Assembly (NCBI GenBank): GCA_015059545.1
Contig: SVAG01000002.1
Coordinates: 8,653-72,652 of the forward strand
Direction of reading: 5' to 3'
DNA: 64,000 nt
Origin: Lactobacillales bacterium
GTDB taxonomy: Bacteria > Bacillota_I > Bacilli_A > RF39 > UBA660
Shown here: in pieces, positions 1 through 64,000 of the stretch
Position numbering within the stretch: the stretch's first letter is position 1
Layout of the letters: each line of letters begins with the position of its first letter
The notes under the pieces: generated by a model
The model's input: the letters and a program-made list of their open reading frames with translations, nothing else
Database searches by the model: none
Told to the model about the DNA's origin: nothing
Program-made: the position numbers and the translations under genes

Positions 1-2320
1 ATATGTTAAACTACTCTTTGTTGGTTTTGTTCTATCTATTTGTGTTATGCTTTGACTTGTTCCTGATACATAGTTTGTTCCATCGTTTACTCTTGCGATT
101 ACTGTTCCAGCACTTGTAAATTCTACTCCTTGTTTATATAACTCAAAACTTTCTCCTCCATCTAAGCTATACTCATTCGTATATCCTGTTGGATATGTTA
201 TTGTTACTACTTTACTTTGTGACCATCCTGTTTTATCTATCGCATATATTGGTTTTGTTATTTCTGTTGTTGGTACTGCTTCTGATATACTGTCTTTTGA
301 GTTTAAACTATTTATTCCTTCATTCTTATATGTATTATTTATTACTTTTACTTTTATTGTATATGTTCCTGTTGTTAGTTTATCAAACGTATATGTTTTT
401 CCCGTTTGGATACTTGTCCATGTTGCTCCATTATCTTTACTAAATTGATATCCGTAGATTCCTGATTCTGTATCTTCTCCACTTGCTGTTACTGTTATAC
501 TCTTACTTGTTTTTGTGTATGTAAATGTTGCACTTGTTGGCGCTGTTCTATCTATATTTGTTACTGTTTGACTACTTCCTGTTACATAGTTTGTTCCATC
601 ATTTACTCTTGCGATTACTGTTCCAGCACTTGTAAATTCTATCGCACTACTATATGTTTTAAATGTTGTTCCACTATCTATACTATATTCGTTTGTATAT
701 CCACTTGGATATGTTATGGTTACTTTTTTACTTTGTGCCCATCCTGTTTTATTTATCGCATATGTTGGTACATCTATTTTTGTTGTTTCTATACTTTGGG
801 TATCACTTGCTTTTGAATTTAAACTATTTATTCCTTCATTGTTGTATGTATTATTTATTACTTTTACTTTTACTTTATAAGTTCCTGTTGTTAGTTTATC
901 AAATGTATATGTTTTTCCTGTTTGAATACTTGTCCATGTTACCCCATCGTCTTTACTAAATTGATATCCATAGATTCCTGATTCACTATCTGTTCCACTT
1001 GCGATTACTGTTATACTCTTACTTGTTTTTGTATATGTAAATGTTGCGCTTGTTGGAGCTGTTCTATCTATATTTGTTACTGTTTGACTACTTCCTGTTA
1101 CATAGTTTGTTCCATCATTTACTCTTGCGATTACTGTTCCTTCACTTGTAAATTCTATCGCACTACTATATGTTTTAAATGTTGTTCCACTATCTATACT
1201 ATATTCATTTGTATATCCACTTGGATATGTTATCGTTACTTTCTTACTTTGTGACCATCCTGTTTTATTTATTGCATATGTTGGTACATCTATTGTTGTT
1301 GTTGCTATACTTTCTGTACTACTATCTTTCGAGTTTAAATTATTTATTCCTTCATTATTATATGTATTATTTATTACTTTTACTTTTACTTTATATGTTC
1401 CTGTTTTTAGTTTATCGAATGTATATGTTTTTCCTGTTTGAATACTTGTCCATGTTGCTCCATCATCTTTACTGAATTGATATCCATATATTCCTGATTC
1501 ACTATCTGTTCCACTTGCTGTTACTGTTATACTCTTACTTGTTTTTGTATATGTAAATGTTGCACTTGTTGGCGCTGTTCTATCTATATTTGTTACTGTT
1601 TGACTACTTCCTGTTACATAGTTTACTCCATCGTTTACTCTTGCAATTACTGTTCCGTTTTCTTTAAATTCTATTGCTTGTTCATATTTAGTGAATTTTT
1701 CTCCACCATCTATACTATATTCGTTTGTATATCCATTTGGATATGTGATTGTTACTTTTTTACTTTGTGCCCATCCTGTTTTATTTATCGCATATGTTGG
1801 TACATCTATTTTTGTTGTTTCTATACTTTCTGTTGTACTTTCTTTTGAATTTAAACTATTTATACCTTCATTTTCATATGTATTATTTATTACTTTTACT
1901 TTTATTTTATATATTCCTGTTTTTAAGTTTTCAAATGTATATATGTTTTCTTTTTGGATACTTGTCCATGTTGCTCCATCATCTTTACTGAATTGATATC
2001 CATATATTCCTGATTCATTATCTACTGCATTTGCCGTTACTTTTATACTCTTACTTGTTTTTGTATACGTAAATGTTGCGCTTGTTGGAGCTGTTCTATC
2101 TATATTTGCTACTGTTTGACTTGAACTTGTTACATAGTTTACTCCATCATTTACTCTTGCGATTACTGTTCCGTTTTCTTTAAATTCTATTGCTTTTTCA
2201 TATTTGTTAAATTTTTCTCCACTATCTATACTATATTCATGTTCATATTGATTTTTTTCATCTTGATAATCTATTGTCACTACTTTACTTTGTGCCCATC
2301 CTGTTTTATCAATTAAATAT
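1..2320 (-). repeat. Intragenic tandem repeat, 516-bp (172-aa) period, about 4.5 copies visible
   Basis: Motif tgttctatctat (IDRT) recurs near 30, 545, 1061, 1577 and 2093. Antisense shadow ORFs repeat at 663/1179 and 568/1600. Confidence 0.95.
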
Positions 2321-2988
2321 ATTGGTGTATTTATTGTTTTTGTTTTTATTTTATCTTCTATTTTTGTTTCTATATTATTTCTATTTACTATTATTATTTC
2401 GACTTTATATTCTGTTTCATTTTTTAATCCTTCAAATATTACTTGTCCATACTTTCCTTCTATTATTTTTTCTTTTCCATCTATTTTTACTTTATATTCT
2501 TTTATTCCTGATTCTGGATCTATTCCTAATTCTTCTTCTATTGTTACTGTTATACTTTTTGATGTACTTGATAAATGATATTTACTTTTATCTACTTTTG
2601 CTGCTGTATTATCTACTTTATAACATTCATCTATTTTTGCTATTTTTAATTTCTTTATTGGTCCATTTACGCAATATTCTTTATCTTTTATAAAGTATGC
2701 TTCTATTTCTCCATCTTTTTCTATAAATCTTCCGCTTTCAAAATTATCTTTTAATTCTAATTTTGTTATATCTATTCCATCTTCTGGAATATCATCTATA
2801 TCATTTTCCATCATGTAGTATTCTATTTCACCTGATGCTATTACTACACTTGATTTTACTGATTCTCTTTTTGAACTTTCTACTATATTTATTGTTATTG
2901 GTACAGCTATTACTGCCACTAGTCCTATTATTACTATGACTGCTAATAATTCTATTAGTGTAAATCCTCTTTTATTTTGTGATTTCAT
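1..2988 (-). CDS. Giant prepilin-type N-methylation-domain surface protein with tandem Ig/FN3-like repeats (3' end outside window, >=996 aa)
   Basis: Not in ORF track. ATG at 2988 behind RBS GGGAG. Manual translation MKSQNKRG|FTLIELLAVIVIIGLVAVIAVP is a class III signal with G|F cleavage and E5. The same frame reads open where checked down to base 1 (...IDRTKPTKSSLTY). Confidence 0.92.
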   Translation of the reverse strand, partial: MKSQNKRGFTLIELLAVIVIIGLVAVIAVPITINIVESSKRESVKSSVVIASGEIEYYMMENDIDDIPEDGIDITKLELKDNFESGRFIEKDGEIEAYFIKDKEYCVNGPIKKLKIAKIDECYKVDNTAAKVDKSKYHLSSTSKSITVTIEEELGIDPESGIKEYKVKIDGKEKIIEGKYGQVIFEGLKNETEYKVEIIIVNRNNIETKIEDKIKTKTINTPIYLIDKTGWAQSKVVTIDYQDEKNQYEHEYSIDSGEKFNKYEKAIEFKENGTVIARVNDGVNYVTSSSQTVANIDRTAPTSATFTYTKTSKSIKVTANAVDNESGIYGYQFSKDDGATWTSIQKENIYTFENLKTGIYKIKVKVINNTYENEGINSLNSKESTTESIETTKIDVPTYAINKTGWAQSKKVTITYPNGYTNEYSIDGGEKFTKYEQAIEFKENGTVIARVNDGVNYVTGSSQTVTNIDRTAPTSATFTYTKTSKSITVTASGTDSESGIYGYQFSKDDGATWTSIQTGKTYTFDKLKTGTYKVKVKVINNTYNNEGINNLNSKDSSTESIATTTIDVPTYAINKTGWSQSKKVTITYPSGYTNEYSIDSGTTFKTYSSAIEFTSEGTVIARVNDGTNYVTGSSQTVTNIDRTAPTSATFTYTKTSKSITVIASGTDSESGIYGYQFSKDDGVTWTSIQTGKTYTFDKLTTGTYKVKVKVINNTYNNEGINSLNSKASDTQSIETTKIDVPTYAINKTGWAQSKKVTITYPSGYTNEYSIDSGTTFKTYSSAIEFTSAGTVIARVNDGTNYVTGSSQTVTNIDRTAPTSATFTYTKTSKSITVTASGEDTESGIYGYQFSKDNGATWTSIQTGKTYTFDKLTTGTYTIKVKVINNTYKNEGINSLNSKDSISEAVPTTEITKPIYAIDKTGWSQSKVVTITYPTGYTNEYSLDGGESFELYKQGVEFTSAGTVIARVNDGTNYVSGTSQSITQIDRTKPTKSSLTY

Positions 2989-3050
2989 ACTTTACACTCC
3001 CTTTACTATACATAACAATTATATATTAAAAAAAATAGTTTTTCAACTAT

Positions 3051-3359
3051 TTATTTTCCTCTTTTAAAGAAATATTTTACTAAATAAACTTCTAGAGATA
3101 CAAAGACTGCTAATAACATCCACATTAATATTTCATATAATAATCCATTAGCATATTTACCTAACATACTAAATAATGATGTTGGAATATATTCATTTAC
3201 AATTTTGTTTACTTCTGGAACTATTTTAAAATGATCTCCTATAAAGTGTAAAATTCTAAAGAATATTTCTATTATTCCTAATAAATAAACTACATTTTTA
3301 TAATCTCTAAAGAAACAAGCAGCTACAATAATTAATACTAATATAATAATTAAATCCAT
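3051..3359 (-). CDS. Small integral membrane hypothetical protein
   Basis: RBS AGGTG, about 3 hydrophobic segments, downstream hairpin with T-run. Confidence 0.75.
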   Translation of the reverse strand: MDLIIILVLIIVAACFFRDYKNVVYLLGIIEIFFRILHFIGDHFKIVPEVNKIVNEYIPTSLFSMLGKYANGLLYEILMWMLLAVFVSLEVYLVKYFFKRGK

Positions 3360-3421
3360 ACGACACCTACCTTGTAATAATTATAACATATTAATTAAAA
3401 AAAAAGAAGTTTTTTCTTCTT

Positions 3422-4456
3422 TTATTTTATAACATATATACTATCTGCATTTATCACTTTTGTAGTATTATCTTCAAATGTTATTGTTTCTTTAATAGGA
3501 TCATAATTTTCATCTTCTGTTAATCCTTTATTTGTAGTAGTTGTTTTTGTAACTTTTTTATCACTTACAAGAACTACATTATATTTTATTTCTTCAGTAC
3601 TATAATCCAGTGTTAATTTATATAATTTATCATTAGAAATTATATAATAATGAACTTTATAATATTCTAATTCTAAATATTTCGATTCATCATCTATTGG
3701 TTCATCTTTTACTAAATAAATTTTATCTGCTTTAAAATCTTTATTTTTATATTTTATTGTTTCTTTTAAAAATATTTCTTGAATTGTACCATCTTTAAAA
3801 ATTAAAATATTTCCATTAAGACTTTCTAAATAAATACTATAATCTTTTTTTCCTATAGTAACTTTTTTACTTTCATCATAATCAAAACTTCTTATTTCAC
3901 CATTTTCTAAAACAACAGCTAAATTAGATGGTCCACAACCTTCACTAAATGTTGTATCAACATGAAATGTAATATTTATGATTTTTTCTTTTGTATCTAA
4001 TTTATTAAATACAATTTTTCCTTTTTCAAAATTCTTATCTTCTTCATCTATTATTGTATAGAAAACTTCATTATTCTCATTAATAGCTAAAATTGGTGTT
4101 TCACCACATAATTCATTATACGTAAATGATTTAATATTTCCTGTTAATCCTGTAATATTAAATTGAGTATTTTTAGATTTTGCTTTTAAATTTTTATTTT
4201 CTATATAAAAAGTTGCATTTTCATATTTTGTTTCTTTAGTTTGATATACTAATGAAAAATCAATCTCTGATTTTTGAAAATTATAATATTCTCTAGTCTC
4301 AGTTACTTTATCTTCTGTTTCTTCTATTTTTGTTTCTTCTTTTTGTTCCTTTTTTGGTTCTTCTTGTTTATTTAAAACAACAAATATTATAACTCCTACT
4401 AATAAAATAATTATTCCTATTAAAAACACTATTAATTTATTCTTTTTTTCTTCCAT
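3422..4456 (-). CDS. N-terminally anchored extracellular hypothetical protein (beta-rich)
   Basis: KKNK + single TM, then E/K-rich linker and beta-strand-rich domain. RBS AGGAGAGG. Confidence 0.75.
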   Translation of the reverse strand: MEEKKNKLIVFLIGIIILLVGVIIFVVLNKQEEPKKEQKEETKIEETEDKVTETREYYNFQKSEIDFSLVYQTKETKYENATFYIENKNLKAKSKNTQFNITGLTGNIKSFTYNELCGETPILAINENNEVFYTIIDEEDKNFEKGKIVFNKLDTKEKIINITFHVDTTFSEGCGPSNLAVVLENGEIRSFDYDESKKVTIGKKDYSIYLESLNGNILIFKDGTIQEIFLKETIKYKNKDFKADKIYLVKDEPIDDESKYLELEYYKVHYYIISNDKLYKLTLDYSTEEIKYNVVLVSDKKVTKTTTTNKGLTEDENYDPIKETITFEDNTTKVINADSIYVIK

Positions 4457-4558
4457 TTTTATCCTCTCCTTACTATTAATACAATTATATCATTATAATC
4501 CTTGCAAAAATATTAAAAAAAATTAAAATTACATTTATTTACATAAAAAAAGAAAAAA

Positions 4559-5752
4559 TTATATAATTTCTTCTTTTATTTTTGGATTTTTTAATACTTC
4601 TACTAATTTATCTATTTCTTCTTTTGTATTATAAAAAGAAAGTGAAGCTCTACAAGTATTTTTAATACCTATTTCTTCTTTCAATGTTTTTGTACAATGA
4701 TTACCTGCTCTTACACATATATTATATTTATTTAAATATATTGCTAGGTCTTGAGCAAATATATCTTTTATATTAAAAGTTATAATAGCACTTTCAGTAT
4801 TTTTATTTATAATAATTATTTCTTTAACTTCTTCTAATCTTTTAATAGCGTATTTTTTTAATTCTTTTTCATATTTTTCTATATTTTCTATACCAATATT
4901 ATTTATATATTCAATTACTTTACCAAATCCGATTATTCCAGCAATATTTTGTGTTCCTGCTTCTAGTAAATATGGTATTTCATTATATATTCTTACAACA
5001 TCACTTGTATATGATGAATTCATTCCACCACCATATATAATTGGTCTTATATTATTTAATAATTCTTCTTTACCATATAAAATTCCAACTCCTGTTGGAC
5101 CATACATTTTATGAGATGAAAAAGCTAAAAAATCGATATCTAAATCTTGTACATCTGTTTTAGTATGAGCTATACTTTGTGCGGCATCTCCAACTACTAA
5201 TATATTGTTTTTATGAGCTAATTCTATTATTTCTTTTATTGGTCTTATATCTCCTACTACATTTGTAATTAAAGCTATACTAATTACTTTAGTATTTTCT
5301 GTTATACATTTTTTTAAATTATCTATTGTTAAATTTAAGTTTTCATCTAAATCTACATACTTAATTTTTAAATTTAATTCATCTTTTAATTCAAACCAAG
5401 GAAGAATATTAGAAGCATGTTCAGATTTTGTAAGTATTACCTCATCATTTTCTTTTAAATAATATTTAAAATATCCAAATATTATTTTATTAAGTGAATC
5501 TGTTGTTCCACTTGTAAAAATTATTTCTTTTCTACTTTTAGCATTTATAAAATCTTTTACTAGGTCTCTCGTTTTTTCTAATTTTTCATCTACTTTTAGA
5601 CTAATATCATAATCTCCTCTATGGGCATTTGCGCTATAGTTATCATAATAATCACTTATAGTTTCAGCTAATATTTTTGGTTTTAAGGAAGTTGCTCCAT
5701 TATCAAAATATATTAAATTTTGTTTTAATAAAGGAAAATCTTCTCTATTCAT
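4559..5752 (-). CDS. sufS: Cysteine desulfurase, SufS family
   Basis: YFDNGATS, SSHKMYGPTGVG (PLP Lys), RAGNHC catalytic Cys motif. Confidence 0.95.
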   Translation of the reverse strand: MNREDFPLLKQNLIYFDNGATSLKPKILAETISDYYDNYSANAHRGDYDISLKVDEKLEKTRDLVKDFINAKSRKEIIFTSGTTDSLNKIIFGYFKYYLKENDEVILTKSEHASNILPWFELKDELNLKIKYVDLDENLNLTIDNLKKCITENTKVISIALITNVVGDIRPIKEIIELAHKNNILVVGDAAQSIAHTKTDVQDLDIDFLAFSSHKMYGPTGVGILYGKEELLNNIRPIIYGGGMNSSYTSDVVRIYNEIPYLLEAGTQNIAGIIGFGKVIEYINNIGIENIEKYEKELKKYAIKRLEEVKEIIIINKNTESAIITFNIKDIFAQDLAIYLNKYNICVRAGNHCTKTLKEEIGIKNTCRASLSFYNTKEEIDKLVEVLKNPKIKEEII

Positions 5753-5756
5753 TATT

Positions 5757-6545
5757 TCACCTCCAATACATATTTATAATTTCATCTAATTTCTTTTTAT
5801 TTTTTATATCTACATTTAAAAATCCTTTTATAAGTAAATTTAAAGCTTTTTCTTCAGTAATACCTCTACTCATTAAATAGAATAATTCACTATCACTAAA
5901 TTTTCCTATTAGAGCAGAATGATTTGCTTCTACATCATTTTCATCTATTATTAATATAGGATTTATAGTACATTTTTTATCATTTAAATTAATTATTCTA
6001 TTATTTTGATTTACTATACAATTTTTTATTCCATTATATACCATTCCAGTAACATTAAATTTAGTTTTTCCATTTAATAAATTAACTGCTTTATTATTTA
6101 AATTACTAATAGTGTTTTTACACATATGATATACAACTATATCTAAATCTTGTTTATCTTTTGATATAGAATTATAGTTATAATTTATTTCGGCATTTTC
6201 TCCATTTAAATATATAACATCTAATTCTTTTACTTTATTACAATTATAAAATTTATTAACTAATGTATTACTATTTGTATCTAAATAGTATTTATATTGT
6301 ACTTTTATTTTTTCTTCACATCTAAGTTCATATAATTTAAAATTTATATTTTCTTTTACTTTTATGCATATATCTAATTTAGATTCTTCTTTATTATTAT
6401 ATTCAATTATTAAACTAGTACTTTTTAAAACATTTATTTCTATTTTTGTAATATCAAAAATATCTTGTTTTTCTATTACTTTTATATCTAATGATGAATT
6501 AGTATTAAGTGTTACTGAATCACCATTTACTATTATTTTATTCAT
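5757..6545 (-). CDS. sufD: SufD-like Fe-S assembly protein (short)
   Basis: PILIIDENDVEANHSA..G...LFYLMSRGI C-terminal SufBD motif; lies between sufC and sufS. Confidence 0.85.
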   Translation of the reverse strand: MNKIIVNGDSVTLNTNSSLDIKVIEKQDIFDITKIEINVLKSTSLIIEYNNKEESKLDICIKVKENINFKLYELRCEEKIKVQYKYYLDTNSNTLVNKFYNCNKVKELDVIYLNGENAEINYNYNSISKDKQDLDIVVYHMCKNTISNLNNKAVNLLNGKTKFNVTGMVYNGIKNCIVNQNNRIINLNDKKCTINPILIIDENDVEANHSALIGKFSDSELFYLMSRGITEEKALNLLIKGFLNVDIKNKKKLDEIINMYWR

Positions 6546-6546
6546 T

Positions 6547-7314
6547 TTAAATTTTTTCCTCTACTTTAAATTCATTAGTTTCTAAAAATTTATTATATCC
6601 GTTTTTTTCTATTTCTTTTACTAGTTCAAAAGTTCCAGTTTCTACGATTTTACCATCTATCATTATATGAATATAATCTGGTTTTATGTAATCAAGTAAT
6701 CTCTTATAATGAGTTATTAATAAAACACTAGCATTTGTTTTATTTTTATATTCTTCTACTTTTTCTCCAACTATTTTTAAACTATCAACATCAAGCCCAG
6801 AATCTATTTCATCTAATATAACAGTATTAGGTTTTAAAATATACATTTGAAGTATTTCATTTTTCTTTCTTTCTCCACCACTAAATCCTTTATTAACTGA
6901 TCTATGTATCATTTCTTTATCCATATTTAAGTTTTCTGTTTCACTATTTATTTCTTTTATAAACTGCATTAATTTAAAGTCTTTTCCTTCTTTTACAGAA
7001 CGTGCTGTTCTTAAAAAATCTGCATTTGTCACTCCATCTATACTTGGTGGCATTTGAAGACCTAAAAATATACCTAAACGAGCTCTTTCATCTACTGTTA
7101 AATCATTTATTAGTTTATCATCAAAATATATTGATCCTTCTATTATTTTATAGTTAGTATCTCCCATTATAACTTTTGATAAAGTTGATTTACCTGTTCC
7201 ATTTGGTCCCATAATAGCATGAGTTTCTCCTGATTTAATTGTTAGATTAAAATCATTTAATATTATTTTATTTTCTACACTTACTTTTAAGTTTTCTATT
7301 TTTAATATATGCAT
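6547..7314 (-). CDS. sufC: Fe-S cluster assembly ATPase SufC
   Basis: GPNGTGKSTL, GFSGGERKKNEILQ, LDEIDSGLDVD. Confidence 0.96.
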   Translation of the reverse strand: MHILKIENLKVSVENKIILNDFNLTIKSGETHAIMGPNGTGKSTLSKVIMGDTNYKIIEGSIYFDDKLINDLTVDERARLGIFLGLQMPPSIDGVTNADFLRTARSVKEGKDFKLMQFIKEINSETENLNMDKEMIHRSVNKGFSGGERKKNEILQMYILKPNTVILDEIDSGLDVDSLKIVGEKVEEYKNKTNASVLLITHYKRLLDYIKPDYIHIMIDGKIVETGTFELVKEIEKNGYNKFLETNEFKVEEKI

Positions 7315-7426
7315 ATTATCAACTCCATTTTATATTTTATCATTTTTTTATCTTTTTTTGAATAAAAAAGGTCTTTTTTTCTAATTATATAATAGAATAT
7401 TCGCAGATATTCACAAAAAAAGACTA

Positions 7427-8383
7427 TTATTTAGTCTTTTTATATATTAAAATACTATCTCTTATATTTTTTGAAGCTTCAAATTTTAAATTTTGTATTC
7501 CTTCAAAAGCAATAATTTCTAAGTTTCCAATAATACTTCTTACTTCCTCTAAATTATATATAAGTGGTATTTTATTAAAGTCATATCTTTCACAAAAATC
7601 ATATAAATAACTTACAATAATTATTCCATCTTCATTTAATTTAGTAGAAAGGTCTATTATTATTTTTTTTAGACATTCTAAATGATCTTTTTTAAAAATC
7701 GTTTCAAGATATTGAGCTATATTAGATAACATAATAATATCATATTTTTTAGTTAAGGTTTGCGCTAATTCTTTTATGTTTTTTCGATAAAAATATGGTT
7801 CTAAAGTTAATTTTTCTTTTAATAATTCGTAAGTTTCTTTTTCTAAATATGAATTTGATTTTTTTATTACTCTTAGTGGTTCTTCATCTTTTGAAAATAA
7901 TGATGATGTTCTAATATCAATTCCTGTATTTTCTATATACAAACTATCCCAAAATAGTTTAGTATCACCTATTAGATATGGAGTTATTTTTCTATATAAT
8001 TCAATATTAAATGCTTTATTATTCTTTTTAAATGTTTTTGGATAATCATCATAACAAAAAAATTCTAAAAATTCTTCATATGTTAAAGCTTTGATTGCTG
8101 CTTTTTTAAGTTCATAGTAATATTTAGTAAATGGATTTATATCAAAATAGTCTACACTTTTAACATTTTCTAATTCTAGATTTATTGCATGATCACCACT
8201 TGCTCCTATAGTAAGTATGTCTTTATCTTCTAAATCTAATTTACTATAATAACCTTTTATATTTTCTGTAGAAAATGGATATATATGATTAAACATATTA
8301 TATATACTATCATCTACTGAATAATTAAATAATTCACTTATTAGTATTTGAGCATTCATTATATCAAGTTCTAGTTTATTCAT
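7427..8383 (-). CDS. DUF3419/BtaA-like SAM-dependent transferase-fold protein
   Basis: ILTIGASGDH..., VDYFDINP, ELKKAAI, YDIIMLSNI; paralogue at 40323-41156. Confidence 0.65.
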   Translation of the reverse strand: MNKLELDIMNAQILISELFNYSVDDSIYNMFNHIYPFSTENIKGYYSKLDLEDKDILTIGASGDHAINLELENVKSVDYFDINPFTKYYYELKKAAIKALTYEEFLEFFCYDDYPKTFKKNNKAFNIELYRKITPYLIGDTKLFWDSLYIENTGIDIRTSSLFSKDEEPLRVIKKSNSYLEKETYELLKEKLTLEPYFYRKNIKELAQTLTKKYDIIMLSNIAQYLETIFKKDHLECLKKIIIDLSTKLNEDGIIIVSYLYDFCERYDFNKIPLIYNLEEVRSIIGNLEIIAFEGIQNLKFEASKNIRDSILIYKKTK

Positions 8384-8464
8384 ATTATCCCTCCAAATAG
8401 TAGTTATTATATCATATTTATTTTTTATTGAAAATAGTATATAATAATTTTGGAGAGTGATAAA

Positions 8465-8830
8465 ATGAATTGTATTTTTTGTAAAATTATAAATGGTGAA
8501 ATACCTTGTTATAAGTTATATGAAGATGATTTAGTATTATGTTTTTTAGATGTTAATCCTGATTCTGATGGACACTGTTTAATCATACCTAAAGAACATT
8601 ATTTAGATTTAGATGATATAAGTGAAGATGTTTTAAATCATATTATGAAAGTTGCTAAAAAAATTAAAAAATTATTAGAAGATAAATTAAATATTGATGG
8701 ACTTACCCTAATTCAAAATAATGGTGATGTTCAAGAAGTAAAACATTATCATTTACATTTAAAACCATATTATAATGAAAATCTAGAATTAATGAATATT
8801 GAAGATGTATATAAAAAGATAACAGAATAA
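8465..8830 (+). CDS. HIT family nucleotide hydrolase
   Basis: CIFCKII N-terminus, GHCLIIPKEH, HYHLHL triad. Start moved to ATG 8465 behind GGAGAG. Confidence 0.93.
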   Translation: MNCIFCKIINGEIPCYKLYEDDLVLCFLDVNPDSDGHCLIIPKEHYLDLDDISEDVLNHIMKVAKKIKKLLEDKLNIDGLTLIQNNGDVQEVKHYHLHLKPYYNENLELMNIEDVYKKITE

Positions 8831-8842
8831 CTGTTATCTTTT
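8813..8842. terminator. Bidirectional intrinsic terminator between HIT gene and pnp
   Basis: AAAAGATAACAG-aataa-CTGTTATCTTTT inverted repeat between convergent genes. Confidence 0.75.
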
Positions 8843-8860
8843 ATTATGAAAAAAAAGCAA

Positions 8861-10996
8861 TTATTTAATTGCTTCTTTTCTTGATAAGTTAAGTCTTCCT
8901 TTTTTATCATATCCTTGTGATTTAACTAAAATTTCATCTCCAACTTTAACTACATCGCTTGGTTTTTCTACTCTTTCTTGTGCAAGTTGTGAAACATGTA
9001 CTAATCCTTCACATCCTGGCCATAATTCTACAAAACATCCAAAGTCTTCTACTTTAACAACTTTACCTTTATATATTACTCCTTCTTCTACTTCTCTTAC
9101 GATATCTTTAATCATATTAGCAGTAGCTTCTATTACATCTTTATCCATATGATAGATTGTAACTGTACCATCATCTGCAAGATCTACTTTAACAGCATTT
9201 TGATCATTTACAGAAGTTACATTACTACAATCAAGAATAATCTTAGTAATTGTATCTCCACCTCTACCAATAACATCTTTAATCTTATCTGGATTAATTG
9301 TAAATATCATTGTTTTTGGTGCATATTTACTTACTTCTTTTCTAGGTTCAGCTATTTGTGCTTCCATAACATCAAGAATTTCCATACGAGCATCTTTTGC
9401 TTGAGCTAATGCTTCTTTTAAAATTTCTTTTGTTATACCTTTTATTTTAATATCCATTTGTAGTGAACAAATACCTTTTCTTGTTCCACCTACTTTGAAG
9501 TCCATATCTCCTAAGTGATCTTCCATACCTTGAATATCTGTTAATATTGTATAGTCATTACCATCTGTTGAAGTGATAAGTCCCATAGCAATTCCAGCTA
9601 CTGGTGCTTTTATAGGAACACCTGCTGCCATTAAACTCATACATCCAGCACAGATAGTTGCTTGTGATGATGATCCATTTGATTCTAATATTTCAGATAC
9701 TACACGTACTGTATATGGAAATTCTTCTTCAGAAGGCATTACTTGTTTTAAACATCTTTCACCTAATGCTCCATGTCCTATTTCTCTTCTACCAGGACTT
9801 CCATATCTTCCTGTTTCTCCTACTGAGAATTGTGGAAAGTTATAATGTAACATAAAGTGTTTTTCTGCTTCTAAACTAATTCCATCTAATACTTGATATT
9901 CATTTAAAGCTCCAAGTGTTGTAACTGCAAGTGCTTGAGTTTCTCCTCTTGTAAATAAAGCTGATCCGTGTGTTCTTGGAAGTAAATCAATATCTGTTGA
10001 AAGTGGTCTAATTTCTGTCATACTTCTTCCATCAGCTCTAGTTTTTTCATTAACTGTGATAGCTCTAAATATATCATATTCTAATGATTCTAATACTAAT
10101 TTAACTTTTGTAATTAATACATTTAATTCTTCTTTATCTAGTGAAGCATTTTCTTCTTCGTATTTAGTTACTACTTCTTCTTTTACAGTATCAATAGCAT
10201 TATATTTTTCTAATTTTCCTTTGATACGCATTGCAGCGTCTAATTTATCTTTTGCAAGTTCTTTAATTTCTTCTTTTAATGAATCTTCTATTTCAAGTTT
10301 TTCATATTCCATTTTTTCTTGTCCAACTTCAGACATAATTTTTTCTTGGAATTTACATAATTCTTTTACTGCTTCATGTCCAAACATTAATGCTTCTAAC
10401 ATATCTTCTTCAGTAACTTCTTTTGATCCTGCTTCAACCATATTAATAGCATTTTTTGTTCCTGCAACGATTAAATCGATATCTGATGCTTCTAATTCAG
10501 CTGGAGTTGGGTTAATAATAAATTCTCCATTTACTCTACCTACTTTAACTCCTGCGATTGGTCCATCAAATGGTATTTTTGAAATACTTGTTGAAAGTGA
10601 TGATCCAAACATAGCTGTAAGTTCTGGTGTATAATCATTATCTACTGATAATACTGTATTTACAACTTGTACTTCATTTCTGAAATCTTCTGGGAACATT
10701 GGTCTCATTGGTCTATCAATCATACGTGCTGCAAGTGTTGCTGCATCTGTTGGTCTACCTTCTCTTTTTATAAATCCACCTGGTATTTTACCTACAGAAT
10801 ATAATTTTTCTTGATATAAAACCATTAATGGGAAAAAGTCAGATAATATATTAGCATTTTTAGATACAACTGCTGTTGATAATATTACTGTATCTCCATA
10901 TCTAACTAATACTGCACCATGAGCTTGTTTAGCAAGTTCTCCTGTTTCTACTACTAATTTTCTTCCTCTAAAATCTAATTCAAATGTTTTTTTCAT
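8861..10996 (-). CDS. pnp: Polyribonucleotide nucleotidyltransferase
   Basis: [35 protein letters not shown] and S1 domains; follows rpsO. Confidence 0.99.
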
Positions 10997-11048
10997 AATT
11001 ACCTCTTTCTATAAATAAAGACACTTAAAATAAGTGTCTACTTTCAAA

Positions 11049-11318
11049 TTATTTTCTAAGTCCAAGACTAGCAATTAATTCTCTATAACGAGTAACATCT
11101 TTACTTAATAAGTATTTTTGTAAACTACGTCTTTGACCTACTTTTTTAAGAAGTCCTCTTCTTGAATGGAAATCATGTTTATGTTCTTTTAAATGTTCTG
11201 TTAATTCATTGATTTCTGCTGTTAAAATAGCTATTTGAACTTCTGGTGAACCTGTATCTCCTTCAGTTCTAGCATATTTTTTAATAATTTCTTCTTTTTT
11301 AGCTTTTGTTAATGCCAT
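11049..11318 (-). CDS. rpsO: 30S ribosomal protein S15
   Basis: [27 protein letters not shown]. Confidence 0.99.
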
Positions 11319-11324
11319 ATTAAT

Positions 11325-11395
11325 TCTCCTTTCAAATATTTATTCGCTTATACCTAGATAAAAGTTGGAGACTCTCAAATCCAAGAATAAGTACA
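11325..11395 (-). promoter_or_regulatory. Probable S15 autoregulatory leader
   Basis: Structured, GC-richer 5' UTR (CTTATTCTTGGAT...ATCTAGGTATAAG enclosing TTGAGAG/CTCCAA) directly upstream of the rpsO RBS. Such leaders are known in Firmicutes. Confidence 0.5.
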
Positions 11396-11471
11396 ATATA
11401 AATATACACTATTTTTTATACTTTTGCAAGTATTATAATAAAAAAAGGAATAAATTCCTTTATTTAACATA

Positions 11472-11548
11472 TGGTGTCCCCTCAGGGATTCGAACCCTGG
11501 ACCCCGAGATTAAGAGTCACGTGCTCTAGCCAACTGAGCTAAGGAGAC
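11472..11548 (-). tRNA. tRNA-Lys (CTT)
   Basis: GTCTCCTTAGCTCAGTTGGCTAGAGCACGTGACT-CTT-AATCTCGGGGTCCAGGGTTCGAATCCCTGAGGGGACACCA; cloverleaf, encoded CCA. Confidence 0.95.
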
Positions 11549-11706
11549 AATTTAACAACAAAATAATTATACCATATATTAAATAAATTTCAATATTATT
11601 TAATTAATTTTTTTATTACATTTTTATAAATAATATATTTATTATAATAATATTATTTTATTTTGATAATATTAAAACTAACTAATAAGTTAGTTTTATA
11701 TCTTAT

Positions 11707-12444
11707 TTATTTTAATTCATAATCATAATATTGTTCTATTAATTCTTGCTTGCTCATTACCCAATCATGTTTATTTGATATTATGATTGAATCACAATAT
11801 TTACATTTATTTGAAGCACTATTTGTTATTTCTGCTCCACAATTTGGACAATATTTATTAATTTCATTATCATTATCATTTTTTATAAATGTAATATTAC
11901 AATTTTTAAATAGAGTATCCCCATTATTTCCTGAAATAAAATTATTTTTTTTATCAGTTATATATTCAATACAAGAAATTAATAAATTTATTGTTATAAT
12001 AACATTATTATTTTCTTTTCTTACATCTATTATTTTAAAATTGTGAAAATCTAATGCTTTTACTACCTTTTTCTGTTTTTTTTGTTTTAACATTTCTATT
12101 TGACTTATATACATATTATATAATTCATCAGTTAAACAAATTCTTAATTCTTCTTCATCAAATGATGTTTCTGCTTTTTGTATTTTTTTATATAACTTAG
12201 AAATTTGAATTTCAAATTTTTTTTCATCAAAATCTGGAATTATATTTTTAATTACTTCTATATTTACTGTTTTAAATTGATTTAAAAGTTTTCTTTTTTG
12301 AAACTTACTAATTATTATTCCAGCAATAGTAACTAATATAATTATCCATGGTATTAATGCGCCTAATTCATCGAATGAAAAATCACTTAATCCGTATAAA
12401 CACAATATAAATGATATAAATCCAAATATTAATAATTTATCCAT
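11707..12444 (-). CDS. Tim44-like domain protein with Zn ribbon, 2 N-terminal TMs
   Basis: IQKAE..FDEEELR..LTDELYN helix, CPNCGA..CKYC, C-terminal DWVMSK. Confidence 0.8.
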   Translation of the reverse strand: MDKLLIFGFISFILCLYGLSDFSFDELGALIPWIIILVTIAGIIISKFQKRKLLNQFKTVNIEVIKNIIPDFDEKKFEIQISKLYKKIQKAETSFDEEELRICLTDELYNMYISQIEMLKQKKQKKVVKALDFHNFKIIDVRKENNNVIITINLLISCIEYITDKKNNFISGNNGDTLFKNCNITFIKNDNDNEINKYCPNCGAEITNSASNKCKYCDSIIISNKHDWVMSKQELIEQYYDYELK

Positions 12445-12445
12445 T

Positions 12446-12967
12446 TTATTTCATCTCCGTTAATATCCATTCATAGTCTTCTAAATTATAAATTGTTCCA
12501 CAATATTCACATTTACCGCTATTATTAACATCCATATTAGATCCACAACTAGGACACTTTCTTGCTTCTGGTTGTGTACTTGTATTTTTATTTTTTTCAA
12601 ATGTTAAATAATTTGTTTTTTCTATTCTATCTACATCATTTCCATTTACTGTTTTTTTTGTTTCTTTATCTATTCTATAATCTACATATCTTGATGTTAA
12701 ATTTACTTTAACTATATATTTATCTTCTGTTTCTTCATAATCCATAATATATGAATTTTTAACATTTATCATATCATACATTTGAATTAAATTTTCTTCG
12801 TTTAATCTATCTAATTTTTCTTTTAATTTATTATATACAGCATCATTTACAAAATGATCTATAGTTTCAAGTTCATTAAATGTAAGTGCTAAATGTATTT
12901 TAACAAATACATTATCTACATATGAAATAAATTTACTTTCTTCTAATACATTACTTATATCTTTCAC
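12446..12967 (-). CDS. Tim44-like domain protein with Zn ribbon, no TM
   Basis: YVDYRID..VNG, CPSCGS..CEYCG, EWILTEM. Confidence 0.8.
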   Translation of the reverse strand: MKDISNVLEESKFISYVDNVFVKIHLALTFNELETIDHFVNDAVYNKLKEKLDRLNEENLIQMYDMINVKNSYIMDYEETEDKYIVKVNLTSRYVDYRIDKETKKTVNGNDVDRIEKTNYLTFEKNKNTSTQPEARKCPSCGSNMDVNNSGKCEYCGTIYNLEDYEWILTEMK

Positions 12968-12979
12968 TTTAACACCTCT

Positions 12980-13795
12980 TTAATATTGACTTAATACTTC
13001 TTTTTTGCTCATTATCCAATTATTACTGTCTGATATGATTACTGAATTACAATATTCACATTTATTTGATTCATTATTTGTTATTTTTGCGCCACAATTT
13101 GGACATTTTTTTAAACTAGACCTTTTTATATATTTTATAAAAGTCATTTCATATTCATAAGTCGTACTTATTTCATTATCACCTTTAACAACTTCTTTAG
13201 TATCTCTATTAATTATATAATCATTACATTCTATTTCAACAATTACTTTCAAAATAATATTTTGTTGATTTTTTTTAACGTCAATTATAAAAAATTCTTC
13301 TAATTCAAAATTTTTCATAATATTTTGTTGATTTTTTATTTCTAAGGTTTCCAATTGAGCTTTATACATATTAAACATTTCATCTGTTATATATTTTCTA
13401 AGTTCTTCATAATCAAAATTCATCCATGCCTTTTGAATATTTTTATATATATTAAAAATTTCATTTTTAATTTGTGTCTCACTTAAATTAATTTTTTTTG
13501 CTAATTTTTTACTTTTATTTTTCTTTTCTTCATATTCCTTTATTACATTATCTCGTAGTTTTTTAAAATAAATTGCAGCTACTACCATTATAATTACTAC
13601 AGCAATAACTTCAAATCCTGTTAATTCATCACTTCCACCACCTGATGATGATATACTTGAACCAGATGATGAACTGCCTCCACTACTATAAGATCCTCCA
13701 AAACCTGAATCTGCTTTAACAATTAAATTTGTTTGAAACGTAAATATAAATAGTAATATTATTACTACTAAACTTATTAATTTCTTTTTCTTCAT
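12980..13795 (-). CDS. Tim44-like domain protein with signal peptide, Gly/Ser linker, TM and Zn ribbon
   Basis: VKA|DSGFGGSYSSGGSSS, IQKAWMNFDYEELR, CPNCGA..CEYC. Confidence 0.85.
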   Translation of the reverse strand: MKKKKLISLVVIILLFIFTFQTNLIVKADSGFGGSYSSGGSSSSGSSISSSGGGSDELTGFEVIAVVIIMVVAAIYFKKLRDNVIKEYEEKKNKSKKLAKKINLSETQIKNEIFNIYKNIQKAWMNFDYEELRKYITDEMFNMYKAQLETLEIKNQQNIMKNFELEEFFIIDVKKNQQNIILKVIVEIECNDYIINRDTKEVVKGDNEISTTYEYEMTFIKYIKRSSLKKCPNCGAKITNNESNKCEYCNSVIISDSNNWIMSKKEVLSQY

Positions 13796-13814
13796 ATTTT
13801 ACTCCTTATCTAAA

Positions 13815-14633
13815 TTACTTTAATATTTTATTTTTACCTAATAATACAATTTTAGATAATACTAATTTATGTTCATCTATTATTACTCTAGTATTACAAT
13901 AATTACAATTATTAGTTGCTTCTCCAATTATTTTAGAACCACAGTTTGGACATATTTTTTCTTTATTTTCTATACTTTTTACAAATGTCATTTTATAGTG
14001 ATTAAAATCTTTTTTATTTTGACTACTGTCTACTATTTCATTTGTATTTATATTCTTTATATATTCTTTACTTTCTAATGAAATATCCATATCAAAATAT
14101 ATTTTATTATCTTCTTTAAATGCATTTATAAGATAAGAATCAATATACTCAATACCCTCTACTATTTTTTGTTGATTTTTTGTTTTTAATAAATTAATTT
14201 GAGCTATCAATAAATTATAAAATTCGTCTGTTACATAGTTTCTTAATTCATCCAAATTATTATTATTGCATGCATTTTCAATATTTTTATATATTTCAAA
14301 TGTTTCTATCTTTAAATTTTCTATATTTCCGTTTTCTATATAGTATAATACTTCATCTAATGATAAAGATTCTTTAATATAATTATCAATTATTTCATCA
14401 TCAATTACTGAAGTTGTAAATAATTTTATAATTCCTTTAATACCATATACTCCATTGGTATAACGTCTTAATGATTCACATAAAAAAACAAATGAAATGG
14501 AAATAATTAAAAATACTAATGAGCAAGTTAAATCTGTTATATTGTCTCCATAAACTAAATAAATTATTCCGCAAATTGATATAAAAAACATAATAATTAA
14601 CATTATTCTAGTTTTTATAATTCCTGACTTCAT
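13815..14633 (-). CDS. Tim44-like domain protein with Zn ribbon, 2 N-terminal TMs
   Basis: ELRNYVTDEFYN, CPNCGS..CNYC. Confidence 0.8.
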   Translation of the reverse strand: MKSGIIKTRIMLIIMFFISICGIIYLVYGDNITDLTCSLVFLIISISFVFLCESLRRYTNGVYGIKGIIKLFTTSVIDDEIIDNYIKESLSLDEVLYYIENGNIENLKIETFEIYKNIENACNNNNLDELRNYVTDEFYNLLIAQINLLKTKNQQKIVEGIEYIDSYLINAFKEDNKIYFDMDISLESKEYIKNINTNEIVDSSQNKKDFNHYKMTFVKSIENKEKICPNCGSKIIGEATNNCNYCNTRVIIDEHKLVLSKIVLLGKNKILK

Positions 14634-14677
14634 CTTACCACCTATTATAATTATACCATAAAAAAAACTTAATTTTG

Positions 14678-16330
14678 TTAAATTAAGTTTATTCTTTTTA
14701 ATATTCTTGTCTTTCCTAGTAATTTTAATATTTCATATAAATCTGGTGTCATGCTTGATGTTGTTACTACTACTCTAATTACTGTTGAAACATCTGCTAC
14801 ATTTCCTTTAAAATTATCTGGATTTTCTTTATATTCTTTCATATTAGATGCATATCCTAGTTCTTCAGATAATTTTTTTACTTTATTAAACCATGTATCT
14901 TTATCATCTGATTCATCATAATATTTTTCCATATATGTATTTAATATTAGTTTTATTTCATCTTTGTCAGTTATATTTTGAAAATCATATTCTTTTTCTT
15001 TTGTATCAAATAATTCATCATACATATACCATATTTGTGGTTTAATACCTTTATAATTTTCATAATCTTTTCTAGGTTTTTTTTGTTCTCTTTCAATATT
15101 TAAAATATTAATAGTATATTCTTTATATTTAGTTATTAATTCGAAAAATTCTTTATCATAAGTTTTAGCCCAATTACTTAATCTATCATAAACTTCTATA
15201 GCACTTAATTTACTTATAAAGTTTTTAGATATATTATTTAATTTTTCCATATCATAAAGTGCTCCACCCGTTGCGGACATTTTTTTAGGACTAAATGTAA
15301 AATCTAAATATGTTTTATCTGGATTTTTATCATGCCATTCTTCATAATTAGAATTGATTATTGTCATAAGTGATTCAATAACTGCTTCTTGAGGATATCC
15401 ATTTTCTTCGTAGTAGCTCATTGTAGCTTCTGGGTCTTTTCTTTTGCTTAATTTTCTTACACTATTTCCTTCTTTTTTTACAATTAATGGTGTATGAATA
15501 TATTTAGGTGCCTTAGCATCAAATGCTTTAAATAATTCTATATGAACTGGAACTGATGGTAGCCATTCTTCACCTCTTACAACATGTGTTGTATGCATTA
15601 AATAATCATCTACAAAATGAGCAAAATGATATGTTGGTAATTTATCATTTGATTTCATTATTACGATATCTTGATCATTTTCTGGAAGTGACAATGTTCC
15701 TCTAACTAAATCATCAAAGAAAAATCTTTTTTCATTATCTCCTAGTGATTTAAATCTAATTACATATTCTTCTCCATTTTTAATCTTTTCTATTTTTTCA
15801 TCTATACTTAAATTTCTACATTTAGCATATCTTCCATAATAACCTATTCTTGATTTATATTTTTCTTGTTTTGTTCTCATTTCATCTAGTTCTTCTTTTT
15901 TACAAAAACAAGGATAAGCTCTATCTATTTCTATTAAATGTTTAATAAATGTATGATATATTTCTTTTCTTTTACTTTGAATATATGGGCCATAATTACC
16001 AATAACTTCATCATTAAATTCATATTCATCTGGTGTTACATTATAATAATTTAATGTTGTCATTATAAGTTCTACTGCTTCCTTTACTTCTCTTTTTTGA
16101 TCTGTATCTTCATTTCTTAAATAAAATATACCTTTTGAATTATGAGCCAATACTTTATCAATTATTGCTTGATAAAATCCCCCTAAATGCATAAATCCAG
16201 TTGGACTTGGTGCAAAACGTGTTACTTTAGCCCCTTCTTCTAAATTACGAGCTGGGTACATATTTTTATAATCTTCTATAGTTTTTGTAATATCTGGAAA
16301 TATAATGTTTGCTAAATCTTTATTTGTCAT
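14678..16330 (-). CDS. gltX: Glutamate--tRNA ligase
   Basis: TRFAPSPTGFMHLGG, EDTD, CFC/C Zn ligands, KLSKR. Confidence 0.96.
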   Translation of the reverse strand: MTNKDLANIIFPDITKTIEDYKNMYPARNLEEGAKVTRFAPSPTGFMHLGGFYQAIIDKVLAHNSKGIFYLRNEDTDQKREVKEAVELIMTTLNYYNVTPDEYEFNDEVIGNYGPYIQSKRKEIYHTFIKHLIEIDRAYPCFCKKEELDEMRTKQEKYKSRIGYYGRYAKCRNLSIDEKIEKIKNGEEYVIRFKSLGDNEKRFFFDDLVRGTLSLPENDQDIVIMKSNDKLPTYHFAHFVDDYLMHTTHVVRGEEWLPSVPVHIELFKAFDAKAPKYIHTPLIVKKEGNSVRKLSKRKDPEATMSYYEENGYPQEAVIESLMTIINSNYEEWHDKNPDKTYLDFTFSPKKMSATGGALYDMEKLNNISKNFISKLSAIEVYDRLSNWAKTYDKEFFELITKYKEYTINILNIEREQKKPRKDYENYKGIKPQIWYMYDELFDTKEKEYDFQNITDKDEIKLILNTYMEKYYDESDDKDTWFNKVKKLSEELGYASNMKEYKENPDNFKGNVADVSTVIRVVVTTSSMTPDLYEILKLLGKTRILKRINLI

Positions 16331-16481
16331 TTTTATCTCTCCCTTAACTCAAATAATTATACCATGTTTTTTTTATTTTGTATATTTATAAATATTAATT
16401 TATATTATATTCATAAAAAAAGAGGATCATTTAATTTTATAATTAAACACCTCTAACTATAATAGTATTCTATATACAGTA

Positions 16482-17504
16482 TTACTTATTTGGATCAACT
16501 AATATTTTGATTAATTCACTTGAACCTGATGTTAATTCTTCATATGATTTTTGAACTTCATCAAATCCTACTGTTTTTGATACAAATTGTAAAGCATCTA
16601 TTTGTTTTCTACTCATTAATTCTATACATGTTTTAAATTCATCTTTTGTATAAGCAATTGCTCCTTTTAAAGTTATTTCTCTCATAACTGCTACTACAGT
16701 TGGAATTGTTATTGGTGTTGGTGAAACTCCTACTAATATAACTGTAGCACCTGGCTTAACTGCCATTAAAGATGTTGATACTGCTCCTGCATTTCCACAA
16801 CATTCTATTACTACATCAAATCCTTCATTTACTTCAGTAAGTAAATTTTTTATTATATCTTGATCTGCTTTGAAGTATTTATCGGCTACTCCTAATTTAA
16901 CAGCATTATTTCCTCTTGCATCATTTACTTCTGAAATTGCTACAAAACTAGCTCCTTCTTTTTTAGCAAACATTGCTGCTGTAAGACCGATTATTCCTCC
17001 ACCTATTACAAGTACTTTATCTCCTACTTTAATATCTGCTAAATGTATTGCGTGAAGTGATACTGCAACAGGTTCTACCATAGCAACTTCTTCATCTGTA
17101 ATATTTGTTGGTACTTTAATAACCATATCACTTCTTACATTTATTTTATGTGTTAATCCACCTGGATTAGCAACTGATAATCCTACTGCATCATTCCATG
17201 TTTGTAAACAAAATTGTGCATTTCCACTTAAGCAAGCACTACAATGTCCACATGGACTTATTGGTAAAGCTGTTACTCTATCTCCAACTTTTAAATCACT
17301 TCTATCCCCTGGATCTATTACTTTACCACAAAACTCATGTCCCATAACTACACCTACAGGATTTCCCATTTCCCAGTTATGTATATCTGAACCACATATT
17401 CCTGATTTAGTAATTTCCATCATTACTTTTCCTGGTTCTTTTTTTGGTTCTTCTATTTCTTTTATTTCAAATTCTTTTACACCTTTTAAAGCTACACATT
17501 TCAT
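16482..17504 (-). CDS. Zn-dependent medium-chain alcohol/polyol dehydrogenase (butanediol/sorbitol DH-like)
   Basis: GICGSD, GHE, CGHCSAC..C, GGGIIG. Confidence 0.9.
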   Translation of the reverse strand: MKCVALKGVKEFEIKEIEEPKKEPGKVMMEITKSGICGSDIHNWEMGNPVGVVMGHEFCGKVIDPGDRSDLKVGDRVTALPISPCGHCSACLSGNAQFCLQTWNDAVGLSVANPGGLTHKINVRSDMVIKVPTNITDEEVAMVEPVAVSLHAIHLADIKVGDKVLVIGGGIIGLTAAMFAKKEGASFVAISEVNDARGNNAVKLGVADKYFKADQDIIKNLLTEVNEGFDVVIECCGNAGAVSTSLMAVKPGATVILVGVSPTPITIPTVVAVMREITLKGAIAYTKDEFKTCIELMSRKQIDALQFVSKTVGFDEVQKSYEELTSGSSELIKILVDPNK

Positions 17505-17587
17505 ATTATCCCTACTTTCTTTTTTATTATATCATTTTTTATAATAAAAAAAGCAAATTAATTTCGTAATTTACTTTTGTTTACACT

Positions 17588-18568
17588 TTAATCTTCACAT
17601 TGAACAACTGTTATAGCAATTGCTCCAACTATATCATCTACATTACATCCTCTTGATAAATCATTAATAGGTTTTTTTATTCCTTGAGTAATTGGTCCAT
17701 ATGCTTTTGCATTTGCAAGTCTTTCTACTAATTTATATCCAATATTTCCTGCATCTAAATCCGGGAATATAAGTACATTAGCTCTACCTGCTACAAAGCT
17801 ATCACTAGCTTTTATTTTTGCTACTTCCTTATCTATAGCAGCATCTAATTGTAATTCTCCATCAAGTAAAAATTCTGAGTTTTTCTTAGCTATTTTAGTT
17901 GCTTCTACTACTTTATTAACATCATCATGTGTTGCACTTCCTTTTGTAGAATGTGATAACATAGCAACAATTGGTTCAGCTCCAACTAATTCTTTAAAAC
18001 TTTTAGCTGATTCCATTGCTATACAAGCAAGTTCATTAGCATTTGGATTTTGATTTAACCCGCAATCAGAAAATATAAATGCTCCATTATATCCGTATTC
18101 TTTATTTGGCACATCCATAAGGAAAAATGCCGAAACTAATTCACAGTTTTCTTTTGTCTTAATTATTTGTAATGCAGGTCTTAATGTATTTGCTGATGAA
18201 TGACAAGCTCCTGATACTACACCATCTGCTAATCCTTCTTTTACTAGCATACAAGCATAATACATATAATCATTTAATAATAATTCTCTAGCTTGTTCTT
18301 TTTCTATTTTTCTAAGTACTGATAATTTTTCTATTAAATTTTGTGTTAATTCTGATGTTTTAGGATCAATTACTTTTATATTATCTAAATTAACACTTCT
18401 ATTTTCTTTTTTTATTTCATCTATATTACCTAATAATATTATATTAGCTATTCCTTCATTAACAGCAATTTCACCAGCTTTTACTACTCTTTCATCCATA
18501 AATTCTGGAAGTACTATTGTTTTATTTTTTAATCTTGCTTTTTCTTTTATATTTTCTATTATATTCAT
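17588..18568 (-). CDS. pta: Phosphate acetyltransferase
   Basis: DGELQLDAA, FPDLDAGNIGYK, NDLSRGC. Confidence 0.97.
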   Translation of the reverse strand: MNIIENIKEKARLKNKTIVLPEFMDERVVKAGEIAVNEGIANIILLGNIDEIKKENRSVNLDNIKVIDPKTSELTQNLIEKLSVLRKIEKEQARELLLNDYMYYACMLVKEGLADGVVSGACHSSANTLRPALQIIKTKENCELVSAFFLMDVPNKEYGYNGAFIFSDCGLNQNPNANELACIAMESAKSFKELVGAEPIVAMLSHSTKGSATHDDVNKVVEATKIAKKNSEFLLDGELQLDAAIDKEVAKIKASDSFVAGRANVLIFPDLDAGNIGYKLVERLANAKAYGPITQGIKKPINDLSRGCNVDDIVGAIAITVVQCED

Positions 18569-18628
18569 AACACACCTCTATTATAATTTTACTTTATTTT
18601 TAATATTTAAACAAGAAAAAAACAAATA

Positions 18629-18949
18629 TTATTTGTTTTCTTTACTATTTAATATAAATTGTACTCCAAGTACTATTAATAACACTGGAATTGATAGTCT
18701 TAAAACTAATTCAAAATCTAAAATATTTTGACAACATAATAATAAAATAATTCCTATTATAATTCCTACTGTATTAGCAAATATATTTTTTTTCATAATT
18801 ACATTTATTAAACATGGAATTATAATTACAAGTGTCCACCATCCATCAAATAAAAGATTTATATTTGTTATTTCTAAAATATTTAAACTTGTTACTACAC
18901 CTACTATTATAAGGAGAATTCCCCATACTATATTACTTACTCTATTCAT
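18629..18949 (-). CDS. LiaF-like 4-TM membrane protein
   Basis: WGILLIIVG...FDGWWTLVIIIP pattern. Start moved to ATG 18949 behind GAGG. Confidence 0.7.
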   Translation of the reverse strand: MNRVSNIVWGILLIIVGVVTSLNILEITNINLLFDGWWTLVIIIPCLINVIMKKNIFANTVGIIIGIILLLCCQNILDFELVLRLSIPVLLIVLGVQFILNSKENK

Positions 18950-18953
18950 ATTA

Positions 18954-19775
18954 CTACCTCTCATATTCATCTAAAAATGAATGTTTTTCTTTATTTTTTG
19001 TATATCCTAATATACAATTTAAATTAACATTATCGATACTTTTAAATAAGTTATCATCTACATTAGGATTGTTTTTTTTCATATTTTTTATTAAATTTTT
19101 CATTTCTATTCTTTTACTATCTTCTTCTTTTTTACTTACACCTTCTGTAAATCTACAAGCACAATTAATAAATTTTAAATTATTACTTTTACTCCATGAT
19201 ATAATGTCTTCTTCTTTTACTAGATAAAGTGGTCTAATAAGTTCTAAACCAGGAAAATTATCACTATGAAGTTTTGGCATCATTGTTTTTACTTCTGATC
19301 CATAAAACATTGAAAGAAGTGTTGTTTCTATTACATCATTGAAGTGATGTCCTAAAGCTATTTTATTACATCCTAATTCTTTAGCTCTATTATATAAACA
19401 TCCTCTTCTCATTCTAGCACATAAATAACATGGACTTTTTTCTACATCTTTTACTACATCAAATATATTTGATTCAAATACTTCGATATTTATATTTAAT
19501 CTTTTAGCGTTTTCTAGTATTAAATCCATATTTTCTTTATTATATCCAGGATTCATAATTACATAGTGTGCTTCAAAAGGAAATTTACCATGTTTTATTA
19601 ATTCTTCTATACATTTAGCAAGCAAATAAGAATCTTTTCCTCCACTTATACAAACCATAATTTTATCATTTTCTTTTATAAGTTCATATTCACTTACGGC
19701 TTTTACAAATCTACTCCATATTTCTTTACGATATTTTTTTATTATCGATCTTTCTATTTCTTTATATTCTTCCAT
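18954..19775 (-). CDS. ttcA: tRNA 2-thiocytidine biosynthesis TtcA-family PP-loop ATPase
   Basis: SGGKDS, PCYLCARMRRG, ALGHH.ND, IRPL, CAC. Confidence 0.85.
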   Translation of the reverse strand: MEEYKEIERSIIKKYRKEIWSRFVKAVSEYELIKENDKIMVCISGGKDSYLLAKCIEELIKHGKFPFEAHYVIMNPGYNKENMDLILENAKRLNINIEVFESNIFDVVKDVEKSPCYLCARMRRGCLYNRAKELGCNKIALGHHFNDVIETTLLSMFYGSEVKTMMPKLHSDNFPGLELIRPLYLVKEEDIISWSKSNNLKFINCACRFTEGVSKKEEDSKRIEMKNLIKNMKKNNPNVDDNLFKSIDNVNLNCILGYTKNKEKHSFLDEYER

Positions 19776-19860
19776 TTCAAACTCCTATAAAATATTTCTA
19801 TTTTATTATATCATTTTCTTTTTACTTTTACATCAAATATTATCATTTTTAAAATAATAA

Positions 19861-19888
19861 TTGACAATTATTTTATTAATAGTATAAT
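19861..19888 (+). promoter_or_regulatory. Consensus sigma-A promoter for microprotein gene
   Basis: TTGACA(19861-66), 16 bp, TATAAT(19883-88). Confidence 0.8.
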
Positions 19889-19909
19889 ACCTTTTAAAGG
19901 AGGATTTTT

Positions 19910-20035
19910 ATGGGTGGAGGCGGAGGCGGAACTGGTAGTCCTGTTACAATAAATAAAAATAAACAAAAAAAATTAAGTTTATTTAAAAATATTTTAAAAG
20001 ATAATAAAATTAAAATTAAAAATAAATCTAAATAA
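19910..20035 (+). CDS. 41-aa poly-Gly / Lys-rich microprotein
   Basis: AAAGGAGG RBS; MGGGGGGTGSPVTINKNKQKKLSLFKNILKDNKIKIKNKSK*; flanked by promoter and terminator. Confidence 0.8.
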   Translation: MGGGGGGTGSPVTINKNKQKKLSLFKNILKDNKIKIKNKSK

Positions 20036-20038
20036 AAC

Positions 20039-20071
20039 AAAAACATTGTAAATTTTTAACAATGTTTTTTT
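20039..20071. terminator. Bidirectional intrinsic terminator (microprotein / pepC)
   Basis: AAAAACATTGT...ACAATGTTTTTTT. Confidence 0.8.
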
Positions 20072-20089
20072 AGTAATTTTTTAATAAAA

Positions 20090-21397
20090 TCAATCTATTT
20101 TAGCATCCCATTTATTTATTTTTATTGGTTTTCTATTTAGAATTTCAATTGTTTTTGAGTCTAAATATTTCTTATTAATGACTGCTACATATACATACTT
20201 GTTTACCCAATCATCATCAGCAATATAATCACCTTTTACACCATATTTATCTCCCCAACTATTTTCTATTTTCCATTTAATTGGTTTATCATCAATTGTT
20301 TTAACTCCAGTAAATATCATACAATGTTGTCCTGTTCTACCATTAGTTTTAATAATATCATTATGTTCTAATCTTAAATTAACATCAAATATATCACTAT
20401 ATCTATCCATTGTATCTATCCATATTCCTTCAATTCTTTTTGAGGTAGTTGAACTATAAAAATAAACTGGTTCTCCATCTTTTAATTGATTAATCATTGA
20501 TTCTTTCAATTTTTCATTTTCTATTATTAAAACTTTTAAATCTTCGGTACCACTTACTTGAGAAGTGTCTTCTAATTGATATAGATTATTATATTTATAT
20601 TTATCATCTATATAACAACCAATTTCTACATAATCATTTAATAAATCTATTCCTATATATTTTTCATAAAATTGTTTAGGTGTTAAATTTTTATCAATAT
20701 GATATTTACCATCTTTATCCATATATTCAAAATCAAACATTTCAGAAGGAATACCATATAAACTAGATATAATTTTATATGCATCATTTATATATTTATC
20801 TTTTATTTCATCAGTATTTATATTTTCTTTTTCTATTTCTAAATAAAATTTTCTTAATAATCTGGATAATATTTGATTAACCTCATATGTATTTGATGAT
20901 TGATATGTTTCTGGAAAAATATCTTTAGGTACAATACCATATTTATCTATTAAATGTGCAAATTGAGTAAACCATCCTCCATCATAAATACCATCTTTTA
21001 ATATATCAGATACATATCTATCATACAAATCTTTACCTTCACTTTTATATTCAAGAATATTTTCTAATTTTTTATTAAATCGTTCCAATTTATCATAAAA
21101 AGCAATATAACTTCCAGATAATTCAAAATTTTTTAAATTACATTTTTCAATTACTTTTTCTCTTAATATATTAAGATTTGCAAATGACCAACAACGTCCA
21201 GTAAATTTTTGATCAGTAATTCCATGAGTTTCAATATTAATATTGAATTGTGAACTAATTTGTGTATCTTTATCGGTTATTAAATCAACTAATTGAACCT
21301 TATTCAACATCCTATTTAAAACTTTATTTTTTTTATCATTTTCATAAAATTTTTTTAATTCATTTAATTTTTCTTTTTTTAGCATATTTTCCTCCAA
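20090..21397 (-). CDS. pepC: Aminopeptidase C / bleomycin hydrolase (C1B)
   Basis: DQKFTGRCWSFA, DGGWF, HCMIFTGV, WKIENSWG. Confidence 0.92.
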   Translation of the reverse strand: MEENMLKKEKLNELKKFYENDKKNKVLNRMLNKVQLVDLITDKDTQISSQFNINIETHGITDQKFTGRCWSFANLNILREKVIEKCNLKNFELSGSYIAFYDKLERFNKKLENILEYKSEGKDLYDRYVSDILKDGIYDGGWFTQFAHLIDKYGIVPKDIFPETYQSSNTYEVNQILSRLLRKFYLEIEKENINTDEIKDKYINDAYKIISSLYGIPSEMFDFEYMDKDGKYHIDKNLTPKQFYEKYIGIDLLNDYVEIGCYIDDKYKYNNLYQLEDTSQVSGTEDLKVLIIENEKLKESMINQLKDGEPVYFYSSTTSKRIEGIWIDTMDRYSDIFDVNLRLEHNDIIKTNGRTGQHCMIFTGVKTIDDKPIKWKIENSWGDKYGVKGDYIADDDWVNKYVYVAVINKKYLDSKTIEILNRKPIKINKWDAKID

Positions 21398-21429
21398 TTA
21401 TATAAAAACTTTTTTATATAATCATTATA

Positions 21430-22593
21430 TCATTTTCTTTTTACTTTTACATTACCTATTATAATTTTTCTTATATTATCATCATCTATTGTTTTATTTG
21501 TTTCTAAATATTCTTTTATTTTTATAACTATTTCATCTATATTATCTAAATATTCTTCTAGATTTAATTCTTTCATTTTATTTATAATTGCATGTTTTCC
21601 TGAATGGATTCCAATTACTATATTATCATTATTAATTCCTAAATCATCTGTATTTATTATTTCATATGTACTTTTATTTTTAAGTACTCCATGTTGATGT
21701 ATTCCTGCTTCATGTTTAAAGGCATTTTCTCCTACAATTGGTTTATTTCTTTGAACAATTGATCCTGTAATATCTACTAATAATTTACTAGAATTAATTA
21801 TTTCTTTTATATCAATATTTGTATCAGCATTATAGTAATCATTTCTTATTTTTAAAGCCATTACTATTTCTTCAAGTGCAGCATTACCAGCCCTTTCACC
21901 TATTCCATTTACTGTACATTCTACTTGAGTTACACCATTTTTTATTGCTTCTAATGTATTAGCAACTCCAAGTCCTAAATCATTATGACAATGTGTTGAT
22001 AAAGTAATTGTATCTATATTAGGTACATTATTTTTAATATATTCTATTATTTCTTTATATTCTGTTGGTGTTATATAACCTACTGTATCTGGAATATTTA
22101 TAGTAGTTGCTCCACTATTTATTGCTTCTTTTATAACACTCACCATAAACTCTTTTTCTGTTCTAGTAGCATCTTCTAATGAAAATTCTATATCATCACA
22201 TAAGCTTTTAGCATATTTAACCATTTCTTTTACTTTATTTAATACTTGTTGTTCTGTCATATTAAGTTTATTTTCCATATGTATTTTTGAAGTAGCTATA
22301 AATACGTGTATTCTTTTCTTTTTAGCAAACCTTAGTGATTCGTATGCTTTATCTATATCATCTTTATTTAAACGAGCAAGTGATGTAATAATAGGTTTTG
22401 TAACATTTTTAGATATTTCTTCTATAGCTTTTAAGTCTTTTGGACTACTTGCTGCAAATCCTGCTTCAATAACATCTACATTTAATCTTTCTAATTGGCG
22501 AGCAAACTCTACTTTTTCTTCTAATGTCATACTACATCTTGGAGATTGTTCTCCATCTCTTAACGTTGTATCAAATACTTTAATCGTTTTCAT
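21430..22593 (-). CDS. leuA: 2-isopropylmalate synthase, short form without C-terminal regulatory domain
   Basis: DTTLRDGEQ, HCHNDLGL, GIGERAGN, HEAGIHQHG; Leu-rich leader upstream. Confidence 0.88.
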   Translation of the reverse strand: MKTIKVFDTTLRDGEQSPRCSMTLEEKVEFARQLERLNVDVIEAGFAASSPKDLKAIEEISKNVTKPIITSLARLNKDDIDKAYESLRFAKKKRIHVFIATSKIHMENKLNMTEQQVLNKVKEMVKYAKSLCDDIEFSLEDATRTEKEFMVSVIKEAINSGATTINIPDTVGYITPTEYKEIIEYIKNNVPNIDTITLSTHCHNDLGLGVANTLEAIKNGVTQVECTVNGIGERAGNAALEEIVMALKIRNDYYNADTNIDIKEIINSSKLLVDITGSIVQRNKPIVGENAFKHEAGIHQHGVLKNKSTYEIINTDDLGINNDNIVIGIHSGKHAIINKMKELNLEEYLDNIDEIVIKIKEYLETNKTIDDDNIRKIIIGNVKVKRK

Positions 22594-22608
22594 AAAATTC
22601 CTCCTATC

Positions 22609-22647
22609 AAAAAAAGGTCCTAATATTATAGAAATATTAAGACCTTT
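22609..22647 (-). terminator. Attenuator terminator upstream of leuA
   Basis: AAAGGUCUUAAUAUU-ucuau-AAUAUUAGGACCUUU followed by UUUU, just before the leuA RBS. Confidence 0.88.
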
Positions 22648-22687
22648 ATATATTAAAATATTAACATCACAAATAAGCCTTATATTT

Positions 22688-22747
22688 CTAATAGAAAAAT
22701 AAAGCTAGGAGTAAAGTATTAACGTTATATAAATTATATTTTTTCAT
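22688..22747 (-). CDS. leu leader peptide (19 aa)
   Basis: AAGGAGG RBS; MKKYNLYNVNTLLLALFFY*; Leu run TTA-CTC-CTA-GCT-TTA. Confidence 0.85.
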   Translation of the reverse strand: MKKYNLYNVNTLLLALFFY

Positions 22748-22772
22748 AAATACCCTCCTTTGTGTTAAATAA

Positions 22773-22800
22773 AGTATAACACTTTAAATATTTTTGTCAA
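22773..22800 (-). promoter_or_regulatory. sigma-A promoter of leader-leuA
   Basis: TTGACA, 16 bp, TATACT with extended -10 TG. Confidence 0.75.
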
Positions 22801-22864
22801 TATTATTTATTATTATAATATTCATAATTATTTAATAGTTTAATAAAATTAATTAGGTGAATTT

Positions 22865-24217
22865 ATGAAAAAAAGATTTTTATTTATTATGTGTTTTTGT
22901 CTTTTAATGATTGGAATTTCTTTAAATATTAATTTAAAAGATAAAGATAAAATTAATAATTTAACTGGTAAAGTTTTAAATATTAATAATGAAAATGTTA
23001 CTATTCAAGATGATGAAGATATTATTTATACTTTTAATATTAAAAAACATGATATTGATGTTGGTGATAAGATAATAATTAAATATACTGGTGTTATTGA
23101 TAAAAATAATCATAAACAACATTGTAAAGTAATTAATTATAATGAAACTAAAGAAACTATTGAAGAAAATGGTATTCCTACTAGTTATTTAGATGATGGT
23201 ATTTTTAGTGATTATTATGTTATGGCTTATAATAAACTTAAAACTTTATCATTAGATGAAAAAATTGGTCAATTATTATTAGTTAGATATCCTGATAATA
23301 ATCAAATTGAAGATTTAAAAAAATATAAATTTAGTGGATTTGTATTTTATGAAAAAGATTTTAAAGATAAAACTAAAAATGAAGTTATAAATATGATAGA
23401 AAATTTAGAAAAAAATTCTAGTATTCCTTTACTTACTAGTGTTGATGAAGAAGGTGGTAAAATTATTAGAATAAGTAGTAATTCTAATTTAATAGATACT
23501 CCTTTTAAATCTCCTAGTGAACTTTATAATAATGGTGGTTTTACTAAAATTAAAGAAGATACTAAATATAAAAGTGAAATATTACATTCACTTGGACTTA
23601 ATGTTAATTTAGCTCCTGTTGTTGATGTTTCAACTAATTCTAATGATTATATATATGAAAGAACTTTAAAACAAGATACTAATAAAGTTTCAGATTACGC
23701 AAAAACTGTTATTGAAGCTAGTAAAGGTACAAATGTATCATACGTATTAAAACACTTTCCTGGATATGGAAATAATAGTGATACTCATATTAGTAGTTCT
23801 ACTTCATCAAAATCTTATGAAGATTTATTAAAATATGATATACCACCTTTTAAATCAGGTATTGATGTGGGTGCTGAAGCTATATTAGTTAGTCATAATA
23901 TCGTAAGTAGTATTGATAGTTCTAGTCCTGCTTCTTTATCTATAAATAATCATAATATACTTAGAGATGATTTAAATTTTACTGGTGTTATTTTAGCTGA
24001 TGATTTAGATATGGGTGCATTAGATAATATATCTAATAAATCATTAAAAGCTTTATTAGCTGGTAATAATTTAATTATTACAACTGATTATAAAGAAAGT
24101 TTTAATGAAATTAAGAGTGCAATTAATAATAATGAACTAAGTGAAGATACTATTGATAAATTAGTATTTAAAGTATTAGCATGGAAATATTATAAAGGAT
24201 TATTTTTATCAAAATAA
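22865..24217 (+). CDS. Secreted/anchored GH3 beta-N-acetylhexosaminidase (NagZ-like)
   Basis: Signal/TM, SVDEEGG, LAPVVD, KHFPGYGNNSDTH NagZ-type motif, DDLDM. Confidence 0.88.
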   Translation: MKKRFLFIMCFCLLMIGISLNINLKDKDKINNLTGKVLNINNENVTIQDDEDIIYTFNIKKHDIDVGDKIIIKYTGVIDKNNHKQHCKVINYNETKETIEENGIPTSYLDDGIFSDYYVMAYNKLKTLSLDEKIGQLLLVRYPDNNQIEDLKKYKFSGFVFYEKDFKDKTKNEVINMIENLEKNSSIPLLTSVDEEGGKIIRISSNSNLIDTPFKSPSELYNNGGFTKIKEDTKYKSEILHSLGLNVNLAPVVDVSTNSNDYIYERTLKQDTNKVSDYAKTVIEASKGTNVSYVLKHFPGYGNNSDTHISSSTSSKSYEDLLKYDIPPFKSGIDVGAEAILVSHNIVSSIDSSSPASLSINNHNILRDDLNFTGVILADDLDMGALDNISNKSLKALLAGNNLIITTDYKESFNEIKSAINNNELSEDTIDKLVFKVLAWKYYKGLFLSK

Positions 24218-24240
24218 AAAATCACATAAGTGATTTTTTT
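24217..24240. terminator. Bidirectional terminator GH3/map
   Basis: AAAAATCAC-ataa-GTGATTTTT. Confidence 0.7.
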
Positions 24241-24991
24241 AGTCTAATCTTGGAGTTAATATTTCATAACCATCTTTTGTTACTAATATTGTATGTTCAT
24301 AATGAGCAGATGGTAATCCATCATCTGTTTTTATTGTCCAGTTATCATCCATCATATAAATATATCTTGAGCCTAAATTAAGCATTGGTTCTATACATAT
24401 TACCATTCCTTCTTTTAATTTAGGTCCTTCTCCTTTTTTACCATAATTTGGTACATCAGGATCTTCATGCATATCTGTTCCTATACCATGACCACATAAT
24501 TCTCTTATTACTCCTAAATTATGTTTTTTAGCATACTCTTCTACTGCATTTGATATATCTCCTATATGATTACCAGGTTTTACTTGTTTTATCCCTTCAT
24601 AAAGTGCTTTTTCTGTATGTTCCATTAAATATTTCTTTTTAGGACTTATTTCTCCCACTTGATATGTCCATGCTGCATCTCCTTGATATCCCTTATATCC
24701 TATAACCATATCTATTGTTATAATATCGCCATTTTTTAATTTTCTATTGCTTGGTATTCCATGAACTACTTCATCATTTACACTTGTACAAAGTGTTGCT
24801 GGAAATCCTTCATAACCTAAACAAGATGGTACTCCATCATGTTCTATAATAAAATCATAAGCTAATTTATCTAATTCTTTTGTTGTTATACCTGCTTTTA
24901 TAAATGGTTCTAAATATTTATGTGTTAATGATACTAAATGACCTGCTTTACGCATTAATTCTATTTCATTTTCATTCTTTATACTTATCAT
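24239..24991 (-). CDS. map: Methionine aminopeptidase type I
   Basis: SVNDEVVHGIP, GHGIG..MHEDP, IEPM, SAHYEHT. Confidence 0.97.
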   Translation of the reverse strand: MISIKNENEIELMRKAGHLVSLTHKYLEPFIKAGITTKELDKLAYDFIIEHDGVPSCLGYEGFPATLCTSVNDEVVHGIPSNRKLKNGDIITIDMVIGYKGYQGDAAWTYQVGEISPKKKYLMEHTEKALYEGIKQVKPGNHIGDISNAVEEYAKKHNLGVIRELCGHGIGTDMHEDPDVPNYGKKGEGPKLKEGMVICIEPMLNLGSRYIYMMDDNWTIKTDDGLPSAHYEHTILVTKDGYEILTPRLD

Positions 24992-25039
24992 AATAACCTC
25001 TTTTCAATTATTATTTTATCATTTTTATTTATTAATTGT

Positions 25040-26074
25040 CTACTTTATTTTTTGTTTATTTTTTTCATTAATAGTATCTGATATAACTTTTAAATCTTCA
25101 TAAATATAATTATATCCTTCTATTAATAATCCTTCATTAGCATTTAATAATTGAACTATTCTTTCACATGAATTTTTATATTCTTTTTTTGTATATGTTT
25201 CATCTATATCTTTTTCTAATATTATTTGTTCAAATAAATTGTCATAATCACAATCACTTAATAAATTCATACTAGATAACATTTTTAATTCAAAAATTCC
25301 ATATCCATTAATTATATTAGCATAGTCTTTATCTAAAATTCTTAATAGTGACATATTAGTAATATCATAAATATATAATTTTTCTTCATCTCTTATTAAA
25401 TTTACTGCATGATTACCTATTTGTTTTTCTATAAAATTATATAATGGTTTTATTATTTCTTTTTGTTCATTTTTTTGACTCTTTTTTTTGATTTTTGGTT
25501 TATATTGAACTTTATATTCTTCTTTATTATTTGGAAATTTGCATAATATTATTGATGATTTTATATTTTTCATATGTAAAAAATCATTTAATAAATCTGC
25601 ATAATTTAAACATACACCATTACCATTTGCTACATCTAATGCTTGTAATCCTTTAATTGATGTATTTTCTAATTCTTGATATGTATGTTCACCTGTTACA
25701 GAAAAATATCCATTCCACAAAAGATAAGTAACATAAATACATAAATCTAAAGGATTAGTTATATTTAAATAAGTTGCTAATTCTGAATATGTATATAATA
25801 CATTATAATAATTTTCTAATACTGTTTCATAATTTTTAATTTCTTCATCTGTTTGATCTTTTGTATCCATAAGTAACCATACATCAATAAAATTAAAAGA
25901 AAACTTAGTTTTTACCATCATATCTAAAATAGTATTAAAATTATTTTTTATAAATTTTTTATCATTAGCTTGATAAGCATCACTGATTGCTTTTAAACAT
26001 AGTATTTTTTTATCTCTTCTACTTAATTCAATTTTTTCTTCTTCAATTTTTTCATTTCCATGCTTTTTATACAT
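25040..26074 (-). CDS. Transglutaminase-like (Cys-His-Asp) hypothetical protein
   Basis: GNGVCLNYA, GNHAVNLI, YIYDITN. Start at 26074 behind AAGGGG; TTGACA-17-TATAAT promoter at 26103-26131. Confidence 0.65.
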   Translation of the reverse strand: MYKKHGNEKIEEEKIELSRRDKKILCLKAISDAYQANDKKFIKNNFNTILDMMVKTKFSFNFIDVWLLMDTKDQTDEEIKNYETVLENYYNVLYTYSELATYLNITNPLDLCIYVTYLLWNGYFSVTGEHTYQELENTSIKGLQALDVANGNGVCLNYADLLNDFLHMKNIKSSIILCKFPNNKEEYKVQYKPKIKKKSQKNEQKEIIKPLYNFIEKQIGNHAVNLIRDEEKLYIYDITNMSLLRILDKDYANIINGYGIFELKMLSSMNLLSDCDYDNLFEQIILEKDIDETYTKKEYKNSCERIVQLLNANEGLLIEGYNYIYEDLKVISDTINEKNKQKIK

Positions 26075-26163
26075 ATAAAACACCCCTTTTTTAACAGAAG
26101 ATATTATATATTTCAAAACACTTTTTGTCAACAAAAAAACAACCTAAGTTGTTTATTTCTATA

Positions 26164-26240
26164 TGGTAGCGAGAAAGAGATTCGAACTCTTGACCTATCG
26201 GGTATGAACCGATTGCTCTAGCCAGCTGAGCTATCTCGCC
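26164..26240 (-). tRNA. tRNA-Met (CAT), elongator type
   Basis: GGCGAGATAGCTCAGCTGGCTAGAGCAATCGGTT-CAT-ACCCGATAGGTCAAGAGTTCGAATCTCTTTCTCGCTACCA; resembles Firmicute elongator Met and lacks the initiator GGG/CCC stem. Confidence 0.92.
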
Positions 26241-26320
26241 ATCTGAAGAACAAATTAATTATAACAAATTTGTTTTCATTTGACAATACCTTTTTTTATT
26301 TATATTACATTTTTTTATTT

Positions 26321-26713
26321 TTATACATTATGTAATGATAAATGTTTTCTTTTATGTTTTACTTCACGTAATTCACTTATTTTATTTTCTTTATAATTTA
26401 TTGTCTTATAAATTTTATATAATCTATGTTTAGAAACAAATCCAATTTTTAATTCTTTTTCAGTTAGATAATCTTTTATATCAATACATCTTTCAACATA
26501 TAATTCTTTTTCTTCTACTTCACTACTTGATGATCTATATTTAGAATGTGTAAATATTTCTTCATAATTATATTGCCATGAATTGCAAAGTCCAGGAATC
26601 TTTCTTAAGATGAATTTATTATTTTCTGGAATATGTTCATAACTTGATTCTGTCTTATTTATTATACTCATTTGTCCAATTGTTAATTCTTTTATGTTAT
26701 AAAAACCCAACAT
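26321..26713 (-). CDS. Hypothetical protein
   Basis: 130-aa ORF with purine-rich RBS; no recognisable motif. Confidence 0.6.
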   Translation of the reverse strand: MLGFYNIKELTIGQMSIINKTESSYEHIPENNKFILRKIPGLCNSWQYNYEEIFTHSKYRSSSSEVEEKELYVERCIDIKDYLTEKELKIGFVSKHRLYKIYKTINYKENKISELREVKHKRKHLSLHNV

Positions 26714-26731
26714 CTTTTTTCCCTTTTCTTC

Positions 26732-27112
26732 CTATTTTAATTTTTTATCAAGTAGTTTTTTCAATTTTTCTACTTTATCAAATTCCATATTATGTGTTAC
26801 TTTAATAATTGATTTATACATCATATTAAATCTTATCATTACACCTATAAATGTTAAGAATATTACTAATGCTCCTAAAACATATAAATCTAATATTAAG
26901 AAATAGATTCCAATAGAAAATCCTACTAATACTATTAGATATAATATCAATGCAACTAATTTATTTTTCATTTGTAATTCTAATATTGTTACTTTAGATT
27001 TTAAATATTTTATTTGATCATCTTTATTTAAACTATCAATAACATTATTATATACTATTTCACTTTTGCTTTTTTCATCCCCATTTATTCTTATATCTAT
27101 TTTTTCAGTCAT
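26732..27112 (-). CDS. 2-TM membrane protein
   Basis: RBS GGGG; coiled-coil followed by a hydrophobic hairpin. Confidence 0.7.
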   Translation of the reverse strand: MTEKIDIRINGDEKSKSEIVYNNVIDSLNKDDQIKYLKSKVTILELQMKNKLVALILYLIVLVGFSIGIYFLILDLYVLGALVIFLTFIGVMIRFNMMYKSIIKVTHNMEFDKVEKLKKLLDKKLK

Positions 27113-27167
27113 ATCTATTCCCCCATAACTTGATTATTTATTATATCATATTTTTATATTATTTCAA

Positions 27168-27656
27168 CTATTTTACACTACCAAATCTATCAAATGGGAA
27201 AAGGGCTATATCACTTACACCTTCTAAATCATTTTTGCTTATAAATCCTATCATTCTACTATCTGTTGAATTATCTCTATTATCTCCCATAACAAAATAA
27301 TATCCTTTTGGTATTTTTTTATCTATTTCAAAATCAGATGTTTCTGTATTTCTTTTAAATCTTTCTTTTACATATTTTCCATTAACATATAATTTATTAT
27401 CTTTATATTCAATATGTTCACCAGGTAATCCTATTATTCTTTTTATTAATTTACTATTATTATAATTAAGTACTACTATATCAAATCTTTTATATTTTTG
27501 ATCATATTTTTTTAGTAGTAATATTTCATTATCTTTTAGTGTTGGATACATTGAATTTCCATCTACTTGTACTGGAGTTACTATAAACATTCTAATTAAA
27601 ACTACTACTACTATTATAATCACATAAGGTATTAATTCTTTTATAAAATTTTTCAT
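27168..27656 (-). CDS. lepB: Signal peptidase I
   Basis: GNSMYPTL, IKRIIGLPG, MGDNRDNSTDSR. Confidence 0.96.
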   Translation of the reverse strand: MKNFIKELIPYVIIIVVVVLIRMFIVTPVQVDGNSMYPTLKDNEILLLKKYDQKYKRFDIVVLNYNNSKLIKRIIGLPGEHIEYKDNKLYVNGKYVKERFKRNTETSDFEIDKKIPKGYYFVMGDNRDNSTDSRMIGFISKNDLEGVSDIALFPFDRFGSVK

Positions 27657-27673
27657 ATTAACAAAAATAAGGC

Positions 27674-28024
27674 CTATGCAGCCTTATCTCTTCTTTCTTT
27701 GATTTTTGGTTGGCTAACTAAGTTTCTAATATAACCTAATTTAGCTTGTCTTACTTTACCTTTTCTAATAACTTCAATTGAATCAATAAGTGGTGTATTC
27801 ATAGGGAAAGTTCTTTCAACCCCAATACCTTGTGATTTTTTTCTAACAATAAAGTTTTTAGAAATTCCTGATCCTTGAATAGACATTACAAGTCCTTCGA
27901 AAGCTTGAATTCTTTCTTTGTTTCCTTCTTTGATTTTGTAGTTAACTTTTACAGTATCTCCTACACGGAATTCTGGAAGATCAGTTCTGATTTGGTTTTT
28001 AGTAATTTGTTCTACCTTATTCAT
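27674..28024 (-). CDS. rplS: 50S ribosomal protein L19
   Basis: [29 protein letters not shown]. Confidence 0.99.
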
Positions 28025-28029
28025 CTTTA

Positions 28030-28092
28030 CGCTTCCTCTCTATATTATTTTTGTTTACATGATCATAAGATATACTCAGCGGATCAACAACT
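28030..28092 (-). promoter_or_regulatory. Possible L19 leader
   Basis: 5' UTR contains TGTTGATCCGCTG...ATGTAAACA, reminiscent of the Firmicute L19 leader. Confidence 0.4.
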
Positions 28093-28210
28093 ACTTAATT
28101 TTATCACATAAATTGTAAAAATACAACAACAAAGTGTTATTTTTTAGTAATTTTATAATAAATTTATATTAAATTATATAATATACAAATTATATTACTT
28201 TTTTGATATG

Positions 28211-29173
28211 TTAATATTTTCTTTTTTTTGTTTTTTCTATATCATTTTCTACTAACAGAATTTTTTGTTGTAACAATTGAATTTTATTTAACAATGTTTC
28301 TTTTTCTTTTTCTAATTCATCTTTTTTATTATAGAGCATTTCCAATTTTTCATCTTGATTAGAAAATATTATATCTTCTAAACAAAGCCCGATAAGTCTT
28401 AATTTAGAATCAATTTGTTCTAATTTTATTTTTCCTACACTTCTAATATTTTTTAAACCTTTTACACCTATTTTAGTAAAATCATTCAAACAACATATGT
28501 TACTTCTCCACAATAATCTTTCAAGAGAAACATCTAATCCTAATTCAGAAATATTCAAATTCATTTTTTCTTCATAAGATAATTTTTCTAATTCACTATA
28601 ATCAATTATTTTATTAGGAGTTAATTCTAATTCAAAATCTTTTAATTTTTTTTCTATTTTTTTACATGTATCTTCATTTATTCCACTAAATTCACAAAGT
28701 TCATCGCATGTCATTTTAACTAAATCACCAACTTTGTTTATACCTTTTGAAAATAAAATATTAGAGATATAACCTGGTAGATGTAATACCCAAATACTTG
28801 TATTAAGAGTTTCATCCTCATAATCAGCTATTTTTTTATTAGTGACAATTTGATACTTAATTTTATTTCTAGCTTTTCTTAATATATTATAAACATTTGA
28901 TAATGAAATGTTATATTTTTTTGCTATATCAGTTAAAGTATAGCAATTTTCATCACATTTAATATTATATGCTTTTCTAAAAACATCTACTTCTATTTCA
29001 TTTAATGTACCAACAAATACCTTTGTTTCATCATAAAAATCATCAACCAATTTTTCTAATTGATAAAATTTCTCTTGATTTAAATTTTTTTCTTCCTCAT
29101 TAGCATAAAATAAATTTATCTTTAAATCCTCAATTAATTTGTTAACCACAAAGTCTCTACTTAAACTTTCCAT
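28211..29173 (-). CDS. Sigma70 region-4 HTH + two RNA polymerase alpha-CTD-like domains + coiled coil
   Basis: TLTDIAKKYNISLSNVYNILRKARNKIK; SIWVLHL...GINKVGDLV...ELCEFSGI; NISELGL...LKNIRSVGKIKLEQI. Own TTGACA-17-TAGAAT promoter at 29204-29232. Confidence 0.75.
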   Translation of the reverse strand: MESLSRDFVVNKLIEDLKINLFYANEEEKNLNQEKFYQLEKLVDDFYDETKVFVGTLNEIEVDVFRKAYNIKCDENCYTLTDIAKKYNISLSNVYNILRKARNKIKYQIVTNKKIADYEDETLNTSIWVLHLPGYISNILFSKGINKVGDLVKMTCDELCEFSGINEDTCKKIEKKLKDFELELTPNKIIDYSELEKLSYEEKMNLNISELGLDVSLERLLWRSNICCLNDFTKIGVKGLKNIRSVGKIKLEQIDSKLRLIGLCLEDIIFSNQDEKLEMLYNKKDELEKEKETLLNKIQLLQQKILLVENDIEKTKKRKY

Positions 29174-29347
29174 TTTTATATTTTCCCCCTTTAATTTCGT
29201 GATATTCTAACATTAATAAGTATTTTTGTCAAATTTATCTTATTTGAATATAGCAAATTTAATATTAGAAAATAAAATATAATATTTCACATAATTTATT
29301 TTAAAATTTAAAACGCTAATTATATTTATATTTAAAATAATGATGTT

Positions 29348-30517
29348 TTATTTAACTTTTTTGTTATCAAATATTTCAATAGCGCATTCTAATTCTTTAT
29401 CTATACCATCTTTATAATCTTCTAATGTTTTTTTAGAATAATAGTCAGGTTCAAATATTTGTGGTATAAATAATTTTTTATTTCGCTTTAATTCTTTAAA
29501 TTTTTCTTTTGTATCAGCATATTTAAAATTTTCATATTTATATGTAGTATCCATATAAAAATATTTATTACATATTGGTATAATAAATTTATCATATTTA
29601 ATTGAAGGTGCATTACCAAAACAATTTAAAGATGTACCTATATTAGTTCCAACAAATTTACTATCTATATTTTTTAAATCTAAAATTGCAAATCTACCTC
29701 CAGAAAATACATATTCATCTACTAACGTTATAACTTCTTTGTTTTTTAAAAATTCTATTAAAGGATTTATAATTGCAGAATTTCCACCTTGATTTCCTCT
29801 TATATCAACGATAAATTTATTTATATTTAATTCTGATGATATCTTATTTATTTCTTCTACAAAATTAATCATTTGATTTTCATATTCTTCTCTACACATA
29901 TTATAAACAATATGCATTTTATCATTTATTATATGATAAGAGTAATTACTTCTCGGTTTATTTATTTTAATTAATGATTCTTCACTTTTTGTAAATTGCT
30001 TATTAATTATTTCATTATCTTTTTTTAATGTAAATTCAAATTCATCTTTAGTTGAATCAATTGATGGTAATGATTTTAGCTTAATACCATTATATAATAT
30101 AGTTTCTATCGGATATATTAAATACTCTTTTGTAGAATATGCAATCATATTTTTTATTTCATCTATTAATACATTTATATCAATTCCATTTATTTTTAAA
30201 ACTTCACTATATAATAGTTCTTTATTATCTTCACTTGTTCTAATAATATATACTTTATTATCTATATATTTAAATCTAAGAGGTAAATTAAAATCAGCTT
30301 CATACCATATTAATTTAGTATGAGAATCATATATACCAAATATTTTTTTTATAATAACATTAGTATAATAATAGAAGTCATAATCATTATTAATATTATT
30401 TTCTTTAAAAATCTTATCAATATATTCATCTAATTCTTCTTTTGTAATATTAAAATACATATCAATATGATTTTTTTCTATTAAATTTAATATATCATTT
30501 AATTTATTTCTATACAT
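29348..30517 (-). CDS. S41 family peptidase-like protein
   Basis: DSHT, PDZ-like VLKINGI, IVDIRGNQGGN, LVDEYVFSG, PDY. Confidence 0.75.
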   Translation of the reverse strand: MYRNKLNDILNLIEKNHIDMYFNITKEELDEYIDKIFKENNINNDYDFYYYTNVIIKKIFGIYDSHTKLIWYEADFNLPLRFKYIDNKVYIIRTSEDNKELLYSEVLKINGIDINVLIDEIKNMIAYSTKEYLIYPIETILYNGIKLKSLPSIDSTKDEFEFTLKKDNEIINKQFTKSEESLIKINKPRSNYSYHIINDKMHIVYNMCREEYENQMINFVEEINKISSELNINKFIVDIRGNQGGNSAIINPLIEFLKNKEVITLVDEYVFSGGRFAILDLKNIDSKFVGTNIGTSLNCFGNAPSIKYDKFIIPICNKYFYMDTTYKYENFKYADTKEKFKELKRNKKLFIPQIFEPDYYSKKTLEDYKDGIDKELECAIEIFDNKKVK

Positions 30518-30525
30518 ATATTCAC

Positions 30526-32103
30526 CTACTTATTTTTATAAATAGAAGCTATTATTTCTACTACTTTAAGTCCATCAATAGCTGATGTTGTTATACCTCC
30601 TGCGTATCCAGCACCTTCTCCAATTGGATATATTCCTTTTATATTAGAATTAAATATTTCATCTCTTTCTATTCTAACTGGTGAAGATGTTCTACTTTCT
30701 ACACCTGCTAATATAGCATCATCTCTATTAAATCCTTTTATTTTAGTATCATAATAATCTATTGCTTCTTTTAAAGATTCGTTTATATATTCTGGAAATA
30801 TTTTATTTATATCAGCAAATGTATAATTACCTTTTATAGAAGGTTCAAATCCAAATTTTGTTGATACTTTATTTTCCTTATAATCTTTAAATAATTGTAC
30901 TGGTATTAATCCATTACCTAAATTATAGGTTTTTTCTTCTAATTTTCTTTGAAATTCTATTCCATCTAATGGATTAAATCCATAATCTTCTGGTGTTACT
31001 GTAACAACTATTGCACTATTAGCACACTTAGTATCACGAGCGTGATTACTCATTCCATTTATAGCTAATCTATTTTCTTCACTTGATGCATTTACAACAT
31101 ATCCACCAGGACACATACAAAATGAATATACACCTCTATTATTAGATGCTTTATAAGTTAATTTATAACTTGCTACATCTATTTCAACATTTCCATATTG
31201 ACTTTTATTTATCATATCTTGTGGATGTTCAATTCTAACTCCTACTGCAAATGGTTTTGGATTCATTAAAATATTATTTTCATATAACATTTTAAATGTA
31301 TCTCTTGCAGAATGTCCTATCGCAAGTATTAATATATCTGTATCAATTTCTTCTTTATCATTTAAAATAATACTTTTAATATTATTATCTTCTATTTTAA
31401 TATCAGTTAATGTTGTATTAAATCTAAATGTTCCATTCATTTCTATTATTTTATTTCTCATATTTATAATTACATTTCTTAAAACATCTGTTCCAATATG
31501 AGGTTTATTTTTATATAAAATATTAGAGTCTGCTCCATTTTCTACAAATATTTTAAATACTTCTTTACATCTTCCTTCTTTATCTTTTACTAAAGTATTT
31601 AATTTTCCATCACTAAATGTTCCAGCTCCACCTTCTCCAAATTGAACATTAGAGTTTTTATTTAATATTCCTTTATTCCAAAATTCTTCTACACTTTTTA
31701 CTCTATCTTCTATTTTTTCTCCACGTTCTATTATAAGTGGTTTATATCCTAATTTAGCAAGATAATATCCAGAAAATAATCCAGCTGGTCCACTTCCTAT
31801 AATAACAGGTCTTTTATTTAATTCATTTGTTCCTGTTACTTTTATTTCATATTCTTTTTCCTCTATCTTTAATATATCATTTGATTTATTTTTTCTTAAT
31901 ATTAATTCTTCGTTTAATATTTCACAATCTACTTCATATATATAATATATTTCTGGTTTCTTTCTAGCATCTATACTTTCTTTATTTATCTTTATACTTT
32001 TAATATCAGTTTCTTTTATATTTAATTTTTTTGCTACTTTTTTAGTTATATTTTCTATACTAGATTCATTATATAGTACTTTTACTTGTCTTACTCTTAT
32101 CAT
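30526..32103 (-). CDS. FAD-dependent oxidoreductase (uncharacterised Firmicute family)
   Basis: GSGPAG, FGEGGAGTFSDGKL, SFCMCPGG, GEGAGYAGGI. Confidence 0.9.
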   Translation of the reverse strand: MIRVRQVKVLYNESSIENITKKVAKKLNIKETDIKSIKINKESIDARKKPEIYYIYEVDCEILNEELILRKNKSNDILKIEEKEYEIKVTGTNELNKRPVIIGSGPAGLFSGYYLAKLGYKPLIIERGEKIEDRVKSVEEFWNKGILNKNSNVQFGEGGAGTFSDGKLNTLVKDKEGRCKEVFKIFVENGADSNILYKNKPHIGTDVLRNVIINMRNKIIEMNGTFRFNTTLTDIKIEDNNIKSIILNDKEEIDTDILILAIGHSARDTFKMLYENNILMNPKPFAVGVRIEHPQDMINKSQYGNVEIDVASYKLTYKASNNRGVYSFCMCPGGYVVNASSEENRLAINGMSNHARDTKCANSAIVVTVTPEDYGFNPLDGIEFQRKLEEKTYNLGNGLIPVQLFKDYKENKVSTKFGFEPSIKGNYTFADINKIFPEYINESLKEAIDYYDTKIKGFNRDDAILAGVESRTSSPVRIERDEIFNSNIKGIYPIGEGAGYAGGITTSAIDGLKVVEIIASIYKNK

Positions 32104-33290
32104 ATATTTTCACCTGCTAATATAGCGCTTATAGTAGAAGCTGTTATATTATATCCACCACATAATCCATCTATATCTAAAAGTTCTCCTATTACATATA
32201 AATTTTTTATTTTTTTAGTTTCCATAGTACTTGTATTTATCTCATTTAGATTAAGTCCTCCACTACATACTTGAGCACATTCATAATCATTAGTATCAAT
32301 TATATCTACATTAAAATTAATTAAATTATTATAAAGTATTTGTTTTTCTTTTTCAGCTAATTCATTAAATGTTTTAAATTCATTTATATTTGATTCTTTT
32401 AATATTACTTTTACTAATTTATAATTTATTATTCCTTCTAATAATTCTAATATGTTTCTGTTTTTAAGAAGATTATTTCTATCAATCATAAATTTTTCTA
32501 TATCAGTTACAAATGGTAAAAAATTTATTTTAATTGATTCTTTATTATTTTTATCTAACCCTCTTTTTAATCTACCACTTAAATTAAATATACATATTCC
32601 ACTTAATCCATAGTTAGTAAGTTGTAGTTCACCTATTTCTTCTTTAATAAATTTATTATTTTCATATAGACTTACTTTAGCATCTACTCTAATACCATTC
32701 CATTCTTTAAAATATGATCCTTTTCCTTTTAATTGAACTAGTGATGGTAATGGTTTTATTATATCTAAATTTAATTTATTAAGTAATTTATATCCTATTC
32801 CATCTGATCCCGTTTTTGGAGCTGCTTTTGATCCTGTACTTATTATTACTTTATCAAATTCTAAATCATTATTAATAATAAATTTATCATTTTTTATTTC
32901 TATATTTTCTACTAAATAATCTGTTATTACTTTTATATTATTTAATTCTAATTCTTTAAGTAATGATTCTTTCATACTATCTGCTCTATTTGAATATGGA
33001 TAATAATATCCATTTTTTATTTTAGGTATTATTCCTATACTATTATAAAAATTAATTACTTTTTCTATATTTTCTTCAGTTATTATTTCTTTTAATAAAT
33101 CTTTATTTTCTGAATTATAATTACTAATATCTTGATTACTATTAAAGTAATTACATCTACCATTACCTGTTAATAATAATTTTTTAAGTAAATTACTATT
33201 TCTTTCTAATATTGTTACTTCATTATTTTTAGATGCATATATAGAAGCTATTACTCCTGATATTCCTCCACCTATAACTACAACTTTCAT
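32100..33290 (-). CDS. HI0933/YhiN/BaiN-family flavoprotein
   Basis: GGGISG, KLLLTGNGRCN, GSDGIGY, GELLDIDGLCGGYN. Confidence 0.92.
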   Translation of the reverse strand: MKVVVIGGGISGVIASIYASKNNEVTILERNSNLLKKLLLTGNGRCNYFNSNQDISNYNSENKDLLKEIITEENIEKVINFYNSIGIIPKIKNGYYYPYSNRADSMKESLLKELELNNIKVITDYLVENIEIKNDKFIINNDLEFDKVIISTGSKAAPKTGSDGIGYKLLNKLNLDIIKPLPSLVQLKGKGSYFKEWNGIRVDAKVSLYENNKFIKEEIGELQLTNYGLSGICIFNLSGRLKRGLDKNNKESIKINFLPFVTDIEKFMIDRNNLLKNRNILELLEGIINYKLVKVILKESNINEFKTFNELAEKEKQILYNNLINFNVDIIDTNDYECAQVCSGGLNLNEINTSTMETKKIKNLYVIGELLDIDGLCGGYNITASTISAILAGENI

Positions 33291-33355
33291 AAAATCACCT
33301 ACTTTATTATATCATATATATTATTTAATTTCATATATTATTATAAGGTGATTTA

Positions 33356-34708
33356 ATGGATAAAATTAAAACTAATTCTAATGAAGTTAAGAGTGGTGAT
33401 ACTTTTATTGCTTTAAAAGGTTTTAAAGAAGATGGACATAAGTATATAGAAGATGCGATTAAAAATGGTGCAACTAAAATAATATGTGAATATGGTGATT
33501 ATGATACAGATACTATAATAGTTCCTAATACTAAAGATTATTTAAATGAATATTTAGATAATAATTATTCTTGTTTATTTAATAATTTAAAAATAATTGG
33601 TATTACTGGTACTAATGGAAAAACAACTACAGCTTTTATAACACATAATATGTTAAATAAATTAGGTTTTAAAAGTGCTTATATAGGAACAATTGGTTTT
33701 TATATTAATGGAGATTTTATTAAAGATTTAAATAATACTACTCCTGATACATTAACTTTATATAAATTAATTAAAGAAGCTTATGATAATGATTGTAAAT
33801 ATATTGTTATGGAAGTTAGTAGTCATTCTTTAGATATGAATAGATTATCTTCTATTAAATTAGATATTGCTTTATTTACTAATTTAACACAGGATCATTT
33901 AGATTATCATAAAGATATGGATAATTATTTAAATTCTAAATTAAAAATAATTGATTATTTAAAAGATGATGGTGTTTTAATTGTTAATAATGATTCTGAA
34001 TATTCTAAATACTTTAATTTTAAAAATAAAAAAAGTATTGGATTTAATACTTCTACTTATCAAGTAACTAATTATATAAATTCTAAAGATTTAATTAATT
34101 TTAAATATAATGATAATGAATATTCAGTAAAAATAAATTTAAAATCTAAATTTAATGTTTATAATTATATGTCTTCTCTATCTATATTAAATAGTTTAGG
34201 AATTAGTAATGAAGATATTATAAGTGTATCTTCATTAATAGATGCTCCACCTGGTAGAATGGAAACAATTATTTATAAAAACAATTATATTATTATTGAT
34301 TATGCTCATACTCCTGATGCAGTTGAAAAAATAATAAGTGCAGCAAAAGAAACTTTTGATAAAAAAATTATTACTATTGTAGGTTGTGGTGGAAATAGAG
34401 ATAAAACAAAAAGACCTATCATGGGTCGTATTTCAACTACTTTAAGTGATTATGTTATATTTACAAGTGATAATCCTAGATATGAAGATCCTAAAAGTAT
34501 TATAGATGATATTGTAAATACTTTAGAAAATGATAATTATGAAATTATTGTTGATAGAAAGGAAGCTATTTTAAATACAATTAAAAATTTAGATAATTCT
34601 TGTTTATTAATACTTGGTAAAGGTCATGAAGATTATCAAATAATTAATAACGAAAAAATTCATTTTAGTGATAAAGAAATTGTACTTGATTATATAAATA
34701 AAAACTAA
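33356..34708 (+). CDS. murE: UDP-MurNAc-L-Ala-D-Glu--meso-DAP ligase
   Basis: GITGTNGKTT, MEVSSH, DHLDYH, DYAHTPD, DNPR (mDAP-type), GKGHE. Confidence 0.96.
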   Translation: MDKIKTNSNEVKSGDTFIALKGFKEDGHKYIEDAIKNGATKIICEYGDYDTDTIIVPNTKDYLNEYLDNNYSCLFNNLKIIGITGTNGKTTTAFITHNMLNKLGFKSAYIGTIGFYINGDFIKDLNNTTPDTLTLYKLIKEAYDNDCKYIVMEVSSHSLDMNRLSSIKLDIALFTNLTQDHLDYHKDMDNYLNSKLKIIDYLKDDGVLIVNNDSEYSKYFNFKNKKSIGFNTSTYQVTNYINSKDLINFKYNDNEYSVKINLKSKFNVYNYMSSLSILNSLGISNEDIISVSSLIDAPPGRMETIIYKNNYIIIDYAHTPDAVEKIISAAKETFDKKIITIVGCGGNRDKTKRPIMGRISTTLSDYVIFTSDNPRYEDPKSIIDDIVNTLENDNYEIIVDRKEAILNTIKNLDNSCLLILGKGHEDYQIINNEKIHFSDKEIVLDYINKN

Positions 34709-34715
34709 AAAGTTT

Positions 34716-35561
34716 TTATTTTTTTAGTTTATTTAAAATAGATAACTCTTTTATTTTTAAATTATTATTTATACCTGTTCCTATTTCTATATCTGGTTTT
34801 ACAAAAGGGCCATGATAATCTGTTCCTCCACTTATAAGTAAATTATATTTATTAGCAATATCTAAATATAATTTTATTTCTTCTTCTGTATGACTACTAT
34901 GATATACTTCTATTCCTTGAAGTCCATAAATACACATTTCTTTAATTAGAGTTAATAATTCTTTTTCATTTAATTCTAATGTTTTAGGATGTGCAAGTAC
35001 AGGAATACCACCTGCATTTAAAATTAGTTCTATACATTCTGTGTAAGGTATTCCTTTACTTGTTTTTCTAGTTTTAGCATATGCATCATTTAAATACTTA
35101 TCAAAAGCTTCTTTTATAGAACTTACATATCCATATTTAACCATAAGATGAGCTATATCAGGTCTACCCAAATTATGATTTTGATTTAACATATTTAATA
35201 TATCTTCTGTATTAAAGATAATATCATAATCTTTTTTTATTCTTGAAAGTAATGTTATTACAGAATATAAACTATTATTTTTTAATATTTCCATTTTTTC
35301 ATTTAATTCTTTATTATTTATATCTATACCATATCCTAAAATATGCATTCTACCTTTATCTACTTTAGCTGATAATTCTATTCCTGTTATATAATTAATA
35401 TTATAATTTTTTACTATTTTCATTACTTCTTTATTACCTAAAAGTGTATCATGATCTGTTATAGAAAAAGTATTAATATTATTTTTTATAGCTAGTTCAA
35501 TTAAATTTTTAGGTGTTAATTCTCCATCTGAAAAAGTACTATGAGTGTGTAAATCTATCAT
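34716..35561 (-). CDS. PHP-domain phosphoesterase (TrpH/YciV-like)
   Basis: DLHTHSTFSDG, ITDHD, AHP, GGTDYHG. Confidence 0.9.
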   Translation of the reverse strand: MIDLHTHSTFSDGELTPKNLIELAIKNNINTFSITDHDTLLGNKEVMKIVKNYNINYITGIELSAKVDKGRMHILGYGIDINNKELNEKMEILKNNSLYSVITLLSRIKKDYDIIFNTEDILNMLNQNHNLGRPDIAHLMVKYGYVSSIKEAFDKYLNDAYAKTRKTSKGIPYTECIELILNAGGIPVLAHPKTLELNEKELLTLIKEMCIYGLQGIEVYHSSHTEEEIKLYLDIANKYNLLISGGTDYHGPFVKPDIEIGTGINNNLKIKELSILNKLKK

Positions 35562-36382
35562 TTCTTTTTACCTACTATTTTTAATATTTTTCCTTCTTCT
35601 GCAACTATGGTATTTGGAAATATTTGTTTCGCTTCTTCTAAATATTTTTCTTTTTCTATTTCTGGATAAAAATGTGTTAATACAAGTTGCTTTACGTTAG
35701 ATTGCTTTGCTATTGTTGCTGCTTCATATGCATATAGATGGTTATCAGAATTCTTTATTTGTCCTTTTAAAAATGTTGATTCACAAAGTAATATATCAGC
35801 TTCTTTTGATAATTCTATTAGACTATTATCCTCAAATCCAGTATCAGCTGAATATACAAATATATTTTCATTTTCTTTTAATCTAGCAGAATATGTATTT
35901 ATTTGATGAGGATTTTCACTAAATGTTATTTCTATATCATCAATATTGATTATAGAATCTTCATCATATTCTAAAAATTCCATATAATGTTCTTTACCAA
36001 AGTTCATTAAGAAATGATAATCTTCTATTTCTTTTTTTACTGTTCTAAATGAACCCCATCCATCTTCATTTGTATAGTCTTCACTTACTTCATAATAATC
36101 AGTTTTTGGAATATATACTTTTATTCTTTTATTTATAAAACCTAATCTGTGATTAATATATGAAGCATATCCTAGTGATAATAATTCAGCATAATGATCT
36201 TTATGTAAATGACTTATTATGATTGTTAAATTATTTAAATCTGTAGCCATATTCATATTTCTTGATATACCATTACCACAATCAAGTAAAATATTGCTAT
36301 CATTACTTTTTACTAAATAACCAACACAATTTTTATCTCCTTTACAATATGGAGATACACTACCTAATATTTTTATTTCCAT
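35558..36382 (-). CDS. MBL-fold metallo-hydrolase (RNase Z/YhfI-like)
   Basis: LDCG, SHLHKDH, YSADT, CESTF, HL, LTHF. Confidence 0.88.
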   Translation of the reverse strand: MEIKILGSVSPYCKGDKNCVGYLVKSNDSNILLDCGNGISRNMNMATDLNNLTIIISHLHKDHYAELLSLGYASYINHRLGFINKRIKVYIPKTDYYEVSEDYTNEDGWGSFRTVKKEIEDYHFLMNFGKEHYMEFLEYDEDSIINIDDIEITFSENPHQINTYSARLKENENIFVYSADTGFEDNSLIELSKEADILLCESTFLKGQIKNSDNHLYAYEAATIAKQSNVKQLVLTHFYPEIEKEKYLEEAKQIFPNTIVAEEGKILKIVGKKK

Positions 36383-36872
36383 ATTCTTTCACCTTTACTT
36401 TTTCTTTCATTTCTTCTTTTACAATATCATCCACATATAAACTTATATCTTTTCCTAATCTAAATACTTCTTTTACCATACTGGATGATATAAATTGATA
36501 TTTATTATCAGCAAACAAACATATTGTATTTACTTTATTATTACTTATTTGTTTATTTATATTAGCAAGACCTATTTCATAATCAAAATCACTTAATCCT
36601 CTTAATCCTCTTATAATTGCACTACATTCCATTATCTCTGCAACATCTACTGCAGCTTTTTCTTCGCATATTATTTTTACATTATCATAATCTTCATATA
36701 TTTTTTTCATAATATTTAATCTTTCTTCCATTGTAAAGAAACCATCTTTTTTATTTGGATTTATAAGTATTGCGACTACTACTTCATCAAATAATTGACT
36801 TGCTTGATTTATAATATCCATATGTCCTCTTGTTATAGGATCAAAACTACCTGTGTATAATACTTTTGTCAT
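36360..36872 (-). CDS. coaD: Phosphopantetheine adenylyltransferase
   Basis: GSFDPITRGH, IRGLR..DFDYE, ISSSMVKE. Confidence 0.95.
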   Translation of the reverse strand: MTKVLYTGSFDPITRGHMDIINQASQLFDEVVVAILINPNKKDGFFTMEERLNIMKKIYEDYDNVKIICEEKAAVDVAEIMECSAIIRGLRGLSDFDYEIGLANINKQISNNKVNTICLFADNKYQFISSSMVKEVFRLGKDISLYVDDIVKEEMKEKVKVKEYGNKNIR

Positions 36873-37416
36873 ATATTTCACTCACCTTTTTCTTTGTCTT
36901 TTCTTCTTCTATATTTTCTATAATATAATCAAAACCTTCTTCATTTAATTGATAAGAATAATCTCTTTTCATAAATTGTTCTTTTGTTATATTATCTCTT
37001 TTGGTTGCTCTTTGTAATCTAACATTAAATGGAGCATCTACTAATATATTTAAATCACTTCTATTAAAATATTTTGTTTCTTTAAGAAATAGATAATCTA
37101 ATATAATTATTTTATCTTTATTCTTTTTTATAATCTTATCTATTATTTTTTCCATGTAATACCATGTAACTTCTTTTAAATATTTCATCTTTCTTTCATT
37201 ATTAAATACAATATAACCTAATTTTTTTCTATCTATTTTATTTAAAGTTAATATATCTCCTAATATTAATAATTGATCTTTTACTTCTTCTAATTCTAAT
37301 ACTTTATGGGCAATTTTATCTACATCTAAATATATAGTATTTTCATTATATTCTTTGATTATATTTGATATATAACTTTTACCACTTCCACTTTTTCCTA
37401 CAATACAAATTAACAT
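36847..37416 (-). CDS. coaE: Dephospho-CoA kinase
   Basis: GKSGSGKS, DVDKIAH, IDRKKLG.IVF, RATKRD. Confidence 0.88.
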   Translation of the reverse strand: MLICIVGKSGSGKSYISNIIKEYNENTIYLDVDKIAHKVLELEEVKDQLLILGDILTLNKIDRKKLGYIVFNNERKMKYLKEVTWYYMEKIIDKIIKKNKDKIIILDYLFLKETKYFNRSDLNILVDAPFNVRLQRATKRDNITKEQFMKRDYSYQLNEEGFDYIIENIEEEKTKKKVSEIYDKSIIHR

Positions 37417-37503
37417 TTTATCACCTCTCTACTTGCATTATACTAAAATTTTTAATATAATTAAAATACATATTATTTATGTTAGATATAACTGGAGGTT
37501 ATT

Positions 37504-38394
37504 ATGAATATTAATTTTGAATTATATAGAGTTTTTTATTCTGTTGCGAATAATAAAAATATTACTAAAGCAAGTCAAGAACTTATGATAAGTCAACCTG
37601 CTGTTAGTAAATCAATAAAAAATCTAGAAGATCAATTAGGTGGTAAACTTTTTTCTAGAACTAGAAAAGGTGTTACTTTAACTGAAGAAGGAGAACAATT
37701 TTATAAATATATAAAACAAGCAATAGAATATATTAATAATGCTCAAAACAAATTTACTGATTTAATTAATTTAGAAGTTGGTACTATAAATATAGGTATT
37801 GGTACTACTCTAACTAAAGAAATATTAATTCCTTATTTAGAAGAATTTCATAGATTATATCCTAAAATAGATATTCAAATTCATACTGATATTACAAATA
37901 GATTGTTTTCTAAATTAAATGATGGATTAATTGATTTAGTAATTTTAAATATGCCATATAAAGTAAATAATGATATTGAACTTAAAACAATAAAAACACT
38001 ACAAGATTGTTTTGTAGTTGGAGAAAATTATAAATATTTAAAAGATAAAAAGTTAAAACTTGAAGAATTAAATAATTATCCTTTAATTCTTTTATCAAAA
38101 TTAAGTAACACAAGACATTTTATTGATGATTTCTGTCTTAAAAACAATGTTACACTAAATCCTCATATGAATTTATCTAGTTATTCATTAGTTGTCGAAT
38201 TTACTAAAATAGGATTTGGTATTGGATATGCGACTGAAGAATATATTAAAGAAGATTTAAAAAACAAAAAATTATTTAAATTAGATGTAGAACCTAAATT
38301 ACCTAAAAGAGAAGTTGCATTAGCCTACTCTAAAAGAAATACTCCAAGTTTTAGTAGTAAAAAATTAATTGAGATTATATTAAAAAATAATTAG
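37504..38394 (+). CDS. LysR family transcriptional regulator
   Basis: NITKASQELMISQPAVSKSIKNLE..LG.KLF.R; divergent from coaE. Confidence 0.95.
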   Translation: MNINFELYRVFYSVANNKNITKASQELMISQPAVSKSIKNLEDQLGGKLFSRTRKGVTLTEEGEQFYKYIKQAIEYINNAQNKFTDLINLEVGTINIGIGTTLTKEILIPYLEEFHRLYPKIDIQIHTDITNRLFSKLNDGLIDLVILNMPYKVNNDIELKTIKTLQDCFVVGENYKYLKDKKLKLEELNNYPLILLSKLSNTRHFIDDFCLKNNVTLNPHMNLSSYSLVVEFTKIGFGIGYATEEYIKEDLKNKKLFKLDVEPKLPKREVALAYSKRNTPSFSSKKLIEIILKNN

Positions 38395-38397
38395 ATT

Positions 38398-39588
38398 TTA
38401 TCTAATTATTTTTTCTATATAGCCTTTTTTATTAACTTTATAATTTAGCTTAAATATAATACTTGTTGTTATAAATTGATAGATACTAGAACAACATTGA
38501 CCTATTCCTGTACAAAATGGTGTTTTTAAAAATGATAAAAAAGTTCTTAATGTTGATGCTACAAATTTATTTGATGTTATTTTTATAGCTGAATATTCTA
38601 GTTGTAAGAAACATGTTTTTAATCTATAAATTGGATATATCATAAAATTAACTAATTCAAATGCTAAATATATAAATGTTAATTTTATATCTAATGTATA
38701 AAAATTCCACATTATAATAAACATTAAAAATACTGATAATAATATTACTACTAATAATTTATATCCATTTTTTCTATGTTCTAGATAATTAAATTTACCT
38801 TTACTTATATCTATTTTAGCAACCGTACTAATAGCATCAAATGCATCCCATTGTGTATCTGTTATTAAAGCTACAAAATTTAATGCCATCATATATTCCT
38901 GTCCATATTGTATAGCATTACTAAGACCAAACAAGAAAATTATAAAGAAGAAAATATTATTTACTATATCAACAGAATCATATTTAATACACTTAATTAT
39001 ATTTATATTAAATTTAAATTTATCAAATTCTCTTATTAACATTATGACTACACATATTAAAATTGATAATAATGTTGTTATTATAATATAAGTTTGATTT
39101 TTAAATATTAGAGATGAAACTATTAAAACAACAAAGTTTAGTAAATTTAATATAATTGTATATATATTAGCAAGTTTATTTTTTTCTTCATAATATAATT
39201 TTTCTAAGATGAGTGCGAATATCAATTGAATATATAATTGAATTACAGAATATAAACCAAATGTATGATATATATTTGGATCCATATTCATAAAATTTAT
39301 ATATGAATCTATATTAATAGCTATAAATCCAAAAACAATAAATCCAATTATAATACCTAAAACTATTCCAGACATAACAACATTTTTATCTTTATCTTTT
39401 TCTTTTGAAATATTTGCTCCTACTCCAAATATTGATTTCATTAATGCATATATGAATTGTATCGGATATGTAAGTGAAAAAACATTTATTAGATTTTCAT
39501 CAACTAATATACCTAATAAAAACCATGATATGATTGGAATAAATGAAAATATTGCTGCATCTAAACTTACTCTTAATAATCTTTTCAT
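38398..39588 (-). CDS. Multi-TM membrane protein, MATE/MOP-like transporter
   Basis: About 11-12 hydrophobic segments; FSLTYPIQF...GVG pattern resembles MATE TM2. Confidence 0.55.
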   Translation of the reverse strand: MKRLLRVSLDAAIFSFIPIISWFLLGILVDENLINVFSLTYPIQFIYALMKSIFGVGANISKEKDKDKNVVMSGIVLGIIIGFIVFGFIAINIDSYINFMNMDPNIYHTFGLYSVIQLYIQLIFALILEKLYYEEKNKLANIYTIILNLLNFVVLIVSSLIFKNQTYIIITTLLSILICVVIMLIREFDKFKFNINIIKCIKYDSVDIVNNIFFFIIFLFGLSNAIQYGQEYMMALNFVALITDTQWDAFDAISTVAKIDISKGKFNYLEHRKNGYKLLVVILLSVFLMFIIMWNFYTLDIKLTFIYLAFELVNFMIYPIYRLKTCFLQLEYSAIKITSNKFVASTLRTFLSFLKTPFCTGIGQCCSSIYQFITTSIIFKLNYKVNKKGYIEKIIR

Positions 39589-39589
39589 A

Positions 39590-40318
39590 TTAATACTCCT
39601 TAACTTTATTTTTAGAAATAATATATTCAGGTATTATACAAGTTGGTACTACAATATCTTTTACTTTTAAAGCCATTTCTTTTAAGTCATCCATATTACC
39701 AGTTGGATTACTTGCTCCTAATGACTTTAAGTCTTTATCTAAAAATATATAATTAACATTACCTACCATTGCTTTATTTCCAAAATAAAGTGTTACTGTT
39801 TGTTTAGTTACATTAAAAAGTAAAAAAGTAGTATGATTATAAATATCTATCTTATGTATAAATGAATTTTTTTCTAATAAAATATCATTGTTATCTATAT
39901 ACTCTATTAATTCATTAACATCTTTTTTATTCATATCCAAATAATAATAAAAATCTTCTGGTTTTTCCATTTTATGTTCTTCAAAATGTTTTATAAAAAA
40001 TTCTTCATTAAATGGTTCTAAACTATCATTATAATTTATAGCTTCTTTTTTGTCTAAATCTATACATAAGTATTCAAATAATCCTATTTTAATTATCAAA
40101 TAATTTATATTATTATATTTAATTTTTTTAATTTCATCTATACTATCAAACATATTAAATTCTAGTGAACTATTAATTAAGAATCTATAAAAATCTTGCC
40201 AAATTTGAGAATAATTCCTCATATTATTCATAATTTCTTCAACAGTTATTCCTTCATGATTTTTAAAATATAAATTAAATAATTCTTTTTGTTTTTGATT
40301 CCATTCTAAAGTTTCCAT
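39590..40318 (-). CDS. Hypothetical protein
   Basis: 242-aa ORF packed between neighbours. Confidence 0.7.
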   Translation of the reverse strand: METLEWNQKQKELFNLYFKNHEGITVEEIMNNMRNYSQIWQDFYRFLINSSLEFNMFDSIDEIKKIKYNNINYLIIKIGLFEYLCIDLDKKEAINYNDSLEPFNEEFFIKHFEEHKMEKPEDFYYYLDMNKKDVNELIEYIDNNDILLEKNSFIHKIDIYNHTTFLLFNVTKQTVTLYFGNKAMVGNVNYIFLDKDLKSLGASNPTGNMDDLKEMALKVKDIVVPTCIIPEYIISKNKVKEY

Positions 40319-40322
40319 AAAA

Positions 40323-41156
40323 TCACTTCCTCTTATAAACCATTACTCCTGATTTGCTGTTTTCAAAATTATCAAAAGTATAATCGTTTTCATTAAAGAA
40401 ATTTCTAATATTTTCTGTTATTTCATAAAAATATGTTAATATTATTCCTTTTTCACTTAAATTAAATTTATCTAATAATTTTTTATATTCAATTTTATCT
40501 ACATAATTTATTATATTAGATAAATAAATTATATCATATTCTTTACTGTACAAATTATTTAAATTTAATATATTTCCAGTGTATGTGTTAATGTTTACGC
40601 TATCTATCATACTTTTTAATCTATTATAATTTTCTTCTTTTAAATAAATATTTTCTTCTATTATTGTTTTTTTACTCATAAATTCACTTGAAAACAATGT
40701 TGAATTATATATATCATACCAATCAAAATAATTAAATAATGAATCCCAAAATTCTTTATTTTCTTTATTTAATTCTTGTCTTATTAAATCATATAAATCA
40801 TCATATATTTCTTTAGTTGTTGGTGATTCAAAAAATAAATCTATATATTCTTCTCTATTTAATCTTTTAATAGCAGCTAGTTTCAAAAATAAAAAATACT
40901 TTGGAAAAGTGCTTATATCAAAAGCATCAATATTTATTATTCCTTCTAAAATACTATTTATTATTTGATCACCCGAAGATATTACTGTTAATATTTTTTT
41001 ATTATTTTTTAAATATTTATTTATATTACTTAATCTTTCATTTGAACTTTTATAAATAACTGAATGATCATGAAAAGTACTAGTACTTGATATATTTGAA
41101 TATGATCTTCCGACTATTTTTTGAGCTAATGTAATATCATCTTGCATAAACTTCAC
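40323..41156 (-). CDS. DUF3419/BtaA-like SAM-fold protein, paralogue 2
   Basis: ILTVISSGDQ, IDAFDIS, LKLAAI, FWDSL, YDIIYLSNI. Confidence 0.65.
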   Translation of the reverse strand: MKFMQDDITLAQKIVGRSYSNISSTSTFHDHSVIYKSSNERLSNINKYLKNNKKILTVISSGDQIINSILEGIINIDAFDISTFPKYFLFLKLAAIKRLNREEYIDLFFESPTTKEIYDDLYDLIRQELNKENKEFWDSLFNYFDWYDIYNSTLFSSEFMSKKTIIEENIYLKEENYNRLKSMIDSVNINTYTGNILNLNNLYSKEYDIIYLSNIINYVDKIEYKKLLDKFNLSEKGIILTYFYEITENIRNFFNENDYTFDNFENSKSGVMVYKRK

Positions 41157-41177
41157 ACTCCGAGTTTTTATTATAAT

Positions 41178-41837
41178 TTATCTTTTTTTCTTCATATTTT
41201 TTCTTTTAGATTTTTCAATTTTTTTTTGATTTTCTTCTTTTGTTGTTTCTCGATCTAATGTATTTAAATATATTTTTAAATCCTCTATTGTATCTAATGA
41301 TATACTAGTATCACCATCTTCTTCATAAAACCATTTTAAATCACTAATTAGTTCTTTTAGATTACCATATCTATGATTTTTTAAAGAATTATAGTAAAAC
41401 ATATATACACTATTTAAATTTCTAATATTACTTCTTATTAAATAATTTATATCCTTTATTAATTCTTCATCTTCAATCAATTTAATTTGTAAATTTGATG
41501 ATTTTTCTTTTTTTTCTATTACATAACAATATTCATCCATTTCTGCATCATATAAAGTATAACTATCACAAATGATTTTTCCAGTAATATCAAATTTTTT
41601 TGTTTCATTAGGAATAATACATATTCCATCTAAATAATGTTCAAAACTTTGCATACTATTATCTAAAATAAACGCATTAAATTTATTATAAAATGGAAAA
41701 TATCCAGATAATACATATTTATCTTCAACTAGTATACCTTCAACATAAAAATCCTTTTTTACACTTATATAGGCATAAATATTATTATCTTTTATAATTT
41801 CAAAATATCTATTCTTAATTTTGTTATTATTTGTCAT
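41178..41837 (-). CDS. Hypothetical protein
   Basis: RBS AAGGTGA; very basic C-terminus. Confidence 0.7.
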   Translation of the reverse strand: MTNNNKIKNRYFEIIKDNNIYAYISVKKDFYVEGILVEDKYVLSGYFPFYNKFNAFILDNSMQSFEHYLDGICIIPNETKKFDITGKIICDSYTLYDAEMDEYCYVIEKKEKSSNLQIKLIEDEELIKDINYLIRSNIRNLNSVYMFYYNSLKNHRYGNLKELISDLKWFYEEDGDTSISLDTIEDLKIYLNTLDRETTKEENQKKIEKSKRKNMKKKR

Positions 41838-41990
41838 AATCTCACCTTTATTTTTCTATGTAATAATTATTATCTAAAATAAATTTTCTATATAAAATAA
41901 GTAATTAATGAATATTATAACACATTTTTATATTTAATTGACTTTTTTCTTTATTTTATATATATTTATATTAGTGATAGGAGGATAATT

Positions 41991-43475
41991 ATGTATATAA
42001 ATAATAAGATATTAATCGGAAAAAATGAAAATATAGAAACATATATTTTACCTGAAAAAGCTAATAGACATGGAATTATAACAGGTGCTAGTGGTAGTGG
42101 TAAAACTATTACTTTAAAAGTTATGGCTGAAAGTTTTTCAGATGCATCTGTTCCAGTATTTTTAGTTGATGTTAAAGGTGATTTAGCTGGAATGTGCATT
42201 AAAGGTGAAATGAATGAAAATATAGAAAAAAGAGTTAATAATTTAAATTTAGAAGGATTTGAATTAAAAAATTACCCTACTCATTTTTGGGATGTTTATG
42301 GAGAATCTGGTCATCCTATTAGAACAACTGTATCTAACATAGGTGCTAAATTACTTTCTCGTATGCTTAATTTAACTGATGCTCAAGAAGGTGTTTTAAC
42401 TATTATATTTAAAATAGCTGAAGATGAAAAATTAGAGATTGTTGATTTAAAAGATTTAAGAGCAATGCTTACTTATGTTGGTGATAAAAGAAAAGAATAT
42501 ACTTTAAATTATGGAAATATTACTTTACAAAGTATTGGTGCGATCCAACGTAATTTACTTTCTTTAGAAGAAGAAGGTGGAGATTATTTCTTTGGTAAAC
42601 CTGAATTTAATATAAAAGATTTTATGAAATATAATAGTGCTGATGGTAGAGGTTTTATAAATGTATTACATGCAGCTACTTTATTTAAGAAACCTACACT
42701 GTATGCTACATTCCTACTTTGGTTACTTGATTCACTTTATAATGAGATGCCAGAAGTTGGTGATTTAGATAAACCTAAATTAGTATTCTTTATTGATGAA
42801 GCTCACCTACTTTTCTCTGAAATGCCAGATCATATGATTAAAAATATTATAAGCATTGTTAAATTAATTCGTTCTAAAGGAATTGGTCTTTATTTTATAT
42901 CTCAAAGTCCTAGTGATATACCAGATGAAATATTATCACAACTTGGAAATAGAGTTCAACATGTTTTAAGATATTATACTAAGAGTGATGCTAAAGCTAT
43001 TAAAGCAGCTTGTGATTCATTTAGAGAAAATCCAAACTTTAATACAGAAGACACTATTAAAGAATTAGAAACTGGTGAGGCATTAGTTTCATTCCAAAAT
43101 GAAAATGGTGAACCTTCAATTGTAGAAAAAGTAACTATCTTACCTCCACAAAGTAAAATGGGAACAATTGATGATGAAACAAGAAATAATGTTATAAAAT
43201 CAGATATGTTCTATCAAAAATATGAAAACAAAATTGATAATGAATCTGCTTTTGAAAAAATAAATGATAATAAAATAATGGAAGAAAAAGTTGTTAATGA
43301 AGAAACAAGGGTACTTAAAAAAGATGGTGAAGAAATTAAAACAACAAAGACAACTACTACTAAGAAAAAGAAAAAAAGTAGCATTGAAAAAGCTACTAAT
43401 AAGGTTACTAATTCTGCTTTAAATACACTTGGTAGAAAAATAGGAAATTCAATTTTTAAAGGATTATTTAAGTAA
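41991..43475 (+). CDS. DUF853/YjgR HerA-like ATPase
   Basis: ANRHGIITGASGSGKT, DVKGDL, FIDEAHLLF, IRSKG, QLGNRVQH. Confidence 0.92.
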   Translation: MYINNKILIGKNENIETYILPEKANRHGIITGASGSGKTITLKVMAESFSDASVPVFLVDVKGDLAGMCIKGEMNENIEKRVNNLNLEGFELKNYPTHFWDVYGESGHPIRTTVSNIGAKLLSRMLNLTDAQEGVLTIIFKIAEDEKLEIVDLKDLRAMLTYVGDKRKEYTLNYGNITLQSIGAIQRNLLSLEEEGGDYFFGKPEFNIKDFMKYNSADGRGFINVLHAATLFKKPTLYATFLLWLLDSLYNEMPEVGDLDKPKLVFFIDEAHLLFSEMPDHMIKNIISIVKLIRSKGIGLYFISQSPSDIPDEILSQLGNRVQHVLRYYTKSDAKAIKAACDSFRENPNFNTEDTIKELETGEALVSFQNENGEPSIVEKVTILPPQSKMGTIDDETRNNVIKSDMFYQKYENKIDNESAFEKINDNKIMEEKVVNEETRVLKKDGEEIKTTKTTTTKKKKKSSIEKATNKVTNSALNTLGRKIGNSIFKGLFK

Positions 43476-44348
43476 TCCTTTTATTTTATCTAATAATAAT
43501 TCTTTTACTATATTCTCTTCTATTATATTTATAGAAAATGTTTTATTTCCTATATAATTTATAGATGCTCCTAAATGATAAAATAAATTTTCATCTAATA
43601 TAATATATCTATCATGGAATGTATTATCATATATTATTTTTAAATTATCATATTGTTTATTATATTTTTCTATATCTATTTCTTTTATTAAGTTATTTTT
43701 TCTTGTTATTAATATTACTTTTCTTTTTACATTTGAAATTATATCTAATAATTTTTTATCCGCATATGAATCTATAATTATAATATTTTCTTTACTTTCA
43801 TTTAATATATCTATTATCTTAGAATAAGCATCATATATTTGTCCATTAAAATATATTTCATTTTTTAATTTTCTCTCTTCTAGTTTATCAAATGATTCTT
43901 GTAATAATTTTATATCATTATCATGTTCTAATACTAATCTATTAATATACTGTTGTTCTATTAGATTATTTGATATGTATTTTCTCATTATCACAAATGC
44001 GTCCATTATTCTTATGCTTACTTCTTCAGCAATTGAAGTTCTAAGTACAGATGATAACATAGCTACACCTTGTTCTGTAAATACATATGGTAAATATTTA
44101 CTGTAATGACCTTGTTCTAATTCTAAGGTCCCAAATTGGGACCTTAGAATGTTATCATATTCTTCTTTAGTTAATTTAAATGCAAATCTTTCTGGAAATC
44201 GTTTAATGTGCCTTTTTACAGCTTGATTAATTGTTTTTGTACCATTTTTACATCCATATAATTTAGCTAAATCACTATCTAACATTACTTGTTTTCCTCT
44301 TATTTCATATATCATATTTTCTATTTTTTCTTCTACTATTTGATTCAT
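43464..44348 (-). CDS. ORF6N/KilA-N DNA-binding protein with C-terminal PLD-like (HDR) domain
   Basis: IYEIRGKQVMLDSDLAKLYG, LPYVFTEQGVAMLS, FHDRYIILD..YHLGAS. Confidence 0.88.
   Translation of the reverse strand: MNQIVEEKIENMIYEIRGKQVMLDSDLAKLYGCKNGTKTINQAVKRHIKRFPERFAFKLTKEEYDNILRSQFGTLELEQGHYSKYLPYVFTEQGVAMLSSVLRTSIAEEVSIRIMDAFVIMRKYISNNLIEQQYINRLVLEHDNDIKLLQESFDKLEERKLKNEIYFNGQIYDAYSKIIDILNESKENIIIIDSYADKKLLDIISNVKRKVILITRKNNLIKEIDIEKYNKQYDNLKIIYDNTFHDRYIILDENLFYHLGASINYIGNKTFSINIIEENIVKELLLDKIKGLLK
44120..44150. repeat. 31-bp intragenic palindrome
   Basis: ATTCTAAGGTCCCAA-A-TTGGGACCTTAGAAT (perfect 15-bp arms). Confidence 0.97.
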
Positions 44349-44443
44349 TTAACTCTCCTTTATAAATTAATAATATATCTTCTAATATTAATTTACTCTA
44401 TATCTTTTATAAATCCTTTTAAATAACAAAAAAAAGACTAAAA

Positions 44444-44764
44444 CTAGTCTTTTTTTATAACATTTTCTAAAAATATTTTTTCATTAAATGAACCTCTTTT
44501 TTTTGATTTAGTTTTAGCTACTTCTATTACTTTATCAAGTGATTCACCTTCTAGGGTTGCTAATGAAGAAATGACTTCTAACATATCTGCTAATTCTTCT
44601 ATTCGATCATTTCCTTTTGAATTTAATACTTCATTATATTCTTCATATAATTTTTTTTCTAATTCTTTTTTATATTCTTCATCTGTTAATATTCTTGTTA
44701 TTGGTTCTTCTCCATTATTTTTAATTATTTCTGGTATTTTATCTCTTACTAATTTTTGATACAT
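44444..44764 (-). CDS. All-alpha NTP pyrophosphohydrolase (MazG/PRA-PH-like)
   Basis: KLVRDKIPEII, EEYNEV, EELADMLEV, KRGSF. Confidence 0.88.
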   Translation of the reverse strand: MYQKLVRDKIPEIIKNNGEEPITRILTDEEYKKELEKKLYEEYNEVLNSKGNDRIEELADMLEVISSLATLEGESLDKVIEVAKTKSKKRGSFNEKIFLENVIKKD

Positions 44765-44796
44765 ATTATTTTAATCCTTTCATTATCATAATCAAT

Positions 44797-45978
44797 TTAT
44801 CTCATCTTCATTATTTTTTTATGTATATTTCCAAATGTATCTTCTTTATTCTTTTCATACATTTTTATTTTTTCATTAATATATACTTCTACTAAAGGTG
44901 ACGAAATATCTAATAATTCTACATTTCCCTTTTCTTTATTAATTACGATTGGTGAATCAACTCTTATATTCCAACCTCTTTTTAAATATTCATAATAGTC
45001 TCCAATACTTAACAAATTACAAGTAGAAATTGTTTTATCTATACAAGTTTCTACTTTAGCAAAACCACAACATCTCATTAAAATTTCACTAAAATCATTA
45101 TTACATATTTCAATAATCTTATTTAATTCATCGTTTGGATTTAAAGTATATTTTTGAAGTTTTTCAAAAAAATCATAAAATGAAGCTTCTGCACTTAATA
45201 CTCCACATATAAATTTAATAACTTTTGGGTCATATGTAACTAATTCATTATCATAAATAGTTTTCATTTTAAGTCTTCCAATATATTCATCATAATCAAA
45301 TTTGTTAACGCATTCTTCATTTTTTATTTTTAACTTTTTATTTATATAATATGAAGTATCAGTTATATTGTAATTATTATCAAAAGACCATTTTACTCTA
45401 TCAAATGCATATGAAAGATTTGTCTCATTATGTCCATATCCAGTATTATATAAATCTCCTAATGGAGTAATATACCATGCATTTGGCAAATAACGCTTAT
45501 CTAATTCATTATCTAAAGAATAAATAATCTTTACACGTTTTATTTCTTTTAATGCCTGTGATATTTGAATACATATATTATTCCATTTTTCTTTTTGTAA
45601 TGGGAAACATGGTATTAAAATTTTTAATATTTTTTGATATTCACTCAATAAACAATTTATATCATGTTCAGATAATTCTAATGATTGTTCATAATATTTT
45701 AAACTTCCTAATTCCTCATAAATAATTTTTTCATATTCCGAATATTTATCATAGCTAAAATCAGAATTTAACATCTTATTTAATTCTTCAAATCTTTCTA
45801 ATGATAAGTTTTTTATAATAAAATTTATATTTTTTATTTCTTCAAATATATTTCTATATTTTATAAAAAAATCAATTGATAATTTTTTATATAATAATGG
45901 TGGATCTAATAATTTATTATTTTTACTTAAAATATAAAATTCTTGAGGATTTTCTAATTCTTTATGATATTTAATCAT
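44797..45978 (-). CDS. Hypothetical protein
   Basis: 393-aa ORF; AWYITPLGDLY..GH motif of unknown role. Confidence 0.7.
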   Translation of the reverse strand: MIKYHKELENPQEFYILSKNNKLLDPPLLYKKLSIDFFIKYRNIFEEIKNINFIIKNLSLERFEELNKMLNSDFSYDKYSEYEKIIYEELGSLKYYEQSLELSEHDINCLLSEYQKILKILIPCFPLQKEKWNNICIQISQALKEIKRVKIIYSLDNELDKRYLPNAWYITPLGDLYNTGYGHNETNLSYAFDRVKWSFDNNYNITDTSYYINKKLKIKNEECVNKFDYDEYIGRLKMKTIYDNELVTYDPKVIKFICGVLSAEASFYDFFEKLQKYTLNPNDELNKIIEICNNDFSEILMRCCGFAKVETCIDKTISTCNLLSIGDYYEYLKRGWNIRVDSPIVINKEKGNVELLDISSPLVEVYINEKIKMYEKNKEDTFGNIHKKIMKMR

Positions 45979-46051
45979 ACTATCACACTTTCATATAAAA
46001 TATATTTTTTATACTATCATATAAATATACAAATGTAAATAAAAGTAGATA

Positions 46052-46948
46052 TCAATTATCTACTTTTATATCACCTAAATCATTTTTAATTTCTAAAGTC
46101 ACATCTGCATCTCTATAATTATTATTTATTTTTTCTTTTCCTAAATCTGTTTCTACATCTATATATACATTTTCTATATTATCTATTTCAATATCTCCTA
46201 AATCACTTTTAATTTTTGAATCTTTAGTTAATACTACATTATCTAGTTCTATATCTCCACAATCATTACTAATATTCAAATAACTATCAATATTTTTTAT
46301 TTCAATATCTCCAAGATTATTTTCAGCAGTTATTTCATTAACTTCTTTAATTTTTATATCTCCTGCAGATACTTCTATATTTGCAGTATTAGCTTTAGTT
46401 ATATTTACATTTCCTAAATCATTTTTTACTTTTATATTATTTGCATCTAATACTTTTATATCACCAAAATTTTCTTCTATTTTTATATTAGCATTCGTAA
46501 ATTCTTCTATTTCTATATTACCAAAATTATTTTCTATATTAATTTTATTTGAATAATTTTTTGGTAAATAAATTTCTACTTTTGATATAAGTGTATTAAT
46601 ACAGAAAAATTTACATTTTTTTGCTTTTACATTTATATCTAATATACCATTACTATTATTAATATTACTATTTTTTTCTTCATTATATATTAATACTTTT
46701 ATTTGTTCTTCTCCACTATTTTTTACATAAATATTACCTGCTTCTACATTAATATTTATTTCATTCATATTATTATCATATATTTCTTCTATTTCTAATT
46801 TTTCACTTACACCTTTATATGTTTTAAACATTTTAAAATTAATTGTATTATTCATTAATAAAATCATAACAGTTATAACAGAAATTACTATGATAGATAA
46901 TAAAATAATTAAAAATATTGTTAATGTTTTATTTTTCATTTTCATCAC
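46052..46948 (-). CDS. DUF4097 (toast-rack beta-repeat) membrane-anchored protein
   Basis: N-terminal TM and repeated xNxxGDIxI units; true start probably 46939 or 46945. Confidence 0.85.
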   Translation of the reverse strand: MMKMKNKTLTIFLIILLSIIVISVITVMILLMNNTINFKMFKTYKGVSEKLEIEEIYDNNMNEININVEAGNIYVKNSGEEQIKVLIYNEEKNSNINNSNGILDINVKAKKCKFFCINTLISKVEIYLPKNYSNKINIENNFGNIEIEEFTNANIKIEENFGDIKVLDANNIKVKNDLGNVNITKANTANIEVSAGDIKIKEVNEITAENNLGDIEIKNIDSYLNISNDCGDIELDNVVLTKDSKIKSDLGDIEIDNIENVYIDVETDLGKEKINNNYRDADVTLEIKNDLGDIKVDN

Positions 46949-47567
46949 CTCTTAATGAAATTATTAATTTAATTATTTGCATTATTAATGCATATACTAT
47001 CCATATTAACCATGTGATATGCCATGCCATTGTTATAAAGCTTATAAATAAATATATTATTAATGTAATTAATGATAACACATTATCTATTTGTTTTATA
47101 AGCTTCTTTTCTTTTTTTTCTTTTTCTGTTTTTTCTTCTTTATAAACTATACAAGTATATACTATAAAGAATGTTGCTACTCCAGAAATAAGTAAGAATC
47201 CTGCAGCAGCTATAACTGGATTTATCATAAGCACTGGTACTGAAATCATAATCCAAGTAATTGCAATAAAATAACATAATACTCCTATTCCTATTCCTTT
47301 TGCTCTTTTTTTAGCAATTTCTTCTTTTTTTGAAGATAATTTTTCTTCTTTTATTTCTTCTTTTTTTCCTGTAAGTAATTCATCAGCTGTTATTCCATAT
47401 AACTCACATAATGGAGCTATTTTATCAAAGTCTGGAGTACTTTGATCTGTTTCCCATTTAGAAATAGTTTGCCTTGATACATTTAATTTAAATGCTACTT
47501 CTTCTTGAGATAAATGTTCTTTTTTTCTTAAATTTAATAATCTTTCTCCTAAATTCATTCTTTCCAC
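46929..47567 (-). CDS. XRE HTH regulator with C-terminal TM domain
   Basis: LSQEEVA..VSRQTISKWE...PD plus 4 TM segments. Confidence 0.9.
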   Translation of the reverse strand: MERMNLGERLLNLRKKEHLSQEEVAFKLNVSRQTISKWETDQSTPDFDKIAPLCELYGITADELLTGKKEEIKEEKLSSKKEEIAKKRAKGIGIGVLCYFIAITWIMISVPVLMINPVIAAAGFLLISGVATFFIVYTCIVYKEEKTEKEKKEKKLIKQIDNVLSLITLIIYLFISFITMAWHITWLIWIVYALIMQIIKLIISLRGDENEK

Positions 47568-47686
47568 CTCACACCAAAATTATATTATTTTTATCGGTTG
47601 CACTCTACCAATTTCACTTTGAAATTTGTCAACTAAACTTAACATTTACTAAATTATAACACAAAAAACATTATTTTAATAATGTT

Positions 47687-48070
47687 TTAATTAAAAGCAA
47701 GTTCTACATCTAATTCTTCATCTTGATATGCAATATATAAAAATATAACTCCACTTAATGCAATTAACAAAGATCCTATTAATGATAATGTCACTAATTT
47801 TTTCTTTTTTAATGAATCATTTTCTTTTAAATTTTTGTAATCATCTAATGAATCTTTTACAAAGTATAAATATACAATTATCAAAATAGAAAATATAAAT
47901 ATCATTATTTTTCTATATTTTTCTTTACTTATATTATCATTAAATAAATAATATTTTTCTTCTAAAGAATTAGAATAAAAACTAAGTGCTATTATTCCAA
48001 TATATATAATCCAAATAAAATCTTCAATTTTAATTTGTTCTAATTTTCTATTTAATTCATTATAATTCAT
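47687..48070 (-). CDS. 3-TM membrane protein
   Basis: Three hydrophobic segments. Confidence 0.7.
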   Translation of the reverse strand: MNYNELNRKLEQIKIEDFIWIIYIGIIALSFYSNSLEEKYYLFNDNISKEKYRKIMIFIFSILIIVYLYFVKDSLDDYKNLKENDSLKKKKLVTLSLIGSLLIALSGVIFLYIAYQDEELDVELAFN

Positions 48071-48126
48071 ATTAAATTTTATGAATTATATTATAATAAA
48101 TACTAAAAAAGTAAGCATTAAGCTTA

Positions 48127-49188
48127 CTAATTTTCTTGACATTTAATTGTTTCTGTTTTTTTACATACATTACCACTTTTTGTATATCCGCTTGGACATC
48201 CTTTTGTAGTTACTTTCTTAACTGTTTTAACACACCAACTATGACCACTACTATCTTTATAATCAACTTCAGCTGCTTCCCAAGTATCACATTGTCTTAT
48301 ACTTGCATCTTCTTTTGTAGCTAAATTAATACAATATGTTCCTGATCCATACCAAGTATTATATGATATTGATCCACTTGGACAAGATGTTTTAGAAATC
48401 ATATTTGTTGTAACTTCCTTAGTACATTTACTTCCATCACCAACAGGTGTACAATCTTTTGGACAAGTATATGGTTCTTTCCATGTAGCTTTAATAACCA
48501 TATCTGTTGTAATTTTTGTTTCTTTAGTTATTTCATTTCCATCTTTATCAACCCATCCAGCAAATTTAAATCCTTCTTTTGTTGGATTCATTGGTAATAA
48601 AATTATTTTACCATTTTCAATTATTATACTTCCAATTTTATTTCCACCATCTGTATCAAATTTAATTTCTAATGTTTTTGCTTTTTCACTTATCCAGAAT
48701 GCTTTTAATGTTGTATCTTCATCAAATGTAATATCTTCTGTTATAAGGTATCCATCTTCATTTACCCAACCTACAAATATATATCCTTCTTTTGTTGGTT
48801 CTACAGGCATTAAAATAACTGTTCCTTTTTCTATTATGATATCTTCGATTTTATTTCCACCATCTGTATCATATGTAATTTTTGAAGTTTCAACATCATT
48901 ACTAATCCATTTAGCTTTAAATGTTGTATCTTCTGTTATTTTTGTTCCTGTTGTTACAACTTTTCCTTTTTTATTTGTCCATCCAACAAATTTATATCCT
49001 TCTTTTTTAGGTTCATCTGGTAATTTTGTTATTTTTTTATCTTTTATTTCTATATTTTCAACTTCTGAACCACCGTCTGTATCAAGTTTAATAATGTATG
49101 TTTCTTGTCTATTAAGTAACAAGAATATTATAATACCTAAAAGTATTAATATTGTGATTACAATTAAAGCAATCCACTTTTTCTTCAT
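48127..49188 (-). CDS. Surface protein with three InlB B-repeats and Cys-rich C-terminal domain
   Basis: 3x DTDGG...P.KEGY.F.GW...A.W; then CPKDC...CPSGYTKSGNVC. Confidence 0.88.
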   Translation of the reverse strand: MKKKWIALIVITILILLGIIIFLLLNRQETYIIKLDTDGGSEVENIEIKDKKITKLPDEPKKEGYKFVGWTNKKGKVVTTGTKITEDTTFKAKWISNDVETSKITYDTDGGNKIEDIIIEKGTVILMPVEPTKEGYIFVGWVNEDGYLITEDITFDEDTTLKAFWISEKAKTLEIKFDTDGGNKIGSIIIENGKIILLPMNPTKEGFKFAGWVDKDGNEITKETKITTDMVIKATWKEPYTCPKDCTPVGDGSKCTKEVTTNMISKTSCPSGSISYNTWYGSGTYCINLATKEDASIRQCDTWEAAEVDYKDSSGHSWCVKTVKKVTTKGCPSGYTKSGNVCKKTETIKCQEN

Positions 49189-49247
49189 AAATAGTATCCT
49201 CCTTTTACTTATTTTACTATAACAATATTAAAAATTCAATAAGTAAA

Positions 49248-50102
49248 TTATTTTTGCCTTAAATGTTCAAGTATATTTTCTAGCAATTTTTTATCTTCTA
49301 TTTTATTTATACTAAAACATTTCTTTCCTAAATCTTTAAAGGAGGCTCCTGAATGATATAATGTACTTCTATCTATTATAATAAATCTATCATGAAAATT
49401 ATTATTTATTTTTATATTTAAATTATTATATTGTTCTTTATATTTTTCTATATCTTTATTATTGTATTTATTTGTTATTATTGTTACTTCTTTATCTAAA
49501 AAACTTATTATATCTAATATCTGTTTATCAATATAGTTATCTATTATTATAATTTCTTCTTCTGCTTCTTTTAATATATCAACTAATAATGAATATGCAT
49601 CATATATTTGTCCTTCAAAAAATATATGACTTTGTTTTTCTTTTTTATCCAACGCTTCAAATAATTTATCTATCTTATTATCATGTTCTATATATTTAGT
49701 TTCTAAATTAGATATTCTTATTTCATAATTATTTACATATTTTTTTAAATTAACAAAAGCTTCTACAATTCTTAAACTAGTTTTTATAGCTATTTCACTT
49801 TTTAAAATTCCAGCTAACATCGTTACTCCATATTCAGTAAATACATAAGGTAAATATTTACGATGTTGTCCTCTGCCATTTTTTAAGGTGAAATTTTTGC
49901 ACCTTAAAAAATTATATTCTTCATTTGTTAATTGAAAACAATATTCTAATGGAAATCTCTTAATATTGTTTTTTACATTTCTATTCAAATCTTTGGTTGA
50001 ATAATTAAATAATTTAGCTAAATCACTATCTAACATTACTTGTTTTCCTCTTATTTCATATATTAAATTTTCTATTTTTTCTTTTTCCATGATATCATTC
50101 AT
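49248..50102 (-). CDS. ORF6N/KilA-N DNA-binding protein with PLD-like domain, paralogue 2
   Basis: IYEIRGKQVMLDSDLAKLF, LPYVFTEYGV, FHDRFIIID..YHSGAS. Start at 50102 behind GAGGTG. Confidence 0.88.
   Translation of the reverse strand: MNDIMEKEKIENLIYEIRGKQVMLDSDLAKLFNYSTKDLNRNVKNNIKRFPLEYCFQLTNEEYNFLRCKNFTLKNGRGQHRKYLPYVFTEYGVTMLAGILKSEIAIKTSLRIVEAFVNLKKYVNNYEIRISNLETKYIEHDNKIDKLFEALDKKEKQSHIFFEGQIYDAYSLLVDILKEAEEEIIIIDNYIDKQILDIISFLDKEVTIITNKYNNKDIEKYKEQYNNLNIKINNNFHDRFIIIDRSTLYHSGASFKDLGKKCFSINKIEDKKLLENILEHLRQK
49878..49912. repeat. 35-bp intragenic palindrome
   Basis: ATTTTTTAAGGTG-aaatttttg-CACCTTAAAAAAT (13-bp perfect arms, centre partly paired). Confidence 0.95.
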
Positions 50103-50149
50103 AAAATCACCTCTAAAACTAATATACTCTATCAATTTTAAGAATCCTT

Positions 50150-51241
50150 TTATTTTTGATATCTTGAAATATTAAGTATTATTCCCATACTACATAAAGT
50201 TATAAGTAAACTTGAGCCTCCATAACTTAAAAATGGAAGTGTTACTCCTGTTACTGGTATTAATCCTACTACTACCATTAAATTTAAAAGTGCCTGAAAA
50301 GATAGTCCAAAGATTATTCCAAATGCTAAAAATTTACCGAATGGCTCTTTTGAATTTTTTGCTATTTTAAGACCTCTTAATATAATTGTTAAAAATAAAC
50401 TTGATACTATAAGTATTCCCATAAAACCAAATTCTTCACTTATAATCGAAAAAATAAAATCAGTTTGTGGTTCAGGAAGATAAAAATGTTTTTGCCTTGA
50501 ATTTAGAAATCCATATCCAAATAAACCTCCTGGACCTATTGCATATAAACTTTGAATTATTTGAAATCCACTACCTAATGGATCACTCCATGGATTTAAA
50601 TATGATAATATTCTTTGTAATCTATAAGGTGCTACTATTATTAAACCCGTTATTCCAAGCAAACCAATCAATCCTAAATATAAAAAGAATTTTAAATTAA
50701 CTCCTCCTACAAATAATAATCCTATTATAGTTACTATTATAATGAACCCTGTTCCAAAATCAGGTTGTAACATAATAAGTCCAAATATTAATAAAGTAAT
50801 TAAAAGAATTGGTAGTACTCCTTTTTTTATGTTTTTTAATTCTTTATTATTATTACTTAAATATTTAGATACAAATATTATGAGAGCTAGTTTAGCTGCT
50901 TCACTAGGTTGTATACCAAATGAACCTATTCCAAACCAACTACGGCTTCCATTTCTAACTGTACCTATTCCTGGTATTATAACTAATATAAGTAGAATAA
51001 CTGTTATTAATAATAATAAATTAGATTTTTCAAAGTATATTTTATAATTTATTTTACTTATTATCATCATTAAAACAATTCCTATTATTAAAAATAATCC
51101 TTGATTTTTTACAAATTTAAATGGATCATTAAATTTATATTCTGCCCATACATAAGATGCCGAATAAACCATAATAACACCAAATATACTAATTGTTATA
51201 ATTGAAATTAATAAAAGTATATCTATGTTATGTTTTTTCAT
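50150..51241 (-). CDS. ftsW: SEDS peptidoglycan glycosyltransferase FtsW/SpoVE
   Basis: GSRSW, IQPSE, LQPDFGT, LPEPQTDFIF, LPFLSYGGSS; ATGA overlap with mraY. Confidence 0.93.
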   Translation of the reverse strand: MKKHNIDILLLISIITISIFGVIMVYSASYVWAEYKFNDPFKFVKNQGLFLIIGIVLMMIISKINYKIYFEKSNLLLLITVILLILVIIPGIGTVRNGSRSWFGIGSFGIQPSEAAKLALIIFVSKYLSNNNKELKNIKKGVLPILLITLLIFGLIMLQPDFGTGFIIIVTIIGLLFVGGVNLKFFLYLGLIGLLGITGLIIVAPYRLQRILSYLNPWSDPLGSGFQIIQSLYAIGPGGLFGYGFLNSRQKHFYLPEPQTDFIFSIISEEFGFMGILIVSSLFLTIILRGLKIAKNSKEPFGKFLAFGIIFGLSFQALLNLMVVVGLIPVTGVTLPFLSYGGSSLLITLCSMGIILNISRYQK

Positions 51242-52227
51242 AACCATACTCCATATATAATAGCAAGCATTGATCCTATTAATCCTACTATCCAAAATAA
51301 TTTAACAATATCTTTTTCATTCCATCCTAATTTTTCAAATGTATGATGTATTGGTGTCATTGGAAATATTCTTTTTTTAGTTAATTTATAATAATATCTT
51401 TGTATTAGACATGTTAATGTTTCTATTACAAATACTATACCAATTAGTATTAATAATAATTCATGTCTTGATAATATAGCAAGTGTTCCTAAAGTAGCTC
51501 CTAATGATAAACTACCTGTATCGCCCATAAATATTTTAGCAGGATTTACATTAAATACTAAAAACCCTAATATTCCACCTACTAATATAAAACAAAATAA
51601 AGCTATATCTTCATATCCTTCTAACCATCCTGTAGCATACATTATAATTCCAAATGTAGATATAGCAATTACAGAAAGACCTCCCGCTAATCCATCTAAT
51701 CCATCTGTTATATTTACAGCATTAGAAGTTGCAACTAAAACAAATAATATAAATAGTCCATAGAACCAACCAATATCCAATTTTAAATTAAGTGAATGTA
51801 TCCAAAGTAATGGTTCATTATCTGCTTTTAAAAATAAATAGAAAAATACAATTGCTATTATTATTTGTGATACTATTTTTTGTACTTCAGTTAGTCCTTT
51901 ATTATTATTTCTTTTTATTATTAAATAGTCATCTAAAAAACCTATAAGGGCGTATGCTAAAAAGATTAATATTACAATTATAAAGTTGTATGTTAGTTCT
52001 ATTTTATCTGTTAAATATAAAATTATTAGTGATACAATACTTGAAAATATAAATATTAATCCACCCATAGTTGGAGTTTTTGATTTACTACTATGTCTCT
52101 CTTCTAAATATATACTAAGTCTTTGATTAGCATGTTTTTTTAATATTGGTATTAATATAGTAGCAAATGTTACAGCAAGCAAAAATCCTATCATTAAAGC
52201 TAACACTGATTTTGTAAGTATTAACAT
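51238..52227 (-). CDS. mraY: Phospho-MurNAc-pentapeptide transferase
   Basis: TPTMGG, GFLDD, NAVNITDGLDGL, FMGDTGS, PIHH. Confidence 0.97.
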   Translation of the reverse strand: MLILTKSVLALMIGFLLAVTFATILIPILKKHANQRLSIYLEERHSSKSKTPTMGGLIFIFSSIVSLIILYLTDKIELTYNFIIVILIFLAYALIGFLDDYLIIKRNNNKGLTEVQKIVSQIIIAIVFFYLFLKADNEPLLWIHSLNLKLDIGWFYGLFILFVLVATSNAVNITDGLDGLAGGLSVIAISTFGIIMYATGWLEGYEDIALFCFILVGGILGFLVFNVNPAKIFMGDTGSLSLGATLGTLAILSRHELLLILIGIVFVIETLTCLIQRYYYKLTKKRIFPMTPIHHTFEKLGWNEKDIVKLFWIVGLIGSMLAIIYGVWL

Positions 52228-52228
52228 A

Positions 52229-54136
52229 TTAACCTCCTAACATTAGTTTAACTACTTCACCTTCATAAATTCTACTTCCACTACTAGGTGATTGATAAAT
52301 TACTTTTTCTCCATTACCTGTATATTCTACTTTAAAACTCTTAAGTTCTTTAATAGCTTCTTCTAATGTTTTTCCTTCAACATTAGGTATAGTTACATAT
52401 TTTTTATCATTAAAATTATATTTTTTTTCACTTGCACCATTTGGTTTTTCAATATCTAATATTCTAATTGCATCATTTAATACAGTTTTAGCAATAGGAG
52501 CTGCGATAGTTCCACCATATTGAGTTGCTCCTTTAGCATTATCAATTGCTATATAAACAACTACTTCTGGATCATTAGCTGGTAAAAATCCTATAAATGA
52601 TACGATATAATTTCCTACCATATATCTTCCATCTTTTACTTTTTGAGCTGTTCCTGTTTTTCCACCTACTCTATATCCGTCTATAAAAGCAGGACGCCCT
52701 GTTCCATTTGTTACAACACTTTCTAAAGCATATCTTACTTTATTACTTGTATTTTCACTTATTACTTTTCTTACTATTTGTGGTTTATTTTCTAATATTA
52801 CTGCGTTTGTTTCTGGTTCATTTATACTTTTTACAATATATGGTTTATATAATATTCCTCCATTAATTGCTGCACTTACTGCTGTTATTTGTTGTATTGG
52901 TGTTACACTAACACCTTGACCAAATGCTGTTGTAGCAAGTTCTACTGGTCCTACTCTATTTAAATTAAAAAGTATTCCTGTACTTTCTCCATTTATATCT
53001 ATTCCTGTTTTTTTACCAAATCCAAATTTATTAATATAATCAAATAATTTTTCTTTTCCTAGTTTTTGTCCAATTGTTACAAATCCTGGGTTACATGAGT
53101 TTTCTACAACTTGTAAATAAGTCTGAGAACCATGTCCACCGTGTTTCCAACATTTTATACGAGCATTTTCTACTTTTATACTACCTGAATCATGAAAGTG
53201 ATCATTTTCTAAATCTATTAAATTTTCTTCTAAAGCACTAGAAAGTGAAATTATTTTAAATGTACTACCTGGTTCATATGTCATCCATACTGGTAAATTT
53301 CTATTTATTTCTTCAGTAGTATAATCTTTATATCTGCTTGGTGAAAAATTAGGTCGTGATGATATTGCAAGTATCTCACCAGTTTTTGGATTCATTGCAA
53401 TTCCAAGTGCTTGATCTGGATTATATTTAAGTACCGCATTATCAAGTTCTCTCTCAAGTGATTCTTGTAATTCATAATTTATAGTTAATGTCATATTCAT
53501 ACCATCTTGTGGTTTTTCATAACTTTCTTCTAATTCTAATTTATTTCCTTTAGCATCACTTGTATATTTAATTGATCCATATTCTCCTGTTAGATACTTA
53601 TCATATGTAAGTTCTAATCCACTTAATCCTTGATTATCTATTCCAACAAATCCTAAAGTATGTGACATTAATTTATCATAAGGATAATATCTTTGTGATT
53701 CTTTTACTAAATATACACCATCTAGTTTTAAAGCATTTATTTTATCTGCTATATCAAATGATAATCTTCTACCTTCAGGATGTACTCTTTCTATTGATGT
53801 TCTTTTATTAACATGTTCATACATTTCTTTATATGATACATTTAAAATACTAGACAGTTCTTTTGCGACTACTTCTTTATTTTTTATTTGATTTGGTACA
53901 AGTACTAATGATACAGTTGTTTTATTATCCGCAAGCACTATTCCATTTGTATCATATATTTTTCCTCTATTTGATTCTATAGGTAAATTTCTATTCCATA
54001 AACTACTTGCTAAATTATTTAATTTACCATAACTTATAACTTGTATATAAAACACTTTTATTATTACTAATATAAACATCATTACTATTAAAAATCCTAT
54101 GATTTTTATTCTACTATGTATTGTCTTATAGAACAT
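52229..54136 (-). CDS. spoVD: Class B PBP, SpoVD-like, with PASTA domain
   Basis: YEPGSTFK, CWKHGGHGSQT..VVENSCNPGF (SpoVD-type), KTGTAQK. Confidence 0.85.
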   Translation of the reverse strand: MFYKTIHSRIKIIGFLIVMMFILVIIKVFYIQVISYGKLNNLASSLWNRNLPIESNRGKIYDTNGIVLADNKTTVSLVLVPNQIKNKEVVAKELSSILNVSYKEMYEHVNKRTSIERVHPEGRRLSFDIADKINALKLDGVYLVKESQRYYPYDKLMSHTLGFVGIDNQGLSGLELTYDKYLTGEYGSIKYTSDAKGNKLELEESYEKPQDGMNMTLTINYELQESLERELDNAVLKYNPDQALGIAMNPKTGEILAISSRPNFSPSRYKDYTTEEINRNLPVWMTYEPGSTFKIISLSSALEENLIDLENDHFHDSGSIKVENARIKCWKHGGHGSQTYLQVVENSCNPGFVTIGQKLGKEKLFDYINKFGFGKKTGIDINGESTGILFNLNRVGPVELATTAFGQGVSVTPIQQITAVSAAINGGILYKPYIVKSINEPETNAVILENKPQIVRKVISENTSNKVRYALESVVTNGTGRPAFIDGYRVGGKTGTAQKVKDGRYMVGNYIVSFIGFLPANDPEVVVYIAIDNAKGATQYGGTIAAPIAKTVLNDAIRILDIEKPNGASEKKYNFNDKKYVTIPNVEGKTLEEAIKELKSFKVEYTGNGEKVIYQSPSSGSRIYEGEVVKLMLGG

Positions 54137-54184
54137 GTTATCACCAATAAAGTATATGAAAAAAAAGATAAATTTATTATCTTT

Positions 54185-54724
54185 TTACTTTTCAATAACT
54201 ATATTATTATTTTTACTTTTCAAATAATCCATAGCTTCTTTTACATGTTGTTTAGATATAAAATATATTTTTACATTTTTTTCTATGTTTTTTCCTTTCA
54301 AATATAAATAATAATATCCTGGTCTTGCTTTTAAATAATTGTATCCTAAATGTAAATAAAGCATAGACTCAATATCATCTAATTTTAAAATATAAAAATC
54401 ATTTGATGATATTACAAACACATGATTATCTCCTATATATAAACTTGAAAATTGTTTTGAATTACTATATTCTTTATCTAATTCTTCATAATTAGGTATA
54501 TTAGTATAATTATTAATATTAATTTTATAATTTTTAATATTTATAAGTCCACTAATAAAATATACTAAACATGCGATTGACCATAACACTAAACATACTA
54601 TTTTTCCAAACATTTCTACATCATCAGCTGATAAAATAACATATACTACAATTATTTCAAATAAACATGATAATATAATTTTTAATAATCCTTTATTTCT
54701 TAATTTTTTAATTAATTTATTCAT
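54185..54724 (-). CDS. 2-TM membrane protein with soluble C-terminal domain
   Basis: Hydrophobic hairpin followed by a beta-rich region. Confidence 0.65.
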   Translation of the reverse strand: MNKLIKKLRNKGLLKIILSCLFEIIVVYVILSADDVEMFGKIVCLVLWSIACLVYFISGLINIKNYKININNYTNIPNYEELDKEYSNSKQFSSLYIGDNHVFVISSNDFYILKLDDIESMLYLHLGYNYLKARPGYYYLYLKGKNIEKNVKIYFISKQHVKEAMDYLKSKNNNIVIEK

Positions 54725-55439
54725 TATTTACCACCATTTTATATTTATTTTTAAAATACTCTAAACTATCATTAAGTATTGTATTTCCATTTTCAAAGAC
54801 TAAATTTTTATTTTTTACAAATTCAAAAAGTTCTTCATCAGACATATTTTCTCTTAAATATCTACCAACTATATGAAAGAAATGATAAGCATTGTATTCT
54901 TCTGTTTTAATATTTCCTTTTTTAAAATCTAAATCATTCATTTTAGGAAGATTTTCTTTATTTAAATACTTTTTTATATATTCTATAAAAATACCATTAT
55001 TTAATTCATCATCTATTTCACCAGAAAAATTAGCAGCTAACGACTCATCTAACCATACAATTCTATCAATATCAAATTTTTCATATATGTTTTTTTGAAA
55101 TATAATATGAAATGTTTCATGAGCTAATGTTCTAAATTTTTTATTCAAATTATCTTTATCTACTAAAATTTGTGCTTCTCCACCATAAAAACATCCTGTA
55201 GCCCATTCTGGTGGTAAACCTTCATTAGGAGCAATATATTTTATTCTAGTTAAAAAGTCTTTTCTATTATCAAAAAATGATCCTTTTAATTTTTTTAACA
55301 ATTTATCTTCTTTAAAAAAATTTAAGTACTCTTTTAATTTGACAGTTGAATAATTCATAACATCTTTTCCAAAATCTTCATATTTTTTATCAATATAGAT
55401 TTCATAAAAATTATTACTTAATATTATATATTCATTCAT
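54717..55439 (-). CDS. Gluzincin (peptidase MA-like) metallopeptidase
   Basis: LAHETFH...WLDESLA. Confidence 0.75.
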   Translation of the reverse strand: MNEYIILSNNFYEIYIDKKYEDFGKDVMNYSTVKLKEYLNFFKEDKLLKKLKGSFFDNRKDFLTRIKYIAPNEGLPPEWATGCFYGGEAQILVDKDNLNKKFRTLAHETFHIIFQKNIYEKFDIDRIVWLDESLAANFSGEIDDELNNGIFIEYIKKYLNKENLPKMNDLDFKKGNIKTEEYNAYHFFHIVGRYLRENMSDEELFEFVKNKNLVFENGNTILNDSLEYFKNKYKMVVNNE

Positions 55440-55449
55440 ATTATCATAC

Positions 55450-56262
55450 TCACTTTCTTAATTCTTTTATTTTTACAAATTCAGGTTTTCTTTCATGAAA
55501 AATTGTGATTTCATTAAATCCAATATCTTCAAGTATATTAAATGCAATATCAAAGTCTTTAGCTAAATGTTCTATTTTATGGGCATCAGAACCTACTGTC
55601 ATTATTTTACCACCTAACTCTTTATATCTTTTTAATATATCTATATTAGGATGAGGATTACCTAGACCATATCTAATTCCTGAAGTATTTATTTCTATTC
55701 CTTTATCTTTTAAAATTAGTAATTTTAAAATTTCATCAAGAATATCTTTAAATTCATCATATTCAATCTTTTTTTCTAAATATCCACCATATCTAACAAC
55801 ATAATCTAAATGACCATATACATCAAATTCATTATACAATTTTATATTTTCTAATACTTCATTAAAATATCTTAAATAAGCTTCTTTTCTAGAATATCCT
55901 TCAAAGAATGTTTTATCCATTGCCATATCTTTTTTACAAGTAATATGTGATGAACCTATAATAAAATCAAAAGGATACTTTTTAACCGTTTCTTTTATTC
56001 TACTTACAATATCAGGTTGTAATCCTATTTCGATACCAAAATTAATTCTAGTATCAGTTTCATTTTTTAAATTTTTATAACAATTGTAATAATTTTCAAC
56101 ATCTAATGTTTTTAAGTTTGTTTCTAATCCATCATATATATCATAGTGTTCTGTAAAAGTAATCTCATCAACATTCATTTTGTTTCCTACTTCTAAGTAT
56201 TCTTTCATACTTGACATTCCATCATGACTTATTGTTGTATGAACATGATTATCTTTAAACAT
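55450..56262 (-). CDS. HisJ-family PHP phosphatase
   Basis: DNHVHT, FTEH, IGSSH, GHLD, EINTSG, GSDAH. Confidence 0.88.
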   Translation of the reverse strand: MFKDNHVHTTISHDGMSSMKEYLEVGNKMNVDEITFTEHYDIYDGLETNLKTLDVENYYNCYKNLKNETDTRINFGIEIGLQPDIVSRIKETVKKYPFDFIIGSSHITCKKDMAMDKTFFEGYSRKEAYLRYFNEVLENIKLYNEFDVYGHLDYVVRYGGYLEKKIEYDEFKDILDEILKLLILKDKGIEINTSGIRYGLGNPHPNIDILKRYKELGGKIMTVGSDAHKIEHLAKDFDIAFNILEDIGFNEITIFHERKPEFVKIKELRK

Positions 56263-56277
56263 ATATATTTCCTCTTT

Positions 56278-57618
56278 CTATTTTTTTATTTTTATATTAA
56301 ATTCTTGATTTACTCCATCAATATAATATTCTCTCATATCTTTTAGTATTTCTTTTACTATTTTCAATGATAATTCTCTTACTGTTATATCAGTTGCATC
56401 AAATAATTTAAAATTAACACTATTATCATTAGCAAACTTTTCCATATTTTTAAGTGATGTATTATATTCATTAACATTTTGTTCATTTAAAAATGTTCTT
56501 GATTCAAGTGACAGATTAGCATTATAATCTCTTCTTAAAGATGTTAAACTATCTGTATATGTTCCTATTATTATATTAATTTTTTCTTTTATAATTGGTA
56601 AATAGTAATTTAAATATTCTTCGTATTCTTCTTTTGTCATACCACTCTTTAGATATAATCTATCTATCCATATTGCTCTATCAAAAAGTGATCTATCTAT
56701 TAATATAATATCTGGATTTTCTTCTATTGTTTCTTCTAAATCTTTTAATACATATTTAGGTATTTCTGTATTAACAACTTTTTTATATTTATCTTTTAAT
56801 AATGGTTTTACTTCTTCTTTATATTTTTTTGATGTTGTAAATTCTTCTAATAAAACAACATTAAAATTAGCTTTTTTAAAGAAATCGTATAAATTATTTA
56901 TTATAGTAGTCTTTCCTGTTCTTGGAGTTCCTGTAAATTCTATAACATATGGTTTATTATTAAAAACACTTTTTAATTTATATAATTCTTGTTTTTGATA
57001 ATGAATTTTTAATAATTCATCATATTCTTCATTATTATTAAAAATTGTATTTTTTATATAATTATCTTTTTTATTACTAAAAATATAATCTATTAATTCT
57101 TTTAATCTTACAAATAATGGATTATTTTTATCTTCCTTTTCTATTAAACTTTCATATACACTTTCATAATACCATTTTTGTTTTCTAAATCCTCTTTTAA
57201 ATGAAGAAAAATCATATTCTCCTTTTATTTCACTCATTATTCTTAAATCTTCTAAGTTACTTATTTTATCAGCACATACTACAGCTTTATGTCTTAAATC
57301 CATATTTTTAATAGTATCTATTGTGTGTTGTTTTCTTTCTTCCCAAGATAGTGATTTATCTGGTTCTGATGCTGTTATAACTAAAGATCTTATATCTTCT
57401 CCGAATATTTTTAATATATCTTCTTCAGTATACTTTGTGTCCTCTACTACGTCATGTAAGAAACCTGCCGCAACTACATTTTTATCAAAGCCTGCTTCTT
57501 TTAATATATTAGCTACATTTATTGGATGTATAATCATTGGCTTTTCTTTTTGTGATTTTCTAACTTGTCCAGCATGTGCTTCTATAGCAAACATCTTTGC
57601 TTTTTCTTCTATATTCAT
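56278..57618 (-). CDS. SpoT/Mesh1-like HD hydrolase fused to P-loop nucleotide-kinase-like domain
   Basis: AH.GQVRK..PMIIHP, LHDVVEDT, ADKISNL; then IEFTGTPRTGKTT and LIDRSLFD. Confidence 0.82.
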   Translation of the reverse strand: MNIEEKAKMFAIEAHAGQVRKSQKEKPMIIHPINVANILKEAGFDKNVVAAGFLHDVVEDTKYTEEDILKIFGEDIRSLVITASEPDKSLSWEERKQHTIDTIKNMDLRHKAVVCADKISNLEDLRIMSEIKGEYDFSSFKRGFRKQKWYYESVYESLIEKEDKNNPLFVRLKELIDYIFSNKKDNYIKNTIFNNNEEYDELLKIHYQKQELYKLKSVFNNKPYVIEFTGTPRTGKTTIINNLYDFFKKANFNVVLLEEFTTSKKYKEEVKPLLKDKYKKVVNTEIPKYVLKDLEETIEENPDIILIDRSLFDRAIWIDRLYLKSGMTKEEYEEYLNYYLPIIKEKINIIIGTYTDSLTSLRRDYNANLSLESRTFLNEQNVNEYNTSLKNMEKFANDNSVNFKLFDATDITVRELSLKIVKEILKDMREYYIDGVNQEFNIKIKK

Positions 57619-57630
57619 AAAACCCTCCTG

Positions 57631-58305
57631 CTATTTTATTTTATTATTAAAATATTTATTATTATAATATTCAACTGATTTATAAGTTAAATCTTTACTT
57701 ATCAAATCTAATTTATTTTTATCTTTTAATAATTCTAAAAAATTCTTCTTTCATAATGTTTCAATCAGATACGAAACTATTAAATAAGAATAGTCATAAC
57801 TATCATATTCATGTCTACCAAATTCATTTATTAGTTCTTCCATTTCTGGTACTTCAATTTTATTTATATAATTTTCTAATAAATACTTAATTCCTTTACT
57901 ATATGTTCCATCTAAATAATTAGCAATTCCTTCATTTATCCATTCTGGTGTTGTTCCATATATTAAATATTGAATACCATGTATTTCTTCATGAAATATA
58001 ACTTTTTTATATTCTTCTTTATTCCATTCATTTTCACTATACTCATCTTTTGGTTCAAAATAGTTTAATGAATTATCTTCATCTTTGTGGCATGCACACA
58101 TATAATCAGGATCTTCTTTAAAACCTCTTTTTAATAATCCTTCTTTTAACTCTTGTTGTGTATCATAAATATAAATATTAAAATTAAATTGTCCATTATC
58201 TTCTACTTCAAAAAAATCTAATATTTCTTTTTTTCTTTGATTTAAAATATTTTCTACTTCATCTTTATAATTTGATGTTCTATTTGTACATATATATTTA
58301 TTCAT
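57631..58305 (-). pseudogene. Gluzincin metallopeptidase with in-frame TGA at 57751-57753
   Basis: FHEEIH...WINEGIA. The frame continues 39 codons past the TGA to TAG at 57631, and this tail aligns with the C-terminus of paralogue 54717-55439. Confidence 0.75.
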
Positions 58306-58360
58306 AAAATCACCTACTAAAATTATATCACAAAAAAACAAAATATAATTTATATTTTGT

Positions 58361-59830
58361 TTAAATATGTCTACTACTTATAGATTCATTTATCTTAGAA
58401 TAAAAATTCATATTCCACATTTTTCCATTAATATAATATGATTCTAATCTAATTCCATTTAATTCAGCAACTTTTTCATGTAATTTTATTGATGGATTAT
58501 TAAAATCAAATACCGCACTTGTTACACTTGCATAACCTATTGAAAATAATTCTTCATAAAATTTATTTATAACTTGTGTTCCAAGTCCTTTTTGTTGTAA
58601 TTTTGGTGAAATTCCAATTTCTATTTCTGCATTTTTGTTTTCAGCATTATTTCTTAAAATATTTATATATCCACAATAATCTTTTTTATCATCTACTAAT
58701 ATATAACTATAATTCATAAATGCTTTAGATATTCCATAATTACCATTACCTTTTTGTAAAATATATTTATCTTCTCCTAGAGGTATAGTAAATTCTTGTC
58801 TTGCTTGCATTGCTTCTATATGTCCATCAAGTATATTATCTATATTATTAGTATCTAATACGTTTGGTGAAACTAATTCATATTGATCATTTATTTTAAT
58901 AATTGGATCTAATTCTTTTTTATCTATTTCTAATGTTGATAAACTGATTTTTTTATTTTCAGGAATGTATATTCCATTTACTTTTTCCATATTAGGTATA
59001 TGTTGATACATTAATTTTGATTCAAGGTCATTTTCATTAATTGAACTAAATGGTATTTCACCATAATAATTCATTGATGTATTTTCTATTATTTTTTGTA
59101 AATTTGTATCACTTCCAGTAACAGATAATGTTACATTATGAATATTTGAATTATGAACAAAATTTAAATATTCATCTATAATTATATTTGGTAATTCACC
59201 TATTACATCTTCTCCTAATTTTTTATCTAGAAAAATATTTAGATTTGCTCTTTTATTTGACCATATTAAATTAGTTAATCCTATTATACCAATAACTTGT
59301 CCACTACTTTTAATTGTACATGGCATTTGCATTTTAGGAATATTATATTCTTCATTAAAATACTCTATTGTTTCTTCTGTTATTCCTTTTTCTATCATAT
59401 TACTTGGTATAATTATATTAGTTTTTGATTCTACAATATTTGTTTCATATTGTTGTTTATCTTTAGAAAAATAACAATATTCTTTTATACTAATTAAATT
59501 AAGACTTTCTTTAATCCATTTTTTATATTCATCTAAAATTTCTTTTATTTCTTCTTCTAATAAACTATCACTTGTTTCAAATCTTATTGATGTTGATTGA
59601 TTTTGTGCTTCATATTCATAAACACTTATATATCCGATATAATTATTAGTTTTTTTATCAATAATAGATGCTCTATATGTTGTTGGTAAACTTTTCATTA
59701 TTTCTTCTGTTTCTTCTATTGATAAATTAGAATTTTCCATTATCAATTGTTTAGAGTTATCTTGGTATGCATCAAAACTACCAATATAATATTTATCAGT
59801 TTCTAATTTTTTTATAAAATTACTATTCAT
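58361..59830 (-). CDS. Multi-domain (2-3x) GNAT acetyltransferase, RimJ/RimL-like
   Basis: IGYISV; IGIIGL..W.NKRANL; EIGISPKLQQKGLGT..N.PSIKLHEK. Start at 59830 behind AAGGAG. Confidence 0.8.
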   Translation of the reverse strand: MNSNFIKKLETDKYYIGSFDAYQDNSKQLIMENSNLSIEETEEIMKSLPTTYRASIIDKKTNNYIGYISVYEYEAQNQSTSIRFETSDSLLEEEIKEILDEYKKWIKESLNLISIKEYCYFSKDKQQYETNIVESKTNIIIPSNMIEKGITEETIEYFNEEYNIPKMQMPCTIKSSGQVIGIIGLTNLIWSNKRANLNIFLDKKLGEDVIGELPNIIIDEYLNFVHNSNIHNVTLSVTGSDTNLQKIIENTSMNYYGEIPFSSINENDLESKLMYQHIPNMEKVNGIYIPENKKISLSTLEIDKKELDPIIKINDQYELVSPNVLDTNNIDNILDGHIEAMQARQEFTIPLGEDKYILQKGNGNYGISKAFMNYSYILVDDKKDYCGYINILRNNAENKNAEIEIGISPKLQQKGLGTQVINKFYEELFSIGYASVTSAVFDFNNPSIKLHEKVAELNGIRLESYYINGKMWNMNFYSKINESISSRHI

Positions 59831-59843
59831 ATTAATTACTCCT

Positions 59844-60536
59844 TTACTTTGTTTTTCTATATTTTTTTGCTTCTTCAATAAAATAAGTAAATAATTTTTG
59901 TGAGTTCTCATCATAAATTTTTTCAGGATGCCACTGAACTCCTATACAAAAGCTAGAATTTGGATTTTCTATTGCTTCGATTATCCCATCTTCTTTTGAT
60001 ATTGCAGAAATATTATTTATACCACTATTTGGTACATAATAACTATGATAACTATTTACTAATATTTCTTCTTTCATTATTATATCATATAATAATGAAT
60101 TTTTGTCTAAACGAATACTGTGTGAATATTCTTGATTACTTTTATGAATATCTGTTGGACATTTTTCTAATTGAATATTACTACCTTCCCTAACTATAAC
60201 TTGCATTCCAGCGCATATTCCTAAAATTGGTATGTTAATCATATTTGCATAATTACAAATATAATAATCATATCCATATGTTTTAAATCCACCTGGCATA
60301 ATAATAGCATCACATACTTCTATAACTCTATTTAAATTATTCATTTCTTCCATAGTTAATTTTTCTACATCTTTGGGTGCGATACTATTATATGATATAT
60401 TTTGTGGAGGTAAAATTGTTATTGGTATACCACCTGATTCTATAACTGCATTTTTATATGTTTCTTCTGTTACTTCAACATCATATTTATTAAATATAAT
60501 ACCTGGTCTTCCGACTATTCCAATTATTGGTTTCAT
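59844..60536 (-). CDS. Peptidase C26 / gamma-glutamyl hydrolase (class I GATase-like)
   Basis: MPGG, LGICAGMQ, VNSYH, GVQWHPE. TTGACT-16-TATAAT promoter at 60563-60590. Confidence 0.9.
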   Translation of the reverse strand: MKPIIGIVGRPGIIFNKYDVEVTEETYKNAVIESGGIPITILPPQNISYNSIAPKDVEKLTMEEMNNLNRVIEVCDAIIMPGGFKTYGYDYYICNYANMINIPILGICAGMQVIVREGSNIQLEKCPTDIHKSNQEYSHSIRLDKNSLLYDIIMKEEILVNSYHSYYVPNSGINNISAISKEDGIIEAIENPNSSFCIGVQWHPEKIYDENSQKLFTYFIEEAKKYRKTK

Positions 60537-60624
60537 ATATATTCCTCTTTCTTTTTGAAAATATTATATACTTTTTTTCAAAGAAGTCAATTTAATAATA
60601 AAAAAGATAAATTAATATTTATCT

Positions 60625-62811
60625 TTATAGTTCAAATTGAGAATTATATAATTCTGCATAGAAACCATTTTTATCTAATAATTCATTATGATTTCCTTGT
60701 TCAATTATATTTCCATCTTTCATAACAAGAATTAAATCAGCATTCTTAATTGTCGATAGTCTATGTGCAATTATAAATGAAGTTCTTCCTTCTGTTAATT
60801 TATCCATAGCTTTTTGTACTAATTCTTCAGTTCTTGTATCTACATTTGATGTTGCTTCATCAAGTATTAAAAATGGAGCATCTTCTATCATACCACGAGC
60901 AATTGTAAGTAATTGTCTTTGTCCTGCAGATATAGAATCATTTTCTTTAATATTTGAATTATATCCATTAGGAAGTGTTCTAATAAAATGATCTAATCCA
61001 ACTGTTTTACATACTTCTTTTACTTTTTCATCACTTACATTTTCTCTATTATATATAATATTTTCTTTAATTGTTCCTTCAAATACCCATGTATCTTGAA
61101 GTACCATTGTAAATAATTCATGAATATTTTCTCTAGTTAATTCTTTTGTAGAAATTCCATCTATTTTAATATCTCCACTATTTATATTATAGAATTTCAT
61201 AAGAAGATTTACCATTGTTGTTTTACCTGCGCCTGTTGGCCCTACTATAGCTATTTTTTGACCTTTTAATGCTTTAGCACTAAATCCTTTAATTGTTGGT
61301 GCTTCATTTCCATCATATGTAAATGTAACATTATCAAATTCAATATTGCCTTCAACTTCATCTTTGTTTAGATATGTTTTAATATGTGTTTCATCTTCTA
61401 ATTCTTCTTCATCTAAAAATTCAAATACTCTTTCACTTGCAGCTGCAGTTGATTGTAATGTATTTAAAGCTTGTGCAATTTGTGAAAGAGGTGATGTAAA
61501 TAGTCTTACATAAGTTATAAACGCCACTATTACTCCAAATGTAATATGATCGTTCATTACTAATAATGCCCCTACTATACATACTGCTACATATCCTAAG
61601 TTTCCAATGAATCCCATCATAGGCATCATAAGTCCTGATAAAAATTGACTTTTTCTATTAGCTAAACATAAATTTTTATTTAATTCATCAAATTTTTTAT
61701 TAGCTTCTTCTTTTCCATTATATACTTTTACAACATTAAGTCCTGAATATACTTCTTCTATATGACCATTTAAATCTCCTAAATGTTTTTGCCTTAATAC
61801 AAAGTATTTTTGAGACTTAGAAAGTACTTTACCCATAAATATAAATCCAATTAAACTTGATACGATTGCTGTTATAGCCATTATATAATTTGTTACAAAC
61901 ATCATTATTATTGTTCCTATAAATAAAGTAACTGAACTTACTAATGTAGCAAGTGAATGATTCATAGTTTGTGCTATTGTATCAACATCATTGGTTACTC
62001 TAGATAAAATATCACCAGATTGATGTTTATCAAAATATTTAAGAGGTAGTTTGTTTATTTTTTTAGATATTCTACTTCTTAATTTTCTAGCAAATTTATT
62101 TGCTACATCTGTCATAGCAAGTGACTGTATAAATGTAAATAATGCACTAAGTAAATATAATGTTATAAGGAATATTGCAATATTTTTTATTTCTTTCATA
62201 TCCATAAATGGTTCTACTACTTTTCTTACACTTTCTGGCATTTCATCAATTTTTGAATATATTTCTTCAGGTTTAGCATCTTTTTTTAAGGTGCTTATTA
62301 TTTTTAAAAATTCTACTTGATCACTTGATGATATTTTCGTATTATCTATTATTATTTCATCAAATATTACTTTACTTATACTATCGGGTATTTTAATTTT
62401 CATTTTATTTTGTGATAAATTGTTTAATGTTTCTAATAATACTAATTTATCATTTTCTGTTATTGTAACATTATTATAGGTTGTTTCTTTTAAATTAATT
62501 ATTTCATTTACTCTTTGTTTTGTTTTATCACTTTGTAAATTTTCAGTTGTTATTTTGGTTAATTCCTCTAAATTTTTAGTATCAACTACTAGTCCTTTAC
62601 TTATACTATCTGTTAAATCTGATAATTTATCAGGAGCAAGTATTGAAAGTATAGCACCTAATATAGCTAGTATTAAAGATACAACTATTAATACTTTAAA
62701 AGATTTTAGTTCACTAACAAGTCTTTTAATTGACCCTTTAAAATCTTTTGCTTTTTCTACCGGTCTATTTGGACCATGATGTTTTTTTGGAGTCTTATTT
62801 TCATTATTCAT
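60625..62811 (-). CDS. ABC exporter subunit (TMD+NBD) with large extracellular insertion
   Basis: GDILSRVTND, GPTGAGKTT, ISAGQRQ, LDEATS, IAHRLST. Confidence 0.95.
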   Translation of the reverse strand: MNNENKTPKKHHGPNRPVEKAKDFKGSIKRLVSELKSFKVLIVVSLILAILGAILSILAPDKLSDLTDSISKGLVVDTKNLEELTKITTENLQSDKTKQRVNEIINLKETTYNNVTITENDKLVLLETLNNLSQNKMKIKIPDSISKVIFDEIIIDNTKISSSDQVEFLKIISTLKKDAKPEEIYSKIDEMPESVRKVVEPFMDMKEIKNIAIFLITLYLLSALFTFIQSLAMTDVANKFARKLRSRISKKINKLPLKYFDKHQSGDILSRVTNDVDTIAQTMNHSLATLVSSVTLFIGTIIMMFVTNYIMAITAIVSSLIGFIFMGKVLSKSQKYFVLRQKHLGDLNGHIEEVYSGLNVVKVYNGKEEANKKFDELNKNLCLANRKSQFLSGLMMPMMGFIGNLGYVAVCIVGALLVMNDHITFGVIVAFITYVRLFTSPLSQIAQALNTLQSTAAASERVFEFLDEEELEDETHIKTYLNKDEVEGNIEFDNVTFTYDGNEAPTIKGFSAKALKGQKIAIVGPTGAGKTTMVNLLMKFYNINSGDIKIDGISTKELTRENIHELFTMVLQDTWVFEGTIKENIIYNRENVSDEKVKEVCKTVGLDHFIRTLPNGYNSNIKENDSISAGQRQLLTIARGMIEDAPFLILDEATSNVDTRTEELVQKAMDKLTEGRTSFIIAHRLSTIKNADLILVMKDGNIIEQGNHNELLDKNGFYAELYNSQFEL

Positions 62812-64000
62812 GATCTAATTCCTCCTTTCCAAATTGTGATAAAGCAATTTCTTTATATACATCACAAGTTTTAAGTAATTCTTTATGTGTACCCATACCA
62901 ACACATTTACCATTATCTAATACTAATATTTTATCTGCATTCATTATAGTACCTATTCTTTGTGCGACAATTAAACTTGTAGCATCTTTAGTATATTTTT
63001 TTAGTTCACGCCTTAAAACTGAATCCGTTTTATAATCTAGTGCTGAAAATGAATCATCGAAAATATATATTTCAGGATTTCTTGCGATTGCTCTTGCAAT
63101 TGCTAATCTTTGTTTTTGTCCACCACTTATGTTTGTTCCACCACTAGCAATATGTGAATCATACTTATCATCCATTTTTAAAACAAAATCTTTTGCTTGT
63201 GCTACTTCTATTGCTTTTTCTATTGTTTCATTTGTTTTTTCTTTACTACTTTTTCCATATGATACATTTTCTTTAACTGTTCCATTAAACATTACAGCTT
63301 TTTGTGGAACATAACCAATTTTATTATTTAAATATTCTTGTTTATATTCTTTTATATTTATACCATCTATTAATATTTCACCTTCTGTGACATCATAAAA
63401 TCTTGGAACTAAATTTATTAATGTAGATTTACCACTTCCTGTTGATCCTATAAATGCCACAGTTTCTCCTTTATTTGCTTTAAATGAAATATTTTCTATA
63501 ACATATTCTTCTGCATCTGGATATTTAAATGATACATTTTTAAATTCTACTACACCTTTTAACTCATTTAAATCTTTATCTATTGTTCCATCTTTAATTG
63601 AGTTTTCAGTATCTAATACTTCATTAATACGTTTTGCAGATATACTTGCTCTTGGTATCATCATAAATATCATTGCTAACATTAAAAATGACATTATGAC
63701 TTGCATAGCATAACTTGAGAATACCACCATATCCCCAAACAATACTAATTTGTCTACCATTAATGCTTCTTTTATTAAATGTGCACCTATAAAATATATT
63801 GCAAGTGTTAATGTATGTAATACTAAATACATTATAGGTGACATTATAGCAAATGTTTTTTGATTAAATAATTGTTGTTTTGTTAATTTATTATTTACTT
63901 CTTCGAATTTATTTTCACTATAATTTTCAGCATTAAATGCTCTAACTACTCTAATACCATTTAAACTTTCTCTTGTAACTCCATTTATTTTATCAATCAA
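62804..64000 (-). CDS. ABC exporter partner subunit (5' end outside window)
   Basis: GSTGSGKST, ISGGQKQR, degenerate FDDSFSALD and VAQR as in heterodimeric exporters. Confidence 0.95.
   Translation of the reverse strand: MIDKINGVTRESLNGIRVVRAFNAENYSENKFEEVNNKLTKQQLFNQKTFAIMSPIMYLVLHTLTLAIYFIGAHLIKEALMVDKLVLFGDMVVFSSYAMQVIMSFLMLAMIFMMIPRASISAKRINEVLDTENSIKDGTIDKDLNELKGVVEFKNVSFKYPDAEEYVIENISFKANKGETVAFIGSTGSGKSTLINLVPRFYDVTEGEILIDGINIKEYKQEYLNNKIGYVPQKAVMFNGTVKENVSYGKSSKEKTNETIEKAIEVAQAKDFVLKMDDKYDSHIASGGTNISGGQKQRLAIARAIARNPEIYIFDDSFSALDYKTDSVLRRELKKYTKDATSLIVAQRIGTIMNADKILVLDNGKCVGMGTHKELLKTCDVYKEIALSQFGKEELDHE

Follow-up and report, generated by a model that had tools for sequence, protein, structure and literature searches.

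Species-specific orphan genes of gut bacteria, as portrayed by Vakirlis & Kupczok 2024 (PMC11293555), are short and lack similarity outside their species. The micro-gene described here shares both traits with them, together with a partly disordered product (in our case a prediction), non-optimal codons (GGC), the lack of viral similarity and a gut organism as its source. It differs from these orphans in having canonical expression signals of exceptional strength and, as regards de novo origin, in that its orthologous region is not alignable in the relatives examined. Bacterial proto-genes, as described by uz-Zaman & Ochman 2025 (PMC12542359), are likewise taxonomically restricted, have a low-complexity body and carry no hallmark of a specific function, and according to the same authors most of the novel small proteins of bacteria look as if they evolve neutrally. 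Whereas the codon statistics of those proto-genes are indistinguishable from non-coding DNA, those of the micro-gene are gene-like, its translation being one that we infer from the sequence. The micro-gene fits the known class of species-specific gut-bacterial orphan genes (PMC11293555) and proto-genes (PMC12542359).

The micro-gene is located in a window of 64,000 nucleotides, by which we mean the whole stretch of DNA that was analyzed, on contig C11 of a 1.19-Mb genome (11 contigs, 93% complete, 24% G+C). With slightly more belief than doubt, we consider it a real, stand-alone and young micro-gene or proto-gene restricted to its species, probably translated into a cytoplasmic polycationic peptide whose likeliest activity would be non-specific binding to nucleic acids or ribosomes. 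If expressed, it would be a clear-cut natural case of a bacterial micro-gene of very recent origin with full-strength expression signals, its coding body made of in-frame hexanucleotide repeats at a datable rearrangement junction, and as such would be of use in the debate over the origin of orphan genes in gut bacteria. Alone, it opens no long-standing question and has no link to a defined cellular process.

Among established small proteins, the ribosomal families bL34 and bL36 resemble the micro-protein in size (37–41 aa), in being very basic, in lacking a signal peptide and in having a strong Shine–Dalgarno (SD) sequence; the L34 gene of the source genome also has a perfect promoter, as has the micro-ORF. 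The micro-protein differs from both families in that it has no sequence similarity to any family, is basic through Lys only rather than through Arg and Lys with Cys or Zn motifs, and is unconserved within its genus.

Signals, reading frame and predicted product

The micro-ORF is positioned between two minus-strand genes, being divergent from the left one, a PP-loop ATPase gene that we take to be TtcA-like (ttcA), and convergent with the right one, pepC. The features of the locus, with positions numbered within the window, are as follows:

18954–19775, minus strand: PP-loop ATPase gene (PF01171), left neighbor of the micro-ORF
19861–19888, plus strand: sigma-70-type promoter TTGACA-16-TATAAT from the promoter scan, matching at 12/12 positions and divergent from ttcA
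19896–19903, plus strand: SD sequence AAAGGAGG, followed by 6 nt and then the ATG at 19910
19910–20035, plus strand: 41-codon ORF MGGGGGGTGSPVTINKNKQKKLSLFKNILKDNKIKIKNKSK plus its stop codon TAA (20033–20035)
20039–20069, both strands: AU-rich hairpin of 11 bp with flanking A and T runs, −8.4 kcal/mol, z −2.2
20090–21397, minus strand: aminopeptidase C-like gene pepC (Peptidase_C1_2, E 6.3e-106), right neighbor of the micro-ORF

Downstream, 2976 nt separate the micro-ORF from the start of the next ORF of at least 100 aa on the plus strand, and two minus-strand genes lie in between. At the far side of the left neighbor, a 113-aa membrane ORF (18629–18970, minus strand) shares 17 nt with the 3′ end of ttcA; of LiaF, it has just the transmembrane domain (PF22570, E 1.8e-12).

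In the promoter, TTGACA (19861–19866) and TATAAT (19883–19888) are separated by a spacer of 16 nt. It was the sole 12/12 match among the 23 promoter-like sites found in 19000–21500, the total of 23 not being above that of shuffled sequences (mean 28.1). Across the whole genome, we found 27 perfect TTGACA-N16–18-TATAAT sites, roughly fivefold more than the 3, 9, 8, 6, 4 and 4 sites found in six genomes simulated with a first-order Markov model. Nearly all of the perfect promoters (24/27) avoid the interior of ORFs that reach 100 aa, and for 16 of the 26 besides that of the micro-ORF an ORF of this size begins on the same strand no more than 110 nt downstream. Most perfect promoters of the genome thus precede real genes; further ones are found ahead of what are presumably two tRNA-like sequences and the genes for L34 and S16.

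The start region conforms to the rest of the genome as well. The −10 box lies 21 nt from the ATG at the micro-ORF and 18–25 nt from it at other strong promoters of the genome, and the GGAGGATTTTTATG context of the micro-ORF is found identically at the start of a real gene (C7:11202). Transcription would start at about 19895–19897, giving a leader of about 14 nt. The pattern AGGAGG-N5–8-ATG occurs at 170 sites in the genome, and at 154 of them the ORF that follows is 50 aa or longer, with 129 ORFs of at least 100 aa, 25 of 50–99 aa, 5 of 30–49 aa and 11 shorter ones. The micro-ORF is among the five of 30–49 aa, and two of those five are, we assume, L36 and L34.

The first-pass annotation had described a complete stand-alone expression unit, and its parts are indeed in place: the 12/12 promoter, AAAGGAGG, the 6-nt spacer, the ATG and the ORF. 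Its terminator stands in a modified form. The hairpin at 20039–20069 is present, but it is AU-rich and fails the scan for G+C-rich terminators, which returned 0 sites, and it serves pepC too. On the minus strand, directly after the pepC stop codon, the fold is equally good, and the 63-nt stretch there, which also contains a second small hairpin, reaches −10.2 kcal/mol. The hairpin is a bidirectional terminator common to the micro-ORF (plus strand) and pepC (minus strand) and, as it folds as well on both strands, it is not evidence specific to the micro-ORF unit.

The translated sequence of 41 residues agrees with the one given in the first-pass annotation, with 11 Lys and 1 Asp. The 30 A/T-rich codons that follow the Gly head are stop-free in only 1.6% of dinucleotide shuffles (n = 20,000) and 1.2% of mononucleotide shuffles, and the other two plus-strand frames contain 3 and 9 stops. 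We then scored codon usage as log-odds between ORFs of at least 120 aa and the remaining DNA of the genome. The micro-ORF scored 0.43 per codon (head 0.77, tail 0.30), while 41-codon windows drawn from long ORFs have a mean of 0.46 (sd 0.31) and 246 intergenic ORFs of 30–60 aa a mean of −0.33 (sd 0.42), with 5.7% of the latter reaching 0.43. The shifted frames of the micro-ORF scored −0.12 and −0.82, and codon usage is thus gene-like in the ORF frame only. Among 482 intergenic ORFs of 25–70 aa, the micro-ORF ranks 22nd by log-odds, those ranked above it being mostly, as far as we recognize them, ribosomal or other small genes. It speaks against the gene that much of its coding sequence is simple repeats and that its K/N/I-rich tail is of the kind that the genome's A-rich DNA would encode in any case, as weak DNA matches to many unrelated genes demonstrate. 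A 50-aa antisense ORF (19894–20046) was rejected, as its log-odds is −0.28, no SD was seen and its start lies within the terminator hairpin. Taken together, the promoter, the SD, the open frame and the codon usage make an expressed and translated unit the most economical reading, and by these intrinsic signals the micro-ORF is a credible small-protein gene.

The sequence of events that we consider most probable begins at the consensus sigma-70 promoter, from which a short mRNA (about 175 nt) would be made, having a leader of 14 nt and a complete SD and its end being set at the hairpin common with pepC, and this mRNA would be translated to the 41-residue peptide. Gly at position 2 and the one methionine aminopeptidase of the genome suggest that Met is removed, which would leave GGGGGGTGSPVTINK at the N terminus. 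The Met-less peptide has 40 residues, a mass of 4.24 kDa, a pI of 10.7 and a net charge of +10. Its hydropathy is low (GRAVY −0.98), with 9 of the 41 residues hydrophobic and no hydrophobic run longer than 2, and we found no signal peptide, hydrophobic segment or membrane anchor in the 41-aa peptide. AlphaFold2, run on the single sequence without an alignment, gave a mean pLDDT of 86 with residues 1–15 as coil and 16–39 as helix. The product would then be soluble and cytoplasmic, with a floppy Gly-rich N terminus and one Lys-rich helix. Against a specific function, no motif is recognizable in the peptide with Pfam or NCBIfam, and a nucleic-acid-binding polycation, one of the roles put forward in the first-pass annotation, remains plausible. 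Any activity would probably consist of binding RNA, ribosomes or DNA non-specifically through charge; equally, the peptide may come from a proto-gene that is expressed without specific selection acting on it as yet.

Relatives, repeats and history of the segment

Among 5.8 billion proteins searched by word index, there was a sole match, P0001, which has 41 aa, is 98% identical to the micro-protein (S40Y) and comes from another metagenome (JGI/IMG), where it is encoded on a single 1750-bp contig. phmmer, run exhaustively against 1.84 billion representatives, found P0001 once more and, besides it, P0002–P0005, which we rejected as relatives since they are repeat proteins of 1158–2281 aa matching by composition. 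The ESM Atlas contains the exact 41-aa peptide, with no usable match among its look-alikes. The exact peptide there and the S40Y variant in JGI/IMG mean that gene callers did call the ORF.

Profile and DNA searches were negative throughout. The micro-ORF product matched 0 Pfam families at E ≤ 1 and 0 NCBIfam profiles at E ≤ 10, and a degenerate pattern covering codons 1–13 at the DNA level had 0 matches in species-representative genomes and 0 in JGI metagenome contigs, two collections that may lack records close to the window. The unit had no DNA match in the phage and plasmid collections. An SD-led ORF with Met and at least 5 Gly was found in 1 of 301 genomes of the family, the source genome alone. 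We also examined 196 syntenic loci in total. With tblastn and a search for short ORFs whose start is rich in Gly, none of 108 genome loci gave a credible candidate (best E 0.11), and in 80 metagenome loci the best match (E 0.033) has an in-frame stop; the 8 best pepC loci elsewhere (50–70% identity) have no comparable ORF downstream. The first-pass annotation had named a comparison with related MAGs, by tblastn or small-ORF databases, as the check on its reading. A six-frame search of 40 relatives gave nothing significant (best E 0.096), but the nearest relatives, at 72–79% TtcA identity and with synteny lost at this locus, are too distant for a fair judgement of frame conservation. By these searches, the micro-gene is an orphan restricted to its species. 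Of 24 sequencing runs listed, six contain 77–93% of the sampled words of 19300–20700, and among those listed as containing this region none is an RNA run.

The relatives found via the neighboring gene are MAGs of uncultured gut Bacilli from ruminants, rabbits, mice and people, variously labeled Erysipelotrichaceae or Tenericutes. The TtcA-like gene is present in 28 of the 31 genomes searched, the closest copies having only 72–79% protein identity, and among 29 ttcA loci pepC adjoins ttcA only in the source genome. The upstream neighbor of ttcA is not constant among the six same-genus loci, and its change in nearly every same-genus genome (loci L018–L025) indicates a rearrangement hot spot; in L020 and L021, a 372-aa ORF on the same strand abuts ttcA, and no divergent gene was found upstream of ttcA in the relatives' loci examined. 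For pepC itself, none of the six genomes of the genus gave a match at E ≤ 1e-30, whereas 1 of 15 genomes of the family did; its best homologue elsewhere has 70% identity. Its presence here probably reflects gain in this lineage or differential retention. In the six same-genus genomes, the DNA matches of the unit, among the matches listed, cover only its A-rich tail or its A/T-rich promoter and never the Gly head.

Repeats are found both within the ORF and around the segment that holds it:

19805–19850, minus strand: copy A of a 46-nt repeat, in the ttcA upstream/promoter segment, left border of the novel segment
19916–19930, plus strand: perfect tandem repeat (GGAGGC) × 2.5, encoding most of the Gly run
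20005–20026, plus strand: tandem repeat (TAAAAT) × 3.7 with 93% matches, encoding KIKIKNK
21424–21469, minus strand: second copy (B) of the 46-nt repeat, ahead of pepC and at the right-hand border of the novel segment

Copies A and B are direct repeats with 91% identity and an identical 29-nt core that contains TGATATAAT on the minus strand, and they are found at equal distance upstream of ttcA and of pepC. The repeat looks like a duplicated extended −10 promoter. The stretch 19795–19855 has an 82% match just upstream of ttcA in one relative (locus L091), and since copy A is thereby homologous to the relative's ttcA upstream region, the 1.6-kb segment of micro-ORF and pepC is bracketed by direct repeats of the ttcA promoter. 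Across the genomes compared, this bracketed segment is lineage-specific.

Within the ORF, the Gly run is unusual for the genome. Met-Gly6 is the longest Gly run found among the genome's ORFs; the 1203 ORFs with 100 aa or more have no run longer than 4, and four runs of 4. GGC makes up 1.6% of the 18,141 Gly codons in long ORFs and 2 of the 7 Gly codons in the micro-ORF. The first-pass annotation took the GC-rich Gly codons as an argument for selection. We read them otherwise, as both GGC codons sit within the perfect (GGAGGC)2.5 repeat; if one duplication made both, they amount to a single unusual event. The hexaglycine is best explained by slippage of a hexanucleotide repeat. The two hexamer repeats and the rare GGC together point to recent growth by slippage and not to long selection. 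The micro-gene would then be young, being part of a 1.6-kb segment at a junction and having a coding sequence made largely of in-frame hexanucleotide repeats; the (GGAGGC)2.5 and (TAAAAT)3.7 repeats, the twofold GGC, the 46-nt repeats and the failure to find pepC in the six same-genus genomes all argue for this age. One similar stretch was seen elsewhere in the genome. A pilin-like ORF of 1127 aa (C6:84335) has Gly4-Thr encoded by GGTGGAGGCGGAAC, the only other genomic site where a Gly run includes the rare GGC. It has a 14–16-nt match to the head of the micro-ORF, which it matches after removal of one hexamer; the match is probably a coincidence of Gly-codon habit and not homology.

The same history can be read differently, as the promoter, SD and ATG could be the functionless remains of a gene removed or cut short when a rearrangement brought pepC beside ttcA; the 41-codon frame would then be left by accident and serve no purpose, whether translated or not. 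We consider this unlikely, yet deserving a full hearing. The unit is placed exactly at the rearrangement junction, in a segment flanked by direct repeats and next to the lineage-specific pepC, and synteny upstream of ttcA varies among the same-genus genomes examined. Signals so perfect would hardly have formed de novo on the spot, and the body of the ORF is repeat-rich. On the other hand, the 13-residue head is in no other protein (by degenerate DNA patterns, and with phmmer giving compositional matches only) and no relative has a divergent gene upstream of ttcA. A relic is also at odds with a tail that is open beyond chance, with codon usage like that of genes and with a frame that is intact in a second sample, in the form of the S40Y variant.

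RNA and export readings

The short transcript could also matter as RNA. Dual-function sRNAs resemble the micro-gene in being short stand-alone transcripts with their own promoter and terminator and an ORF of fewer than 50 codons; in the micro-gene, in contrast, no conserved RNA structure, Rfam family or target was found. The predicted mRNA (180 nt) folds at −25.2 kcal/mol (z −2.0), and its 5′ end can form a hairpin:

19898–19945, plus strand: predicted 5′ hairpin in which GGAGGA of the SD pairs with UCCU of codons 10–11; contains three GGAGG motifs

This hairpin is weak (−13.3 kcal/mol, z −1.9), 11 of 200 shuffles folding as well, and by this model the SD may be partly sequestered within it. 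Rfam gave 0 matches on both strands at E up to 10.

In an account centered on the RNA, an sRNA or dual-function RNA of about 175 nt would be the functional product, acting through its G-rich 5′ hairpin or through convergent transcription: either the three GGAGG motifs target C/U-rich partners (anti-SD sequences, C-rich RNAs), or transcription towards pepC is what counts. We give little credence to this account, in either mode. What speaks for it is a short transcript bracketed by a strong promoter and a terminator, the presence of three GGAGG motifs within 35 nt in a genome of 24% GC, the z of −2.0 for the fold of the whole transcript and the rare GGC codons, which suggest a constraint on nucleotides rather than on codons. 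The fold scores are marginal, however, and due mostly to the terminator, and Rfam is empty even at E up to 10. Nor did we find an extended complementary target in a genome-wide search with 14-mers and up to 2 mismatches, which gave scattered short matches only, or a C-rich sRNA of the RsaE type. An RNA function also leaves unexplained the perfect SD, its spacing, the ATG, the open frame and the coding-like codon usage.

The first-pass annotation further suggested a cross-linking tag, with the N-terminal oligoglycine as nucleophile for sortase-type enzymes, or an antimicrobial peptide. The natural nucleophile of sortase A is the pentaglycine bridge of lipid II, the lipid-linked wall precursor outside the membrane. 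The micro-protein is similar in that, after Met removal, it would have a free N-terminal run of at least 5 Gly, Met-Gly6 being present in the sequence and a methionine aminopeptidase gene in the genome, and the source genome has homologues of sortase and FemAB; it differs in being a ribosomal peptide without an export signal. A text search for natural small proteins with N-terminal oligoglycine gave only papers on enzyme technology and reviews of small proteins, which is no proof of their absence in print.

An exported peptide, serving as Gly nucleophile for sortases or wall transpeptidases or as a secreted cationic antimicrobial, is in our view very improbable. The net charge of +10 and the Gly6 that would be exposed once Met is removed agree with such a role, and the enzymes are encoded: 3 sortase-domain ORFs, with PF04203 matches above the cut-off, 2 FemAB-family ORFs and the one methionine aminopeptidase. 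The peptide, however, has no signal peptide or hydrophobic segment, its GRAVY being −0.98, and lacks the architecture of a double-glycine leader, as its Gly run follows directly after Met. No transporter, immunity or modification gene adjoins the micro-ORF, whose neighbors are the PP-loop ATPase and the C1 peptidase genes. With the enzymes present but neither a signal peptide nor an adjacent transporter, the sortase or cross-linking role is not borne out. The antimicrobial role fares no better, as the predicted helix at 16–39 (mean hydrophobicity −0.48) is not amphipathic by this model: its muH of 0.21 is reached by 47% of shuffles. Finally, no SD-led ORF with Met and at least 5 Gly occurs in 300 further genomes of the family, and the arrangement is therefore not a conserved system. 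More improbable still, to the point of being nearly negligible, is a genetically encoded oligoglycine acceptor, in which an abundant peptide would leave the cell without a leader and have its Gly6 ligated by one of the three sortases or used by wall transpeptidases, replacing the bridge built by FemAB. If this were true, LPXTG proteins or wall stems would be capped by a +10 polylysine-like tail and the surface charge altered.

Two further classes were excluded: a type I toxin, as the hydrophobic transmembrane peptide is lacking (GRAVY −0.98, no hydrophobic run above 2), and a leader peptide or attenuator, as no co-oriented gene follows directly downstream, the next plus-strand ORF being 2976 nt away.

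Other observations in the source genome

Only 29 tRNA genes were detected genome-wide, with a single tRNA-Gly (UCC). TGA is the stop codon of 80 of 958 long ORFs and the tRNA-Trp is CCA; since TGA is still a stop and the tRNA-Trp reads as CCA, the genome uses code table 11 and decodes it with a minimal set.

Several other small ORFs were noted. On C2 at about 54.3 kb, there are two adjoining ORFs of 47 and 53 aa, with leaders that we take to be like those of double-glycine bacteriocins. Three tiny ORFs of 27, 41 and 51 aa with strong SDs are found on C3 (about 67.7–67.8 kb) and C1 (about 11.3 kb); they have in common a Gly/Tyr/Cys-rich head and a hydrophobic tail motif and form a small paralogous family of membrane micro-proteins. 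On C6 at about 238.7 kb, two tandem ORFs of 63–70 aa presumably resemble small acid-soluble spore proteins of the alpha/beta type, a hint that this small-genome gut bacterium forms spores.

Follow-up and report, generated by a model that had tools for sequence, protein, structure and literature searches.

A conserved palindrome within the coding sequence of ORF6N and related domains, a putative cis element of KilA-N-type DNA-binding proteins

Two paralogous ORF6N genes in the window (the whole stretch of 64,000 nucleotides of a Lactobacillales bacterium that was analysed) carry a palindrome at the same site, and these palindromes seem to represent a DNA-level signal not described before, since hundreds of related genes retain the element regardless of the frame in which it is translated. 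Sequence comparison indicates that both are instances of a wider nucleic-acid element, conserved and under selection, that can form a hairpin or cruciform and occupies one fixed loop. The element is located in the coding sequence of ORF6N, RhuM-N, one Bro-N subfamily, KilA-N and DinD domains. With a probability of roughly one in three, it is a selected, hairpin-capable DNA site that serves as the putative cognate cis element of KilA-N-type DNA-binding domains. No prior description of a palindrome inside KilA-N-type genes was found in the literature searched.

Two palindromes in paralogous ORF6N genes

The genes, here named W1 and W2, share 52% identity, and both match Pfam ORF6N (PF10543; W1 E 1.4e-31, 109.1 bits; W2 E 6.9e-31, 106.8 bits; gathering cut-off 27.8), which is a predicted DNA-binding domain according to the literature on KilA-N-type domains. 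Both also match, over the full length, the PADLOC model PDLC04869 of the candidate defence system PDC-S05 (W1 residues 3-289, E 2.1e-87; W2 residues 4-282, E 1.3e-98). The open frame of W2 continues past its ATG to a TTG at 50135. Judged by the open reading frames of the window, neither gene belongs to a restriction-modification operon.

Table 1. Features of the window, with positions counted from its first nucleotide.
Feature	Position	Strand	Description
Gene W1	43464..44348	-	294 aa; ORF6N residues 12-101, long helices 105-162, PLD-fold C-terminal domain ~160-294
ORF6N coding region of W1, contains palindrome 1	44046..44315	-	Pfam match, residues 12-101, converted to window coordinates
PLD-fold domain of W1	43467..43871	-	Invariant alignment columns; Foldseek and VIA matches
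Gene W2	49248..50102	-	284 aa from ATG; paralogue of W1 with identical architecture
Palindrome 1	44120..44150	.	Perfect, 15+1+15; encodes ILRSQFGTLE; centre on first base of codon F72 of W1
Palindrome 2	49878..49912	.	13-nt perfect arms, 9-nt spacer; encodes FLRCKNFTLKN

Palindrome 1 reads ATTCTAAGGTCCCAAATTGGGACCTTAGAAT, with 15-nt arms of 100% complementarity around one centre base, and palindrome 2 reads ATTTTTTAAGGTGAAATTTTTGCACCTTAAAAAAT, which can alternatively be taken as 16-nt arms with one mismatch and 3 nt between them. The earlier note had reported palindromes at one site of two ORF6N paralogues, and the coordinates, the Pfam matches and the encoded peptides agree with it. It had centred them on the middle base of a codon; read on the gene strand, the centre instead coincides with position one of the codon that follows Q or K, in W2 the codon N70, which is homologous to F72 of W1. 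The register of palindrome 1 is also that of the homologues.

A scan of the whole 1,185,710-nt genome for TAAGGT-N11-ACCTTA, a search that the earlier note had outlined, returned palindromes 1 and 2 only, and thus no additional copies for W1 and W2. The genome has 24% G+C, and among its perfect palindromes with arms of at least 15 nt palindrome 1 has the highest G+C content. Folded as single-stranded DNA, the palindromes reach -13.9 and -10.5 kcal/mol (z -7.6 and -4.1, respectively). Chance origin of the two is excluded by the G+C rank, the folding z-scores and the presence of a palindromic site in nearly all homologues. An intrinsic terminator was considered and rejected: on either strand the stems of the window have T-rich sequence before them and A-rich sequence after them, and no T-run follows. 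Some palindrome copies are flagged by a terminator scan, in other loci only.

Conservation of the element in ORF6N homologues

For 183 distinct ORF6N sites, taken from about 170 loci, base pairs were scored out of 12 at a fixed centre base. At least 10 Watson-Crick pairs were present in 165 of the 183 sites and all 12 in 101, versus a mean of 5.52 pairs and a 1.3% share with at least 10 in a codon-resampled null; the earlier note had proposed a test of this kind on codon-aligned ORF6N genes. Among 16 remaining sites, 15 reach at least 10 pairs at a centre moved by 1-6 nt, mostly in another reading frame. In the alignment of 148 distinct sequences 95.1% of cells are paired versus 75.9% after shuffling, with none of 500 shuffles reaching the observed value, although the shuffles overstate independence because the sequences are related and were drawn as best matches. 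Controls slid along the sequence have at most 54% paired cells, and double compensatory changes occur at 11 of the 13 stem pairs. As the earlier note had argued, the symmetry is thus maintained at the nucleic-acid level, and conservation of the protein cannot account for the palindrome.

All three reading frames are used across the subfamilies, and the resulting peptides, of the LRSQIGT, FLVENFDQK and ICGPKLGPQ types, are unrelated. The element, an odd palindrome, measures about 27-41 bp and has the consensus ..TTGAGGT-NNC-AA-N-TT-GNN-ACCTCAA.., and its symmetry extends to 2 nt from the centre, which favours DNA over sense-strand RNA; the d=1 pair is present in just 106 of 167, so that the effective loop is 3 nt. 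The bases G-7, T-6, A-2, T+2, A+6 and C+7 are each retained in 146-148 of the 148 sequences. Position -7 is G in 146 of them (AGG, AAG or CGG; not AGA or AAA) and position +2 is T in 147, which indicates that the choice among synonymous codons is forced at both. Such invariance beyond pairing suggests sequence-specific recognition.

In pairwise comparisons the identity of the palindrome is 0.85 where that of the flanks is 0.74, and 0.72 where that of the flanks is 0.53. The element therefore evolves more slowly than its surroundings and is conserved, which does not support the proposal of the earlier note that a hairpin hotspot diversifies this loop. Retention is near universal down to about 50% flank identity and spans several phyla. 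A perfect arm of at least 7 nt was absent from the site in three distant ORF6N genes (from Haliovirga, Sulfuricurvum and Alistipes), two of which are paired at the usual centre in the five innermost positions only, while the third has 9 of 12 pairs at a centre moved by 9 nt.

The same loop in sister families

Palindromes were found in 24 of 25 RhuM ORFs versus 1 of 284 control windows, and in 11 of 14 genes of the Bro-N WYFS subfamily versus 0 of 81; classic Bro-N genes are mostly devoid of the element, with one of six carrying it. KilA-N and Bro-N genes of the window's own genome have an equivalent palindrome in the equivalent loop, and dinD of E. coli K-12 reaches 11 of 12 pairs, the next best site within that gene reaching 8. 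Of the 11 palindromes of the genome that are richest in G+C, four fall in the KilA-N-type superfamily, which makes up 0.59% of the sequence. For the RhuM domain PF13310, neither W1 nor W2 gave a match at E <=0.1, and profile comparison (hhalign) with PF13310-type RhuM proteins gave a probability of 2.4%. Only the C-terminal half (residues 120-289) resembles Bacteroidales proteins annotated as RhuM, with 30-33% identity.

As to genomic surroundings, a Treponema homologue lies between hsdM and hsdS, and a Segatella copy is adjoined by two site-specific integrases and a recombinase-family gene. Recombinase or integrase genes also adjoin the Bacteroides finegoldii, Phocaeicola and Sulfuricurvum copies and are absent from most annotated loci seen.

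The symmetry could perpetuate itself without function, in a loop that tolerates it, if at replication intrastrand template switching copied changes between the arms faster than point mutation breaks them apart; symmetry and covariation would then be of mutational origin. Quasipalindromes are indeed mutational hotspots in E. coli, where they are corrected by template switching (PMC7202029). The right arm encodes a disordered loop in which any frame is tolerated, G:T and A:C intermediates are roughly equal, and non-coding copies are symmetric too, all of which is consistent with such a process. It leaves unexplained the concentration of the most G+C-rich palindromes in the superfamily, and against it stand near-universal retention across phyla, slower evolution than the flanks, particular bases that are invariant and not merely paired, a palindromic equivalent loop in families without detectable protein similarity, and the gathering of extra copies only beside palindrome-bearing genes. 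We thus regard a functionless palindrome as improbable; template switching may nevertheless be the means that keeps the arms alike.

Non-coding copies and arrays beside the genes

Outside coding sequence we found 72 copies in 40 of 173 loci, compared with three in a reversed-sequence control, and 59 of the 72 are no more than 300 nt away from an ORF6N open frame. The element is restricted to the genes and their flanks, and in four other genomes perfect palindromes are likewise concentrated in few loci. Copies are situated downstream of genes in 39 cases and upstream in 28. Arrays of six copies occur at loci L034 and L046, where the members differ among themselves and are separated by unequal spacers while staying symmetric. 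Type III toxin-antitoxin systems (ToxIN-like) have near-identical tandem repeats beside the toxin gene, and the differing members and unequal spacers led us to reject this assignment. Hybrid-armed copies, with arms of different common types, are present at L063 (3892), L026 (4082 and 4215) and L028 (2807).

The earlier note had offered as one possibility self-encoded specificity, in which the protein recognises the palindrome that encodes its own recognition loop, so that site and specificity co-vary. The amino-acid pairs S..G, F..E and S..A do change along with the stem, and ORF6N is predicted to bind DNA; the covariation is, however, a direct result of base pairing and the genetic code, and caution is needed because pairs such as S..G versus F..E can echo base pairing and not protein contacts. 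The three frames yield unrelated peptides, and the right arm of palindrome 1 encodes a low-confidence loop (pLDDT <50 at W1 residues 71-79) in the AlphaFold2 model, whose mean pLDDT is 80. Moreover, non-coding copies share 8.48 of 12 arm bases with their own adjacent gene versus 7.75 with other loci. We consider this proposal highly improbable. Since the non-coding copies are not matched to the palindrome of the adjacent gene, the conserved core would have to suffice by itself for any recognition.

The stem might also act in the transcript and control the gene post-transcriptionally: RNase III could cleave it, for instance, or ribosomes could pause at it so that less of a toxic product is made, with the flanking copies acting in untranslated regions. 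The RNA stems are stable (-21.6 kcal/mol for palindrome 1 and -12.5 for palindrome 2; z -6.6 and -3.5) and close on the 3-nt loop, the arrays of L116 stand behind a GAAGGAG ribosome-binding site and an ATG, with small ORFs running through them, and at L063 a promoter-like site precedes three leader copies. Single-gene toxin-like cassettes would need tight control, and RhuM-like domains have been proposed as toxins (PMC3710099). The sense strand, however, has no excess of G:U, with 23 G:T versus 39 A:C among the non-Watson-Crick cells of the ORF6N sites, a small count on which mutation and coding biases also act, and G:U makes up about 1.7% of the cells of the 148-sequence alignment, which is low for an RNA helix. 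No match reaching the gathering score was obtained in Rfam 15 for four array loci and L116, although a short hairpin may be absent from that library, and copies lie on both sides of the genes. Control through an mRNA hairpin is thus rather unlikely in our view.

The PLD-fold domain and comparison with mobile palindromes

In the W1 model the C-terminal domain has a PLD fold, as the earlier note had supposed. Foldseek and VIA matched it to NucT (6ehi, Z 12.8), Nuc (1bys, 11.6), Zucchini (4ggj, 11.7), SauUSI (7clg, 12.1), BfiI (2c1l, 9.2) and TrmB, with Foldseek E values of 4e-6 to 3e-5 against PLD-fold proteins. Nucleases of the PLD superfamily carry the catalytic motif HxK(x)4D(x)6GSxN. The family alignment of W1 has H245-x-R247-x4-D252 followed by G260-x-S262-x-N264, invariant or nearly so, in which K is replaced by R and the spacing is off by one; non-catalytic PLD folds (TrmB, FAM83) score equally to nucleases. 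With a predicted DNA-binding domain, long helices and a PLD-like domain, the modelled architecture resembles the DNA-binding regulators TrmB and TrmBL2.

The element could, in line with another suggestion of the earlier note (a recombinase or nuclease site), be a site of recombination, nicking or hairpin processing for the PLD-fold domain or another enzyme, which would recognise the folded structure as in attC or REP and leave the flanking arrays as reaction products or partners. The PLD fold with its near-invariant motif and the structure kept while the sequence varies, as in attC, are consistent with this, and weak hints come from the hybrid-armed copies and from central triplets found in both orientations, including one gene pair with flanks 97-98% identical whose sole difference is an inverted central triplet (GAT versus ATC). 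At L073 there are three tandem in-frame modules of 33 nt each. Nevertheless, the RhuM (PF13310-type), Bro-N, KilA-N and DinD genes that carry the palindrome differ in their C-terminal parts, and therefore the PLD domain cannot be its general partner. A recombination breakpoint at the palindrome was not found (of two discordant pairs, the one examined breaks about 60 nt upstream), sites with 7-9 of 12 pairs are no more frequent than background, and the fragmentary contigs aligned to the window contained no supported rearrangement. A processing site is accordingly judged unlikely.

Integron attC sites are recognised as folded single strands by the tyrosine recombinase IntI and lie between cassettes as imperfect stems with extrahelical bases. 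The likeness consists in conserved structure with varying sequence and in copies arrayed beside genes, whereas the palindromes described here have perfect stems in 101 of 183 sites and lie inside a conserved domain, on which grounds attC was rejected. REP palindromes are short and lie around a gene whose product is presumed to act on them (RAYT, TnpA-REP; PMC8266576). REPs are extragenic, number hundreds per genome and are served by an HUH transposase, while copies of our element are few and confined to genes and immediate flanks. The REP/RAYT assignment was dismissed on the two sites of the own genome, the clustering in few loci in four others, and partner proteins with ORF6N and a PLD fold in place of an HUH (Y1) transposase. 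Rickettsia palindromic elements behave as selfish insertions of 100-150 bp, in frame within genes and scattered over unrelated ones of a single genus. Like them, our element is palindromic DNA in open reading frames that is translated as a surface segment; unlike them, it measures about 30 bp, is confined to one homologous loop of one superfamily and its flanks, extends across phyla and is more conserved than its surroundings, so that an insertion of this kind was also rejected.

A proposed gene-internal site for KilA-N-type domains

Dyad-symmetric DNA sites inside coding sequence are represented by the lambda ori iterons within gene O, parS within spo0J of B. subtilis and the PurR operator within purB, which acts as a roadblock. 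The first two sit in the gene of their own binding protein, and site and gene are thus inherited together. Like an intragenic operator, the palindrome is dyad-symmetric and has conserved bases. In the lambda, parS and PurR sites it is the sequence that is conserved, in a single frame and a single gene family, whereas the palindrome varies with strict compensation between the arms, is crossed in three frames, lies within the coding region of a predicted DNA-binding domain in several families and recurs in non-coding arrays.

For the preferred reading, a cognate cis element, we infer action as DNA and not as RNA, recognition by the encoded protein and autoregulation as the outcome. A two-fold symmetric protein assembly would bind the element through the invariant G-T...A-C and A...T positions and the geometry of the stem. 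The result would be a gene-internal operator, roadblock or anchoring site that travels with the cassette, for example into type I restriction-modification operons, and the non-coding copies and arrays would be additional sites of like kind. A protein that binds duplex DNA needs no symmetry at positions that it does not contact, so the perfect covariation calls for an extra cause, namely hairpin formation or copying from arm to arm. Also against this reading are the position of the copies, as often downstream as upstream and thus atypical of operators, the lack of extra copies at the window genes, the scarcity of the element in classic Bro-N genes and the three distant ORF6N genes with no perfect arm of at least 7 nt. 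Tentatively, and with some doubt, KilA-N-type domains may have arisen around an ancient DNA element able to form a hairpin, one conserved more strongly than the protein encoded across it. Recognition of the extruded hairpin or cruciform, both in the gene itself and in the satellite arrays, would then fall to the domain or to a partner, for instance the PLD-fold module, making gene and site a single self-contained unit.

In E. coli, the phages T7, T5 and T4 plated less well in the presence of a RhuM-domain PDC-S05 gene from another habitat (bioRxiv 10.1101/2024.09.26.614923). The gene tested was of the RhuM type while W1 and W2, whose protective role is putative, are of the ORF6N type; the available portions of the PDC-S05/RhuM defence literature contain no mention of an internal palindrome.

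It is rare to find in coding sequence an additional signal that does not depend on the frame and persists between phyla and between families dissimilar in protein. The superfamily marked by the palindrome is common in phages, defence islands, restriction-modification operons and the SOS regulon. If the palindrome is the domain's own site, the self-regulation of single-gene toxin or defence cassettes at any point of insertion would be explained, and site and protein together would offer a direct way into DinD and PDC-S05/RhuM defence; if it undergoes processing as a hairpin, a new structure-specific transaction of DNA or RNA would be indicated. The palindrome in dinD of E. coli K-12 makes the question testable by standard genetics. 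If the reading as an ancient hairpin-forming element holds, what unites an entire superfamily, dinD of E. coli included, would be a nucleic-acid signal concealed in the coding sequence, and mobile toxin, defence and regulator cassettes would gain either promoter-independent self-control or a new class of structure-specific DNA processing.

Palindromes of the two ORF6N paralogues

The ORF6N gene W1 and its paralogue W2, which both match Pfam ORF6N and share 52% protein identity, are the sole two ORF6N copies in this 1.19-Mb, 24% G+C genome. The earlier note had placed palindromes at the same site of the two genes, and this was confirmed by the positions and by the ORF6N matches, while its centring of both palindromes on the middle base of a codon was slightly off: on the gene strand the centre falls on position 1 of the codon that follows Q71 in W1 and K69 in W2. 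A genome scan for the shared TAAGGT-N11-ACCTTA, which the same note had advised, found it at these two sites alone and nowhere else in the genome. Among the genome's long perfect palindromes, palindrome 1 is the richest in G+C. Readings as a terminator or as an internal promoter were ruled out on sequence; LexA, CodY and cre boxes misfit in spacing or arm order in an informal comparison with their consensus sequences, and Rfam gave zero matches at gathering score for four array loci and L116. Among the Logan contigs over the window (fragmentary; 4 runs), some stop near the palindromes and others, such as X9 and X7, cross them unchanged; joints in these contigs have short sides and a low likeness threshold and are uninformative for or against rearrangement. 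Among the sequencing runs listed for this DNA, none is recorded as RNA.

Positions of the palindromes and of associated features
Feature	Position	Description
Palindrome 1	window 44120-44150	within minus-strand gene W1 at 43464-44348; perfect, 15+1+15
Palindrome 2	window 49878-49912	within minus-strand gene W2 at 49248-50102; perfect 13-nt arms, 9 nt between
Near-identical 5' run	window 44255-44335 (W1); 50005-50085 (W2)	~75 bases
Genes noted between and beside W1 and W2	window 41991-43475; 44444-44764; 44797-49188	
Contigs X9; X7 (fragmentary)	window 44098-44269; 49590-50044	unchanged crossings
Six further KilA-N superfamily genes, same genome (G000), outside the window	C10 ~45.3-47.3 kb; C6 ~118.5 and 241.9 kb; C3 ~94.2 and 122.9 kb	palindrome in equivalent loop
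Tandem ORF6N domains	L013 3180; 3548	own palindrome in each
Tandem palindrome modules	L073 ~1700-1800	three, in frame, 33-nt spacing
Repeated G+C-rich block	L116 1500-1660; 2040-2340	each followed by GAAGGAG, ATG and a small ORF

At their 5' ends, W1 and W2 share a nearly identical run encoding EKIEN.IYEIRGKQVMLDSDLAKL, which contrasts with their 52% protein identity and could stem from gene conversion within the pair or from a further constraint at the nucleotide level. The two genes bracket ~5 kb of unrelated genes that, by translation, look like those of a MazG-like small protein, a 393-aa unknown-type protein, a DUF4097-like repeat protein, an XRE-type membrane regulator and an InlB-B-repeat surface protein; W1 is adjoined by an ATPase gene (494 aa, name read from translation).

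Conservation across ORF6N homologues

The family is very large, with at least 7,999 proteins scored, and the DNA sample comprised 80 loci from species genomes, 80 from metagenomes and 2 from viral contigs. A relative was encoded in 2 of 23 candidate viral stretches, and phage records gave five matches, all without annotation. When 45-nt segments of the first 76 motif-bearing homologues were compared, the longest perfect hairpin had its centre at precisely the same position in 75, with arms of 11-20 nt in 62 of the 76. The N-terminal-domain profile yielded 234 domain matches in 173 of 174 sources. When Watson-Crick pairs were counted at distances 2-13 from the centre, 165 of 183 distinct, near-full-length sites had at least 10 of 12 pairs at the usual centre, and 101 had all 12; synonymous-codon resampling with the family's own usage gave a mean of 5.52 pairs (sd 1.87), with 1.3% reaching 10, and shifted centres used as control gave 2.6-3.9. 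The symmetry goes beyond this codon-resampled control, a comparison of the kind proposed in the earlier note. Among 148 distinct 37-nt sites, 95.1% of cells were paired versus 75.9% when shuffled, a value reached by 0 of 500 shuffles, which overstate independence as the sequences are related and the matches best-scoring, the effect size being independent of that. In the same sites both sides had changed at 11 of 13 pairs (421 cells), several stem pairs use three or four Watson-Crick types, and sliding the partners by one to three columns left at most 54% paired. The codon null, the pairing shuffles and the control windows rule out a chance origin as well as protein-level symmetry with codon bias, so that protein conservation is, as initially argued, insufficient for the symmetry.

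The site is kept in distant plasmid ORF6N genes of Legionella, Treponema (within a type I restriction-modification operon), Butyrivibrio (same register, different sequence) and Bacteroides. No perfect arms of at least 7 nt were present at the site in ORF6N genes of Haliovirga, Sulfuricurvum and Alistipes, the first two keeping five inner pairs. Some family members (L013; P0005-P0008 and relatives, ~420 aa) carry a tandem pair of ORF6N domains whose palindromes are read in different frames, and at L073, from a Saccharibacteria bin, one ORF6N gene contains several palindrome modules.

A palindrome lies close by at all 16 sites failing at the usual centre: in 15 of them the centre is displaced by 1-6 nt and 10-12 of the 12 pairs are present, and in Alistipes, also at a shifted centre, there are 9. 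Most shifted sites have the same kind of nucleotide palindrome translated in another frame, so that peptides of the FLVENFDQK / FLVTNCDQK or ICGPKLGPQ type replace LRSQxGT; in a Segatella gene, GGTCGCAAATTGCGACC is translated as LVANCDR. Since the same palindrome is kept under different frames, conservation applies to the nucleotide element, with the peptide as its by-product, and the amino-acid covariation (S..G, F..E, S..A, S..L) arises because the codon positions that pair are offset by one base. The three reading frames contradict self-encoded specificity, i.e. an operator co-varying with the residues it encodes. In the AlphaFold2 model (mean pLDDT 80), residues 61-70, encoded by the left arm, are the end of a helix, and residues 71-79, encoded by the right arm, form a loop with pLDDT <50. 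At every divergence level the palindrome is better conserved than its flanking sequence (identity 0.85 at flank identity 0.74, and 0.72 at 0.53), which speaks against the suggested hotspot diversifying this loop. That the palindrome is neither a protein artefact nor a diversifier is established.

Nucleic acid form and encoded proteins

Positions G-7, T-6, A-2, T+2, A+6 and C+7 are each retained by no fewer than 146 of 148 sequences, which forces rare codons in A+T-rich genomes, and the effective loop is 3 nt, as the centre-adjacent pair holds in only 106 of 167. Both palindromes of the window fold far better than shuffled sequences, as DNA and as RNA. A hairpin acting in the mRNA is a rather unlikely reading, ranked second. 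A sense-strand RNA helix is expected to tolerate G:U; the non-Watson-Crick cells at distances 2-13 comprise 23 G:T versus 39 A:C, and this lack of G:T excess suggests, at the level of sequence, that the palindrome is not RNA-like.

W1 and W2 match the PADLOC candidate defence family PDC-S05. A cold-seep preprint reports that a RhuM-type PDC-S05 member protected E. coli from T7, T5 and T4 (bioRxiv 10.1101/2024.09.26.614923), and another article proposes RhuM-like domains as toxins of restriction-modification loci (PMC3710099). The PLD-like C-terminal domain recognised earlier was borne out by a PLD fold at residues ~160-294, with H-x-R-x4-D...G-x-S-x-N conserved, matching NucT, Nuc, Zucchini, SauUSI and BfiI and also the non-catalytic TrmB and FAM83; the overall architecture resembles TrmB and TrmBL2, and a PDB sequence search gave no match at E up to 1. 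We regard a site of structure-specific processing or recombination as improbable; a search for recombination breakpoints at the palindrome turned up two discordant pairs, and the one examined breaks ~60 nt upstream.

Two locus pairs differ locally. L038 and L027, with flanks 97-98% identical, have palindromes differing in the central triplet alone (GAT vs ATC), an exact loop inversion. The metagenomic loci L152 and L127 carry almost identical ORF6N genes with a ~85-nt mosaic patch in the helix-turn-helix-like region (CKNGTK type in one, E-TK type in the other) ending ~60 nt before the palindrome, which looks like patchwise exchange between subtypes.

Sister families and copies outside the domain

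In Pfam RhuM genes an analogous palindrome, e.g. AACTGTCGCAAAATTTGCGACAGTT, precedes the SVGYR motif at a constant distance; 24 of 25 ORFs have it, versus 1 of 284 windows taken from these genes as controls. In a Bro-N subfamily a palindrome lies at about codon 50 in 11 of 14 (controls, 0 of 81), and it is mostly absent from classic Bro-N genes (present in 1 of 6). Profile comparison of ORF6N with RhuM proteins gives no significant similarity (probability 2.4%), a helix-turn-helix-like stretch alone aligning. In E. coli K-12 dinD the equivalent loop carries TGACCATTTCGAGGAGATCCTCGATATGGTCA, with 11 of 12 pairs (the gene's next best site has 8) and inner arms compensated relative to two DinD-like genes. 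The eight superfamily genes of the window's genome (Pfam: two ORF6N, three Bro-N, one KilA-N, two RhuM) make up 0.59% of its DNA. They account for 6 of 61 when perfect palindromes with 3 or more G+C per arm are counted, and for 4 of 11 when the minimum is 4. The RhuM gene at C10, directly before a KilA-N gene, appears split, its match being in two pieces with a stop codon.

A scan of 173 loci (946,525 nt) for GT-N3-A-N3-T-N3-AC with a minimum of 10 of the 12 pairs found 203 copies within ORF6N domains; another 72 lie outside them, spread over 40 loci, and the reversed-sequence control gave 3. Of the 72 outside copies, 59 are no more than 300 nt from an open frame with ORF6N, and flanking copies lie downstream of genes (39) no less often than upstream (28). 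In L034, and likewise in L046, six different palindromes stand in ~400 non-coding bases past the stop codon, L063 has three copies before the start and one hybrid-armed copy past the stop, and at L116 palindrome arrays downstream of a ribosome-binding site are read as small ORFs. Perfect copies are clustered in few loci (four genomes searched whole), flanking copies are barely closer to the neighbouring gene's palindrome (8.48/12) than to the palindromes of other loci (7.75/12), and pair counts are bimodal, with few intermediates. A palindrome that perpetuates itself neutrally is an improbable reading. The L116 small ORFs, upstream of the ORF6N gene, have two or four palindrome modules each; the repeated blocks that precede them have no Rfam match and enclose an XRE-like small gene.

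Full-text searches of literature outside subscription journals returned no prior description of the palindromic element. The palindrome is established as a nucleic-acid element that is under selection and linked to a single superfamily. As for its function, we infer, with a probability of roughly one in three, recognition of the palindrome, as DNA, by the domain type carrying it; such a candidate site would act as a self-contained operator or anchor for the domain type encoded around it.
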